IMG/VR virus record: IMGVR_UViG_2671180710_000015
Direction: 5' to 3' (one strand)
Source: a virus
Taxonomy: Duplodnaviria; Heunggongvirae; Uroviricota; Caudoviricetes
Length of the DNA: 8,566 nucleotides
Shown here: in pieces, positions 1 to 8,566 of the stretch
How positions within the stretch are numbered: position 1 is the first letter of the stretch
How the letters are laid out: every line of letters starts with the position of its first letter
The notes under the pieces: model-generated
The model's database searches: none
What the model saw: the letters and a program-made list of their open reading frames with translations, nothing else
What the model was told of the DNA's origin: nothing
Translations under genes and position numbers: made by a program

Positions 1-927
1 TCAGCTTTTCGCCAGAACGGTGACGGCCTTATCGAGTTTTTGCCATCCGCAATAGGTGATTGCCCTGAACGCTGTAGCGTCATTCTGGAAAAGGCTAACC
101 GTCCCTGATTCGGTTTTTATTACCGCCTCATCAGTTGGGGTTATAACCGTGGCTTCAACGTTAATAATCAGCTTTTGAGCGTCTATCAGCATCATGCGAT
201 CCGCCTGTTCGCTCACAATTACCGGTATTCTCAAAAGCTCTATCTGCCAGAACTCAGCATCAGTAAGCTGTAAGGCGTTTTCTACGGGCAAGATTAGCGA
301 CGACGTGGCAAGCGTGTTACCGTTCGCTATGTGCTTTTTGAAAAGCTCTATGAAGTTTTCGGCCTCATCAGCACCATTAAGCACGCCCTCAGGGGATACG
401 CCCGCCACCTCCTGGTCACTGGAAAGAAATTTTTTATCTATTTCTTTCACCGATTCCGATGTGATCAAGTCTCTGATCGCTGAATTGGCACCAGGGGTGC
501 TAAATTTGATTAGCTCGTTATTCAGCATCACAATAGCGCCAAGTTTGCACAGTTTTAGCGCACTTTCGTTTACTTCTCCCTCTTTGACAGGGATTTCTTC
601 GGCTTCTTTAAGCCATTTACTACCCTTGCCTGATATTGACTGCAATTTTGCGCCAAACGGAAGATTCAGCGCGCTGCTGATTAGCTTGCCTGGTACAGAC
701 TGCGAAAAAATATACTCGCCAAGCTCTCTTACTATCGGCTCTGCCACCAGCGACGGCATATTATCCGTAGTCATTCCGGCAACAATGGATTTTTCAAGAA
801 ATTTCGATACTGCCGGATCATTTTTTTTCGTCATTTCAATTGCGTCTGCATGGCTGAATTTACACGATGTAAGCACGCTGGCGGCGCGAACTGCCGACAC
901 GCCTTTCATGTTTTTAGAAATCATCAT
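1..927 (-). CDS. Major capsid protein, HK97-fold (Phage_capsid-like), 308 aa
   Basis: ATG at 927-925 lies 6 nt after AGGAGG; the stop is at 3-1, the window edge. By-eye match to the Phage_capsid family pattern: KWLKEAEEIPVKEGEVNESALKLCKLGAIVMLNNELIKFS, then FLSSDQEVAGVSPEGVLNGA, then C-terminal LFQNDATAFRAITYCGW. No long N-terminal delta/scaffold-like segment is evident. Confidence 0.85.
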   Translation of the reverse strand: MMISKNMKGVSAVRAASVLTSCKFSHADAIEMTKKNDPAVSKFLEKSIVAGMTTDNMPSLVAEPIVRELGEYIFSQSVPGKLISSALNLPFGAKLQSISGKGSKWLKEAEEIPVKEGEVNESALKLCKLGAIVMLNNELIKFSTPGANSAIRDLITSESVKEIDKKFLSSDQEVAGVSPEGVLNGADEAENFIELFKKHIANGNTLATSSLILPVENALQLTDAEFWQIELLRIPVIVSEQADRMMLIDAQKLIINVEATVITPTDEAVIKTESGTVSLFQNDATAFRAITYCGWQKLDKAVTVLAKS

Positions 928-1075
928 CTTCTTCCTCCTGGTAACATGGGGTTAGGGTTTCGTGAAAATATGGCATCAGAACAGCGGCAGCCTGTAACCG
1001 TATTTCGGTTGGCTGCTGCTTGTCGTTCATGATTTCCGTGAGTACATCAATAGGGTCTGTGATGTATTCGCTCAT
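914..1075 (-). CDS. Hypothetical 53-aa protein with an acidic C-terminal tail (MSEYITDPIDVLTEIMNDKQQPTEIRLQAAAVLMPYFHETLTPCYQEEEDDDF)
   Basis: Below the ORF-track size cut-off and translated by hand. The ATG at 1075 is 11 nt after the terS stop, with GAGGT upstream. The stop TAA at 916-914 overlaps the capsid start by 14 nt, a spacing typical of translational coupling. Confidence 0.45.
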   Translation of the reverse strand: MSEYITDPIDVLTEIMNDKQQPTEIRLQAAAVLMPYFHETLTPCYQEEEDDDF

Positions 1076-1086
1076 AGTTCGCTACC

Positions 1087-1575
1087 TCAGTGTTTTAAGC
1101 CAGTTGGTGGCTTAGGGATGGGGAACCGATTTGAGGAGACATTAGCGGCATTGAGTTTTTTAACCTCTTTTTTCCCAATGCTGCCGATCTTGCGGTGGGT
1201 GAACTGGGCCAGCTTAAACGCGGCATCTAAAGCCAGTTTTGGATCTGTGTCCATGTTGTCAATCAGTATCCTGCCCATTGCTTTGATGGGGTCGGGTAGG
1301 CCGTTATCCATCATCTCAATGGTGTTAATTGATGCCCGTTCCGGTGTAACTTTTTCGGTAACTTTCTTTGTAACTTTTTTCGGTTTTGTAACCTGAAAAG
1401 TTACATCAGAAGTTACAGCCTTAAGATACTTTTTCACCTCCGGATCATTGGATAGCTGCCAGCCTTTAACCCTTGCAGTCTTTTCGCTGTATCCCGCATG
1501 TATCGCGGCTTCCGTTGGATTTGTGCCCTTTGATAACGCATCAGCAAACCGCTTTTTTTTGGTCGTTAATGCCAT
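1087..1575 (-). CDS. terS: Terminase small subunit (Terminase_2-like), 162 aa
   Basis: The internal Met of the 201-aa track ORF (ATG 1575-1573) is preceded by GAGG 7 nt upstream. The N-terminus MALTTKKKRFADALSKGTNPTEAAIHAGYSEKTARVKGWQLSNDPEVKKYL matches the characteristic TerS HTH signature (..F...Y...GN.T.AA..AGYS.KTA...G..L). The upstream 39 codons of the track ORF cross repeats and a GC hairpin and look non-coding. Confidence 0.85.
   Translation of the reverse strand: MALTTKKKRFADALSKGTNPTEAAIHAGYSEKTARVKGWQLSNDPEVKKYLKAVTSDVTFQVTKPKKVTKKVTEKVTPERASINTIEMMDNGLPDPIKAMGRILIDNMDTDPKLALDAAFKLAQFTHRKIGSIGKKEVKKLNAANVSSNRFPIPKPPTGLKH
1344..1416. repeat. Cluster of six GTAAC/GTTAC-core repeats inside terS (candidate TerS recognition / pac-type repeats)
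   Basis: GTAAC sits at 1346, 1358, 1370 and 1388, each followed by a T-run. The inverted form (AAAAGTTAC / GTTAC) sits at 1400 and 1412. GTGTAACTTTT at 1344-1354 is identical to the two copies upstream of terS. The repeats encode the VTKKVTEKVT repeat in TerS. Confidence 0.6.
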
Positions 1576-1597
1576 GCAAAAACCTCGTTTTGAGGGG

Positions 1598-1620
1598 GTG
1601 TAACTTTTCGTGTAACTTTT
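1598..1620. repeat. Tandem GTGTAACTTTT x2 (12-bp period), 23-45 nt upstream of the terS start codon
   Basis: Exact 11-mers at 1598-1608 and 1610-1620, with a third exact copy at 1344-1354. Confidence 0.75.
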
Positions 1621-1647
1621 TTGAAAAGCAAAATTTTCTATGAATGA

Positions 1648-1706
1648 GACGGGGGGCGGTGTCCAGGGCGATCGACTTTCCGGCCGGAACACTCCCCCCC
1701 CCTGTC
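1648..1706. other. GC-rich dyad-symmetric element between the 53-codon ORF and terS (candidate cosN-like / structured RNA element)
   Basis: GAC-GGGGGG-CG-GTGT (1648-1662) pairs with ACAC-T-CCCCCCCCC-T-GTC (1689-1706). The interior contains the palindromes CGATCG and TCCGGCCGGA. No U-tract follows on the minus strand, so it is not a canonical terminator. Confidence 0.4.
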
Positions 1707-1866
1707 ATTGCTCACCGAGTAACGAGATCAGGCCTTCAACTTCATCACTCAGCTTGTTTATTCGTGTCTCAAGCTCTGCGATCTTTTCCATTAATGGCGC
1801 TATCGTGTCTCTTGTTTCCTCGCCAATGGCTTTAATGATGCTTGCCTCGCGTTCTGTGATAGCCAT
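1705..1866 (-). CDS. Hypothetical 53-aa coiled-coil-like protein (MAITEREASIIKAIGEETRDTIAPLMEKIAELETRINKLSDEVEGLISLLGEQ)
   Basis: Hand-translated and below the ORF-track cut-off. The ATG at 1866 is preceded by GAGG 7 nt upstream and lies 2 nt after the stop of the upstream ORF. The sequence shows a heptad-like pattern. Confidence 0.5.
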   Translation of the reverse strand: MAITEREASIIKAIGEETRDTIAPLMEKIAELETRINKLSDEVEGLISLLGEQ

Positions 1867-1868
1867 TG

Positions 1869-2063
1869 TTATTCCTCACCTGTTGCAATGCCCAGGCGTT
1901 CGCGTAACAGCACGCGAGCAAGATGGCCTACTGTTGGCGTGGCGGCTCTGCCGTATATACCAGCTTCATTCATCCGGCGAATAACATCGAATTGAAGTTT
2001 TTTAAGCTCGTTTAGGATCTCGTGATCAATCATCACGGTAGCGCTTTGCTTTATCTGTTCCAC
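1869..2063 (-). CDS. Hypothetical 64-aa protein, possibly ribbon-helix-helix-like; first gene of the putative late operon
   Basis: GTG start at 2063-2061 with AGGAGG 7 nt upstream. The strand-helix-helix pattern is ATVMIDHEILNELKKL...PTVGHLARVLLRERL. The fold assignment is a by-eye inference only. Confidence 0.6.
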   Translation of the reverse strand: MEQIKQSATVMIDHEILNELKKLQFDVIRRMNEAGIYGRAATPTVGHLARVLLRERLGIATGEE

Positions 2064-2150
2064 TTTGTTTCCTCCTGATGCTTATCATCTCATAATCATT
2101 ATTTTCGATAGATTATAATCAATCAACCATTTTTAAAGATATGTGAGATC
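2064..2150 (-). promoter_or_regulatory. A+T-rich putative late-operon promoter region with a perfect TATAAT
   Basis: The minus-strand TATAAT (2117-2112) lies inside the palindrome GATTATAATC (2111-2120). The region sits immediately downstream of a strong terminator and upstream of the AGGAGG-GTG start. There is no good -35 hexamer, which suggests activator dependence. Confidence 0.4.
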
Positions 2151-2175
2151 GAAAAAAAGCCGGATTGCTCCGGCT
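2151..2175 (-). terminator. Rho-independent terminator ending the early/replication operon
   Basis: The minus-strand RNA reads AGCCGGA-GCAA-UCCGGCU followed by UUUUUU. This is a 7-bp GC-rich stem with a GNRA loop, 6 nt after the PerC-like stop codon. Confidence 0.85.
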
Positions 2176-2181
2176 ATGTGC

Positions 2182-2454
2182 TTAGCTGTCTGGGTAATTA
2201 CGCCATACTTCATCGCCTGCACCATCTATACCCATTTCAGCATAAGTGCGATCGACTGCCTTTCTCAGGTCTCCGAAGTTATCCGGCGGCTCCGGTGGCT
2301 TCTGTGCCTTCCTGGAACATTCCAGCCGTCGCATCGTAACCTGATACCGTTCCTTGTCTGTCTCCACCAGCTGCATGACTTCACCCCATCGCGCCGCCGC
2401 CCTCCGGTAAAATCCTTTCGCCTCGAGTTCCTCCGCTATGCGGTCATGTACCAT
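2182..2454 (-). CDS. PerC-family-like transcriptional activator, 90 aa
   Basis: Start chosen at the internal Met (ATG 2454-2452), 10 nt after the ssb stop and preceded by GGGGGTGAGG. The N-terminus MVHDRIAEELEAKGFYRRAAARWGEVM resembles the PerC/Pch signature (..AE.LE..G.YRRAA.RW..VM). The longer track ORF (to 2562) would overlap ssb by 98 nt. Confidence 0.6.
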   Translation of the reverse strand: MVHDRIAEELEAKGFYRRAAARWGEVMQLVETDKERYQVTMRRLECSRKAQKPPEPPDNFGDLRKAVDRTYAEMGIDGAGDEVWRNYPDS

Positions 2455-2464
2455 CCTCACCCCC

Positions 2465-2863
2465 TCAGAACGGAATACCATCACCGTAAGGGTCATCGCC
2501 TCCCGCTGGTGGCTGATTACCCTGTGTGCCTGTGGTTTTGCGTCTGTTCCCGCCTCGGGCACTGATTACGCTGTCTGCGATAACCTGCCAGCCCTGCCGC
2601 GTTTCGCCGTTCTGGCCTGTCCACTGGCTTACCTGCATCGTGCCGGATACGCTGGCAACATCGCCTTTTTGATGTTTAGCCAGGAAGTCGGCCTGTTTGC
2701 CAAATGCGATGACCGATAACCATAACGTCGCCTGTCCGTCCTGTGCCTGGCTGCATGGCAAAGATACCGCCATACGCGCCAGCGTCATCGGTGTGCCCTT
2801 GCTGGTCTGTTTTACCTGCGGGTCGTCCACCAGCCGCCCGTAAGCGGCTATCTGTGCCGTCAT
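2465..2863 (-). CDS. ssb: Single-stranded DNA-binding protein, 132 aa
   Basis: OB-fold pattern (GRLVDDPQVKQTSKGTPMTLARMAV...LWLSVIAFGKQADFLAKHQKGDVASVSGTMQVSQW). A Gly/Pro/Gln-rich linker precedes the canonical acidic tip ending DGIPF. The start overlaps the upstream stop as ATGA. Confidence 0.9.
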   Translation of the reverse strand: MTAQIAAYGRLVDDPQVKQTSKGTPMTLARMAVSLPCSQAQDGQATLWLSVIAFGKQADFLAKHQKGDVASVSGTMQVSQWTGQNGETRQGWQVIADSVISARGGNRRKTTGTQGNQPPAGGDDPYGDGIPF

Positions 2864-3111
2864 AATTCCACCTCTCCGGTTTTAACGTTGATGGTTGTTA
2901 CCTGTTCCGCTTCGGCAATCTCCCGTTCTGTCAGCGTGGCAAAGTTTGCCGCCGCCGTGGTCATGAATGCGCTTATCAGGTCGGGATGTTCCTTCGCGTA
3001 TCCTTCCCGCGTGTGGCGGTCTATCGTTCTGATTGCCACCTTTAAGGTGTGCTCAGTCATGTCTAACGCTTTATATTTTGGCTCTGTTCTGTCTCTGCGT
3101 TTTTGGGTCAT
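2860..3111 (-). CDS. Hypothetical protein, 83 aa (alternative start at 3141 gives 93 aa)
   Basis: The ATG at 3111 has GAGAGG about 9 nt upstream and leaves all origin iterons non-coding. The 3141 start would place two iterons inside the ORF. No recognisable family. Confidence 0.55.
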   Translation of the reverse strand: MTQKRRDRTEPKYKALDMTEHTLKVAIRTIDRHTREGYAKEHPDLISAFMTTAAANFATLTEREIAEAEQVTTINVKTGEVEL

Positions 3112-3123
3112 TTCTCGCAACCT

Positions 3124-3314
3124 CTCACTTTTTCGCCTCACTTTTTCAAGCGTCTCACTTCGTCGCAGTTGGGATTTTCGGTTTTTCTATGTGTGTGTTT
3201 CATAAGTATTTTTTTACCCCCTCACTTTTGAGGATGTATACAGGTCGAAAAGTGAGGGAGAGCGGGCTAATTTTGGCCCTCTTTCTATCCCCCTCGCTTT
3301 TGCTCCTCACTTTT
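3124..3314. repeat. Putative replication origin: seven (C)CTCACTTTT iterons in two clusters flanking an A+T-rich spacer
   Basis: CTCACTTTTT occurs at 3124 and 3137, CTCACTTC at 3154 and CTCACTTTTG at 3221. An inverted AAAAGTGAG lies at 3248-3256, CTCGCTTTTG at 3293 and CTCACTTTTA at 3306. The A+T-rich stretch gtgtgtgtttcataagtattttttta lies at about 3190-3217. The element is directly 3' of the helicase gene. Confidence 0.7.
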
Positions 3315-4710
3315 ATAGCGGCGCTACATCATCCCCATCGATACGAATAACCCCATCTTTTTCCAGCTTGTACAGCCAGCGCCGGAAGTTTTTCATTTCA
3401 TACCCCAGCTTTTTCATGTCATCACGTAACAGCGGGATCGTGCACTTGTCGCCGTTCTGTGTGCGTGAACGGATGCACCCCCATAGCGCGGTATGGTTTT
3501 CCGTCTTGTTCCCTGCCTCCTCGATGCGCTCCAGTTCAACAGGAGGGCGCGGATCATCCACCACCACCAGCGACGTGATTAATTCACCGTCAGCGTCGGT
3601 AAAAAGCTCCACCACGCGTAAGTCATATGCGGCTTCTTTGAGTTCCTCCGCGTCCTTCATTTTGGTGCATGAGATAACCAGCGCTTCGCTTCCTGCGTCC
3701 TCCCTGCGTATCCGGTATTCAGCATCCAGCGAAGCACGAAATGCACTGGAACCGCGCGCGCCTTTCGTCTCATCCTTGCCGGAATGGTGAACCACCAGCA
3801 CCGTGGCCCCTGTGCGTCGTTTAAGCTCGTCACAACCACGGATAAACGCCCCCATATCACGGGAATCATTTTCATCATTCCCACCAAAGCAACGCGCCAG
3901 AGTATCCAGAATAATCATGCGTACAGGTTTACCCGTTTCCCGCTCCACCTGACGGGCAGCGATAACCATTTCATCAACATCAAGCGGGGCAGCCGGAAAG
4001 ATGGGACGGTTTACCAGATACAGATTTTTCACCTGTTCACCGTGCACAACCTCCCAGGCTTTTACACGACGCGGAACGCCGATACCGCCTTCACCAACCA
4101 CATAGAGAACCGCACCATGCGCCACCCTGCGGCCTCCCCACTGGCGGCCCGTGGAAACGTGACACGCCCACGATCCGGCAAGGAATGATTTATAGGAACC
4201 GCTCGCCCCGTATATGCTGCAAAGCGATACCGCCGGAATAATTCCCTTCACCACGTAATCAAGCTGCGTGTCGTATCCGGCAGATCCCACGCTCATTGGT
4301 AGCTTGGTTTTTCGCTGGTGGCTCAGGCTTTCCCCGCGTTCCCATGTCTCCCTAAGCCGTGGAAGCTGGTCGCTCCATTCCTCCAGCAATTCGAAATTTT
4401 CAGAAAACAGGCGCGCTTCCTGGACTCCTGCGATTGCCAGTTTCGTGGCGATGGTTAACAACTGCACTTCGTCAATATTTCCGGCACGTATCACTTTCGC
4501 CCTGTATCGCCCATCATCCACAATCTGGAGGTTATCCAGTTCGCTTAACTGATAACGCCCCAGGTAAACGGGAGGGACTGGATCGCCTGCTTTTTTGGCC
4601 TGTGCAATGATGTAGTACTCTGCAAATGAGTGAGCATTATCACCCGCAAAAATAACCGCTTCGGTGTGTTTATCTTTCGGTAACAGTTTTACGTTCGGTG
4701 CCAGTTTCAT
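3313..4710 (-). CDS. Replication initiator/helicase, RepA-like RecA-fold ATPase (AAA_25-type), 465 aa
   Basis: The central domain has Walker A-like GASGSYKS, then GAVLYVVGEGG, Walker B MIILDTL and the sensor block VLVVHHSGKDETKGARGSSAF. The roughly 150-aa N-terminal domain has no recognised fold. The roughly 80-aa C-terminal domain (..FRRWLYKLEKDGVIRI) looks winged-helix-like. No primase motifs were seen. Confidence 0.85.
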   Translation of the reverse strand: MKLAPNVKLLPKDKHTEAVIFAGDNAHSFAEYYIIAQAKKAGDPVPPVYLGRYQLSELDNLQIVDDGRYRAKVIRAGNIDEVQLLTIATKLAIAGVQEARLFSENFELLEEWSDQLPRLRETWERGESLSHQRKTKLPMSVGSAGYDTQLDYVVKGIIPAVSLCSIYGASGSYKSFLAGSWACHVSTGRQWGGRRVAHGAVLYVVGEGGIGVPRRVKAWEVVHGEQVKNLYLVNRPIFPAAPLDVDEMVIAARQVERETGKPVRMIILDTLARCFGGNDENDSRDMGAFIRGCDELKRRTGATVLVVHHSGKDETKGARGSSAFRASLDAEYRIRREDAGSEALVISCTKMKDAEELKEAAYDLRVVELFTDADGELITSLVVVDDPRPPVELERIEEAGNKTENHTALWGCIRSRTQNGDKCTIPLLRDDMKKLGYEMKNFRRWLYKLEKDGVIRIDGDDVAPL

Positions 4711-5006
4711 TTTTTACCCCTGAATCCGTTAATCATGGTTTTCAGCTTCTGGATGTTTTCCCGTGCTCTGGCGTTGCTGGTGGGCACGTTATGCGGCGCG
4801 GTCTGTACCAGAGAAAAATCACGCCGGAACTGATAAACAGGCATCACGCAATCATATTCGTAACCTTCACGGCGGTAAGTTACGCACCGTCCCGCCACGC
4901 CCTTAATCATTACCGTGCCGCCGTACTGGTCGCGGTAAATATCACCGCGCGTAAATTTAGGGTGAGTGTTGCCACTGGCAGTTAAGCCAGAATATTTAAG
5001 TTTCAT
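4707..5006 (-). CDS. Hypothetical 99-aa protein, DUF4222-like by eye
   Basis: GGAG lies upstream of the ATG at 5006, and the stop overlaps the helicase start as ATGA. The segment GDIYRDQYGGTVMIKGVAGRCVTYRREGYEYDCVMPVYQFRRDF resembles the small DUF4222 prophage proteins. The family call has low confidence. Confidence 0.55.
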   Translation of the reverse strand: MKLKYSGLTASGNTHPKFTRGDIYRDQYGGTVMIKGVAGRCVTYRREGYEYDCVMPVYQFRRDFSLVQTAPHNVPTSNARARENIQKLKTMINGFRGKK

Positions 5007-5011
5007 TATTT

Positions 5012-5239
5012 TTATTCTCCGGTGTGGGGCGCTTTATTATTTTCGATAATATCCATTGCCTTATCCAGTTCATCAATAACAGGCGATAGTAATGTCTGAA
5101 TGGCTGCAAACATTAATGACGAAGATTCTTCGCCAGATTCCGGCACTTCAATTAATTTGCCTAACAACGCATTCATTTCCTTTGCGCGGATTAATGCGTT
5201 TTCAGAATGAATAAGAACATCAAAGGGTATTTTATGCAT
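5012..5239 (-). CDS. Hypothetical 75-aa acidic helical protein in a markedly A+T-rich gene
   Basis: The ATG overlaps the stop of the upstream gene (ATGCATAA) with a GGGGTGAG SD-like sequence upstream. A hand count gives 13 Asp/Glu against 6 Lys/Arg. There is no family match by eye. Confidence 0.55.
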   Translation of the reverse strand: MHKIPFDVLIHSENALIRAKEMNALLGKLIEVPESGEESSSLMFAAIQTLLSPVIDELDKAMDIIENNKAPHTGE

Positions 5240-5429
5240 GACTCACCCCCTGGCGAATACGGGCGGCGAATACAGCAACACAACCGGACGGGCAACGGCT
5301 ACGCGCTTCGCGTTCCGTCCAGGCGGTTACGTGGATGATTTGAGATTCTCCGGCACTCAGTGCCAGAAAACGCCACACAAAGGCCGTTTGTGTGTGTGCT
5401 AGTCGTGGGGTATGATTTACGGCAACCAT
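5232..5429 (-). CDS. Icd-like (host cell division inhibitor-like) small protein, 65 aa; first gene of the leftward operon
   Basis: GAGAGG lies 7 nt upstream of the ATG at 5429. The pattern FVWRFLAL...IIHVTAWTEREARS....VAVFAARI recalls the Icd-like proteins annotated in P4-like elements. The call is from memory, not from a search. Confidence 0.5.
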   Translation of the reverse strand: MVAVNHTPRLAHTQTAFVWRFLALSAGESQIIHVTAWTEREARSRCPSGCVAVFAARIRQGVSHA

Positions 5430-5501
5430 AAATTTACCTCTCTATAGTGTTTGTGGTTAGACGCCCTGCATGTGTTCCAGCACTGTGGGGCGTTGTTTTT
5501 T
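5373..5501. repeat. Copy A of a duplicated leader module (5' end of the Icd-like gene, its SD, and a terminator-like hairpin)
   Basis: It shares ordered blocks with 6081-6240 on the plus strand. The blocks are CGTTTGTGTGTGT (5385-5397), CCAT (5426-5429), TTACCTC (5434-5440), TGGTTAGA (5454-5461), and a GCCC..GGGC stem with a T-run (5462-5501). It also contains the hairpin CACACAAA-ggccg-TTTGTGTG (5374-5394). Confidence 0.7.
5462..5501 (+). terminator. Plus-strand terminator-like hairpin antisense to the leader of the leftward operon
   Basis: CGCCCUGCA (5462-5470) pairs with UGUGGGGCG (5484-5492); two of these pairs are G-U. TTGTTTTTT follows. No upstream plus-strand promoter could be identified by eye. 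Confidence 0.4.
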
Positions 5502-5502
5502 G

Positions 5503-5547
5503 GTGCAAGTCACCTTGAAATCTAGGTTACTTTTAGGTGACTTGCAC
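5503..5547. promoter_or_regulatory. Perfect 13-bp inverted repeat (candidate operator) in the divergent control region
   Basis: GTGCAAGTCACCT (5503-5515) and AGGTGACTTGCAC (5535-5547) are separated by 19 bp. The arms bracket the -10 and overlap the spacer and -35 of the proposed leftward promoter. Confidence 0.6.
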
Positions 5548-5572
5548 TTCAAGTCTTTTTTTATTTTTTTTT
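5524..5572 (-). promoter_or_regulatory. Proposed leftward operon promoter (P-left) with an UP-like A-tract
   Basis: On the minus strand, TTGAAG (5552-5547), a 17-nt spacer and TAACCT (5529-5524). It is preceded by A9-T-A7 (the complement of the T7-A-T9 tract at 5556-5572). Confidence 0.4.
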
Positions 5573-5583
5573 CTCCGTATACT
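5556..5583 (+). promoter_or_regulatory. Proposed rightward promoter for the first RHH-like gene
   Basis: TATACT at 5578-5583 lies 30 nt upstream of the ATG at 5614. The -35 position falls in the T7-A-T9 tract, so there is no consensus -35. Confidence 0.3.
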
Positions 5584-5613
5584 GAACACCACCTAACAGT
5601 AAGGAGAACAGAG

Positions 5614-5793
5614 ATGCCAACAGGTACAACCAACAACAAGTCACAACAAAAAACTGCTAGAGTACCTCTAGACGTTTTAAGCGAAATGAATTTGGTAAAA
5701 GAAGAAAACGAAACAGACGCACAATTTATCGTTACTGCCATGCGCGGCGAAATCAAACGCCGCCAGCGTCGCAAGGCCAAAGAATCAGAATAA
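5614..5793 (+). CDS. Ribbon-helix-helix-like small DNA-binding protein, 59 aa (candidate island repressor)
   Basis: AAGGAG (5601-5606) lies 7 nt before the ATG. The pattern ARVPLDVLSEMNLVKEENETDAQFIVTAMRGEIKRRQ fits a beta-strand, helix, helix (Arc/CopG-like) layout. The gene is divergent from the replication operon. Confidence 0.6.
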   Translation: MPTGTTNNKSQQKTARVPLDVLSEMNLVKEENETDAQFIVTAMRGEIKRRQRRKAKESE

Positions 5794-5802
5794 TCACTAT
5801 CA

Positions 5803-5829
5803 GCGCCGTGGTGTGAGGTACTACGGCGC
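5803..5829 (+). other. 10-bp stem hairpin 10 nt downstream of the RHH gene stop
   Basis: GCGCCGTGGT (5803-5812) pairs with ACTACGGCGC (5820-5829), including one G-U pair. The weak U-rich tail is ATTGCTTT. It could be an attenuator or an mRNA stabiliser. Confidence 0.4.
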
Positions 5830-5850
5830 ATTGCTTTACAGGGCAGTACC

Positions 5851-6078
5851 ATGACCAACAACACACTATCACCAATACAAGACACGCAAACGCAAGATGA
5901 TGAAATCATCCGGCAAAGGCAGTCAGAAGCCTGCGCCAGACTTGAGGAAGAACTAACCAGAACAAAAATACCACCACCAGCGCCGCGCTTAGTGCCACCA
6001 GAAAAATTTGCCCTTGAAGATTTTGTCGATAAATACCCACGGCGGCTTAAATCCGGCAAAAACCGACCGCCAGGATGA
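5851..6078 (+). CDS. Hypothetical 75-aa protein (weak call)
   Basis: The ORF is in the same frame as 5614-5793, separated only by one TAA and 19 sense codons. The SD is weak, rare codons are frequent and a Pro-rich centre (KIPPPAPRLVPPEK) is present. No family was recognised. Confidence 0.35.
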   Translation: MTNNTLSPIQDTQTQDDEIIRQRQSEACARLEEELTRTKIPPPAPRLVPPEKFALEDFVDKYPRRLKSGKNRPPG

Positions 6079-6080
6079 GT

Positions 6081-6240
6081 GCACAAAACCGAACTATGAA
6101 ACGGATTATTCCGTTTCCGGGGCGTTTGTGTGTGTATAAAGAGTAAGCTATGCTCTTTTATAGCCATAATCGTTACCTCAATTAATGGTTTGGTTAGAAG
6201 CCCGTTGGTGTTCATAGCGCCAGCGGGCTTTGCTTTTTGT
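6081..6240. repeat. Copy B of the duplicated leader module; on the plus strand it is a candidate sRNA / structured 3' UTR
   Basis: It carries the same ordered blocks as copy A: CGTTTGTGTGTGT (6123-6135), CCAT (6164-6167), TTACCTC (6173-6179) and TGGTTAGA (6191-6198), then a terminator. An extra perfect hairpin GAAACGGA-ttat-TCCGTTTC (6098-6117) is nested inside an outer CACAAAAC/GTTTGTG stem. Confidence 0.65.
6199..6240 (+). terminator. Rho-independent terminator, plus strand
   Basis: GCCCGUUGG (6200-6208) pairs with CCAGCGGGC (6220-6228), followed by UUUGCUUUUUGU. Confidence 0.6.
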
Positions 6241-6258
6241 GTTGATTGTGTGTAATAT
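6230..6258 (+). promoter_or_regulatory. Possible promoter of the second RHH-like gene
   Basis: TTGCTT (6230-6235), a 17-nt spacer and TAATAT (6253-6258). TGTAAT/ATTACA motifs lie at 6251-6256, 6277-6282 and 6288-6293; the last two flank the SD. Confidence 0.35.
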
Positions 6259-6297
6259 GTCACTACACATAAATACATTACATGAGGTGTAATTAAC

Positions 6298-6477
6298 ATG
6301 TCAATACACAAAAACGAAAGGCGTGGTAATCCTCCGTTCCAGTTCCGTTTAGATCCTGACTTACGGGAAAAGATGGAAAAGGCACAACAACATGACGGCG
6401 ATGATTCTCTTGCTGCCTGGATAAAGCGAATAATCCGCAAAGAATTACAGCAACGCGGCATAGAACCCAAAGGGTAA
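6298..6477 (+). CDS. Ribbon-helix-helix (Arc/CopG-like) small DNA-binding protein, 59 aa
   Basis: Hand-translated and below the track cut-off: MSIHKNERRGNPPFQFRLDPDLREKMEKAQQHDGDDSLAAWIKRIIRKELQQRGIEPKG. GAGGTG lies upstream of the ATG. It has the classic RHH layout of FQFRLDP strand, LREKMEKA helix and SLAAWIKRIIRKEL helix. Confidence 0.65.
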   Translation: MSIHKNERRGNPPFQFRLDPDLREKMEKAQQHDGDDSLAAWIKRIIRKELQQRGIEPKG

Positions 6478-6566
6478 TTACATTGCCCACCAGCCTGATA
6501 GCGGCTATCATTCCCGTGCTTATGTTTGGGATCACATAAGGCGCAGCAGGTTAATTGTTCACAAGG

Positions 6567-6592
6567 GCGTTCCGGCAACGGGGCGCTTTTTG
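6567..6592 (+). terminator. Rho-independent terminator (plus strand), convergent with the alpA 3' end
   Basis: GCGUUCCG-GCAA-CGGGGCGC is an 8-bp stem with two G-U pairs and a GNRA loop, followed by UUUUUGUU. On the minus strand no U-tract follows, so alpA read-through is possible. Confidence 0.6.
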
Positions 6593-6621
6593 TTATGTTC
6601 ATCGTGTTATGCCTCACACCA

Positions 6622-6828
6622 TTACGCAGCCGTTCCGCGTGCTTCCTGCTCACGTTCTTTCATCCATGCGATTACGTCTTCCTCATACCATCCGCGACGG
6701 CGTAAACCAACGCGAAAACCCTGCGGAAATTCTCCGGCGTTGATCATGCTTTGAAGCGTGCTGTCTGCCTTGATGTGGATAAGTTTTTTTACTTCCTGGC
6801 GAAAGATGACTTTTTTGATTGCTTCCAT
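6622..6828 (-). CDS. alpA: AlpA-family transcriptional regulator / excisionase-like HTH protein, 68 aa
   Basis: Typical Phage_AlpA pattern: FRQEVKKLIHIKADSTLQSMINAGEFPQGFRVGLRRRGWYEEDVIAWM. AAGGT lies 8 nt upstream of the ATG. Confidence 0.85.
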   Translation of the reverse strand: MEAIKKVIFRQEVKKLIHIKADSTLQSMINAGEFPQGFRVGLRRRGWYEEDVIAWMKEREQEARGTAA

Positions 6829-6846
6829 CGTGATTTACCTTGTGAA

Positions 6847-6921
6847 TCCGGTGTATTCCGGTGACAAATACGGTAAATCATCGGATATGGGTAAAAACAG
6901 TTCCCACCGTTTTTAAACGGT
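6847..6921. promoter_or_regulatory. Repeat motifs in the alpA upstream region
   Basis: The direct repeat TCCGGTG occurs at 6847-6853 and 6857-6863, one helical turn apart. The palindrome ACCGTTT-TT-AAACGGT lies at 6906-6921. No convincing sigma70 hexamers were found by eye. Confidence 0.3.
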
Positions 6922-6961
6922 TAGAATCGTTTTTTATGTTGGTGATTTGAAAGGGATTTAT

Positions 6962-6987
6962 AAAAAAAGCGGCATTTCTGCCGCTTT
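6962..6987 (-). terminator. Rho-independent terminator after the int-proximal 83-codon ORF
   Basis: The minus-strand RNA reads AAAGCGGCA-GAAA-UGCCGCUUU followed by UUUU, starting 8 nt after the TAA at 6998-6996. It insulates int/orf83 from alpA. Confidence 0.8.
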
Positions 6988-6995
6988 GAGGATTG

Positions 6996-7247
6996 TTACC
7001 GCCATTTTTTTGGCCTGCCTCCGGTCTTCATGGTTGCCGGACGAACTACCCTGTCGATACTTTCAGCCATATTCCTGGATGCCCCACGGGATACCAGGAA
7101 ATCTACTACCTGTTTTTTTGATGGGGCCGTCGTTCTGTCCTCCGGATCGTAGGTTGACCAAAATTCATGCTGAACCATCAGGGCCAGTTGCAGCCCGTCG
7201 CAATTGCATCTGAAATTTTTTTGCATCTTAACGGTTTCATGTTTCAC
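6996..7247 (-). CDS. Hypothetical 83-aa protein, possibly DNA-binding (basic C-terminus GGRPKKWR)
   Basis: The ORF lies between int and alpA and is followed by a strong terminator. The start is uncertain (GTG 7247 or ATG 7226) and both have weak SDs. The HTH-like segment is KKQVVDFLVSRGASRNMAESIDRVVRP. Confidence 0.5.
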   Translation of the reverse strand: MKHETVKMQKNFRCNCDGLQLALMVQHEFWSTYDPEDRTTAPSKKQVVDFLVSRGASRNMAESIDRVVRPATMKTGGRPKKWR

Positions 7248-7271
7248 GGCCTTGTCGTTAAATTTGATGCA

Positions 7272-7317
7272 ATTATACGACGGTTTTACATGGTTTTCGT
7301 AGTTTTTACTGGTTTTC
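7272..7317 (-). promoter_or_regulatory. Perfect -10 (TATAAT) preceded by four helically phased A-tract repeats
   Basis: The minus-strand TATAAT lies at 7277-7272. On the plus strand, GGTTTTA (7282), GGTTTTC (7292), GTTTTTA (7302) and GGTTTTC (7311) occur at 10, 10 and 9 bp spacing. There is no -35 consensus. Confidence 0.35.
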
Positions 7318-7324
7318 TGTACAG

Positions 7325-8566
7325 CTAAACGGCTCGGATACCCCTTTTACCACTGGCGAGGGTTACGCCCGTCGCCGCAGCCTCGACAAATTCGCCCCAC
7401 CAGCGCATAAGCACCACGCGTTTTTCTATGTAGTTGCTCCGGTTGTATGCCCGTCTCACTTCGTTAGTGTCGACGTGGGCAAGTGCGGCCTCGATTACGT
7501 CCGGCTCGAATCCTTCCTCGTTCGCTGCTGTACTGAATATGGCGCGTAATCCATGAGACACCAGCACGCCAGCGAACCCCATGCGTCGTAATGCTGCGTT
7601 TGCTGTCTGGCTGTTCATTGGCTGCCGTGGGTCTTTCAGACTCGGGAAAACATAATCGCGGTGGTGGCTGATTGGTTTCATGGCCTCCAGCACCGCCATA
7701 GCCTGACCGGAAAGTGGGATAACGTGATCCCTGCGCATCTTCATGCGTCCGGCGGGTATCGTCCAGCGTTGCGCGTCCAGGTCGATTTCATCCCACCGCG
7801 TTGATGACGCTTCGGCGGGACGGGTTACGGTCAGTAACTGCCATTCAATCAGTAATCTGGTCTGCCGTTCTGTTGCCGATACTGATAAAGCCTGCATAAG
7901 CTCCGGCAACTGTTCGGGGCGGATTGTTGGCATATGTTTTTTTACAGGGGAGGGGAACGCCTTACGCACATTCATAGCCGGATTGGCATCAATCAGCCCA
8001 CTGTTGGCGGCGTAATCCATTACCTCATTAACGCGCTGTAAAACCCGTTTGAGTGTTTCCAGGTTGCCGCGCTCCTTGATGGGGGTAAGCACCTCAACGA
8101 ACCTGCGAGCGGTCAGGGTGTCTATTGGGGTGTTGCCGATGAACGGGAATACATATTTATCCAGCGATCGCCAGATGTCTTTAATCGTGTTGGGGGCCAG
8201 ATTCTGGCTGATTTTCACCTGGTACCATGCCGCCGCCACATTTTCGAACGTGTTCCCTTGTCTTCGGGCCTCTGCCTCTCGTTTTTTCTTCTCATGGCCC
8301 TGCGGGTCAGTTCCGGCACTGATTAACGCTCTGTACTCGCTACGGCGTTTTCTGGCATCAGCCAGGGAAACATCATCAAGCGATCCAAAACTCAGCAATA
8401 TTCTTTTTTTGTCCGATGGCCGGTAGTAGGAAAATCGCCAGAGTTTTGATCCGGACGGTTTGACCAGGAGAAAAAGCCCTCCGCCGTCCTGTAGGGTGTA
8501 TTCCTTTTCCGCTGGTCTGGCTGCTTTGATCTGCACCGTGGTTAATGGGGGTGTTTTTCTCGCCAT
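7325..8566 (-). CDS. int: Tyrosine recombinase/integrase, P4-type (DUF4102 N-terminal arm-binding domain plus catalytic domain), 413 aa
   Basis: The N-terminus LTTVQIKAARPAEKEYTLQDGGGLFLLVKPSGSKLWRFSYY is the classic P4-like integrase signature. Catalytic motifs are present: TVTRPAEA (Arg), HGLRAIF (His-x-x-Arg) and AHVDTNEVRRAYNRSNY (His and Tyr). The ATG is at the window edge. Confidence 0.95.
   Translation of the reverse strand: MARKTPPLTTVQIKAARPAEKEYTLQDGGGLFLLVKPSGSKLWRFSYYRPSDKKRILLSFGSLDDVSLADARKRRSEYRALISAGTDPQGHEKKKREAEARRQGNTFENVAAAWYQVKISQNLAPNTIKDIWRSLDKYVFPFIGNTPIDTLTARRFVEVLTPIKERGNLETLKRVLQRVNEVMDYAANSGLIDANPAMNVRKAFPSPVKKHMPTIRPEQLPELMQALSVSATERQTRLLIEWQLLTVTRPAEASSTRWDEIDLDAQRWTIPAGRMKMRRDHVIPLSGQAMAVLEAMKPISHHRDYVFPSLKDPRQPMNSQTANAALRRMGFAGVLVSHGLRAIFSTAANEEGFEPDVIEAALAHVDTNEVRRAYNRSNYIEKRVVLMRWWGEFVEAAATGVTLASGKRGIRAV

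Follow-up and report, generated by a model that had tools for sequence, protein, structure and literature searches.

What kind of element carries its own small terminase gene and an HK97-fold capsid gene as its only head genes, and how might its DNA enter a particle? Both questions are raised by the stretch of 8,566 nucleotides analysed here (the window), which is very probably a near-whole classical Gram-negative PICI of the EcCI11128 family. Gene content, boundaries, and family membership were established directly, as was purifying selection on terS, a 53-aa gene, and the capsid gene; the mode of packaging and the role of the capsid homologue are proposed below with graded confidence.

Gene content and replication module

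The genes named in an earlier note on this DNA (int, alpA, rep, ssb, a PerC-like gene, terS, and capsid) were all recovered on the minus strand, the alpA call being weaker. Its statement that tail, lysis, terL, portal, and protease genes are missing also stood, since none of these families matched among the ORFs taken as genes in Pfam, PHROGs, and NCBIfam scans. The P4-family tyrosine integrase (7325..8566, minus strand, 413 aa; Pfam Arm-DNA-bind_3, Phage_int_M, and Phage_integrase, E 5e-23 to 8e-30; phrog_1, E 4e-72) is separated from alpA by an 83-aa ORF (6996..7247, minus strand), which is annotated as a hypothetical protein in relatives, had no family match in Pfam, PHROGs, or NCBIfam, and is followed by a terminator-like hairpin (6987-6966, terminator scan). 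The AlpA-like HTH regulator/excisionase (6622..6828, minus strand, 68 aa) matched phrog_66, 'excisionase and transcriptional regulator' (E 1.4e-7), with a Pfam Phage_AlpA score under the curated cut-off (E 0.003); alpA of EcCICFT073 occupies the same position. An opposite-strand block (5614..6477, plus strand) contains two YlcI/YnfO-like ribbon-helix-helix genes (5614-5793 and 6298-6477; NF041551, E 4.7e-17 and 0.003; phrog_228 Arc-like repressor, E 4e-6) and a 75-aa ORF (5851-6078, plus strand), and coverage gaps identify it as a mosaic region unlike the closest relatives. The Icd-like protein (5232..5429, minus strand, 65 aa; NF033153, E 5.5e-18) is followed by a 75-aa phrog_2196 ORF and a 99-aa DUF4222 protein (4707..5239, minus strand, profile searches), a pair that likewise lies ahead of the replicase in EcCI11128 and EcCICFT073. 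The PerC-family regulator (2182..2454, minus strand; PF06069, E 1.4e-42) has its Pfam domain from residue 37 of the long ORF and a terminator-like hairpin behind it (2175-2158, terminator scan). The mix of P4-like and PICI-like parts had been regarded as unusual, but the supposed P4-like parts are the standard backbone of EcCICFT073: the Icd-like, PerC, SSB, DUF4222, and opposite-strand YlcI/YnfO genes stand in the order of this prototype, an experimentally mobilised island with which the whole backbone is colinear.

Regarding replication, a RepA-family (AAA_25) helicase/initiator of 465 aa (3313..4710, minus strand; PF13481, E 1e-42; phrog_2850, E 1.6e-227) has a putative origin directly 3' of its gene (3123..3314, minus strand). 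The iteron AAAAGTGAGG occurs six times between 3123 and 3314, where chance would give 0.77 copies across the whole window, and none of 200 shuffles reached six; two of the copies form a palindrome at 3219-3258, and the iterons surround an A+T-rich stretch. A phrog_1231 protein (2860..3111, minus strand; E 5e-53, alignment from residue 11), whose gene probably starts at the ATG at 3111, and a 132-aa single-strand DNA-binding protein, SSB (2465..2863, minus strand; PF00436, E 1.6e-16; phrog_44, E 2.5e-40), come next. On the model of EcCICFT073, AlpA would be turned on by a helper phage, the island would be excised by its own integrase, and the RepA-type helicase and SSB would replicate it from the iteron origin.

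Boundaries and integration site

Past the capsid gene, the window's own contig runs through 268 nt to the att core TTTTAGTTATACGTTTAGTTATACGG, beyond which lie yejO, narP, and ccmH. The capsid gene is the last gene of the island, as it also is in E. coli CD45, 97-3250, O111 11128, and O157 Z1766; on the integrase side, relatives carry tRNA-Pro and yejM, which places the insertion in E. coli at an intergenic att core with proL/yejM on one side and yejO/narP on the other. Because no island gene follows the capsid gene on this contig, no further head genes are hidden there, and the suggestion that they lie beyond position 1 is refuted by the att core and chromosomal genes found instead. The att repeats predicted at the 3' end of a tRNA or tmRNA gene were found as a repeat of the core, but at an intergenic position approximately 130 nt from tRNA-Pro. 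Boundaries of this kind had been expected within 10-20 kb, and the island is indeed a discrete att-flanked unit of approximately 9 kb (about 8.9-9.3 kb).

TerS and the candidate packaging site

The reported order of terS, a 53-codon ORF, and capsid proved real. The packaging block, at which a promoter scan placed a promoter-like site (2126-2098), opens with two small ORFs of 64 and 53 aa (1705..2063, minus strand) that are conserved in relatives and had no family matches in Pfam, PHROGs, or NCBIfam. TerS itself (1087..1575, minus strand, 162 aa; Terminase_2, E 9e-11; phrog_641, E 1e-43) is under purifying selection (dN/dS 0.10). Among E. coli phages, TerS and the capsid protein both have their closest relatives in the same Stx/PPompW phages; the island and Stx-phage TerS proteins share 47% identity, with 66% in the HTH region, 13.5% in the linker, and 59% in the C-terminal half.

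The putative helpers are HK97-type lambdoid prophages with the layout HNH - cos - terS - terL - protease/scaffold/coat fusion - portal. Prophages of this layout are common in Shiga-toxin-producing E. coli. Their TerL has TerL_ATPase (PF03354) and TerL_nuclease domains and is adjoined by the HNH gene; an HNH nuclease beside TerL is a hallmark of HK97-type cos packaging according to Kala et al. 2014, as reported in a paper citing it. The HNH-cos-terS region of helper type was found in 1,246 of 5,426 genomes, in up to 8 copies, and is co-resident with the island in strain UTAK-13.

A predicted helper-type cos element, a 65-nt block (1634..1700, minus strand) located 59-125 nt upstream of the island terS, matches the spacer between HNH and terS in lambdoid Stx phages at 77-79% identity and contains the 10-nt cohesive-end sequence CGCCCCCCGT (1649-1658). 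The block is common to phages Lys8385Vzw and PPompW and to O157 and O145 prophages, where it always lies between the HNH gene and terS. PhageTerm typing assigned Lys8385Vzw to the cos type, with 3' ends and the cos sequence CGCCCCCCCT (PMC7946995), and this cohesive end falls inside the block shared with the island. The block could also have another function, e.g., as an RNA or DNA hairpin (G7...C6-7 arms). Seven AAGTTAC repeats (1346..1618, minus strand), two before the terS start and five within terS, are candidate cosB-like binding sites for the island TerS: the motif occurs 8 times in the window against 0.87 expected, seven of the eight copies are clustered at terS, and the repeats are kept in a diverged relative, whereas the Stx-type phage has five GTTAAC copies in their place.

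On this sequence evidence, packaging of the island is rather probably of cos type. The cleavage site of the HK97-type lambdoid prophages (10-nt 3' overhang) would be used on the island DNA; the island TerS, in which the C-terminal half of the helper TerS (the assumed TerL contact) is retained, the linker diverged, and the HTH partly diverged, would bind the AAGTTAC repeats, not the phage GTTAAC, and would recruit helper TerL and the HNH nuclease.

Terminase_2 TerS proteins are also found in headful (pac) phages, for which they and pac sites inside terS are typical. The island TerS might recognise the AAGTTAC repeats, which lie largely inside terS, as a pac site, with helper TerL packaging as in pac-type SaPIs and the 65-nt block unrelated to cutting; TerS-encoding PICIs have been described as pac type (PMC6092414). 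We regard this as unlikely, given that the phage with the nearest TerS, Lys8385Vzw, was typed as cos with 3' ends, that its TerL adjoins an HNH nuclease, the reported hallmark of HK97-type cos packaging, and that it is precisely the block with the cohesive-end sequence which the island conserves, at the same position relative to terS. Two points weigh against the overall model: EcCIIHE3034 and EcCI18098, two other TerS-encoding E. coli PICIs, transferred at only 10-110 transductants/ml (PMC6092414), and a 9-kb unit has no obvious fit to any standard capsid size derived from a 50-57-kb T=7 helper.

The capsid homologue and the 53-aa protein

The HK97-fold coat-protein homologue (1..927, minus strand, 308 aa) matched PF05065 above the cut-off (E 6e-7), and its AlphaFold (AF2) model (pLDDT 79, pTM 0.80) had HK97-fold coat proteins as best Foldseek matches (E 2e-10), including 80alpha CP in SaPI1 capsids and the phi12 CP/Ccm procapsid; the proposed profile checks bore out both the capsid and TerS calls, and the structure check the capsid call. 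The protein is of a short type (307-332 aa family), in line with the earlier remark that a long N-terminal delta/scaffold region is lacking, and differs from distant relatives of 440-740 aa, which have N-terminal delta or protease parts. In the 645-aa protease-scaffold-coat fusion of Stx phages, residues 291-625 align with it at 23% identity (E 1e-20), and more distant matches in Burkholderia, Ralstonia, Salmonella, and Moraxella phages had slightly higher identity (26-27%). The capsid protein is thereby the counterpart of the coat part in the fusion of the putative helper, whereas the protease of that tripartite gene is absent and its scaffold part mostly so; the dN/dS of the capsid gene was 0.14.

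The 53-aa protein (914..1075, minus strand) was modelled by AF2 as a helix-turn-helix hairpin with an acidic tail. Its gene overlaps the capsid start by 11-14 nt and is conserved (dN/dS 0.22 at dS 0.63). The protein resembles the central helical segment (hairpin) of TerS through one PHROG profile match (phrog_641 positions 89-126, E 8e-7); BLASTP returned nothing, further comparisons scored weakly (hhalign E 0.17, PDB profile search E 0.24, Foldseek E 2.4), the weak matches including the NV1 and PaP3 TerS. As a doubtful speculation, such a TerS-hairpin mimic might interfere with, or adapt, the helper TerS.

Tenable, if still speculative, is the possibility that the coat homologue co-assembles with the helper coat protein and alters capsids, by analogy with Ccm of SaPIbov5. 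EcCICFT073 is packaged into full-size capsids, and deletion of its capsid homologue c1499 altered neither transfer nor interference (PMC6092414), so a size-redirecting role is not to be assumed for capsid homologues of E. coli PICIs. The same transfer without c1499 would suit a homologue, perhaps together with the 53-aa protein, that has no role in transfer or acts only in anti-phage interference, poisoning helper head assembly or packaging and protecting the host population without satellite-specific capsids. Classical PICIs interfere strongly with helpers (PMC6092414, PMC6739421), and a coat protein that lacks protease and scaffold might be a dominant-negative subunit for a helper with a tripartite coat. 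This reading is improbable in our view, as interference remained intact in the c1499 deletion, and terS, the 53-aa gene, and the capsid gene are strictly linked in one cassette, which suggests a joint packaging role.

Less probable by a clear step is a minimal capsid-forming satellite, whose coat protein would make either the entire shell or every penton of satellite-sized capsids with helper portal, protease, and scaffold; if true, the particle shell would be satellite-encoded and the island a true intermediate between PICIs and cf-PICIs. The homologue has the full length of a mature HK97-fold protein, is confidently folded, is under purifying selection, and is kept with terS across different backbones, and Ccm occupies all pentons in SaPIbov5 (PMC8569155). 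However, Ccm by itself is unable to make capsids (PMC8569155), the island has no protease, portal, or connector, a short helical N-terminal extension replaces the delta/scaffold domain, the EcCICFT073 homologue is dispensable for transfer, and 23% identity to the putative helper coat makes co-assembly itself uncertain.

Family membership and spread

A decayed prophage remnant or a P4-type satellite, as the P4-family integrase, the Icd-like gene, and the RefSeq labelling simply as phage genes might suggest, is hardly credible and is contradicted by gene content, considering the discrete att-flanked unit of constant architecture in hundreds of genomes, the low dN/dS of all three cassette genes, the colinearity with EcCICFT073, and the lack of any match to Sid, Psu, Delta, or alpha-primase among the ORFs scanned with Pfam, PHROGs, and NCBIfam. 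The att-bounded unit, gene content, and EcCI11128 family membership bear out the original description of a satellite-type island. The island is not new: the family was catalogued in 2018 as EcCI11128-type PICIs (Fillol-Salom 2018), and Table S1 of PMC6092414 contains EcCI11128, EcCI11368.1, and EcCIED1a.1. EcCI11128 itself (AP010960.1, 2855234-2864550, 9.3 kb, tabulated as yejM-luxR) occupies the same yejM-narP site and has the same gene order and a near-identical att core, TTTGTAGTTATACGTTTGTAGTTATACGG (PMC6092414 Table S1). All five core PICI components defined for SatelliteFinder (integrase, AlpA, replicase, a 'capsid morphogenesis' homologue, and TerS; PMC10085698) were found in the window, and the capsid component is commoner in Proteobacteria in that published model. 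The view of the island as an unusual link from PICI/P4 to capsid-forming PICIs is therefore unsupported, TerS and the capsid homologue being published core components of a family already listed.

In our literature search, we found no published experiments on EcCI11128-family islands, and no description of the helper-type cos with AAGTTAC repeats, the TerS-like 53-aa protein, or the capsid/coat-part correspondence. Of 5,426 complete E. coli genomes, 220 carry the terS-53-aa gene-capsid cassette at 97% identity or more, with a 99.8% match in O111 and related genomes, and the cassette is also present in a second PICI backbone at cspD-clpS. Overall, having only terS and a capsid homologue as head genes is normal for islands of the EcCI11128 type. 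The idea that the element supplies only a shell protein and the packaging-specificity subunit stood as far as gene content goes; with only TerS and a coat homologue supplied by the island, everything else must therefore come from a helper.

Boundaries and integration site of the island

The exact capsid protein of the window is encoded on its own 9.2-kb assembly contig (L002), where 268 nt separate the capsid stop codon from the att core TTTTAGTTATACGTTTAGTTATACGG; the chromosomal genes yejO, narP, ccmH, and dsbE come next. Because chromosomal genes follow the capsid gene and the core, no further element genes lie beyond position 1. This rules out one alternative of the earlier note, namely that additional head genes sit there. 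The other held to the extent that the island ends at the capsid gene and, among virion genes, brings only TerS and a coat homologue. The same island was found in CD45, 97-3250, and O111:H- 11128, with yejO on one side and tRNA-Pro/yejM on the other, and the core stands at both island ends, with a spacing of 9,089 bp in CD45 and 9,291 bp in 11128. Att repeats had been expected at the 3' end of a tRNA or tmRNA gene; a core repeat does flank the island, but it is intergenic, approximately 130 nt from the tRNA gene and outside it. A tRNA search inside the window found none, and an Rfam scan of the window returned no RNA family at E values up to 0.1.

Gene content of the window

Profile searches of the window ORFs agreed with the gene set and the terS–53-codon ORF–capsid order that had been read from the sequence. 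All coding capacity of importance is on the minus strand, and the element reads from 8566 to 1. It opens with a P4-family tyrosine integrase (8566-7325; Arm-DNA-bind_3, Phage_int_M, Phage_integrase, and a PHROG match), followed by an 83-aa ORF without a family match (7247-6996) and an AlpA-like HTH gene (6828-6622), which matched phrog_66 (E = 1.4e-7) and, under the cut-off, Pfam AlpA (E = 0.003), and which occupies the position of alpA in EcCICFT073. Two YlcI/YnfO-like ribbon-helix-helix genes with family matches lie on the plus strand (5614-5793 and 6298-6477). The minus strand continues with an Icd-like gene (5429-5232; NF033153, E = 5.5e-18), a 75-aa ORF (5239-5012; phrog_2196, E = 3.2e-9), a DUF4222 gene identified by family match (5006-4707), and a RepA/AAA_25 helicase (4710-3313; E = 1e-42). 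Directly 3' of the helicase, within 190 bp of its stop codon, six AAAAGTGAGG iterons (3123-3314; 0.77 expected in the window) mark a putative origin. Then come a protein matching phrog_1231 (3111-2860), SSB (2863-2465) and PerC (2454-2182), both with family matches, and two small ORFs without one (2063-1869 and 1866-1705). The left end holds TerS (1575-1087; Terminase_2, E = 9e-11; phrog_641, E = 1e-43), a 53-aa ORF with a phrog_641 profile match (1075-914), and the 308-aa capsid homologue (927-1; PF05065), here called the cassette. Tail, lysis, TerL, portal, and protease families were absent among the scanned ORFs taken as genes.

A 398-aa minus-strand ORF (5457-6653) is almost certainly not a gene: it had no family match and is overlain by three plus-strand ORFs, two of them with YlcI/YnfO matches. 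The same region is the part of the window least conserved relative to related islands. A perfect 13-nt inverted repeat (GTGCAAGTCACCT at 5503-5515 and AGGTGACTTGCAC at 5535-5547), which may be an operator or a terminator, sits between the divergently oriented icd-like gene and a plus-strand YlcI/YnfO-like gene. Further along the minus strand, a terminator-like hairpin (2175-2158) directly after perC and a promoter-like site (2126-2098) before the 64-aa ORF suggest that the packaging block (64-aa ORF, 53-aa ORF, cos, terS, 53-aa gene, and capsid gene) forms a separate transcription unit.

Assignment to the PICI family

The island is a classical phage-inducible chromosomal island (PICI) of the EcCI11128 family, a kind of element that has been described before. 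Fillol-Salom et al. 2018 (PMC6092414, Table S1) give 'yejM-luxR' as the site and TTTGTAGTTATACGTTTGTAGTTATACGG as the att core of four PICIs, namely EcCI11128 (AP010960.1 2855234-2864550, 9.3 kb), EcCI11368.1, EcCIATCC25922, and EcCIED1a.1. The strain 11128 locus is colinear with the window, and the EcCI11128, EcCI11368.1, and EcCIED1a.1 family has the att core, insertion site, gene order, RepA-type helicase, and DUF4222 gene in common with it; the direct locus comparison was made with strain 11128, and EcCIED1a.1 was placed by its Table S1 entry. The window is nevertheless a mosaic variant, whose best complete-genome match reached 87% coverage and 92% identity. EcCI11128 lacks ssb and perC, whereas the window carries both, as do CD45 and EcCICFT073, and the opposite-strand block between alpA and icd differs from that of EcCI11128.

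All five core PICI components are present: a tyrosine integrase at one end (8566-7325, by Pfam and PHROG), an AlpA/MerR/Stl-type regulator beside it (by phrog_66, Pfam AlpA being below the cut-off), an own replicase (the AAA_25 helicase) with the six-iteron putative origin directly 3', a coat-protein homologue (PF05065, AF2 model, and Foldseek), and a small terminase homologue (Terminase_2 and phrog_641). The PICI model of de Sousa et al. treats tail, holin, portal, and connector genes as forbidden components (PMC10085698), and these are absent. The att-flanked unit, bordered by chromosomal genes and devoid of tail, lysis, portal, and head-tail connector genes, falls within the size range of about 8-15 kb and has its att repeats at a putatively dedicated site.

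The earlier note had considered the element, and in particular its mixture of P4-like parts (int, Icd-like, and PerC-like genes), unusual. Neither view survived, the element being a catalogued PICI and the mixture being the normal E. coli PICI backbone, because the prototype Gram-negative PICI EcCICFT073 (helpers lambda and phi80) has the same order: int, alpA, opposite-strand YlcI/YnfO, Icd-like gene, DUF4222, replicase, ori, SSB, PerC, and coat homologue. EcCICFT073 differs in having a D5-type primase in place of the RepA helicase. Its coat protein (L016, the EcCICFT073 locus, 8669-10071) is of the lambda E type (PF03864), is followed by a gpD-like decoration gene, and is unrelated in sequence to the PF05065 protein of the window. 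Since a lambda E-type coat thus accompanies the helpers lambda and phi80, PICIs appear to carry coat homologues of the same head type as their helpers, which would also apply to the present island.

Other satellite classes fit less well. P4-like satellites share with the window only the P4-family integrase and the AlpA-like and Icd-like genes, and searches of the scanned ORFs against Pfam, PHROGs, and NCBIfam found no matches to Sid, Psu, Delta, Ash/epsilon, or the alpha primase-helicase. Capsid-forming PICIs (cf-PICIs) of the EcCIEDL933 type have, like the window, a PICI int/alpA/rep backbone, an own HK97-fold coat, and an own TerS, and their packaging follows an HNH-type cos logic to which the packaging predicted below can be likened (preprint 10.1101/2022.09.08.507074). 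However, they additionally encode HNH, TerL, portal, protease, and head-tail connectors; no ORF of the window matched a TerL, portal, prohead protease, adaptor/connector, or HNH protein, and the capsid gene is the last of the island. In published trees, the capsid and TerS genes of PICIs and cfPICIs form almost perfectly separate clades (PMC10085698).

The cassette as a mobile module

The cassette is 99.8% identical between the window and O111 and related genomes, and was found at no less than 97% identity in 220 of 5,426 complete E. coli genomes, the 220 being predominantly Shiga-toxin producers. At 97% identity it also forms the right end of another backbone, the O157:H7 Z1766 island (L017 9501-17909), which has a different integrase and a D5-type primase and is sited at cspD-clpS, where EcCIIHE3034 and EcCI18098 also have their att site. 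Being present in more than one backbone, the cassette behaves as a module that can be exchanged.

Two further loci were observed. In an 8050-nt IMG/VR contig (L026), an int 5' fragment is fused to the helicase 3' part and is followed by the cassette, a further int-alpA pair, and another capsid 3' end; these rearranged or tandem pieces indicate that tandem or degenerate island copies exist. In a distant relative (L015 1003-2561), a 162-aa ORF without a Pfam match directly precedes a 326-aa capsid homologue (26% identical), the small ORF between them being absent and a DUF3987 primase-type gene lying further along; the locus may belong to a similarly built but more distant island.

The capsid homologue

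The capsid call was confirmed by the PF05065 match and by structure prediction. Because a phmmer search of the protein against PDB sequences gave no match, the fold was shown via AlphaFold and Foldseek. The AlphaFold model, built from 15 family members (pLDDT 79, pTM 0.80), had HK97-fold coats as its best PDB matches (E down to 2e-10), including those of Bxb1, 80alpha CP (SaPI1 capsids), and the phi12 CP/Ccm procapsid. Among E. coli phages, the closest match to the coat was a 645-aa Stx/PPompW phage protein, whose residues 291-625 aligned with it at 23% identity (E = 1e-20). This protein joins an N-terminal Peptidase_S78 protease domain to a C-terminal coat domain and is encoded by a fused gene of the Gifsy-2 type (Effantin et al. 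2010, as cited in PMC12315714). Outside E. coli, phages of Burkholderia, Ralstonia, Salmonella (FSL SP-016), and Moraxella matched at a similar or slightly higher level of 25-27%. Word-indexed protein searches returned 3 to 11 relatives per query, and the wider set came from an exhaustive HMMER search, in which the 307-332-aa coat family represents a short form and more distant relatives, at 440-740 aa, carry additional N-terminal regions. No capsid relatives were found in the species-representative genomes scanned.

The spine helix of the model begins at residue 145 with short helices ahead of it, and by HK97 gp5 numbering approximately 45 residues would precede the N-arm. A close parallel is Ccm of SaPIbov5, a cos-type staphylococcal PICI, which is likewise a satellite-encoded HK97-fold homologue of its helper's coat (approximately 24% identical; PMC8569155) and a structural match for the window's protein (7rwz, Foldseek). 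Like the present island, SaPIbov5 lacks portal, protease, and TerL, and its helper is an HNH-dependent cos phage (PMC8569155); it also lacks a TerS, whereas the window has one. Ccm has a cleaved delta domain of 87 residues (128 in phi12 CP; PMC8569155), in contrast to the short helical N-terminal extension of the window's protein, and its function is known by cryo-EM, whereas the latter is known by its fold and its homology to a putative helper coat domain.

Three published results bear on the role of the coat homologue. Ccm takes the pentons and makes small capsids (PMC8569155), PmCI172 combines small capsids with a coat homologue (PMC6092414), and deletion of c1499 in EcCICFT073 left transfer and interference unaffected, full-size heads being used there (PMC6092414). 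By simple volume scaling, which gives an estimate, the cos-to-cos unit of approximately 9 kb has no neat T=3 or T=4 fit from a T=7 head of 50-57 kb; multimer packaging or another capsid size is possible. Redirection of capsid size by co-assembly with helper coat protein is a real possibility that we hold short of probable. A function confined to interference, or none that is needed, seems rather unlikely, and a shell made largely of the island coat protein is improbable.

The putative cos block and TerS

A 65-nt block at 1634-1700, 59-125 nt upstream of the island terS, was 77-79% identical to the HNH-terS spacer of Stx/PPompW phages and prophages. PhageTerm typing of one such phage, Lys8385Vzw, indicated cos packaging with 3' cohesive ends, the cos sequence being CGCCCCCCCT at the genome end (Zhang et al. 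2021, PMC7946995). This 10-mer falls within the shared block, and the island counterpart, CGCCCCCCGT at 1649-1658, is identical to that of O157 and O145 prophages. The island has no HNH gene of its own, and its putative cos sequence and context are conserved with those of a PhageTerm-typed cos phage.

On the downstream side of the block, the repeats differ between the two. The phages have five GTTAAC hexamers ahead of terS, and the island has AAGTTAC instead, with 8 copies in the window (0.87 expected), 7 of which lie in 1346-1618, 12 nt apart, in direct and inverted sets; these repeats are conserved in a relative at a synonymous divergence of 0.4-0.7 from the window. The island TerS is 47% identical to the Stx/PPompW TerS (E = 2e-43), with 66% in the HTH, 13.5% in the linker, and 59% in the C-terminal half. 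Three AAGTTAC repeats, 12 nt apart, lie inside terS itself (1346-1376, minus strand) and encode KKVT-KKVT-EKVT in the poorly conserved linker, where DNA sites seem to dictate the protein sequence.

The simplest reading of these sequences predicts cos packaging with a shared cosN and island-specific TerS sites. Carriage of the helper cosN with a different cosB is an experimentally shown logic in EcCICFT073 (PMC6092414). Packaging specificity would come from the island's own TerS, as opposed to EcCICFT073, which lacks a TerS and whose Rpp redirects the helper TerS (PMC6739421).

The 53-aa protein

The small ORF between terS and the capsid gene is a real gene. Its 53-codon length is kept in all relatives, it overlaps the capsid start by 11-14 nt, and its dN/dS was 0.22 at a dS of 0.63 (0.14 for the capsid gene and 0.10 for terS). 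The protein matched positions 89-126 of the TerS family phrog_641 (E = 8e-7) and was modelled as a helical hairpin with an acidic tail. Residues 11-31 aligned with residues 81-101 of NV1 TerS in a PDB profile search, and PaP3 TerS was the top-ranked PDB fold match in Foldseek, each non-significant alone. Against the island's own TerS, BLASTP produced no alignment, and hhalign gave a non-significant E of 0.17. By analogy with Ppi or Rpp, the protein could hypothetically be a TerS mimic. A TerL remnant was considered and rejected, because tblastn against the helper head module returned no match. We found no earlier description of the helper-type cos block, of the TerS-like 53-aa gene, or of the abundance of candidate helpers.

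Candidate helpers and the putative role of the cassette

The closest E. coli phage relatives of both TerS and the coat are the same lambdoid Stx and PPompW prophages, and the architecture of cos, own TerS, and putative TerS mimic points to Stx-type lambdoid prophages as candidate helpers. Their module (BP-4795, 2851, and Lys8385Vzw) runs HNH endonuclease, cos, terS, terL, protease-scaffold-coat fusion (645 aa), small ORF, portal, and tail genes. Thus, terL stands where the island has the 53-aa gene, and of the fused gene, the island keeps only the coat part, without the protease and most of the scaffold. The prophages share with the island the cos block, a homologous coat domain, PerC, and YlcI/YnfO genes, but their TerS-site repeats differ. 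In two helper-type Stx prophages (L012 5495-6115 and L013 5495-5695), YlcI/YnfO genes lie directly upstream of HNH-cos-terS, with a PerC gene in L012; the YlcI-like genes and perC of the island are therefore common to the putative helpers rather than P4-like.

The helper-type HNH-cos-terS region was detected in 1,246 of the 5,426 complete genomes, at up to 8 copies per genome, and occurs together with the island in at least strain UTAK-13. As a rough indication, further matching places were present in 22 of the 24 island-bearing genomes among the rows sampled.

The cassette could in principle be a complete 'hijack kit' directed at lambdoid phages that use HK97-type cos packaging and have tripartite coat genes. 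The island TerS would read its own cosB beside a helper-type cosN, the 53-aa TerS-hairpin mimic would disable or rewire the helper TerS, and the scaffold-less coat protein would supply either the pentons of satellite-sized capsids or their entire shell. That all three steps operate together is improbable. If they did, a shell partly encoded by the satellite, without its own portal, protease, and TerL, would make the island a functional intermediate between classical PICIs and cf-PICIs.

Significance

The island is no new kind of element; it adds another mosaic member to a PICI family that was catalogued in 2018 and that SatelliteFinder detects routinely. The capsid homologue is a core PICI component in Proteobacteria, and one E. 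coli deletion has been tested (c1499 in EcCICFT073), without a phenotype. In the literature, we found no experiments on EcCI11128-type islands or on the E. coli PICI capsid homologue beyond the 2018 catalogue. The residual interest lies in the putative role of the cassette and in the combination of cos, own TerS, and putative TerS mimic. The cassette offers a clean test case, being compact, composed of three co-conserved genes, widespread in Shiga-toxin-producing E. coli, and matched by specific candidate helpers that are abundant: Stx prophages and other lambdoid ones with HNH-cos-terS-terL-tripartite coat gene modules. If Stx phages mobilise these islands or suffer interference from them, the islands would matter for how Shiga-toxin phages spread and in what yield they are produced.

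Follow-up and report, generated by a model that had tools for sequence, protein, structure and literature searches.

The window analysed here, a stretch of 8,566 bp taken as a whole, carried every real gene on the minus strand, and its open reading frames with their Pfam and PHROG matches revealed the gene content of a PICI-type phage satellite (Table 1). PICIs are recognised by an integrase, an AlpA-type regulator, a primase/replicase module, and terS and/or a capsid homologue within about 10 kb that lacks tail and lysis genes (PMC10085698). The window contained an integrase, an AlpA-type regulator, a replication module, and both terS and a capsid homologue, and no tail or lysis genes were found in its 8,566 bp by the ORF, Pfam, and PHROG analysis. 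No HNH gene was found in the window, and NCBIfam returned zero matches for the small ORFs and TerS. A terminator-like site at 2175-2158 and a promoter-like site at 2126-2098 marked the start of the packaging operon, so that the putative cos site described below is located inside the operon. Among 5426 complete E. coli genomes, about 220 contained the packaging module (1-2200), with 96-99% identity, and these carriers were mainly EHEC, mostly O157, O26, O111, and O103 strains. In an O111:H11 strain (L001), the packaging module was joined to another replication module between clpS and cspD, with chromosomal genes bounding the island.

Table 1. Genes, repeats, and putative packaging elements in the window.
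Feature	Position	Strand	Remarks
HK97-fold capsid-protein homologue	1-927	-	PF05065, TIGR01554
53-aa ORF	914-1075	-	Resembles the TerS C-terminal helix; kept downstream of terS in relatives
terS, small terminase, 162 aa, Terminase_2	1087-1575	-	PF03592, E = 4.8e-11; phrog_641, E = 6e-44
Three internal direct repeats, 12 bp apart (1368-1378, 1356-1366, 1344-1354)	1344-1378	-	terS AAA-GTT-ACx, Lys-Val-Thr
Degenerate internal copy, GGTTACAAAA in gene direction	1384-1393	-	Kept only in the window, L005, and L091 lineages
Two inverted internal repeats, AAAAGTTACAT (1396-1406) and AGAAGTTACAG (1408-1418)	1396-1418	+	terS GTA-ACT Val-Thr codons
Upstream repeat 2, AAAAGTTACAC	1598-1608	-	Spaced by 12 bp from repeat 1; the terS ATG follows after 23 bp
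Upstream repeat 1, AAAAGTTACAC in gene direction	1610-1620	-	Copy closest to the cos core; Stx phages have CAGTTAACAT there
Conserved cos core (putative)	1634-1702	-	In gene direction, G-run (1702-1694), ~27 nt, then CGATCGCCCTGGACACCGCCCCCCGTCTCATTCATAGAAAA; common to Stx prophages and other HK97-like phages
Predicted nicking region	1640-1660		Cut at or beside the run 1651-1656, by weak alignment with the HK97 end
53-aa coiled-coil-like ORF	1705-1866	-	Stop codon abuts the putative cos core
Small ORF	1869-2063	-	
DUF4222 protein and AAA_25 replication protein	3313-5006	-	
AlpA-like regulator	6622-6828	-	
Integrase	7325-8566	-	ORF with Pfam/PHROG matches
SSB and PerC-family protein	within the window	-	Pfam/PHROG

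The PF03592 score of TerS was above the family cut-off, and its N-terminal helix-turn-helix matched the SPP1/SF6-type profile. Profile matches in the PDB were obtained to the small terminases of Pam5 (E = 8e-4) and SF6 (3ZQP, E = 6.5e-3). In the AF2 model, the helix-turn-helix domain (residues 1-56) was followed by a disordered linker (residues 57-84, pLDDT below 50), which was encoded by the internal repeats, and by C-terminal helices. The TerS of Stx phages, the likely helpers, was 46% identical to the satellite TerS overall, 58% in the DNA-binding domain, and 67% in the C-terminal core, whereas the linkers were unrelated. The similarity of the C-terminal cores is compatible with both proteins engaging the same TerL. 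An adaptation of the satellite C-terminus to the helper was also considered and rejected, since the gap between its 67% identity to the Stx-phage TerS and its 61-65% identity to the Hafnia and Salmonella relatives was too small.

Short repeats were found both upstream of and inside terS. The 11-mer GTGTAACTTTT, which the first-pass annotation of this DNA had placed at three exact positions, was indeed located at 1344, 1598, and 1610, with near copies carrying one mismatch at 1368 (+) and 1396 (-) and two mismatches at 1408 (-). The five further cores that the annotation had listed between 1358 and 1416 agreed with the starts read from the sequence, namely GTAAC at 1358, 1370, and 1388 and GTTAC at 1399 and 1411. 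Tandem copies were spaced by 12 bp, and since the ATG of terS is at 1575-1573 on the minus strand, two exact tandem copies lie 23-47 bp upstream of it. The internal copies encoded AVTSDVTFQVTKPKKVTKKVTEKVTPE, and all six cores within terS were read as in-frame Val-Thr, in agreement with the peptide repeat that the DNA had been proposed to force. Seven of the nine AGTTAC/GTAACT hexamers of the window were concentrated inside 1346-1617. The biggest 300-bp cluster in 2000 dinucleotide-preserving shuffles of the window held four hexamers, compared with the seven observed, and 5000 shuffles of 1300-1720 alone gave a mean of 0.13 hexamers and a maximum of 3.

The GC-rich element at 1634-1702 was 81-84% identical to the intergenic gap between the HNH gene and terS of Stx-converting prophages. 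A sensitive search of 1576-1720 against phage records returned 78 matches, nearly all of them from Stx/EHEC prophages and aligned over 1622/1634-1702. The element had been thought at first to be specific to the satellite; instead, it is common to prophages of the likely helper type. In Stx2 phage 1717, the core match falls between the HNH endonuclease gene and terS, and the same arrangement, with the core downstream of the HNH gene and upstream of terS, was seen in a Hafnia phage (L007). The core of the window also stands upstream of terS, with the 53-aa ORF at 1705-1866 occupying the position of the HNH gene of the phages, and C-termini homologous to this ORF were found upstream of the core in L009 and L089. 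The core was present in all 60 related IMG/VR terS upstream sequences that were long enough to cover it, with a G-run of 7 to 11 bases, and also in more distantly related loci of Salmonella, Hafnia, other E. coli islands, and metagenomes. Further copies elsewhere in the genome were found in 15 of 15 satellite-carrying genomes among those listed. Its consensus consisted of the G-run, about 27 nt, and then CGATCGCCC-GGACACCGCCCCCC-TCTCAYGCAGAGAAAAAA. Over 97% of its own length, the capsid homologue of the window shared 23% identity with the capsid portion found in the same Stx and PPompW prophages, and by analogy with Ccm in SaPIbov5 it might, speculatively, be a candidate remodeller of capsid size.

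To compare the core with a known cos site, the HK97 junction was rebuilt by joining both ends of record NC_002167. It contained a run of nine G, about 28 nt, a CCGCC-rich segment, and then the cut between GACCGCCGCCAAA and GTTTG, which is the same layout as in the core of the window, although the likeness was in layout more than in sequence. In a weak MAFFT alignment to HK97, the HK97 junction fell where the C-run ends, and we infer from it that the cut of the window would lie near 1640-1660. The DNA ends of HK97 have a 10-nt 3' overhang, and cos cleavage is stimulated by the HNH protein gp74 (PMC11331095). A lambda-type cosN (GGGCGGCGACCT) was rejected, as the window matched it at chance level only and the TerS belongs to Terminase_2 rather than to Nu1. 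None of the 94 matching phage records was a virion-derived record ending at the core; all were prophage-style, with the site internal. Two contigs began at or in the site, L088 at CAGAAAAAAT and L090 inside the core, and these were rejected as physical DNA ends, since they could just as likely have arisen where the assembly broke at G-runs and at shared prophage repeats.

The GC-rich dyad described in the first-pass annotation does exist, with CGATCG at 1669-1674 and TCCGGCCGGA at 1679-1688, but it is imperfect: the arms 1651-1670 and 1681-1700 were 75% complementary, and the arms 1643-1656 and 1696-1709 were 86% complementary. The predicted RNA fold of -41.7 kcal/mol was only modestly better than that of shuffled sequences (z = -1.7). 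No compensatory pair changes in the core hairpin were found across 7 lineages, in some of which the C-rich arm decayed while the G-run stayed, and the TCCGGCCGGA palindrome was not conserved in the aligned relatives. The core is conserved as primary sequence and not as a hairpin. An intrinsic terminator or a structured RNA was rejected as an explanation of the dyad, given this z-score and the absence of compensatory pairs, of a called terminator, and of any Rfam match in the window. In the comparison of related islands that the annotation had suggested for the 11-mer and the dyad, the motif and the core were conserved, but not the pairing of the dyad, which showed no covariation, nor TCCGGCCGGA.

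Relatives were gathered by exact-protein contig look-ups and from IMG/VR, and eight loci from Escherichia, Salmonella, Hafnia, and metagenomes (L005, L007, L009, L010, L088, L089, L090, and L091) were compared, the TerS of which were 52-66% identical to that of the window. A profile scan of genome contigs with the TerS alignment gave pattern matches, none of which was confirmed as a further terS relative. The eight loci were a mixture of satellites (with SSB, small ORFs, terS, and the capsid homologue) and true phages (with HNH, terS, and terL). All eight diverged loci had AAAAGTTACAC in the non-coding DNA, about 36 bp ahead of the start of terS, either singly or as a 12-bp tandem pair, with five copies over 200 bp in L005, and the motif recurred within terS at +156 to +224 in all eight. 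The annotation would have been contradicted by repeats that were lost from the DNA while the peptide was kept; the comparison found AAAAGTTACAC retained in the non-coding DNA of these relatives.

Right after the core, the repeats of the satellite are AAAAGTTACAC, whereas GTTAACAT repeats take the corresponding place in the Stx phages, and in the alignment the Stx-phage CAGTTAACAT was equivalent column for column to the first repeat of the satellite. The two motifs are essentially one base of spacing apart (AGTTA-CA versus AGTTAACA). In the Stx phages, GTTAAC occurred five times between -196 and -82 relative to terS, AGTTAC was missing from the vicinity of terS, and the TerS gene contained no internal repeats. 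No GTTAAC was found in the cos region of the satellite, and the sole copy in the window was far away at 4454. AAAAGTTACAC was associated with the TerS clade with the Val-Thr linker in 9 lineages, and GTTAACAT with the Stx-phage TerS. The motif thus covaried with the DNA-binding domain of TerS and was conserved independently of coding, as is required of a recognition repeat. One core with two mutually exclusive sets of repeats and two types of TerS is the pattern expected of TerS recognition sites. This lends support to the earlier suggestion that the satellite can tell its own DNA from that of the helper, as the Stx prophages with the same core carry GTTAACAT and a different TerS DNA-binding domain. 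From this pattern of sequences, 1344-1702 is probably a two-module cos packaging site of a PICI-type satellite, composed of a nicking core and a TerS-recognition array. The comparison with relatives supports the first-pass proposal of a cos or pac site as regards packaging, and the context points to an HK97/HNH-type cos rather than a headful pac.

The internal copies appeared to be constrained at the level of the DNA. The first two internal Val-Thr pairs were GTA-ACT, which gives the inverted motif, in every lineage that kept Val-Thr there, whereas the later pairs were AAA-GTT-ACx, which gives the direct motif, with GTT in 8 of 8 and 7 of 7 lineages. For comparison, the other invariant Val of TerS showed a mixture of GTT, GTA, and GTG. 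The mean pairwise codon identity at invariant residues was 0.86 in the linker versus 0.50 elsewhere (permutation p = 0.005), a test that is supportive and not conclusive because it covers only five columns and related, non-independent lineages. Between E. coli alleles, eight substitutions were located between the two repeat clusters and none inside them. The selection on the DNA that had been suggested agrees with these data, since the non-coding AAAAGTTACAC is conserved and the synonymous positions inside terS are fixed by orientation. Because the internal sites are written into codons of a disordered linker, the DNA signal can persist inside the gene. The locus also provides a clear case from nature of a coding sequence that carries a DNA signal, with the motif visibly setting the choice of codons.

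Alternatively, function could be confined to the non-coding part upstream, and the internal array, without a role at the level of the DNA, could be a by-product of a low-complexity Lys-Val-Thr linker prone to slippage. The variation in the number of internal copies would fit this explanation, as near-identical natural terS alleles differed by deletions of one or two whole 12-bp units, and so would the disorder of the encoded segment in the AF2 model and the Stx-phage TerS without internal repeats. Copies were also lost between lineages: L005/L091 had no inverted copies but had gained upstream copies, and L090 had no copy of one direct repeat. However, codon choice followed the orientation of the motif (GTA-ACT for inverted copies and GTT-ACA for direct copies) where other synonymous sites were scrambled, and the internal motif extended to the same AAAAGTTACA(C) as the non-coding copies. 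Both observations argue against a mere by-product, which is nevertheless a serious partial alternative, less likely than not but more likely than the two explanations below. The repeats could instead be TerS sites like pacL and pacR, flanking or next to the cleavage site of a headful pac site of the SPP1/SaPI kind, with packaging by headfuls that end at no specific sequence and with the GC-rich element incidental. The TerS belongs to Terminase_2, the family of the G1P proteins of SPP1 and SF6, the experimentally characterised satellite TerS of SaPIs serves pac packaging, and the repeat clusters upstream of and inside terS mimic pacL and pacR of SPP1. Nevertheless, the same TerS clade in phages sits directly after an HNH gene and before TerL, the cf-PICI paper ties HNH to this packaging class, HNH stimulates cos cleavage in HK97, and the GC-rich core, which resembles the HK97 cos junction, was kept in different genera with a constant distance to the first repeat. 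A pac site is very unlikely.

A regulatory function was weighed as well, in which the tandem repeats would be an operator for TerS autoregulation or for a late-gene regulator, and the dyad a terminator or attenuator between the 53-aa ORF and terS. In favour of this are the short distance of 23-47 bp from the repeats to the start codon, the dyad that starts right at a stop codon and folds at -41.7 kcal/mol, and the proposal that a small terminase of the SPP1 family competes with RNA polymerase for the promoter of its own gene (PMC4737164). On the other hand, no promoter-like or terminator-like site was called there, the operon promoter and the terminator before it being farther upstream; the stem was not followed by a T-run, and its fold score and the decay of the C-rich arm in some of the 7 lineages, unmatched by the G-run, argue against a conserved hairpin. 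Furthermore, the motif stayed with the packaging module when the regulatory/replication module was swapped in L001, and it changed with the type of TerS. Regulation as the sole function seems very unlikely, while an added autoregulatory role and the packaging role are not exclusive.

For the two-module cos site, the following mechanism is proposed. Module 1 (1634-1702) would be a nicking core analogous to the cosN of lambda and common to HK97-like, HNH-dependent helper prophages, and it would be cut by the TerL and HNH nuclease of the helper. The dependence on the HNH of the helper is assumed because the window contains no HNH gene. Module 2 would be an array of AAAAGTTACA(C) sites analogous to the cosB of lambda, with two tandem copies between the core and the terS start and five or six copies 160-230 bp inside terS, two inverted and then direct, mostly with 12-bp phasing. 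The satellite TerS ring would bind this array through its N-terminal helix-turn-helix domains, and packaging would proceed from the cut toward terS. The helper TerS would not be able to use the array of the satellite, nor the satellite TerS that of the helper. As GTTAACAT, the repeat that goes with the helper TerS, stands equally far from the same core, the satellite TerS would bring the cutting and pumping machinery of the helper to satellite concatemers only. The helpers are likely to be the Stx-converting lambdoid prophages of O157, O26, O111, and O103 strains, and since the core is shared with them while the repeats match the satellite TerS, the satellite could divert packaging to itself. 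In SF6 TerS, the DNA-binding domain on its own bound its repeats weakly and with little sequence specificity, and the specificity of the protein has been attributed to bent DNA (PMC4737164). In view of this poor read-out, direct read-out of AAAAGTTACAC by the satellite TerS is not guaranteed, and by analogy the A-tract and the 12-bp phasing may matter as much as the GTTAC core.

Four ways in which satellites take over packaging are found in the literature: a copy of the helper cos, an own TerS with a pac site, re-programming by Rpp, and a full capsid and terminase set in cf-PICIs. TerS-encoding PICIs of Enterobacteria have been catalogued by the thousand, and in the literature searched no description of their packaging site was found. 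Nor did any of the four strategies in that literature combine a satellite TerS with a private repeat array and with an HK97-type cos core that the helper has as well. It is possible, at somewhat less than an even chance, that the locus represents a fifth strategy, in which a minimal PICI parasitises the HNH-dependent, HK97-like Stx prophages of EHEC by keeping the nicking core and swapping only the TerS-recognition module, with the array partly dual-coded in the linker of its own terS and the codons dictated by site orientation. The underlying logic is already familiar from Rpp-type PICIs and the TerS of SaPIs. If the satellite TerS outcompetes the helper TerS for TerL and HNH, the yield of Stx phage would be lowered in outbreak lineages, and interference at the site could affect the production and spread of toxin phages. 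As a model, in which private repeats are added to a core that the helper has too, the locus is concrete down to the base pair, and packaging-selective delivery vehicles could be built by transplanting the specificity module.

Among known systems, HK97 resembles the proposed site in its position directly before terS and, in the phage relatives, directly after the HNH gene, in the G-run, the spacer of about 28 nt, and the C/G-rich segment at the cut, and in a TerS site with an A-tract (a candidate one in the window) a few tens of bp downstream of the cut. The site bound by HK97 TerS, a G plus an A-tract, is located 15-29 bp downstream of the cut (PMC11331095), and this TerS (NC_002167 gp1) belongs to a different family from the satellite TerS (PMC6739421). 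HK97 differs in that its TerS binds a single 15-bp site, compared with multiple 12-bp-phased repeats and a Terminase_2 TerS here, and the sequence identity of the cores is low.

Rpp-type PICIs have cosQ and cosN in common with lambda-like helpers and differ from them in cosB (PMC9026076). In both those elements (EcCICFT073) and the window, the nicking site of the helper is shared and the adjoining recognition module differs; as in lambda, the first packaging gene is separated from the nicking site by this module, which has repeats in both orientations. Unlike the satellite described here, Rpp-type PICIs have no TerS, re-programme the helper TerS with Rpp, and use a lambda-type cosN, whereas here a complete satellite TerS would confer the specificity and the helpers would be HNH-dependent.

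SPP1 and SF6 have a TerS of the same family and repeats both upstream of and inside gene 1 (PMC4737164), and the TerS_S of SaPIs redirects the helper TerL; the Terminase_2 TerS and the repeats upstream of and within terS are thus features shared with the window. Packaging in these systems is headful from pac, in contrast to the cos/HNH-type context here, and the putative cut would be upstream of both repeat clusters rather than between them as in SPP1 and SF6. [quoted passage not shown] In those elements, however, the whole helper cos is copied, the helper TerS is used, and no packaging preference is gained, whereas only the core is shared here. Finally, cf-PICIs have HK97-like, HNH-dependent packaging and encode a satellite TerS as well, but they carry a full set of capsid, protease, portal, connectors, HNH, TerS, and TerL, compared with only TerS, a small ORF, and the capsid homologue in the present satellite.

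In the cos core, the length of the homopolymer run (window 1694-1702 and the equivalent positions in L011-L085, the related terS loci from IMG/VR) varied from 7 to 11 bases among otherwise near-identical alleles, and this variation could be either genuine hypervariability or an artefact of sequencing. ISEc20, an IS110-family element, interrupted the conserved core in several PPompW prophages of EHEC, LC567822 among them, and the comparison of L002:3290-3600 with these prophages placed the insertion point at approximately query position 274. A disabled packaging site would be expected in the prophages that carry this insertion. Length variation was also found within terS itself. At window 1344-1378, the natural alleles P0003 and P0004 were shorter by whole repeats of the internal array, the loss being either two units, exactly 24 bp (8 codons), or one unit, exactly 12 bp (4 codons).

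Small ORFs flanked terS and the cos core on both sides, and their positions are listed in the table. The ORF directly after terS, which may function as a packaging accessory or as a decoy for the TerS/TerL interaction, had counterparts of 49-51 aa at the equivalent position in relatives; in the true phage L088, the equivalent small ORF was placed between terS and terL. No family was found for either of the two ORFs that open the operon. The 53-aa member of this pair was coiled-coil-like and occupied the place of HNH in phages, and its C-terminus was kept upstream of the cos core in Salmonella and metagenome relatives.

Small ORFs and the PerC-family gene of the window
Feature	Window position	Strand	Description
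53-aa ORF	914-1075	-	directly after terS; similar to the TerS C-terminal helix (phrog_641 positions 89-126)
Small ORF (53 aa)	1705-1866	-	among the first ORFs of the packaging operon
Small ORF	1869-2063	-	among the first ORFs of the packaging operon
PerC-family protein	2182-2562	-	PF06069, E = 1e-42
Small ORF	6298-6477	+	counterpart of a gene in L001, the O111:H11 island, with the annotation YlcI/YnfO family

The 398-aa minus-strand ORF at 5457-6653 matched no family and is probably a spurious call; small plus-strand ORFs were found there instead. A search of the whole window against Rfam gave zero matches.

Defence or addiction cargo adjoined the sister terS in two E. coli relatives. In L091, which had no capsid homologue, this cargo consisted of HigB/HigA and type I restriction-modification genes; in L005 it was a type I HsdR. 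In the window, the PerC-family ORF as listed runs into the SSB gene, so its true start is probably downstream of the listed one. For PerC-like genes borne by PICIs, either silencing of the LEE or no effect on it has been reported (PMC11773190).

Follow-up and report, generated by a model that had tools for sequence, protein, structure and literature searches.

A probable iteron-type replication origin directly 3' of a helicase gene in an Escherichia coli PICI

Results

Gene content and identity of the island

The whole stretch of DNA analysed here, which we call the window, is 8566 nt long, and all coordinates are counted on it, on the + strand unless marked. The genes identified in it all lie on the - strand and comprise a tyrosine integrase (7325-8566), an AlpA-like HTH protein recognised by a weak match (6622-6828), DUF4222 (4707-5006), a 465-aa putative initiator-helicase (3313-4710; Pfam AAA_25, E = 1e-42; phrog_2850; structure models), an 83-aa protein (2860-3111; phrog_1231), SSB (2465-2863), a PerC ORF (2182-2562), TerS and a capsid protein. 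Gram-negative PICIs are islands of some 8-12 kb that carry an integrase, an alpA-type regulator, a replication module and genes for packaging or interference, are transcribed one way and resemble listed PICIs. The window shows these features and is classed from its gene content and matches as an integrase-bearing E. coli PICI of mosaic make-up. Rfam and tRNA scans of the window returned nothing.

Among E. coli islands, matches to the window run at 92-94% identity; the best of them is located between tRNA-Pro/yejM and yejO. Of the published PICIs the window comes closest to EcCI11128. Identity to the locus of that element in E. coli O111:H- 11128, listed as a PICI in Table S1 of Fillol-Salom et al. 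2018 (PMC6092414), is 93% over 76% of the window's length, and the segment 378-2182 is 97.5% identical to an island of the EcCI11128 type. The segment 2152-4321, which holds PerC, SSB, the 83-aa gene, the repeats described below and the helicase from about residue 130, is 96.8% identical to an O157:H7 island at roxA(ycfD)-phoQ, the attachment site given for EcCIRM12579, which Table S1 of PMC6092414 also lists. The window is a recombinant of the EcCI11128 and EcCIRM12579 types. Its repeat-bearing block is 99.7% identical to an O157:H7 island, and 368 complete E. coli genomes carry copies of the 351-bp segment surrounding the repeats with an identity of 99% or more. EcCIEDL933 was ruled out as the identity of the window, since that island lies elsewhere in the chromosome and carries terL.

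The start of the gene downstream of the helicase decides where the intergenic region ends. ATG at 3111 had been preferred over 3141 in a preliminary description of this DNA made from the sequence alone, and the annotation agrees: the PGAP start is equivalent to ATG 3111 in eight relatives, and the match of the 83-aa product to phrog_1231 begins at its first residue and covers positions 1-82 of 83. What could be read as a GTG start at 3141 is the CAC within the second of the repeats. On this comparative evidence we take ATG 3111 as the start.

Iterons, the A+T-rich tract and a TATA-type palindrome

A motif scan of the window found the exact sequence CTCACTTTT at 3124, 3137, 3221 and 3306 on the + strand and at 3248-3256 on the - strand, together with a copy carrying one mismatch, CTCGCTTTT, at 3293. 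A further copy at 3154, CTCACTTCG, keeps the core of CTCACTTTT intact and has a changed or truncated T-tail. Counted as 10-mers of the form (C)CTCACTTTT, which read AAAAGTGAG on the coding strand, these make seven iteron copies in 191 bp (3123-3314), one of the seven inverted, with start-to-start spacings of 13, 17, 67, 28, 44 and 13; the recount reproduces the seven copies, one inverted, in 190 bp that had been claimed before. Such density is not expected by chance. Six copies with no more than one mismatch fall within 200 bp, and 300 dinucleotide-preserving shuffles, in which any 200-bp stretch was counted, gave at most two per stretch; elsewhere in the 8566 nt, outside the iteron block, there is no copy of CTCACTTTT with 0-1 mismatch.

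The copies are arranged in modules. Iterons 1 (TCTCACTTTT, 3123-3132), 2 (CCTCACTTTT, 3136-3145) and 3 (TCTCACTTCG, 3153-3162, core intact and T-tail altered) form a distal direct array on the + strand next to the 83-aa gene. Iteron 4 (CCTCACTTTT, 3220-3229, +) is the left arm, and iteron 5 (CCTCACTTTT on the - strand, 3248-3257), the sole inverted copy, the right arm of an inverted pair whose 11-nt arms are 100% complementary. Iterons 6 (CCTCGCTTTT, one mismatch, 3292-3301, +) and 7 (CCTCACTTTT, 3305-3314, +) form a stop-proximal array, and the last exact copy (3306-3314) overlaps the helicase stop TAA (TTA at 3313-3315 on the + strand), as had been noticed. The preliminary description had grouped the copies into two clusters flanking an A+T-rich stretch. 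The flanking arrangement stands, with three iterons to the left of the tract and four to the right; the second cluster is not a single unit and is better divided into the inverted pair (3220-3257) and the stop-proximal direct pair (3292-3314). Alignment with better-preserved relatives suggests four extra, degenerate positional copies in the window, at about 3112-3121, 3163-3172, 3243-3247 and 3278-3289. The first of these (TTCTCGCAAC, 3112-3121, +), a possible iteron that is not detected as a repeat within the window itself, is the positional homologue of a well-preserved CATTCCCCACCA in the E. coli homologues L003-L006, and it overlaps the ribosome-binding region of the downstream gene.

Between iterons 3 and 4 lies an A+T-rich tract (3170-3218, 65-80% A+T) which is locally the least stable duplex and a candidate unwinding region. 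The 20-mers that start at 3195-3200 reach 75-80% A+T, and by nearest-neighbour dG the least stable 20-mer of the region stands at -20.7 kcal/mol, where the window averages -26.9 +/- 2.8; this bears out the A+T-rich stretch claimed between the clusters. An A-rich tract occupies the equivalent place in E. coli and Xenorhabdus relatives. The sole inverted iteron (3248-3257) does not oppose its partner across this long tract; the opposed pair flanks a perfect 8-bp palindrome, TGTATACA (3235-3242), instead. A core of the type (T/C)(G/A)TATATA(C) is found between opposed iterons in nearly all of the 76 iteron-bearing loci described in the next section, whatever their iteron class, and relatives may have two tandem inverted copies where the window has one. 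In these comparisons the inverted pair around TGTATACA is the most conserved core of the region, and the TATA-type palindrome, rather than the long A+T tract, its most conserved non-iteron element. TGTATACA is a candidate for the place where melting begins and the helicase loads. In single-stranded DNA the arms of the inverted pair could form a hairpin (-9.7 kcal/mol, z = -3.1). Between 3100 and 3330 there is no DnaA box (with one mismatch or fewer), no IHF consensus and no GATC, whereas DnaA-dependent iteron origins of the theta-plasmid type have DnaA boxes and/or IHF sites next to their iterons.

The layout in relatives of the island

Nine E. coli sequences were compared, the window and eight homologues (L001-L008), together with 80 more loci from a scan of species-representative genomes; 69 of these 80 have an intact helicase frame to the stop and, with the nine, make a set of 78 loci. 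The set spans more than 25 genera and includes E. coli, Salmonella, Xenorhabdus, Pectobacterium, Serratia, Morganella, Pantoea and Kosakonia, as well as an Oceanospirillaceae genome. In the eight E. coli homologues the intergenic region is 70-77% identical to that of the window and has the same architecture.

An iteron array follows the helicase stop directly in 76 of the 78 loci, on a shared plan. Two to four direct copies lie at or just past the stop, with the first iteron at the stop or a few bases from it in most relatives; one, sometimes two, copies of opposite orientation follow about 55-60 bp downstream; a direct copy stands at about +85-90; and a further array of three to five direct copies lies at about +145-200. 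In three Xenorhabdus-type loci (L014, L022 and L033) the iterons are degenerate. Helicases conserved without the repeats had been named in advance as evidence that would speak against an origin, and the only two loci lacking arrays, L075 and L079, have toxin-antitoxin-type genes or unrelated DNA immediately after the stop; L075 retains one iteron, and we read both as truncated remnants. On that test the comparison favours an origin.

Within a locus the copies change in concert. The core reads CTCAC in the window, L001, L002 and L008 and CCCAC in L003-L007, so that in five of the eight E. coli homologues CCCACTTTT replaces CTCACTTTT at every copy.

Architecture of the helicase

The 465-aa protein can be divided into an N-terminal alpha/beta domain (residues 1 to about 135), an AAA_25/RSF1010-RepA-like RecA-fold core (about 147-385), a flexible linker, marked by low pLDDT around residues 385-403, and a C-terminal winged helix (404-465; 3316-3501 on the - strand). 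The one relative of solved structure that sequence comparison reached, RSF1010 RepA (1G8Y, E = 8e-5), came from a profile search; a phmmer search of the PDB found nothing, and a search of NCBIfam gave only RadA matches, all sub-threshold. Comparison of the full-length model, which is multi-domain and has a core of low pLDDT, with the PDB was uninformative beyond a RadA match that hints at a RecA fold. The motor thus reads as a RecA-fold, RSF1010-RepA-like enzyme of the SF4 type. The AAA_25 core and the match to RSF1010 RepA do not agree with an SF3 or SF6 motor of the kind found in characterised PICI Reps, and the protein has no D5_N, DUF5906 or Pox_D5 domain, a difference from the initiator of EcCICFT073. 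The window contains neither a primase gene nor a RepC gene. In some relatives (P0120; L075) the N-terminal domain is replaced by a Zn-ribbon/Toprim primase.

When the C-terminal 81 residues were modelled with AlphaFold, they gave an H-b-H-H-hairpin arrangement with pLDDT of about 90 over residues 404-465. Foldseek matched this model almost only to winged-helix domains, chiefly those of DNA-binding regulators (DtxR/IdeR, LexA, Fur, MarR, ArsR and IclR), with probabilities of 0.9-0.99 and, for this small domain, weak E-values (0.05-0.15). In the model, Asn441 caps helix 3, the predicted recognition helix (residues 442-451); the segment NFRRWLYKLEK (residues 441-451) is encoded at 3358-3390 on the - strand, with codon 441 (AAC, Asn) at 3388-3390.

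Co-variation of the recognition helix with the iteron core

The preliminary description had proposed the winged-helix-like C-terminal domain as the natural binder of the iterons and had suggested looking for co-variation between the two. Such co-variation was found, and it is specific to the recognition helix. Over the 78 loci, the residues before F-x-R-W follow the iteron core, with K-N (K-N-[FLM]xRW) accompanied by GTGAG in 25 of 27 loci, K-H by GTGGG in 13 of 14, K-K by GTGGG(GG) in 25 of 29 (the rest being weak) and R-K-S by GTGCG(GC) in all eight; many of these loci share descent, and the independent events behind the counts are few, about five classes and at least two switches within E. 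coli. Four further loci, fetched after this comparison, served as prospective tests. A Salmonella protein with Asn was accompanied by GTGAG iterons and a primase-fused relative with His by a first iteron with GTGGG, both as predicted, and a Yokenella protein with R-K-G-F revealed a fifth class, GTGCGCG, in an unchanged layout. The exception is L094, where an Asn helix goes with a mixed array, mostly GTGAG with two GTGGGG copies.

The E. coli set allows the signal to be localised. Of 471 alignment columns in the helicase, a single one, residue 441 (Asn or His), separates the CTCAC from the CCCAC loci. The core of L005 (His) is 99% identical to that of the window (Asn), and the N-terminus and core of L008 (Asn) are 98-99% identical to those of L004 and L006 (His), and the winged helix of L008, taken as a whole, most resembles that of L005, whose iterons are of the other class. 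Neither N-terminal, core nor overall winged-helix similarity follows iteron class. Codon 441 lies about 75 bp from the first iteron, and some co-inheritance is expected by linkage alone. Residues 451, 456 and 463, which are nearer the iterons than 441, vary independently of class, and pure linkage is therefore disfavoured. Together, the model and the comparison indicate that the C-terminal winged helix of the helicase reads the iterons, as a predicted binding. Asn-to-A and His-to-G contacts are common side-chain-to-base preferences, and Asn opposite the A of GTGAG and His opposite the G of GTGGG would fit them.

The other products of the region were considered as binders and rejected. In DUF4222 no column separates the classes, and the protein is conserved at about 95% in EcCICFT073, an island with unrelated iterons. 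In the adjacent 83-aa protein seven columns also separate the classes, as would be expected from its linkage to the iteron region; a 73%-identical homologue follows the unrelated iterons of EcCICFT073, and a homologue is absent from all 80 loci of other genera. As to the N-terminal domain of the helicase itself, L007 matches the window there at 89% identity but belongs to the other iteron class, and the domain is also found in EcCICFT073, with its unrelated iterons.

Comparison with L005 also delimits what is exchanged between islands. In a sliding comparison identity falls to 52-83% at about 3040-3520, a segment that covers the winged-helix coding region, the intergenic iterons and the 5' end of the next gene, and is 92-98% on both sides. 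Because divergence is confined to this segment, the winged helix and the iteron region appear to behave as one exchangeable specificity cassette.

Discussion

The iterons placed 3' of the helicase gene, the A+T-rich centre and a layout shared by nearly all relatives agree with what the PICI literature describes, and we consider that 3112-3315 is probably, at about 85%, the vegetative replication origin of the island, as the preliminary description had proposed. Three other explanations of the repeats deserve attention. They could be an operator array through which the helicase winged helix, or some other regulator, controls the downstream operon (83-aa gene, SSB, PerC and packaging genes). The gene at 3111 has its Shine-Dalgarno sequence and start codon next to, or overlapped by, the distal copies, and a scan of 2900-3500 predicted no sigma-70-like promoter and no convincing terminator, only one terminator-like site at chance level on the non-transcribed strand; with neither element in the gap, transcription of the helicase gene probably runs on into the downstream genes, whose expression bound protein could modulate. 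However, the co-varying binder is fused to a replicative-helicase motor, and tested PICI origins likewise have an A+T tract, an opposed pair and a position 3' of rep, so that regulation would add to an origin function rather than replace it. An operator in place of an origin is accordingly unlikely, and a regulatory side-role of the distal copies that abut the ribosome-binding site of the next gene is possible.

That the repeats are a pac site recognised by the small terminase is very improbable. Pac sites are often built of short repeated motifs and the island encodes its own TerS, but the window and L005 share a packaging block that is 97.5% identical and have iterons of different classes (CTCAC and CCCAC), an observation that also removes TerS from the candidate iteron binders. 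Moreover, the arrays are present whatever follows them, be it ProQ/FinO genes (L008) or a prohead protease-capsid fusion gene (L006 and L092), and terS, with the DNA just ahead of it, contains a different repeat family, TGTAACTTTT, that makes a better candidate for pac. More improbable still is the view that the inverted pair acts as an RNA or DNA hairpin, in transcript stability or termination, and that the other copies are incidental. The arms (3219-3229 and 3248-3258) are perfectly complementary, the fold energy given above is lower than expected, and a concerted T-to-C change in both arms keeps the pairing; yet all the direct copies, for which pairing is impossible, have this substitution too, the hairpin is followed by no T-run on the transcribed (-) strand and matches no Rfam family, and its loop of about 18 nt carries a palindrome that is conserved at the DNA level.

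An origin is to be expected in this DNA, since no PICI can do without one. The replication origin favoured here is very probably, to judge from its sequence, of a kind already published for islands of Gram-positive bacteria and of E. coli, with iterons and an A+T-rich region 3' of rep. To that description it adds a base-level anatomy in a very common E. coli and O157:H7 island, with a TATA-type core between opposed iterons, an SF4-type motor, a rule that relates winged helix and iteron core, and a next-gene start at 3111. Origins of SaPIs lie directly 3' of rep and contain 6-12 iterons around a roughly central A+T-rich region, with opposed iterons across it, at least two on either side; a winged helix in the C-terminal domain of Rep recognises the iterons, and the Reps are self-loading helicases of superfamily 3 or 6 which need no separate loader (PMC9371898). 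The window resembles the systems of SaPI1 (Rep1), SaPI5 (PriRep5) and the SaPIbov1 type (Rep2) in having seven iterons 3' of rep, an A+T-rich centre and a predicted winged helix, and differs from them in its motor, which is AAA_25/SF4-type rather than SF3 (Rep1 and PriRep5) or SF6 (Rep2), in its iteron sequence, and in orientation, since most copies to the left and right of the tract are direct and the only opposed pair is placed at the TATA-type palindrome.

For E. coli PICIs, PMC6092414 describes the iteron design, gives the iteron sequences of several islands (Fig. 2a) and reports a functional test of the pri-rep-ori region of EcCICFT073; iterons receive no mention in its supplements, and the cf-PICI preprint (10.1101/2022.09.08.507074) has nothing on origins. 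EcCICFT073 carries the same slot as the window, with DUF4222, an initiator, an intergenic origin of about 200-290 bp, a gene of 83 or 85 aa, SSB and PerC, and the same iteron-plus-A+T-rich design. Its initiator shares the N-terminal 140 residues or so with that of the window, at 43% identity, and only that region; the remainder differs, since the EcCICFT073 protein is a 584-aa P4-family primase with a D5-type SF3 helicase, and its iterons (YRTCTACC / GGTAGAYAG) are unrelated to CTCACTTTT. The functional precedent in E. coli is thus an island whose initiator and iterons both differ from those of the window.

Outside the PICIs, the closest solved relative of the helicase core is RepA of RSF1010 (IncQ), a plasmid whose origin also has iterons beside an A+T-rich region. 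In RSF1010 the iterons are bound and the origin is opened by a separate protein, RepC, and priming is carried out by RepB'; in the window, by contrast, the winged helix is fused to the helicase. A satellite initiator-helicase with a C-terminal winged helix that binds short iterons is known in the alpha protein of phage P4, which combines a primase with an SF3 helicase and acts on iteron clusters, ori and crr, that lie kilobases apart. P4 alpha has no sequence similarity to the helicase core of the window. P4 is also discussed as a comparator in PMC6092414.

From the repeats and their clustering, the conservation of the layout, the concerted change of the copies, the co-variation of core and recognition helix and the predicted winged helix, all computed here, we infer the following course of replication. 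The origin would consist of a distal array of three to five direct iterons beside the downstream gene, an A+T-rich tract of about 45 bp, the inverted pair around TGTATACA and a direct pair overlapping the helicase stop, and the 465-aa protein would combine the roles of initiator and replicative helicase. Its C-terminal winged helix, on a flexible linker, would bind the (C)CTCACTTTT copies, and the start of the recognition helix would read the central bases, with Asn441 against the A of GTGAG and, in sister islands, His against the G of GTGGG. Binding to the array may concentrate helicase subunits at the origin, and the opposed pair could bring two assemblies into position about the TATA-type core and the neighbouring A+T tract. 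The duplex would then open at the core or the tract, and RepA-like (SF4) hexamers would load themselves on the single strands with neither DnaA nor a separate loader; by analogy with helicases of this type, translocation is predicted to run 5'->3', as against 3'->5' for SaPI Reps. The unwound strands could be coated and stabilised by the island's SSB, encoded two genes downstream of the helicase, and primed, presumably, by host DnaG. After induction by a helper phage and excision, replication of this kind would amplify the island prior to packaging.

We tentatively propose, at somewhat under even odds for the whole, that an RSF1010-RepA-like SF4 helicase has been made into a self-loading PICI initiator by fusion to a winged helix, that it can be retargeted through a single residue, and that winged helix and origin are swapped as a cassette. 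If this were true, it would be a fourth type of PICI Rep motor, with a translocation polarity opposite to that of the SF3 and SF6 Reps that have been studied; a literature search for an SF4-type PICI Rep found none. Because the motor of this widespread initiator is of the SF4 type, what SaPI Reps (SF3 and SF6) have taught about mechanism may not carry over to it directly. Specificity would be set by one to three residues of the recognition helix, and a change of Asn441 to His would switch recognition from GTGAG to GTGGG. A cassette of about 480 bp (approximately 3040-3520) moving among islands would divide them into specificity groups and let several PICIs reside together in one cell. A recognition rule that relates one or a few winged-helix residues to the iteron core may also predict which islands share initiators and which avoid doing so, and could be used in the design of orthogonal replicons.

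Mosaic structure of the island and of its helicase

Comparison with related islands shows that the island in the window is a mosaic, with breakpoints near 2152-2182 and near 4321. The packaging block (378-2182) is 97.5% identical to that of the EcCI11128-type island L005, the replication block (2152-4321) is 96.8% identical to that of L001, the O157:H7 island at roxA-phoQ, and the helicase N-terminus (about 4321-4634) is of the type found in the E. coli homologue L007. This last segment lies within the N-terminal alpha/beta domain of the helicase (aa 1-135; 4306-4710, minus strand), which has a confident structure prediction (pLDDT about 75-93). Among the E. coli helicases this domain comes in two divergent types, 45% identical to each other and swapped among them, and in some relatives (P0120, L075) its place is taken by a Zn-ribbon/Toprim primase. 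The P4-type Pri-Rep of EcCICFT073 (L009) also shares the domain with the window helicase (43% identity), although the two proteins are otherwise unrelated. The N-terminal domain is modular, and it may serve to bring in a primase or some partner protein.

Iteron classes and origins in relatives

The origin of the Yokenella regensburgei relative (L092, 2101-2330) combines AAGTGCGCG iterons with a helicase carrying an R-K-G-F recognition-helix motif, and L092 represents a fifth specificity class in which the origin layout is unchanged. One residue and two bases separate this R-K-G-F/AAGTGCGCG class from the R-K-S-F/GTGCGGC class. A mixed array is found at the origin of a metagenome contig (L094, 2116-2330), which encodes a helicase with the Asn-type helix; most of its iterons are GTGAG, and two copies, the inverted one among them, are GTGGGG. 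This array may represent a recent recombinant inside the origin, or its binder may tolerate both cores. The experimentally validated origin of EcCICFT073 (L009, 3996-4285) contains, among its GGTAGAYAG iterons, the sequence TTATCCACT, which has one mismatch to the DnaA-box consensus, whereas a scan of 3100-3330 found no DnaA box (up to one mismatch) in the window origin.

Other sequence features of the island

The Chi octamer GCTGGTGG occurs in 11 exact copies in the 8.5-kb window, against 0.27 expected from shuffles (maximum 3), a density about six times that averaged over the E. coli genome. The island coding strand (minus) carries eight of them (744, 2364, 2827, 3564, 3792, 5974, 6487 and 7397), and the plus strand the others (2505, 4314 and 4776). 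They may protect linear island DNA, either replicating or packaged, against RecBCD.

The longest open reading frame of its stretch (5457-6653, minus strand; 398 aa, GTG start) looks spurious. Its translation is Cys/Ser/Arg-rich and junk-like and has no match in Pfam, PHROG or PADLOC. The only genes annotated at the equivalent position in relatives are a YlcI/YnfO gene and small hypothetical ones, and AT skew is strongly positive across the region.

A second repeat, TGTAACTTTT, is present in both orientations at 1345-1417 and 1599-1620, with five exact copies and one with a single mismatch (0.68 expected). Translation of terS probably begins at the ATG at about 1575; two copies are found just upstream of this codon, and the other four fall within the 5' part of the gene. 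The array may be a pac site or a set of binding sites for a regulator. The TGTAACTTTT repeats and the origin iterons have an ACTTTT tail in common.

Follow-up and report, generated by a model that had tools for sequence, protein, structure and literature searches.

SymR, a cis-antisense RNA of about 77 nt in Escherichia coli K-12, is transcribed from a promoter within the open reading frame of its target, symE, which encodes a toxic small protein of the AbrB fold (RF01809; PMC1891008). The -10 element of symR lies inside the symE ORF, as was proven by mutation (Kawano et al. 2007, PMC1891008). From a start about 3 nt before the CAU that complements the start codon, the RNA forms a 5' hairpin containing the anti-start codon and the anti-Shine-Dalgarno (anti-SD) sequence, followed by a GC-rich 3' hairpin. 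Translation initiation of Icd-type first genes is blocked by other RNAs, namely c4 of P1 and P7 (with icd-ant as target) and CI of P4, which act on repeated a/b or seqA/seqC sites. Both c4 and CI arise from the sense strand, by processing of the operon leader transcript. In type I toxin-antitoxin systems with a 5'-overlapping antitoxin RNA, the start of a small toxic-protein gene is covered by a constitutive antisense RNA.

The window analysed here, a stretch of 8,566 nt, belongs to a PICI/P4-like phage satellite of E. coli and contains genes for an integrase, AlpA, a RepA-type helicase, terminase and capsid. Among complete genomes of E. coli, 1161 of 5426 have DNA like the region of interest. 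A search of the phage collection with 5232-5520 returned no DNA match and a single protein match. The minus-strand replication operon is headed by a 65-aa Icd-like gene (5232..5429), an ORF whose product matches NCBIfam NF033153 (phage_ICD_like, host cell division inhibitor Icd-like protein) at 64.8 bits, against a cutoff of 25, over residues 17-60; PGAP gives its homologues the same name. Divergent from it on the plus strand is a 59-aa gene of the YlcI/YnfO family (5614..5793; phrog_949; NF041551, 61.7 bits, cutoff 30). The promoter region between the two contains a perfect 13-bp inverted repeat, GTGCAAGTCACCT / AGGTGACTTGCAC (5503..5547), which is probably an operator. This stretch is hypervariable among islands, whereas the adjoining RNA module described below is conserved.

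Two further plus-strand genes follow. The first, a 75-aa ORF (5851..6078), has no assigned function and no family match in Pfam, NCBIfam or PHROG searches; its homologue WP_012601535 is present in two related loci, L001 and L006. The second (6298..6477, 59 aa) is Arc-like, matching the phrog_228 Arc-like repressor at E = 4e-6, and weakly YlcI-like, its 17.6-bit score to NF041551 being below cutoff. A homologue of this second gene sits divergent to an intact Icd-like gene in locus L005. Pfam likewise gave no match for the Icd-like, YlcI or 59-aa Arc-like genes. A 398-aa minus-strand ORF (5457-6653) running through the downstream repeat was considered as a real eta-like gene and rejected, as it has no family match and is antisense to three plus-strand genes, two of them with family support. 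Throughout the region, genome annotation pipelines call spurious "Icd-like/ash family, incomplete" pseudogenes.

The start of the Icd-like gene belongs to a repeat with two copies, A (5382-5500) and B (6120-6240), whose blocks are co-linear at a constant offset of 737-739 nt. An exact 13-mer, CGTTTGTGTGTGT, at 5385-5397 and 6123-6135 is followed in both by a 28-nt spacer and then by CCAT (5426-5429 and 6164-6167), TTACCTC (5434-5440 and 6174-6180), a GGTTAGA block and a GCCC...GGGC hairpin with a T-run. From 6167 the minus strand of copy B translates as MAIKEHSLLFIHTQT. These blocks had been listed in the first-pass annotation, and all were found where it had placed them. Its identification of copy A as the genuine initiation region for Icd-like translation likewise agrees with the NF033153 match, and its view of copy B as a homologous copy of A is borne out by the co-linear repeats and by shuffle tests. 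The alignment it had suggested, of 5360-5510 with 6075-6245, scored 34 against 17.1 +/- 2.4 for 2000 dinucleotide shuffles, none of which reached 34. Global alignment of the two RNA-sized segments gave z = 9.5, with 0/5000 shuffles as high. A repeat search returned three co-linear families (spacings 738, 739 and 737 nt), and, apart from A itself, no part of the window on either strand matches A as well as B does.

That the copies are alike by chance, sharing no more than generic hairpins and simple (GT)n sequence, could be argued from the low complexity of the exact 13-mer, from the modest identity of the copies (about 70%) and from the failure of nhmmer, with A as a single-sequence query, to recover B at E <= 1e-3. 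Against it stand the shuffle tests, the three repeat families and above all the wider family, in which both window copies fall among more than 100 variants and are connected by mosaic intermediates in related islands. The repeat is real and above chance; this family-level evidence already refutes a fortuitous origin, to which we attach practically no credence.

The plus strand of both copies has the hallmarks of a small structured RNA that ends at an intrinsic terminator and contains the complement of both the SD and the start codon of the Icd-like gene, as the first-pass annotation had recognised. For copy A, the predicted antisense RNA (5424..5501, plus strand; about 77 nt) is delimited by its fold, a sub-threshold symR match and the model CM R1 (74 bits). 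In its first stem-loop, 5424-5433 pairs with 5449-5458, placing the anti-start codon CAU (5427-5429) in the 5' arm and the anti-SD (5437-5442) in the loop. A terminator hairpin (5460-5494) and a T-run (5496-5501) follow, and a terminator scan lists a terminator-like site at this RNA. The predicted copy B RNA (6160..6240, plus strand), delimited by its fold, the terminator scan and CM R1 (63.9 bits), repeats this layout. Both the CAU (6165-6167) and the anti-SD, CCUC (6176-6179), fall within its stem-loop 1 (6161-6196); the terminator hairpin (6197-6231), listed by the scan as a terminator-like site with 16 pairs, precedes a T-run at 6234-6238. An invariant UGGUUAGA block separates the first hairpin from the GC-rich terminator. 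T-runs are weak in many homologues, and as an internal control, Icd-like paralogues that are internal to an operon and not its first gene are missing the module.

Folding energies distinguish the two strands. The plus-strand RNAs of A and B fold at -30.3 kcal/mol (z = -5.7) and -36.5 kcal/mol (z = -6.35), whereas the complementary strands are weaker (z = -1.8 and -2.5, respectively). The plus strand folds better in 76/76 variants, with a mean of -35.1 vs -22.8 kcal/mol. The covariation analysis proposed at first pass was carried out on 92 distinct sequences, in which pairing is kept in 99.0% of pair cells and compensatory changes occur at 7 of the 16 pairs, counts that are not independent events because all the sequences are from Escherichia or Shigella and the region is highly recombinogenic. 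One example is the pair of columns 41-73, which is AU in 46 sequences and CG in 39. No shuffle attains the observed values, and slid controls are 37-50% paired. About 17% of the cells are G-U pairs, for which the opposite strand would have C-A mismatches, so that the fold is plus-strand-specific. A scan of genome contigs with the Icd-like alignment returned only three loci, all from Escherichia or Shigella, so covariation has no deep phylogenetic spread to draw on.

A candidate promoter for this RNA lies inside the Icd-like coding sequence. In copy A, a predicted -35 element TTGTGT (5388..5393, plus strand; Icd-like codons 13-14) stands 17 nt upstream of a predicted -10 element TATGAT (5411..5416; codons 5-7), with the first nucleotide of the RNA expected 3-5 nt ahead of the ATG complement. 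Copy B has the same -35 hexamer (6126..6131), again 17 nt upstream of its predicted -10 element TATGCT (6149..6154), which was assigned from the sequence and from comparison with homologues. The first-pass annotation had taken the exact 13-mer for a pairing block, which it most likely is not: it holds TTGTGT and is upstream of the predicted RNA start.

An HMM built on the RNA part alone recovered 114 unique instances in 252 related loci. At a single offset, all 114 have a -10-like hexamer (TATGAT in 91, TATGCT in 21, and TATAAT and TATAGT in one each), and TTGTGT is present at the copy A offset in 47 of them. The two exceptional hexamers, one of which is the perfect consensus TATAAT, change a His to Tyr in the protein while keeping T1, A2, T3 and T6. 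In one leader type, whose protein begins MRNHTTHP..., the start codon is 6 nt nearer the -10 element while the distance from the -10 to the hairpin is the same. The spacing of the -10 element is thus fixed independently of the start of the reading frame. This leader type is without the -35 hexamer and has TGG directly upstream of the -10, forming an extended -10 element.

Part of the conservation of both hexamers could nevertheless reflect selection on the protein, because they overlap codons (H-T and H-T-Q). This overlap suits an account without any regulatory RNA, in which the block simply combines the leader and N-terminal codons of the Icd-like mRNA with a terminator or insulator on the plus strand that stops antisense or upstream read-through. 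The proposed promoters match consensus at 8/12 positions and were not listed by a generic promoter scan of the window (threshold 9/12), which also favours that account; the proven symR promoter, by our own reading, likewise matches at 8/12. Set against it are the -10-to-hairpin offset, fixed in 114/114 despite the 6-nt start shift and nonsynonymous changes, and stem-loop 1, which is not a terminator and yet keeps a plus-strand-specific fold, rich in G-U pairs, over different sequences. We regard the RNA-free account as unlikely, though deserving of serious attention.

The resemblance of the predicted RNA to SymR is close in layout. Among 4227 Rfam families, the best match for copy A is symR (5424-5497), aligned over its full length and in the CAU register, at 25.9 bits against a gathering score of 61 bits for RF01809; copy B was not reported. 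The symR model also matches two related leader types, at 28.4 and 24.1 bits, and most other leader types have no symR match. Reciprocally, the best match of our CM in a 14-kb stretch of K-12 (7835-7914) coincides with annotated symR (7836-7912), although its 17.2 bits is barely over a noise match at 15.9 bits. Statistically, the resemblance is marginal. In architecture, predicted folds, the covarying consensus and the full-length alignment to both models all describe an RNA of about 77 nt that folds into two hairpins and spans the SD and AUG of its target, with a 5' hairpin containing the anti-start codon and anti-SD ahead of a GC-rich 3' hairpin. The -10 element, invariant in 114 instances, is exactly as far from the start-codon complement (CAT) as in symR, an RNA start is predicted some 3 nt ahead of CAU, as in SymR, from a candidate promoter within the target ORF, and the two share a UAGUG.UUGUG.UUAG stretch.

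The element also departs from SymR in several ways. Here the target is Icd-like (NF033153) rather than the AbrB-fold SymE, a variable inverted repeat beside a YlcI/Arc-like gene takes the place of a LexA box, and the terminators have T-runs, which symR does not; the scores, at 24-28 bits, are well short of gathering. The relation may be one of either homology or convergence. The Icd-like protein may be toxic, as SymE is, which would also recall type I toxin-antitoxin systems, except that the toxin there stands alone whereas the Icd-like gene heads a long replication operon.

Copy B is, judged by its sequence, the 5' end of a second Icd-like gene, truncated after 15 codons. Its N-terminus MAIKEHSLLFIHTQT matches that of an intact Icd-like protein, P0034 (MAIKEHSLLFIHTQTAF), and blastn aligns window positions 6120-6213 with the P0034 locus (L248) at 94.7% identity. 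Homology to P0034-type intact genes stops at 6120..6122, at minus-strand codon 15/16; upstream of the breakpoint the intact gene reads ...CACAAAGGCCG and the window ...TTTCCGGGGCG. The P0034-like N-terminus and the loss of homology at 6120 identify copy B as an orphan. The perfect 8-bp hairpin at 6098..6117 (plus strand), which the first-pass annotation had noted, is indeed present, after the ORF stop and ahead of the junction; it falls outside the repeated module, in the sequence that replaced the Icd-like body. The junction is identical in all orphan copies of other islands, where promoter and fold are kept and TTGTGT is unbroken in every orphan variant. In each copy-B-bearing island inspected, the 75-aa ORF is directly upstream.

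This position, directly after a plus-strand ORF and with a strong terminator, is what the RNA-free account would expect of an inert scar kept as terminator of the 5614-6078 operon. Copy B probably does terminate that operon, and its terminator hairpin would be kept even if this were its sole job. The truncation, however, spared the whole promoter-to-terminator unit and nothing more, which speaks against the RNA-free account. The copy B RNA is predicted to pair with the A start region over SD and AUG at -18.7 kcal/mol, and the whole-RNA duplex scores -66.8 vs -35.3 +/- 4.3 for shuffles. On these predicted energies, copy B might plausibly act in trans on the leader of A.

The first-pass annotation had suggested c4/CI-like antisense control of the Icd-like gene. 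Antisense control of the start region is well supported by the sequence; the c4/CI-like kind is not. Under that proposal, copy B would supply a trans-acting immunity RNA of the c4 (P1) or CI (P4) type, pairing through the 13-mer and anti-SD with repeated complementary leader sites. The predicted pairing of the B RNA with the A start region is compatible with this, and related islands do contain a genuine C4 RNA (L002:2275-2362; RF01695, 72.6 bits), on which the C4 model evidently works, together with an a1b1 site (RF03163); such islands have both C4 and the antisense cassette. That C4 unit, however, is elsewhere in the island, on the sense strand, before a second, internal Icd-like gene. Scanned against Rfam at E <= 1, the window gave only the sub-threshold symR match and a chance snoRNA match, with no C4, a1b1, isrK or other phage RNA. 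Relative to the Icd-like gene, the stable covarying fold and the terminator lie on the opposite strand, and the element appears to be an independent antisense gene with its own promoter; the 13-mer, upstream of the predicted start, would not be transcribed as part of the RNA. Nor do the two copies correspond to seqA/seqC-type target sites, as had been proposed: they are two paralogous, complete antisense cassettes. We consider a c4/CI-type mechanism very improbable.

The most probable explanation, in our view, is that the cassette is a SymR-like antisense RNA gene, of which A is the working copy and B an orphan. The unit would consist of a divergent YlcI/Arc-like DNA-binding gene on the plus strand, a variable operator/promoter and, on the minus strand, the leader with the first 15 or so Icd-like codons; embedded in the leader, on the plus strand, would be the complete gene for the cis-antisense RNA. 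The YlcI/YnfO gene is the partner of unit A and the Arc-like gene that of unit B. We infer transcription of the RNA and repression of translation from sequence features. By analogy with SymR and symE, pairing of the RNA with the leader of the Icd-like mRNA would block ribosome binding and perhaps hasten decay. A toxic first gene would in this way remain unexpressed until transcription is induced strongly enough to outrun the RNA, and polarity might also restrain the downstream replication operon. Copy A (5388-5501) would be the cassette still serving the Icd-like gene of the window, its predicted target. Copy B (6120-6240) would have lost its Icd-like body in one ancestral recombination that kept exactly promoter, RNA and terminator; now just past the 5851-6078 ORF, it may still yield an orphan RNA that pairs imperfectly with the A leader.

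A broader scenario is more speculative, and we think it slightly less likely than the RNA-free account. Satellites, plasmids and the chromosome might share a portable, SymR-related module of leader and antisense RNA, placed before toxic or costly cargo such as Icd-like replication operons, a BREX operon on plasmid pLR-06-2 and perhaps symE. Leader variants would then be RNA specificity types, and orphan B a trans-acting RNA repressing the Icd-like/replication leaders of competing B-type islands and, in part, its own A-type leader, amounting to RNA immunity between satellites.

A literature search covering Icd-like antisense RNA, SymR in prophages, PICI/AlpA small RNAs, YlcI/YnfO and conserved 12-mers found nothing relevant but the SymR paper. 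If made, the RNA would represent an unannotated small-RNA family, absent from Rfam 15 at gathering thresholds, placed where the replication and packaging operon begins in a common class of E. coli satellites. Satellite induction in Gram-negative islands has so far been described mainly through the activator AlpA, and the RNA would add a post-transcriptional layer to it. SymR, an isolated case so far, would gain relatives or close analogues in mobile elements.

The window is a PICI/P4-like phage satellite. Its integrase gene (7325-8566) is followed along the minus strand by an AlpA-like regulator (6622-6828) and a replication operon, which begins with the Icd-like gene (5232-5429) and continues through a minus-strand 75-aa ORF, a DUF4222 gene, and a RepA-type AAA_25 helicase gene (3313-4710); farther along the same strand are ORFs whose translations read as terminase-like and capsid-like. 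The interval from the Icd-like gene to AlpA has three genes on the plus strand: a YlcI/YnfO gene (5614-5793), an ORF of 75 aa (5851-6078), and a 59-aa gene that is Arc-like and weakly YlcI-like (6298-6477). Terminator-like hairpins are found on the plus strand between the first two (5803-5829) and past the 59-aa gene, convergent with AlpA (6563-6590). DNA similar to 5200-6700 is carried by 1161 of 5426 complete E. coli genomes. In just 10 of these does a single site contain at least 80% of the stretch; mosaicism here is therefore high.

Two segments of this region, copy A (about 5382-5500, facing the Icd-like gene) and copy B (about 6120-6240), form a real repeat. All of the shared blocks listed in the first-pass annotation were found: the 13-mer CGTTTGTGTGTGT (5385-5397 and 6123-6135), an equal 28-nt spacer leading to CCAT (5426-5429 in A, 6164-6167 in B), TTACCTC, the GGTTAGA block, and a GCCC...GGGC hairpin with a T-run. 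The minus-strand reading MAIKEHSLLFIHTQT and, on folding, the extra perfect hairpin at 6098-6117 ascribed to copy B are likewise present. A repeat search of the window returned three co-linear families with spacings of 738, 739, and 737 nt. The local alignment of A with B that the annotation had proposed scored 34, against 17.1 ± 2.4 for dinucleotide shuffles (0 of 2000 equalled it), and the copy B region is the top non-self match for copy A in the whole window. Global alignment of the RNA-sized parts gave z = 9.5. Similarity is modest (about 70%), and nhmmer with copy A as the only query missed copy B at E <= 1e-3; family intermediates connect the two.

Each copy, read on the plus strand, resembles a full small-RNA gene. 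A predicted -35 hexamer (TTGTGT; 5388-5393 in A, 6126-6131 in B) is separated by 17 nt from a predicted -10 hexamer (TATGAT, 5411-5416; TATGCT, 6149-6154), placing the RNA starts at 5424 and about 6160-6162, respectively, 3-5 nt ahead of the ATG complement. This arrangement would explain why the 13-mer is identical, since the -35 lies inside it, and why the 28-nt spacer is constant, since it holds the promoter spacer, -10, and discriminator. The -35 is weak, and the hexamers overlap codons. Selection on the N-terminal peptide might also preserve such hexamers, though this peptide lies outside the Icd-like HMM domain (residues 17-60). We gathered 252 related loci, mostly via the Icd-like protein and all from one freely recombining genus, among which an HMM built from the RNA part alone identified 114 unique instances. 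All 114 have a -10-like hexamer at a constant offset (TATGAT in 91, TATGCT in 21, TATAAT and TATAGT in one each). In the two exceptions, one of them the perfect consensus TATAAT, His is changed to Tyr in the protein while T1, A2, T3, and T6 of the hexamer are retained. In leaders of the MRNHTTHPQGR... type, the start codon is 6 nt nearer the -10, and the H-T pair is set apart from the Icd domain by four additional codons. These leaders lack a -35 and instead have TGG immediately ahead of the -10, forming an extended -10. Because the -10-to-hairpin distance is the same as in other leaders despite the moved start codon, and because of this extended -10, the pattern fits promoter selection better than peptide selection.

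Read on the mRNA strand, the (GT)n hairpin at 5374-5394, within Icd-like codons 12-19, resembles a weak terminator with an 8-bp stem and the tail GCGTTTTCTG. MRNHTTHP-type leaders do not keep it; it may serve as an attenuator or simply reflect the sequence around the -35.

Both copies are predicted to fold on the plus strand into two hairpins (-30.3 kcal/mol, z = -5.7 for A; -36.5 kcal/mol, z = -6.35 for B), while for the complementary strands the folds are poor (z = -1.8 and -2.5). In hairpin 1, the 5' arm contains CAU and the anti-SD is exposed; hairpin 2 is a terminator followed by the T-run. The covariation analysis suggested in the annotation bore the fold out: among 92 distinct CM-aligned sequences, all from one freely recombining genus, 99.0% of pair cells are paired, and compensatory changes occur in 7 of the 16 pairs (columns 41-73, AU 46 and CG 39; columns 51-63, GC 74 and CG 18). 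No shuffle matched these figures, and sliding the partner columns reduced pairing to 37-50%. About 17% of pair cells, counted from the per-pair table, are G-U, which become C-A mismatches on the mRNA strand; the plus strand should therefore fold better, as it does in 76 of 76 variants (mean -35.1 vs -22.8 kcal/mol).

The first-pass annotation had likened this arrangement to c4/CI control, but an Rfam search of the window gave no C4, a1b1, or isrK match. The P1-type system does occur in the island family, as a different element located elsewhere: the related island of E. coli NMBU-W12E19 (L002) has on its minus strand a bona fide C4 antisense RNA (RF01695; 2275-2362) scoring 72.6 bits, together with an a1b1 site (RF03163; 2430-2479) scoring 46.8 bits. 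Both are on the sense strand, after the first Icd-like gene and in front of the second, internal one, in a segment that is absent from the window; some islands thus stack SymR-like and c4-like control in series.

The best Rfam match to copy A is symR (5424-5497), full length and in register with CAU, but its 25.9 bits fall short of the gathering score (61) and so of family membership. For two other leader types, the symR scores are 28.4 and 24.1 bits; most types are unmatched. Pairwise alignments to K-12 symR gave z = 3.7 and 3.9. Run on a 14-kb K-12 stretch, a module covariance model from 42 variants had its best match at 7835-7914, where symR is annotated at 7836-7912, scoring 17.2 bits with a noise match close behind (15.9 bits). 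The symE ORF contains the symR promoter, and a CATTCT to CACTCC change that abolished this promoter defines its -10 as TAGAAT (Kawano et al., PMC1891008). This -10 stands 10 nt from CAT, as TATGAT/TATGCT do in the module, with TTCTGC 17 nt upstream of it. In K-12 symER (L007:7913-8068), the LexA box CTGTATATATCATCAG adjoins the RNA 3' end, where the satellites have a variable inverted repeat, so that the loci are laid out in parallel. We therefore propose from this shared anatomy that the module works like SymR; common descent is possible, the SymR statistics being marginal.

Past the terminator, similarity between the islands gives way to many unrelated inverted-repeat regions, which probably serve the divergent YlcI/Arc-like genes as operators. 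The variants look like a set of operator (immunity) types that go with different YlcI/Arc-like genes. In the window, the inverted repeat between the divergent genes is a perfect 13-bp one, at 5503-5547. Conservation is thus confined to the RNA module, with the variable operator region on one side and a variable N-terminus on the other; Icd-like paralogues internal to the operon lack the module.

In the simpler islands L005 and L004, an intact Icd-like gene follows a leader of this family and diverges from a YlcI gene or from a gene homologous to the 59-aa one. The intact Icd-like protein of L248, P0034, has the N-terminus MAIKEHSLLFIHTQTAF, identical to the copy B reading, and its divergent partner is a 59-aa YlcI-like gene. 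Window 6120-6213 shows 94.7% homology to this locus; upstream of 6120, the intact gene runs on in L248, whereas the window changes to ...GAAACGGATTATTCCGTTTCCGGGG. Since the N-termini match and the homology stops at 6120, copy B is the 5' end (leader and 15 codons) of a second Icd-like unit whose gene body has been replaced. Orphan copies in other islands always directly follow a homologue of the 75-aa ORF and share an identical junction, so the replacement happened once, in an ancestor. Promoter, fold, and terminator are intact in all orphan variants. Copy B probably serves as the terminator for the 5614-6078 operon. An RNA from copy B could also pair with the copy A start region, with 9 + 7 bp predicted over AUG and SD (-18.7 kcal/mol) and a whole-RNA duplex of -66.8, against -35.3 ± 4.3 for shuffles. 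A 398-aa minus-strand ORF (5457-6653), antisense to the three plus-strand genes, has no family match. Over the equivalent antisense stretches in L002 (3086-3643) and L003 (2715-3722), PGAP calls pseudogenes named "Icd-like / ash family, incomplete"; the relic leader probably gave rise to these calls as artefacts.

The repeat is best read as two SymR-like cis-antisense RNA cassettes, one cognate (A) and one orphan (B). We infer that a constitutive antisense RNA would pair with the Icd-like leader and mask its SD and AUG, so that this first gene, which resembles a division inhibitor, would stay untranslated until the operator-controlled promoter is induced and its transcripts outnumber the antisense RNA. 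Through polarity, the RNA may also restrain the downstream replication genes.

The cassette is common in E. coli satellites and is a variation on a known type of control, apparently undescribed in the literature. In L004, a TIR-domain gene (2905-3780) lies between the YlcI gene and AlpA, the slot held in the window by copy B's extra cassette; from this shared position, the slot may be a cargo or defence hotspot. Plasmid pLR-06-2 (NZ_AP025548.1; L252) carries an intact module at 3013-3088 (68 bits, -10 TATGCT in place). There, the module and a divergent 59-aa gene precede an ORF starting MAGSQHTQTRPEFTWRF..., followed by a WYL-domain gene, DUF1819, DUF1788, and BrxC, a BREX operon. Heading such an operon, the cassette seems to be portable and able to head defence cargo.

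Follow-up and report, generated by a model that had tools for sequence, protein, structure and literature searches.

In the immI region of phage P22, two ribbon-helix-helix (RHH) repressors, Arc and Mnt, act at the divergent promoters Pant and Pmnt, and the region also encodes the antisense RNA sar. The omega repressor of plasmid pSM19035 is an RHH dimer that recognizes a short non-palindromic unit, placed in direct or inverted orientation over promoters, and on plasmid pMV158 CopG, the first gene of the operon that it represses, works alongside the antisense RNA II. Among phage-inducible islands (PICIs), those of Gram-positive bacteria have master repressors, the Stl proteins, which are inactivated by complexing with helper-phage proteins (PMC6092414). 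Gram-negative PICIs are described as AlpA-activated; the presence of a global repressor was called "unclear" and the difference from the Gram-positive islands "a mystery" (PMC6092414). Overexpression of AlpA alone induces EcCICFT073 (PMC6092414), and helper-phage induction and transfer have been shown experimentally only for EcCICFT073 and EcCIEDL933. Some Gram-negative PICIs are reported to carry C4/IsrK-type (P4-type) immunity RNAs (PMC10111431). Later papers on Gram-negative PICIs in the open-access literature describe AlpA as the only regulator, and in that literature we found no description of an RHH regulator, or of the operators proposed here, in these islands. Our comparison of island sequences supports a switch of a familiar type in a class of elements for which none of that type had been described.

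The stretch of DNA analyzed here, which we call the window, is 8,566 nucleotides long and comes from IMG/VR record IMGVR_UViG_2671180710_000015. By gene content, it is a phage satellite of the PICI or capsid-forming PICI type from E. coli. Read from right to left, it encodes an integrase, an AlpA-family protein, two small YlcI/YnfO-like proteins on the plus strand and a leftward operon comprising an Icd-like gene, ORF75, DUF4222, a RepA-type helicase, SSB, PerC, the small terminase subunit and a capsid protein. The Icd-like gene is the first of this operon (5232..5429, minus strand; NCBIfam NF033153, 64.8 bits). The AlpA-family gene (6622..6828, minus strand), which encodes 68 aa and matches Pfam PF05930 weakly and a PHROG excisionase/regulator family, lies upstream of the leftward operon in the same orientation. 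In an E. coli STEC strain, a 97%-identical island (locus L001) with a full HK97-type head module sits beside roxA/pepT. EcCICFT073 and the EDL933-type island have a similar architecture, and EcCICFT073 carries the same module as the window, with a YlcI-like gene, the sites described below and an Icd-like gene. The locus tags of its YlcI-like gene (C_RS30120) and its Icd-like gene are out of series, which suggests that both were added on re-annotation. Of 5,426 complete E. coli genomes, 771 contain DNA that resembles the operator together with the regulator gene.

A first-pass annotation of the window had pointed to a 13-bp perfect inverted repeat to the left of the first YlcI-like gene, and an inverted-repeat search bore this out: GTGCAAGTCACCT at 5503-5515 and AGGTGACTTGCAC at 5535-5547 are complementary at 13 of 13 positions (100%), with a gap of 19 nt. 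With gaps of up to 40 nt allowed, the window has no other perfect inverted repeat of 13 nt, and 300 random first-order Markov sequences with the length and composition of the window had none. No further copy of the 13-nt repeat was found in the window with up to three mismatches allowed. The annotation had also drawn two divergent promoters and a shared T7-A-T9 tract around the repeat, and it had positioned their elements correctly. The predicted leftward promoter of the icd-like/replication operon (PL, minus strand) has a -35 element TTGAAG at 5548..5553, invariant in alignment A1, and a -10 element TAACCT at 5524..5529, 17 nt from TTGAAG. The predicted promoter of the YlcI-like gene (PR, plus strand) has a -10 element TATACT at 5578..5583 and no -35 match. 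The leftward transcript is predicted to start near 5517 and the rightward one near 5590. The T7-A-T9 tract occupies 5556..5572 (T7 at 5556-5562, A at 5563, T9 at 5564-5572), inside 5554-5576. The program's promoter scan lists neither promoter, as both fall below its threshold: TAACCT agrees with the consensus at only 3 of 6 positions, and PR is without a -35 element. The right arm of the repeat had been said to overlap both the PL spacer and the -35 element. It does fill the spacer, but its last position, 5547, merely adjoins the -35 element at 5548.

We compared this region across about 95 related islands, among which 79 loci are clear homologues. The loci came from E. coli genomes, from 84 IMG/VR contigs and from contigs encoding more distant YlcI homologues, and a scan of a genome collection with the Icd-like protein led to a single locus. 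The 84 contigs were found by a pattern of two conserved blocks, CACTTCAAG and GTATACTGA, both of which are invariant there by construction. In all 79 homologous loci, sites of the form (G/C)TG-N5-CA(C/G) occupy the same places, with the same core in sites O1 and O2 of each element. The flanks of this 11-bp unit are fixed, and its core differs between islands while remaining constant inside any one of them. In the window, the units are 5503-5513 and 5537-5547, with centers 34 bp apart. Site O1 (5503..5513) is GTGACTTGCAC read on the minus strand and lies at approximately +5 to +15 relative to the predicted start of the leftward transcript, and site O2 (5537..5547) is GTGACTTGCAC on the plus strand, filling the PL spacer and abutting the -35 element.

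The orientation of O1 relative to O2 flips between lineages. The pair is inverted in the window's lineage and in the AAATA lineage, and direct in the AATCG and AACAC lineages, in EcCICFT073 and in a Proteus island. Thus, the 13-bp sequence that the annotation had singled out is real, but the conserved unit is 11 bp, and the perfect inverted symmetry that had seemed its key feature gives way to direct repeats in many relatives. This change of orientation between lineages excludes an RNA hairpin and indicates protein sites that work either way round; the comparison points to each arm being an independent, predicted protein-binding site, usable in either orientation. The Proteus mirabilis island, which has the same protein type as the window, illustrates this: it carries GTGACTTGCAC twice, in direct orientation and 22 bp apart, in an intergenic region only 65% identical to the window's. 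Across lineages, centers lie 22, 23, 25, 34-36 or 45 bp apart, and no constant helical phase is kept. The layout is like that of the omega repressor, in which a short unit is likewise reused in direct or inverted orientation over promoters. The likeness is one of layout, and omega sites are 7-bp heptads in contiguous arrays, whereas the 11-bp units here lie 22-36 bp apart.

A third copy, joined directly to the rightward -10 element (TATACTG-core-CAC), is present in most lineages, and its core is the same as that of O1 and O2. In the window, the corresponding O3 position (5582..5592, plus strand) reads CTGAACACCAC over the rightward -10/+1, and its core is non-cognate: it is AACAC, the site of the AACAC lineage, rather than the window's own ACTTG. 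A cognate autoregulatory site at the regulator's own promoter is therefore absent in the window and present in most related lineages.

The promoter signatures are retained along with the sites. In loci selected independently of the conserved block, the PL -35 element reads TTGAAG, TTGACG or TTGATG, so that TTGAnn is kept, and the PR -10 element reads TATACT, TATAAT or CATAAT. The positions of the PL -10 element lay outside the search pattern; all 63 distinct sequences have T first, A second and T last in this hexamer, and its middle three positions vary freely. This suggests that the predicted leftward promoter, TTGAAG-17-TAnnnT, is conserved. Across relatives, O2 always adjoins the -35 element and fills the spacer, and O1 spans the region from the -10 to about +15. 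The repeated sites thus overlap core promoter elements, with O2 in the spacer, O1 at or after the -10/+1 and, in relatives, O3 over the rightward -10/+1. The leftward promoter of EcCICFT073 is near consensus (TTGACG-18-TATAGT) and lies between two perfect sites, and such a promoter would need silencing in a quiescent island. The -10 element of the window is weak by the same measure (3/6), and PL might there need activation more than repression.

The stretch from the PL -35 to the PR -10, between CACTTCAAG and GTATACTGA, is 23 nt long in 72 of 79 loci. It is T-rich in all lineages, and its T runs are interrupted in most. These features lend little support to an earlier suggestion that slippage in the homopolymer runs modulates the rightward promoter. 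The window's own lineage contributes 12 loci, and in these the stretch measures 23 nt in ten, 22 nt in one and 24 nt in one. On the minus strand, the tract is A-rich upstream of the PL -35 element, and it also forms the -35/spacer region of PR. By sequence, it behaves as a fixed-length spacer between back-to-back promoters. A role as an UP element for PL is plausible as well, with composition and position (about -38 to -59) that fit.

The cores change in step with the neighboring 59-aa protein. When the YlcI proteins are clustered at 80% identity, each cluster has a single site core and each core a single cluster (adjusted mutual information 1.0). The corresponding values are 0.13 for the Icd-like gene, which lies equally close on the other side, and 0.18 for AlpA, and replicase types are shuffled relative to the cores. 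The pairing can be followed to a single predicted N-terminal strand, for which we found eight strand/core types and no exceptions, across genera. The window's strand, QKTARV, goes with ACTTG, and the others pair as QLNARF with AATCG, MTTVRI with AAATA, QLSVRL with AACAC, KLQARA with GGAATCC, KMSARV with GGCACCC, KLEARV with TCAGC and ALKARV, the strand of EcCICFT073, with TGGCC. Strand and site also stay paired in contigs from elsewhere, namely Proteus, Morganellaceae, Hafnia-type and Cronobacter-type ones; for example, Morganellaceae and Hafnia-type islands with QLNARF carry three copies of GTGAATCGCAC. The two intergenic regions that we aligned (Proteus and Cronobacter-type) are only 61-65% identical and differ in arrangement.

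The sites lie within 30-110 bp of the YlcI-like gene, and co-inheritance could mimic co-evolution. Judged from these sequences, linkage is a contributor to the association between site core and protein, and the conserved hairpin to the left of the sites, described below, appears to be a recombination boundary of the module. The objection from co-inheritance loses some of its force, though not all, through the Icd-like control and the cases from other genera. The Icd-like protein was itself considered as the regulator, as its PHROGs family is labeled "transcriptional repressor", and was set aside for want of co-variation with the core. The first-pass annotation had suggested testing two RHH proteins for binding here. 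The link to these sites holds only for the first, the 59-aa protein; the gene of the second (6298-6477) has different repeats of its own.

The candidate binder of O1 and O2 is the product of this first gene (5614..5793, plus strand), a 59-aa protein of the YlcI/YnfO family and a predicted RHH regulator. AAGGAG at 5601-5606 precedes its start at 5614, and a terminator-like hairpin follows it (5803..5829, plus strand), and the same hairpin stands after the gene in EcCICFT073. By sequence, the only family assignment is NCBIfam YlcI/YnfO; a Pfam search gave no match, a sequence search of the PDB nothing meaningful and tblastn against 50,697 phage records no match. We aligned the family with a verified Arc sequence by hhalign and obtained a probability of 69% (E 4.3e-5), against a probability of 17% for Mnt. 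In this register, Q12, T14 and R16 fall on Q9, N11 and R13 of Arc, which are its base contacts. Variation within the family falls mostly at the six positions that precede a conserved proline, and N7-S10, R16, P18 and helix B are nearly invariant.

An AlphaFold2 monomer model built from a 41-sequence alignment has helices at residues 19-28 and 35-58 joined by a tight turn; between residues 21 and 50, the pLDDT is about 90 or more. Residues 32-35, in this turn, are G-E-S/T in most of the family, and the window protein has N-E-T there. The model renders residues 8-14 as a low-confidence helix, and the hhalign register places residues 12-17 on the Arc strand. A single-sequence AlphaFold2 model, in which the protein formed one long helix, was discarded. 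A Foldseek search of the PDB returned nothing; the fold model resembles RHH proteins, with weak scores. Taken together, these results make an RHH fold likely for the 59-aa protein. For the second paralogue (6298-6477), the PHROG search gave a match to "Arc-like repressor" at 4e-6.

Directly to the left of the repeat lies a conserved plus-strand hairpin that the first-pass annotation had missed. The segment 5449-5502 is the most widely conserved intergenic piece, with matches in about 900 E. coli genomes, and its hairpin shows rich covariation. Among 53 distinct sequences, its pair positions are canonical in 99% of cases when read as the plus strand versus 85.5% as the minus strand, and there are 94 G.U pairs versus a single A.C pair. 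This asymmetry indicates that the structure is selected as a plus-strand RNA, antisense to the leader of the Icd-like gene. We therefore propose a candidate cis-antisense RNA of about 80 nt (5423..5502, plus strand), which spans the start codon of the icd-like gene together with its ribosome-binding site. Two hairpins, the 5' one at 5424-5458 and the other at 5460-5494, would be followed by a U-rich tail, and the predicted loop of the first holds the anti-Shine-Dalgarno sequence. The predicted fold of 5423-5502 has an energy of -30.4 kcal/mol (z-score -4.9). Its predicted -10 element, at 5411-5416, is TAnnnT in 63 of 63 sequences, though the amino acids encoded on the opposite strand vary. The U tail is poor in several lineages.

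The candidate RNA resembles Rfam symR (RF01809) in shape and placement only; its score of 25.9 bits (E 0.16) is well under the gathering threshold of that family, 61. Rfam searches for C4, IsrK and CI-type immunity RNAs found none, either in the window at E values up to 1 or in five relatives at gathering scores. RNA control at the head of a leftward operon, with an Icd-like first gene, recalls the P4 CI RNA and the c4-icd-ant system of P1 (PMC10111431). The RNA here differs from these in lying on the opposite strand, as a cis-antisense RNA, and in being paired with a protein regulator, and neither the window nor the five relatives have a C4/IsrK match. The pairing of regulator and antisense RNA on pMV158 differs too: in the island, the regulator is divergent from the operon, and the antisense RNA targets the Icd-like gene and not the replicase.

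We judge it fairly probable, from the sequence evidence above, that the repeat arms are operators of the adjacent 59-aa predicted RHH protein and that this protein represses PL of the replication operon. A dimer would read the 11-bp operator GTGACTTGCAC through the N-terminal strand Q12-K-T-A-R16-V. Dimers on O2, in the PL spacer, and on O1, at the first bases of the transcript, would keep RNA polymerase off PL in the quiescent island, and with PL silenced the icd-like/replication/packaging operon would stay off for as long as the island is quiescent. In most lineages, O3 would limit the regulator's own synthesis, an autoregulation. The antisense RNA, which ends at O1, would probably block translation of leaky Icd-like message. 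As AlpA overexpression alone induces EcCICFT073, any repression must be overridable by AlpA. Two speculative routes to such an override are AlpA-dependent transcription from alpA through the regulator gene into the operon and direct antagonism of the regulator by AlpA. The alpA gene shares the orientation of the operon and converges with the regulator gene.

Such an arrangement would make the island comparable to the Gram-positive PICIs. With its regulator divergent from the excision/replication operon of a phage-inducible island, the Stl/Rpr system is the obvious functional analogue. The differences are that the regulator here is a 59-aa predicted RHH protein, that no anti-repressor is known for it and that induction needs AlpA. 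The first-pass annotation had read the region as a repressor-controlled switch and had remarked that an RHH repressor with its operator would be a departure in an AlpA-activated element class. The comparative evidence supports this central reading, of an operator pair that brackets the PL -10 and serves a divergent RHH-like regulator. The co-variation of core and strand, the conservation of TTGAnn and TAnnnT and the resemblance of the fold model to RHH proteins all speak for it.

Sites of this kind need not serve maintenance. The YlcI-like protein might bind them to turn the operon down after induction, as Cro and Arc do, or to tune the Icd-like operon in the manner of a toxin-antitoxin system, with quiescence set elsewhere, through the lack of AlpA, by H-NS or by the antisense RNA. 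Arc of phage P22 is a lytic-phase RHH regulator. The weak PL -10 of the window fits this account too, as does the sufficiency of AlpA overexpression for inducing EcCICFT073 (PMC6092414), where the module is present. We nevertheless hold it to be unlikely: the near-consensus leftward promoter of EcCICFT073 must be silenced when the island is quiescent, the regulator is divergent and has its own promoter, as maintenance repressors do, and Pfam, NCBIfam and PHROG searches found no toxin-like partner downstream. That the repeats are instead sites for AlpA, or for a helper-phage or host factor, is more doubtful still. AlpA is the master activator and activates the genes downstream of alpA (PMC6092414), and in P. 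aeruginosa the AlpA element sits between the -35 and -10 (PMC9371919). However, AlpA types are shuffled against the cores, one of them occurring with both ACTTG and AATCG and the ACTTG core occurring with at least four AlpA types, and a repeat that is specific to the window's AlpA type, AAACGGT/ACCGTTT, is found only upstream of alpA and is absent near PL. The P. aeruginosa AlpA is moreover Q-like, with a C-terminal helix-turn-helix and functional residues up to position 142 (PMC9371919), and is not comparable with a 68-aa protein. A host or helper factor would leave eight island-specific cores unexplained. Antitermination of the Q or P. aeruginosa AlpA type was also considered and dropped, the window's AlpA being a 68-aa protein of the Phage_AlpA/excisionase type and the sites lacking co-variation with AlpA.

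The repeat might also act as RNA, either as a 13-bp plus-strand hairpin with the T tract as its terminator tail or as a structure in the leftward leader. Its perfect 13-bp stem invites this idea, as does an entry in the program's scan for a terminator-like hairpin at 5539-5555 with TTTTTTTATT after it. We regard it as very improbable, given that the direct copies of the AATCG and AACAC lineages, EcCICFT073 and Proteus make a stem impossible, that the predicted leftward transcript starts between the arms and would contain only one of them, and that arm complementarity is not preserved by compensatory changes across lineages, where the opposite is observed. Nor is the 5539-5555 stem kept in relatives; an intrinsic terminator formed by the repeat and T tract was rejected on this point and on the direct arms of many relatives. 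A similarly slight chance attaches to the repeats being replication iterons or another site for the replicase, an idea suggested by repeated 11-mers near a replication operon. Against it, islands that share the AATCG core differ in their replication gene, which encodes a TOPRIM/DUF927 primase in some, a D5_N/DUF5906 primase in another and, by annotation, a DNA primase family protein in a further one; the ACTTG core likewise goes with a RepA-type helicase in the window and a DUF5906 protein in the Proteus island. Published PICI origins, furthermore, lie downstream of the replicase gene (PMC6092414).

For the repressor model that we favor, the immI region of P22 is among the closest known systems. 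Both would combine a small RHH regulator (predicted here), operators on back-to-back divergent promoters and an antisense RNA at the translation start of the controlled gene. The window protein has no significant sequence match and no Pfam membership, P22 uses one 21-bp palindromic operator where the island has 11-bp units in either orientation, and an antirepressor is controlled in P22 whereas a satellite replication and packaging module is controlled here.

A broader version of this model, which we put forward tentatively and think rather less likely to hold than to fail, is that YlcI/YnfO-like RHH proteins are the missing master repressors of Gram-negative PICIs and related P4-like satellites. 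They would form at least eight interchangeable immunity specificities, with three or four strand residues setting the 5-bp core; helper phages, acting through AlpA, would induce the island by overriding the repressor, and the antisense RNA would be a second lock on the Icd-like gene. The candidate protein, the exact sites and the predicted strand-to-core code are directly testable in the existing experimental system, and the code could explain immunity between co-resident satellites. The EDL933-type capsid-forming island is without YlcI, and there an Arc-like unannotated ORF lies behind two GGTAATTACC palindromes, 30 bp apart, at the same place, which suggests that the architecture is general and the protein family interchangeable.

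The module of a predicted RHH regulator (the YlcI/YnfO-like gene), repeated sites and a divergent Icd-like gene is also found in EcCICFT073, a model Gram-negative PICI (E. coli CFT073; positions 9654-9852 of locus L108). There, the module has its own site, GTGTGGCCCAC, whose two copies are direct repeats and flank a near-consensus promoter (TTGACG-18-TATAGT); the locus tags of its YlcI-like and Icd-like genes are out of series. At the same place in an EDL933-type capsid-forming island of E. coli O157:H7, we find an unannotated 57-aa Arc-like ORF (MSTPLEKRSPPYQMRLPEDF...QQRGIEPKG; positions 4060-4282 of locus L091), divergent from the Icd-like gene and preceded by a pair of perfect GGTAATTACC palindromes, spaced 30 bp apart. 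In RefSeq, this area is annotated as an 'Icd-like pseudogene' on the opposite strand.

In the window, the operator copies O1 and O2 have the core ACTTG, while the third operator position, O3 (5582-5592), has AACAC, the core of another lineage. A stretch of 20 nt at this position, GTATACTGAACACCACCTAA, is the same as in AACAC-type islands. The foreign core could be a recombination patch, or it could reflect drift.

Separately, the whole module is present in the window a second time, as a diverged copy (6140-6477). This copy comprises the remnant of an Icd-like start (minus strand, from ~6168; MAIKEHSLLFIHTQT...), a hairpin of the same type as in the first module, with a good U tail (~6190-6240), and repeats at 6251-6292 (TGTAAT/ATTACA) that differ from those of the first module. 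It also has its own RHH gene, the second in the window (6298-6477), for which the PHROG match is the family 'Arc-like repressor'.

A candidate cis-antisense RNA of ~80 nt (plus strand, 5411-5502 including its -10, which is kept as TAnnnT) lies opposite the Icd-like gene's start and ribosome-binding site. It contains two hairpins, and an excess of G.U over A.C pairs, 94 to 1, shows that selection acts on the plus strand. Searches returned no Rfam family match for it and only a weak symR-like hit. At 5374-5394, within the Icd-like coding region, the sense (minus) strand reads CACACAAACGGCCTTTGTGTG and then GCGTTTTCTG, a terminator-like hairpin that could attenuate the leftward operon.

Upstream of alpA, the gene for the PICI activator, is a palindrome, ACCGTTT-aa-AAACGGT (6900-6925), a candidate site for AlpA autoregulation. 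Islands with the same AlpA type keep it, together with a further AAAACGGT copy, and none occurs near the leftward promoter.

Past the terminator-like hairpin that follows the regulator gene lies a 75-aa ORF (5851-6078, plus strand) for which Pfam, NCBIfam and PHROGs gave no matching family; relatives have unnamed small ORFs at this position.

What the first reader, a model, noticed from the sequence alone, without database searches (positions are those of the whole stretch)
5614..6477. A+T-rich plus-strand module of three small genes, including two 59-aa RHH-like paralogues, convergent with alpA
This is the only plus-strand coding in the window. It sits between alpA and the replication operon, where PICI-type elements normally continue co-directionally. 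Both RHH-like proteins (5614-5793 and 6298-6477) are exactly 59 aa. Each has a disordered basic N-terminus and a strand-helix-helix core, and each gene is followed by a hairpin or terminator. The module is visibly more A-rich and richer in rare codons than the flanking genes, which suggests separate acquisition. Convergent transcription with alpA is possible because the alpA-side terminator is weak in the minus direction. That would create antisense interference between the activator and the putative repressors. The module could be the island's immunity/repressor cassette or a small accessory system such as an exclusion or anti-helper function.
Basis: inference. Interest (0 to 1): 0.5.

Follow-up and report, generated by a model that had tools for sequence, protein, structure and literature searches.

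The report
Antisense-RNA plus RHH repressor cassette in PICI
The three small plus-strand genes are real, but they are part of a larger, widely conserved control cassette: two copies of a previously unannotated SymR-like antisense small RNA, each paired with a ribbon-helix-helix DNA-binding protein. This cassette most likely keeps the replication operon of this phage satellite (a Gram-negative PICI) switched off, and no repressor has yet been identified for that class of element.

Summary
The ORFs exist as described: ORF1 5614-5793, ORF2 5851-6078, ORF3 6298-6477. ORF1 belongs to the YlcI/YnfO family. ORF3 belongs to a widespread unnamed 59-aa family. Both model as ribbon-helix-helix (RHH) proteins. 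Paralogy is only weakly supported, and the compositional oddity is modest.

A ~78-nt structured plus-strand RNA gene ("E") sits upstream of each RHH gene: E1 at 5424-5501 and E2 at 6162-6240. E1 is exactly antisense to the Shine-Dalgarno sequence and start codon of the icd-like first gene of the replication operon.

E is conserved upstream of RHH genes in about 80 loci from Enterobacterales, Orbaceae, Pasteurellaceae and Aeromonadales. It shows strong covariation, with 16 of 21 pairs compensatory and 256 G·U against 4 A·C cells. It has an invariant -10 box and start site, and it gives reciprocal sub-threshold similarity to SymR.

Palindromic operator-like repeats between E and each RHH gene change with the RHH class. 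The cassette is also present in the prototype PICI EcCICFT073, whose literature calls these islands unidirectionally transcribed and their repressor unclear.

Best reading: a dual sRNA + RHH immunity cassette, here tandemly duplicated. All function is inferred; nothing here measures expression.

The parts
5411..5416 (+). -10 box (TATGAT) of the E1 sRNA promoter, lying inside codons 5-6 of the icd-like gene
   Evidence: TAnnnT is invariant in all 83 aligned copies. It lies 8 nt upstream of an invariant A taken as the start site. It aligns in register with the -10 of genuine K-12 symR. The promoter is inferred, not measured.
5424..5501 (+). E1: SymR-like cis-antisense sRNA (~78 nt). The 5' AACCAU pairs with the icd-like start codon. 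SL1 is 5424-5458 and carries CCUC (anti-SD) in its loop. SL2 is 5460-5494 and, with the following U-run, forms the terminator.
   Evidence: Model R1 scores 85 bits. The single-sequence fold is -30.3 kcal/mol with z = -5.7, against z = -2.65 for the opposite strand. The family shows covariation. Terminator scan. Weak Rfam symR match of 25.9 bits at 5424-5497.
5232..5429 (-). icd-like first gene of the replication operon (target of E1). SD GAGG is at 5440-5437 and ATG at 5429-5427.
   Evidence: NF033153 phage_ICD_like scores 64.8 bits. phrog_29966 and phrog_1743 also match. RefSeq calls it 'host cell division inhibitor Icd-like protein' in related islands.
5503..5547 (.). Perfect 13-bp inverted repeat GTGCAAGTCACCT / AGGTGACTTGCAC with a 19-bp centre. 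It is the candidate operator of ORF1 and overlaps the inferred minus-strand promoter (-35 TTGAAG 5552-5547, -10 TAACCT 5529-5524).
   Evidence: Inverted repeat I7. It is unique in the window. Other YlcI-type alleles carry different palindromes at the same place. The promoter is inferred from sequence.
5578..5583 (+). Inferred -10 (TATACT) of the ORF1-ORF2 promoter, preceded by a T-tract
   Evidence: GTATACTG is conserved upstream of YlcI-type genes in L001, L003, L004 and CFT073. Inference only.
5614..5793 (+). ORF1: 59-aa RHH protein of the YlcI/YnfO family; candidate repressor of the proximal control region
5803..5829 (+). 12-bp hairpin between ORF1 and ORF2 with a poor U-tract (partial terminator or processing site)
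   Evidence: It is conserved in EcCICFT073.
5851..6078 (+). ORF2: 75-aa partner protein of unknown function with C-terminal motif KFALEDFVxKYPRRLKSGKNRPPG. It is a distant relative of the 57-67-aa 'ORF4' that follows the RHH gene in other islands.
   Evidence: Homologues show in-frame indels. Only 19 representatives exist in 1.84 billion proteins. BLASTP against ORF4 gives E = 0.009. No Pfam, NCBIfam or PADLOC family matches.
6149..6154 (+). -10 box (TATGCT) of the E2 sRNA promoter
   Evidence: Same invariant columns as for E1.
6162..6240 (+). E2: second copy of the SymR-like sRNA. SL1 is 6162-6195 and the SL2 terminator is 6197-6231. It also terminates ORF1-ORF2 transcripts. It is antisense to an SD (GAGG) and ATG (6167) on the minus strand.
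   Evidence: R1 scores 86.2 bits. The fold is -35.1 kcal/mol with z = -5.9. It is a direct repeat of E1 at a spacing of 738 nt. Terminator.
6241..6297 (.). Control region of ORF3. TGTAAT/ATTACA half-sites lie at 6251, 6277 and 6288. Inferred P_ORF3 has -35 TTGCTT 6230-6235 and -10 TAATAT 6253-6258. The inferred minus-strand promoter has -10 TAATGT (6280-6275), and its -35 TTGACA (6304-6299) is formed by ORF3 codons 1-3.
   Evidence: Spacer comparison across loci. Motif-by-class table. TTGACA is present in 60 of 71 distinct spacers. Site positions. The promoters are inferred.
6298..6477 (+). ORF3: 59-aa RHH protein of the widespread class-A family (RRGNPPFQFRLDPELR)
6563..6590 (+). Terminator shared by the convergent ORF3 and alpA transcripts, with a U-tract only on the plus strand
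   Evidence: and direct reading of the sequence.
5457..6602 (-). Long open frame on the alpA strand ('bridge ORF', 381 codons from ATG 6602, with SD GAGG at 6615-6612). It starts 20 nt after the alpA stop, runs antisense through ORF3, E2, ORF2 and ORF1, and stops 28 nt before the icd-like ATG.
   Evidence: listed as 5457-6653. Permutation tests show the openness is non-random. The same feature occurs in related loci, sometimes fused in frame to icd-like. Its function is unknown.
6622..6828 (-). alpA-like HTH regulator, convergent with the module
   Evidence: PF05930 scores 17.8 bits, below the cut-off of 21. phrog_66 'excisionase and transcriptional regulator' gives 1.4e-7.

Best explanation
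The plus-strand segment ~5400-6600 is the satellite's repression (immunity) cassette, present here as two tandem units of ~738 nt. Each unit holds three things: (i) a constitutively promoted ~78-nt SymR-like antisense RNA; (ii) a control region with palindromic operators; and (iii) a 59-aa RHH DNA-binding protein. Unit 1 also carries a small partner protein, ORF2.

Unit 1 (E1-ORF1-ORF2) abuts the replication operon. E1 RNA is perfectly complementary to the 5' UTR, Shine-Dalgarno sequence and start codon of the icd-like first gene. As SymR does for symE, it blocks translation of that gene. This should also lower expression of the downstream DUF4222, RepA-helicase and other replication genes, through polarity or mRNA decay.

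The ORF1 RHH dimer binds the 13-bp inverted repeat at 5503-5547. That represses the minus-strand promoter embedded in the repeat and autoregulates ORF1.

Unit 2 (E2-ORF3) has the arrangement that directly abuts the operon in most other genera. Here it lies one unit further upstream. There it would gate a second minus-strand promoter and any read-through coming from alpA. E2 covers the SD and ATG at 6167 of the long alpA-strand frame.

Induction would require helper-triggered AlpA to override both layers.

Shown by computation: the genes, the folds, the RNA structure and its strand, the conservation, and the operator/protein co-variation. Inferred: all promoters, the binding, the repression, and the link to induction.
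For: RNA element:
- Two window copies score 85 and 86 bits, both on the plus strand.
- 78 of 80 loci found through the ORF3 protein carry exactly one copy, always on the RHH strand and ending ~50 nt before the RHH start.
- Loci not used to build the model also match: EcCICFT073 at 73.3 bits, and Klebsiella-type and Morganellaceae YlcI loci at 74.6-97 bits.
- Of 21 consensus pairs, 16 show compensatory changes.
- 97.2% of cells are paired against 86.3% in shuffles (0 of 500 reach the observed value) and 36-48% when the partners are slid.
- There are 256 G·U cells against 4 A·C, so the same helices are only 82.7% paired on the other strand.
- Plus-strand folds have z = -5.7 and -5.9, against -2.4 and -2.65 for the minus strand.
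- The -10 TAnnnT is invariant, and an invariant A lies 8 nt downstream, followed by GCCAU, the anti-start codon. CCUC (anti-SD) sits in the SL1 loop.

SymR relationship:
- Rfam symR hits the element at 41.2 bits in L073 and 25.9 bits in the window.
- My model hits genuine K-12 symR at 29.9 bits, E = 1.2e-5, with -10 and +1 in register.
- SymR is a 77-nt RNA whose promoter lies inside symE. It represses SymE translation in cis and in trans (PMC1891008).

RHH proteins:
- Family and fold evidence.

Operators:
- Repeat motifs in the E-to-RHH spacer switch with RHH class. TGTAAT averages 2.14 copies per spacer in class A. GGTAAT averages 2.50 in class B. GTGTC averages 2.07 in class C. CACCT averages 2.67 in the YlcI type.
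- Different YlcI alleles carry different palindromes at the same position.
- A perfect TTGACA on the operon strand is formed by RHH codons 1-3 in 60 of 71 distinct spacers, with a TAnnnT 16-18 nt away in 58 of 71.

Architecture:
- The order primase/rep ... first gene (-), RHH (+), alpA and int (-) is conserved across four orders.

Field context:
- The PICI literature states that a global repressor in Gram-negative PICIs is unclear and that they are transcribed unidirectionally (PMC6092414).
Against: - There is no expression, binding or genetic data of any kind. Every promoter is a sequence inference, and the generic promoter scan did not pick them up.
- The sRNA -35 region is poorly conserved.
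- Most loci used for the covariation analysis also built the model, and they are phylogenetically related. The shuffle statistics therefore overstate independence.
- In this window, unit 2 has no replication gene directly opposite it, so its role is the least certain.
- The partner protein ORF2 has no assigned role in the model.
- AlpA-dependent induction has been shown experimentally to be necessary in related PICIs. Nothing yet shows that a repressor must be removed.
- Because the alpA strand is open across the cassette, the operon may be driven mainly from upstream. In that case the RHH operators would control only the RHH genes themselves.
Confidence: 0.6

Rival explanations
1. The module is a set of addiction (toxin-antitoxin) systems rather than the island's master control. 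One would be a type I pair, with the Icd-like division inhibitor as toxin and E as RNA antitoxin. The other would be type II-like pairs, with the RHH protein as antitoxin and ORF2/ORF4 as toxin. Their job would be to stabilise the island in the chromosome.
Against: The gene opposite E is not always icd-like. In Xenorhabdus it is a 924-aa primase fusion, and elsewhere an ash-icd fusion. E therefore gates whatever heads the replication operon. The partner ORF is absent from most loci, where alpA follows the RHH gene within ~70-150 nt. The partner family is tiny, matches no toxin family, and looks hydrophilic and low in complexity. The operators lie in the control region shared with the operon.
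Confidence: 0.15
2. The module is an accessory anti-helper or exclusion function. The RHH proteins, relatives of YlcI/YnfO proteins of lambdoid prophages, would bind helper-phage DNA, or the sRNA would target helper transcripts, to interfere with or sense the helper.
For: ORF1 belongs to a family named after proteins of the lambdoid prophages DLP12 and Qin. The family matches PHROG phage families 949 and 6522. The RHH alleles and their palindromes are highly diverse, as expected for specificity determinants. SymR can act in trans.
Against: The cognate palindromes sit immediately upstream of each RHH gene within the island, and in the window they occur nowhere else. The sRNA's perfect target is the island's own first operon gene. 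There are no PADLOC defence hits apart from one weak ORF4 match. The position is invariant and core rather than in the variable accessory regions.
Confidence: 0.1
3. E is not an independent sRNA. It would be only a DNA/RNA composite of a leader hairpin, the SD and start of the minus-strand gene, and a plus-strand terminator that insulates the RHH promoter. Its conservation would then reflect those separate constraints.
For: The element does contain the SD, the start codon and the first codons of the minus-strand gene. Its 3' tail supplies the inferred -35 of the RHH promoter. The sRNA -35 is weak. No transcript data exist.
Against: The helices covary with a 256:4 excess of G·U over A·C, so selection acts on the plus-strand RNA. 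A plus-strand terminator at this spot needs a plus-strand transcript, and the invariant TAnnnT followed 8 nt later by the invariant A supplies one. Reciprocal similarity to the experimentally proven SymR includes its promoter register.
Confidence: 0.08
4. The plus-strand ORFs are shadows, and the real gene is the long alpA-strand ORF (5457-6602/6653). This is how older PICI maps draw the region, as a co-directional 'ORF3'.
For: The alpA-strand frame is open across the whole module, far beyond chance. It has an SD and ATG 20 nt after the alpA stop. It is fused in frame to icd-like in EcCICFT073 and Morganellaceae loci. Some gene callers do call it.
Against: The RHH families show protein-like conservation, confident helix predictions, RHH structural neighbours and curated HMM hits. 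Operators co-vary with their N-terminal strand residues. The long ORF's product has no family hit. It is not conserved outside the stretches that mirror the plus-strand genes. Both strands may be used, but the plus-strand genes are not artefacts.
Confidence: 0.03

Closest known systems
SymR/SymE of E. coli K-12 (Rfam RF01809; Kawano, Aravind & Storz 2007, PMC1891008)
   Same: Both are ~77-nt cis-antisense RNAs. The promoter lies inside the target ORF and the +1 lies a few nt from the target start codon. The RNA covers the start codon, SD and 5' UTR and folds into two hairpins, the second a terminator. Covariance-model hits are reciprocal. Shared strings include AG(C/U)CAU at the 5' end, UG(U/G)(G/A)UUAG and GUGUU..GCAC.
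   Different: Scores are below Rfam's gathering threshold (25.9-41.2 bits against 61). The target is the icd-like or first gene of a satellite replication operon, not SymE. The RNA is followed at a fixed ~50-60 nt by an RHH gene with operators. The target promoter is not visibly LexA-controlled. The element sits in mobile satellites across four orders.
immI region of phage P22: Arc and Mnt (RHH repressors) plus sar antisense RNA controlling ant (own knowledge: Susskind & Youderian; Liao, Wu, McClure & Susskind 1987)
   Same: Two small RHH repressors with their own operators are combined with a short antisense RNA that covers the ribosome-binding site of the gene to be silenced. All of this sits in a compact bidirectional control region. 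ORF3 hits the PHROG 'Arc-like repressor' family.
   Different: The controlled gene is an antirepressor in P22, and a division-inhibitor-like/replication operon here. The gene order differs. No sequence relation of E to sar was tested. This is a resemblance recalled from memory, not a test.
P1/P7 c4 RNA-icd-ant and P4 CI RNA immunity (Rfam C4, RF01695)
   Same: An immunity RNA occludes the translation-initiation region of the first small gene of an operon (icd in P1, kil/eta in P4), and the operon is thereby shut off. The first gene here is an Icd-family homologue. It is also related to the P4 'cI ORF'/Ash PHROG.
   Different: c4 and CI are processed from the same strand as their targets and act in trans through short complementary boxes. 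E is a separately promoted cis-antisense RNA. No Rfam C4 match was found at E <= 1, and the E model does not match the P4 genome.
Plasmid copy control by an RHH repressor plus antisense RNA (pMV158 CopG + RNAII; R1 CopB + CopA) (own knowledge)
   Same: A replication gene is under dual negative control by a small transcriptional repressor and a countertranscript that blocks its translation. The RHH fold is the same as CopG's.
   Different: CopG is co-transcribed with repB. Here the RHH gene is divergent and on the same strand as the RNA. The element is an integrated phage satellite, not a plasmid.
Stl/Rpr master repressors of Gram-positive PICIs (SaPIs) (PMC6092414)
   Same: The position and presumed role match: a regulator transcribed divergently from the excision/replication operon that keeps the island quiescent until a helper phage acts.
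   Different: Stl/Rpr are larger HTH proteins that are inactivated by binding helper proteins. Here there is a 59-aa RHH plus an sRNA. The known inducer logic in Gram-negative PICIs is helper-dependent alpA expression, and no derepression mechanism is known.

Membership tests
Ribbon-helix-helix (MetJ/Arc) superfamily | N-terminal beta-strand followed by two helices (beta-alpha-alpha), with structural similarity to solved RHH proteins | tested here: met
Ribbon-helix-helix (MetJ/Arc) superfamily | Obligate dimer forming a two-stranded antiparallel sheet that reads the DNA major groove | not testable with these tools
   Only monomer prediction was available. Palindromic or repeated candidate sites that co-vary with the strand residues are indirect support.
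Ribbon-helix-helix (MetJ/Arc) superfamily | Significant match to a curated RHH sequence family (Pfam clan) | tested here: not met
   No Pfam hit at E <= 1 for ORF1, and only noise for ORF3. PDB profile searches gave nothing relevant. ORF3 does match PHROG 228 'Arc-like repressor' at 4e-6.
YlcI/YnfO family (NCBIfam NF041551) | Score at or above the curated cut-off of 30 bits | tested here: met
   ORF1 scores 61.7 bits, E = 4.7e-17. This holds for ORF1 only. ORF3 scores 17.6 bits (E = 0.0029), below the cut-off, and is not a member by this criterion.
SymR antisense RNA (Rfam RF01809) | Score at or above the gathering threshold of 61 bits | tested here: not met
   Window E1 scores 25.9 bits. The best related copy (L073) scores 41.2 bits. 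The element is a relative or analogue, not a member as the family is curated.
SymR antisense RNA (Rfam RF01809) | cis-antisense to the 5' end of its target, promoter inside the target ORF, ~77 nt, two hairpins with a terminator | tested here: met
   Sequence anatomy. The alignment of model R1 to genuine symR keeps -10 and +1 in register. Expression itself was not testable.
P1 c4 / P4 CI immunity RNA (Rfam C4 RF01695 and relatives) | Match to the family model; RNA encoded on the same strand and upstream of icd/kil; short boxes complementary to the target | tested here: not met
   No C4-type hit at E <= 1 in the window or in six related loci. E lies on the opposite strand. No E-model hit in P4.
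Type II toxin-antitoxin operon | Antitoxin gene paired with a conserved toxin gene of a recognisable family | tested here: not met
   ORF2/ORF4 match no Pfam, NCBIfam or PADLOC toxin family. The partner is absent next to most RHH homologues, and its family has 19 representatives. Toxicity itself was not testable.
Gram-negative PICI / capsid-forming PICI | int, alpA, primase/replicase module, and (for cf-PICI) own capsid genes in a ~10-16-kb island | tested here: met
   The window holds int (7325-8566), an alpA-like gene, an AAA_25 RepA-type helicase (146 bits), DUF4222, SSB, PerC and a capsid gene. The 95%-identical island L001 is annotated with major capsid and HK97 prohead protease genes. 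The same cassette is in the prototype EcCICFT073. Helper dependence is not testable here.

The most novel reading that the evidence does not exclude
The cassette is the long-sought repression system of Gram-negative PICIs, and it is written on both strands. A SymR-like sRNA and an RHH repressor are embedded antisense inside a translated 'bridge' ORF that physically links alpA to the icd/replication operon. In the quiescent state, the RHH and sRNA silence the operon's own promoter(s) and the translation starts. On helper infection, AlpA-driven transcription enters from upstream. Continuous translation of the bridge ORF protects that transcript from Rho and delivers ribosomes to, or fused into, the icd-like start, bypassing the sRNA. 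Convergent transcription then shuts off the RHH and sRNA promoters, flipping the switch. K-12 symER would be a domesticated remnant of such a cassette.
Probability: 0.25. Interest if true: 0.85.

Novelty: new variant of a known kind. Interest (0 to 1): 0.68.

Why it matters
Gram-negative PICIs and capsid-forming PICIs are abundant: 956 of 5426 complete E. coli genomes match this region. They matter for gene transfer, virulence and phage defence.

[quoted passage not shown] This analysis shows that a divergent, conserved cassette was overlooked, including in the prototype EcCICFT073, where the small genes entered RefSeq only under late locus tags.

The cassette gives the field concrete, cheap experiments: silent -10 mutations, operator EMSAs and RHH deletions. 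These can test whether satellites of this type are held silent by an sRNA plus an RHH repressor, and how the helper phage overrides them.

The analysis also does three other things. It enlarges the SymR RNA family from a chromosomal curiosity to a mobile-element regulator found in four orders. It assigns a probable role to the uncharacterised YlcI/YnfO protein family. It flags a possible case of functional antisense-overlapping reading frames.

Tried and rejected
- Direct paralogy test. BLASTP of ORF1 against ORF3 found nothing, and hhalign was marginal. I do not claim close paralogy.
- Pfam and PDB sequence searches for the two RHH proteins gave no useful hits.
- P1 c4 / P4 CI-type immunity RNA was my first idea because of the icd-like gene. 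I rejected it: there is no Rfam C4 hit, the strand is wrong, and P4 has no E-model hit.
- I first read the 120-nt direct repeat as a recombination scar or a trans-acting 3'-UTR RNA. The finding that each copy is a complete promoter-sRNA-terminator unit replaced that reading.
- A third ORF1 operator half-site near 5584-5598 is not within 3 mismatches of the 13-mer. It shares only CACCT, so I did not claim it.
- An extended -10 or a conserved -35 for the sRNA promoter was not found.
- The generic sigma-70 scan found none of the promoters I infer.
- Defence-system models (PADLOC) gave nothing meaningful.
- The long alpA-strand ORF as a conserved protein was rejected: it has no family, and its N-terminal part is not conserved between islands.
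- Literature searches for YlcI/YnfO function, and for PICI combined with antisense RNA, sRNA or RHH, found only annotation-level mentions.
- A search with the ORF2 profile for remote homologues that might suggest a function found only a tiny family of similar small proteins.
Full report
**What the window is.** The window is most of a capsid-forming PICI-type phage satellite of Escherichia. On the minus strand it carries:
- an integrase (7325-8566);
- an AlpA-like regulator (6622-6828);
- an icd-like small gene (5232-5429);
- a DUF4222 gene;
- an AAA_25 RepA-type helicase (3313-4710);
- SSB, PerC and a major capsid gene.

A 95%-identical island in E. coli OkiPb01677 is annotated with the same genes plus an HK97 prohead protease. 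956 of 5426 complete E. coli genomes match the region 5400-6700.

**Check of the observation.**
- The three plus-strand ORFs are at the stated coordinates, have ribosome-binding sites, and are annotated identically in RefSeq relatives.
- ORF1 (5614-5793) is a YlcI/YnfO-family protein: NF041551 at 61.7 bits against a cut-off of 30, phrog_949, and 119 homologue clusters in Enterobacterales.
- ORF3 (6298-6477) belongs to an unnamed 59-aa family with 112 clusters reaching Pasteurellaceae and Orbaceae. It hits PHROG 228 'Arc-like repressor' at 4e-6.
- ORF2 (5851-6078) has only E. coli relatives. They keep the frame through in-frame indels and share a C-terminal motif, KFALEDFVxKYPRRLKSGKNRPPG. ORF2 is therefore a real gene of unknown function.
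- Hairpins or terminators follow each gene.

The compositional claim is only partly true. Coding-strand A and GC3 are at the edge of the island's range. Rare codons are raised in ORF2 and ORF3 but not in ORF1.

Sequence evidence that ORF1 and ORF3 are paralogues is weak.

**The part that was missed: a repeated RNA gene.** Repeat finding showed that ~120 nt around 5380-5500 recur at 6118-6240, at a spacing of 738 nt. Each copy ends in a plus-strand terminator.

The same element lies upstream of every RHH gene in related E. coli islands, which carry one, two or three such units. I fetched 80 loci from one-genome-per-species contigs using the ORF3 family. The architecture primase/rep ... first gene (-), RHH (+), alpA and int (-) recurs in Enterobacterales, Orbaceae, Pasteurellaceae and Aeromonadales. 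The element is found by nhmmer in 84 of 87 loci and by a covariance model in 78 of 80. It is always on the RHH strand and always ends ~50-60 nt before the RHH start codon.

Loci that played no part in building the model also match: EcCICFT073 at 73.3 bits, and Klebsiella-type and Morganellaceae islands reached through YlcI-type proteins at 74.6-97 bits.

**Evidence that it is an RNA, and on which strand.**
- In an 83-sequence alignment, RNAalifold predicts 21 pairs, of which 16 show compensatory double changes.
- 97.2% of cells are paired, against 86.3% in column shuffles (0 of 500 reach the observed value) and 36-48% when partners are slid by 1-3 columns.
- There are 256 G·U cells but only 4 A·C cells. 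The same helices are therefore only 82.7% paired on the other strand.
- The two window copies fold as two hairpins at -30.3 and -35.1 kcal/mol (z = -5.7 and -5.9). Their reverse complements give z = -2.65 and -2.4.
- A TAnnnT hexamer is invariant. Eight nucleotides downstream lies an invariant A, at 5424 in E1 and 6162 in E2, followed by GCCAU. That sequence is the complement of the start codon and second codon of the gene on the other strand.
- The complement of that gene's Shine-Dalgarno sequence (CCUC) sits in the loop of hairpin 1. Hairpin 2 plus a U-run is a terminator.
- The gene opposite is usually icd-like. It can instead be an ash-icd fusion, or in Xenorhabdus a 924-aa primase. The element therefore gates whatever gene heads the replication operon.

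**Relation to SymR.** Rfam 15 has no family that reaches threshold here. The only recurring sub-threshold hit is SymR: 25.9 bits on window E1 and 41.2 bits on the Oceanisphaera copy, against a gathering score of 61.

In the other direction, my model finds the genuine K-12 symR at 29.9 bits (E = 1.2e-5), with the -10 box and +1 aligned in register.

SymR is a 77-nt RNA whose promoter is embedded in symE. It represses SymE translation in cis and in trans and is present in roughly 10-fold excess (PMC1891008).

The element is thus a SymR-like antisense RNA by anatomy and probably by descent, but it is not a member of the family as curated. It does not resemble P1 c4 or P4 CI RNA, and it is absent from P4 itself.

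**The RHH proteins and their likely sites.** The ~61-nt spacer between the RNA terminator and ORF3-type genes contains repeated half-sites that change with the protein's N-terminal strand sequence:

| RHH class (N-terminal strand) | Repeats in the spacer |
|---|---|
| ..PPFQFRL | TGTAATGTGTCATTACA plus CATTACA-N7-TGTAAT |
| ..SPQYQMRL | ATGGTnATTACCAT and GGTAATTACC |
| ..NKQIALRV | GTGTCnnACAC and GTGTCnGACAC |

.

YlcI-type units have a ~115-nt spacer with allele-specific palindromes. In this window that is the perfect 13-bp inverted repeat at 5503-5515/5535-5547, which is unique in the window.

On the operon strand, a perfect TTGACA is formed by RHH codons 1-3 (ATG TCA A) in 60 of 71 distinct spacers. 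A TAnnnT lies 16-18 nt away, inside a half-site, in 58 of 71. This explains the conserved 'MS(T)' N-terminus.

An invariant TTG in the terminator tail, 17 nt from a TAATNT, fits a promoter for the RHH gene. These promoters are my inference. The generic scan did not report them.

**Most likely mechanism.** The cassette provides two layers of repression of the icd-like/replication operon.
- The antisense RNA blocks translation of the first gene. By polarity or mRNA decay it should also lower expression of the downstream replication genes.
- The RHH protein represses the operon promoter embedded in its operators and autoregulates.

In this window the cassette is tandemly duplicated. Unit 1 (E1, ORF1, ORF2) abuts the operon. 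Unit 2 (E2, ORF3) lies 738 nt upstream and is convergent with alpA across a one-sided terminator (6563-6590). Because E1 and E2 are homologous, E2 could also pair with the icd leader, with a predicted duplex of -70 kcal/mol at z = -7.4.

This logic resembles SymR/SymE, the P22 immI region (Arc, Mnt and sar RNA), P1 c4-icd, and plasmid CopG/RNAII control. The P22 and plasmid comparisons are from memory.

I put 0.6 on this reading as a whole. My confidence is higher (~0.8) that the RNA is real and acts on the overlapping start site. It is lower (~0.4) that the cassette is the master switch of island induction.

In current RefSeq, the prototype EcCICFT073 has, between alpA and the icd-like gene and on the opposite strand, a YlcI/YnfO gene and a 57-aa partner under late-added locus tags. 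It also has one copy of the RNA element. Searches of the held literature found no description of this RNA or of a role for these RHH proteins. Absence from that library is not proof of absence.

**Unexplained: a long open frame on the alpA strand.** From an SD and ATG 20 nt after the alpA stop (6602), the minus strand is free of stops through ORF3, E2, ORF2 and ORF1. It stops at 5457, which is 28 nt before the icd-like ATG.
- Synonymous permutation gives P = 0.13 for ORF3 alone. Shuffling the non-coding pieces gives P = 0.009, 0.05 and 0.49.
- Across 84 distinct ORF3 homologues this antisense frame is open in 62, against 31.7 ± 3.7 expected. Relatedness inflates this figure.
- In EcCICFT073 a 428-aa frame runs from just after alpA and is fused in frame to icd-like. 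The same holds for L002, L006 and a Morganellaceae island.
- Other islands have two overlapping long frames.
- The product has no family and is not conserved beyond the mirror image of the plus-strand genes.

One possibility is that translation, not the protein, matters: it could protect AlpA-driven read-through from Rho and carry ribosomes past the sRNA-controlled start. P. aeruginosa AlpA is a processive antiterminator (PMC7969949, PMC9371919, listed). Whether the PICI AlpA behaves likewise is untested.

**Caveats.**
- There are no expression or binding data.
- The structure models are monomers.
- The loci are related, and most were used to build the RNA model.
- Promoter assignments are by eye.
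- The role of ORF2 and the function of unit 2 in this particular island are open.

Noticed in passing
window 5457-6653 (-); also L089 7767-9053, L093 3643-4710, L002 2273-3274, L006 1993-3000: A long stop-free frame on the alpA strand spans the whole plus-strand module. It starts just after alpA and ends at, or is fused in frame with, the icd-like gene. Its openness is statistically non-random and recurs in several genera, but its product is not conserved. This may be translation-dependent read-through or antisense-overlapping coding.
   Followed up: partly
L096 2836-2912 (E. coli K-12 symR) compared with window 5424-5501: The chromosomal SymR antitoxin RNA of K-12 appears to be a relative of the satellite sRNA, with reciprocal sub-threshold covariance-model hits and promoter and +1 in register. 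This suggests that symER derives from, or shares ancestry with, a mobile-element cassette.
   Followed up: partly
L089 (NC_004431.1 1380242-1381052): In the prototype PICI EcCICFT073, the YlcI/YnfO gene, its 57-aa partner and the icd-like gene carry late RefSeq locus tags (C_RS30800, C_RS30120, C_RS30125). This fits their absence from the maps used in the PICI literature, which draw a co-directional 'ORF3' here.
   Followed up: partly
window 5232-5429 (-); L087 (P4) 8168-8584: The icd-like protein matches phrog_1743/phrog_6196, labelled 'transcriptional repressor'. That label seems to descend from the old protein annotation of the P4 cI region. From my own knowledge, P4 immunity is now attributed to an RNA, so the label is probably misleading.
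   Followed up: no
L025 and L053 (Xenorhabdus), gene starting at 4868/4865 (-): Here the gene opposite the sRNA is a 924-aa primase that begins with the same short N-terminal peptide (MADTQHNQTR..) as the icd-like proteins. Those first codons seem to be conserved because they encode the sRNA promoter on the other strand.
   Followed up: no
L003 1942-3808; L031, L041, L057, L071 near 4670-5470: The number of RHH units varies. L003 has three units (two YlcI-type plus one ORF3-type), and several other genera have two adjacent ORF3-type RHH genes. The cassette is therefore prone to tandem duplication and allele swapping.
   Followed up: partly
L001 7138-7341, L004 3525-3728, L089 8243-8416: A 57-67-aa 'ORF4' follows the ORF3-type or YlcI-type RHH gene in many E. 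coli islands. It is distantly similar to ORF2, sharing MTN... and F.L(D/E)(E/D)F(L/V).KY.R. It is missing after ORF3 in this window, where alpA follows within 144 nt.
   Followed up: partly
window 6893-6934: Two adjacent 20-nt segments, AAAAACAGTTCCCACCGTTT and AAACGGTTAGAATCGTTTTT, form both a direct and an inverted repeat. They lie between the 83-aa ORF (6996-7247) and alpA, about 65 nt upstream of the alpA start. This could be a terminator or a regulatory site for alpA.
   Followed up: no
L060 8763-8830 (-): A match above threshold to the Rfam int-alpA RNA motif (RF02996, 42.4 bits against a gathering score of 35.8) lies between alpA and int in a Rahnella island. No such match exists in the window.
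   Followed up: no
L053 1319-1499 (+) and 6988-7167 (-): Two near-threshold matches to Rfam psRNA2 (57.8 and 55.8 bits against a gathering score of 65) flank the Xenorhabdus island in opposite orientation. They may be a repeated element at the island borders.
   Followed up: no
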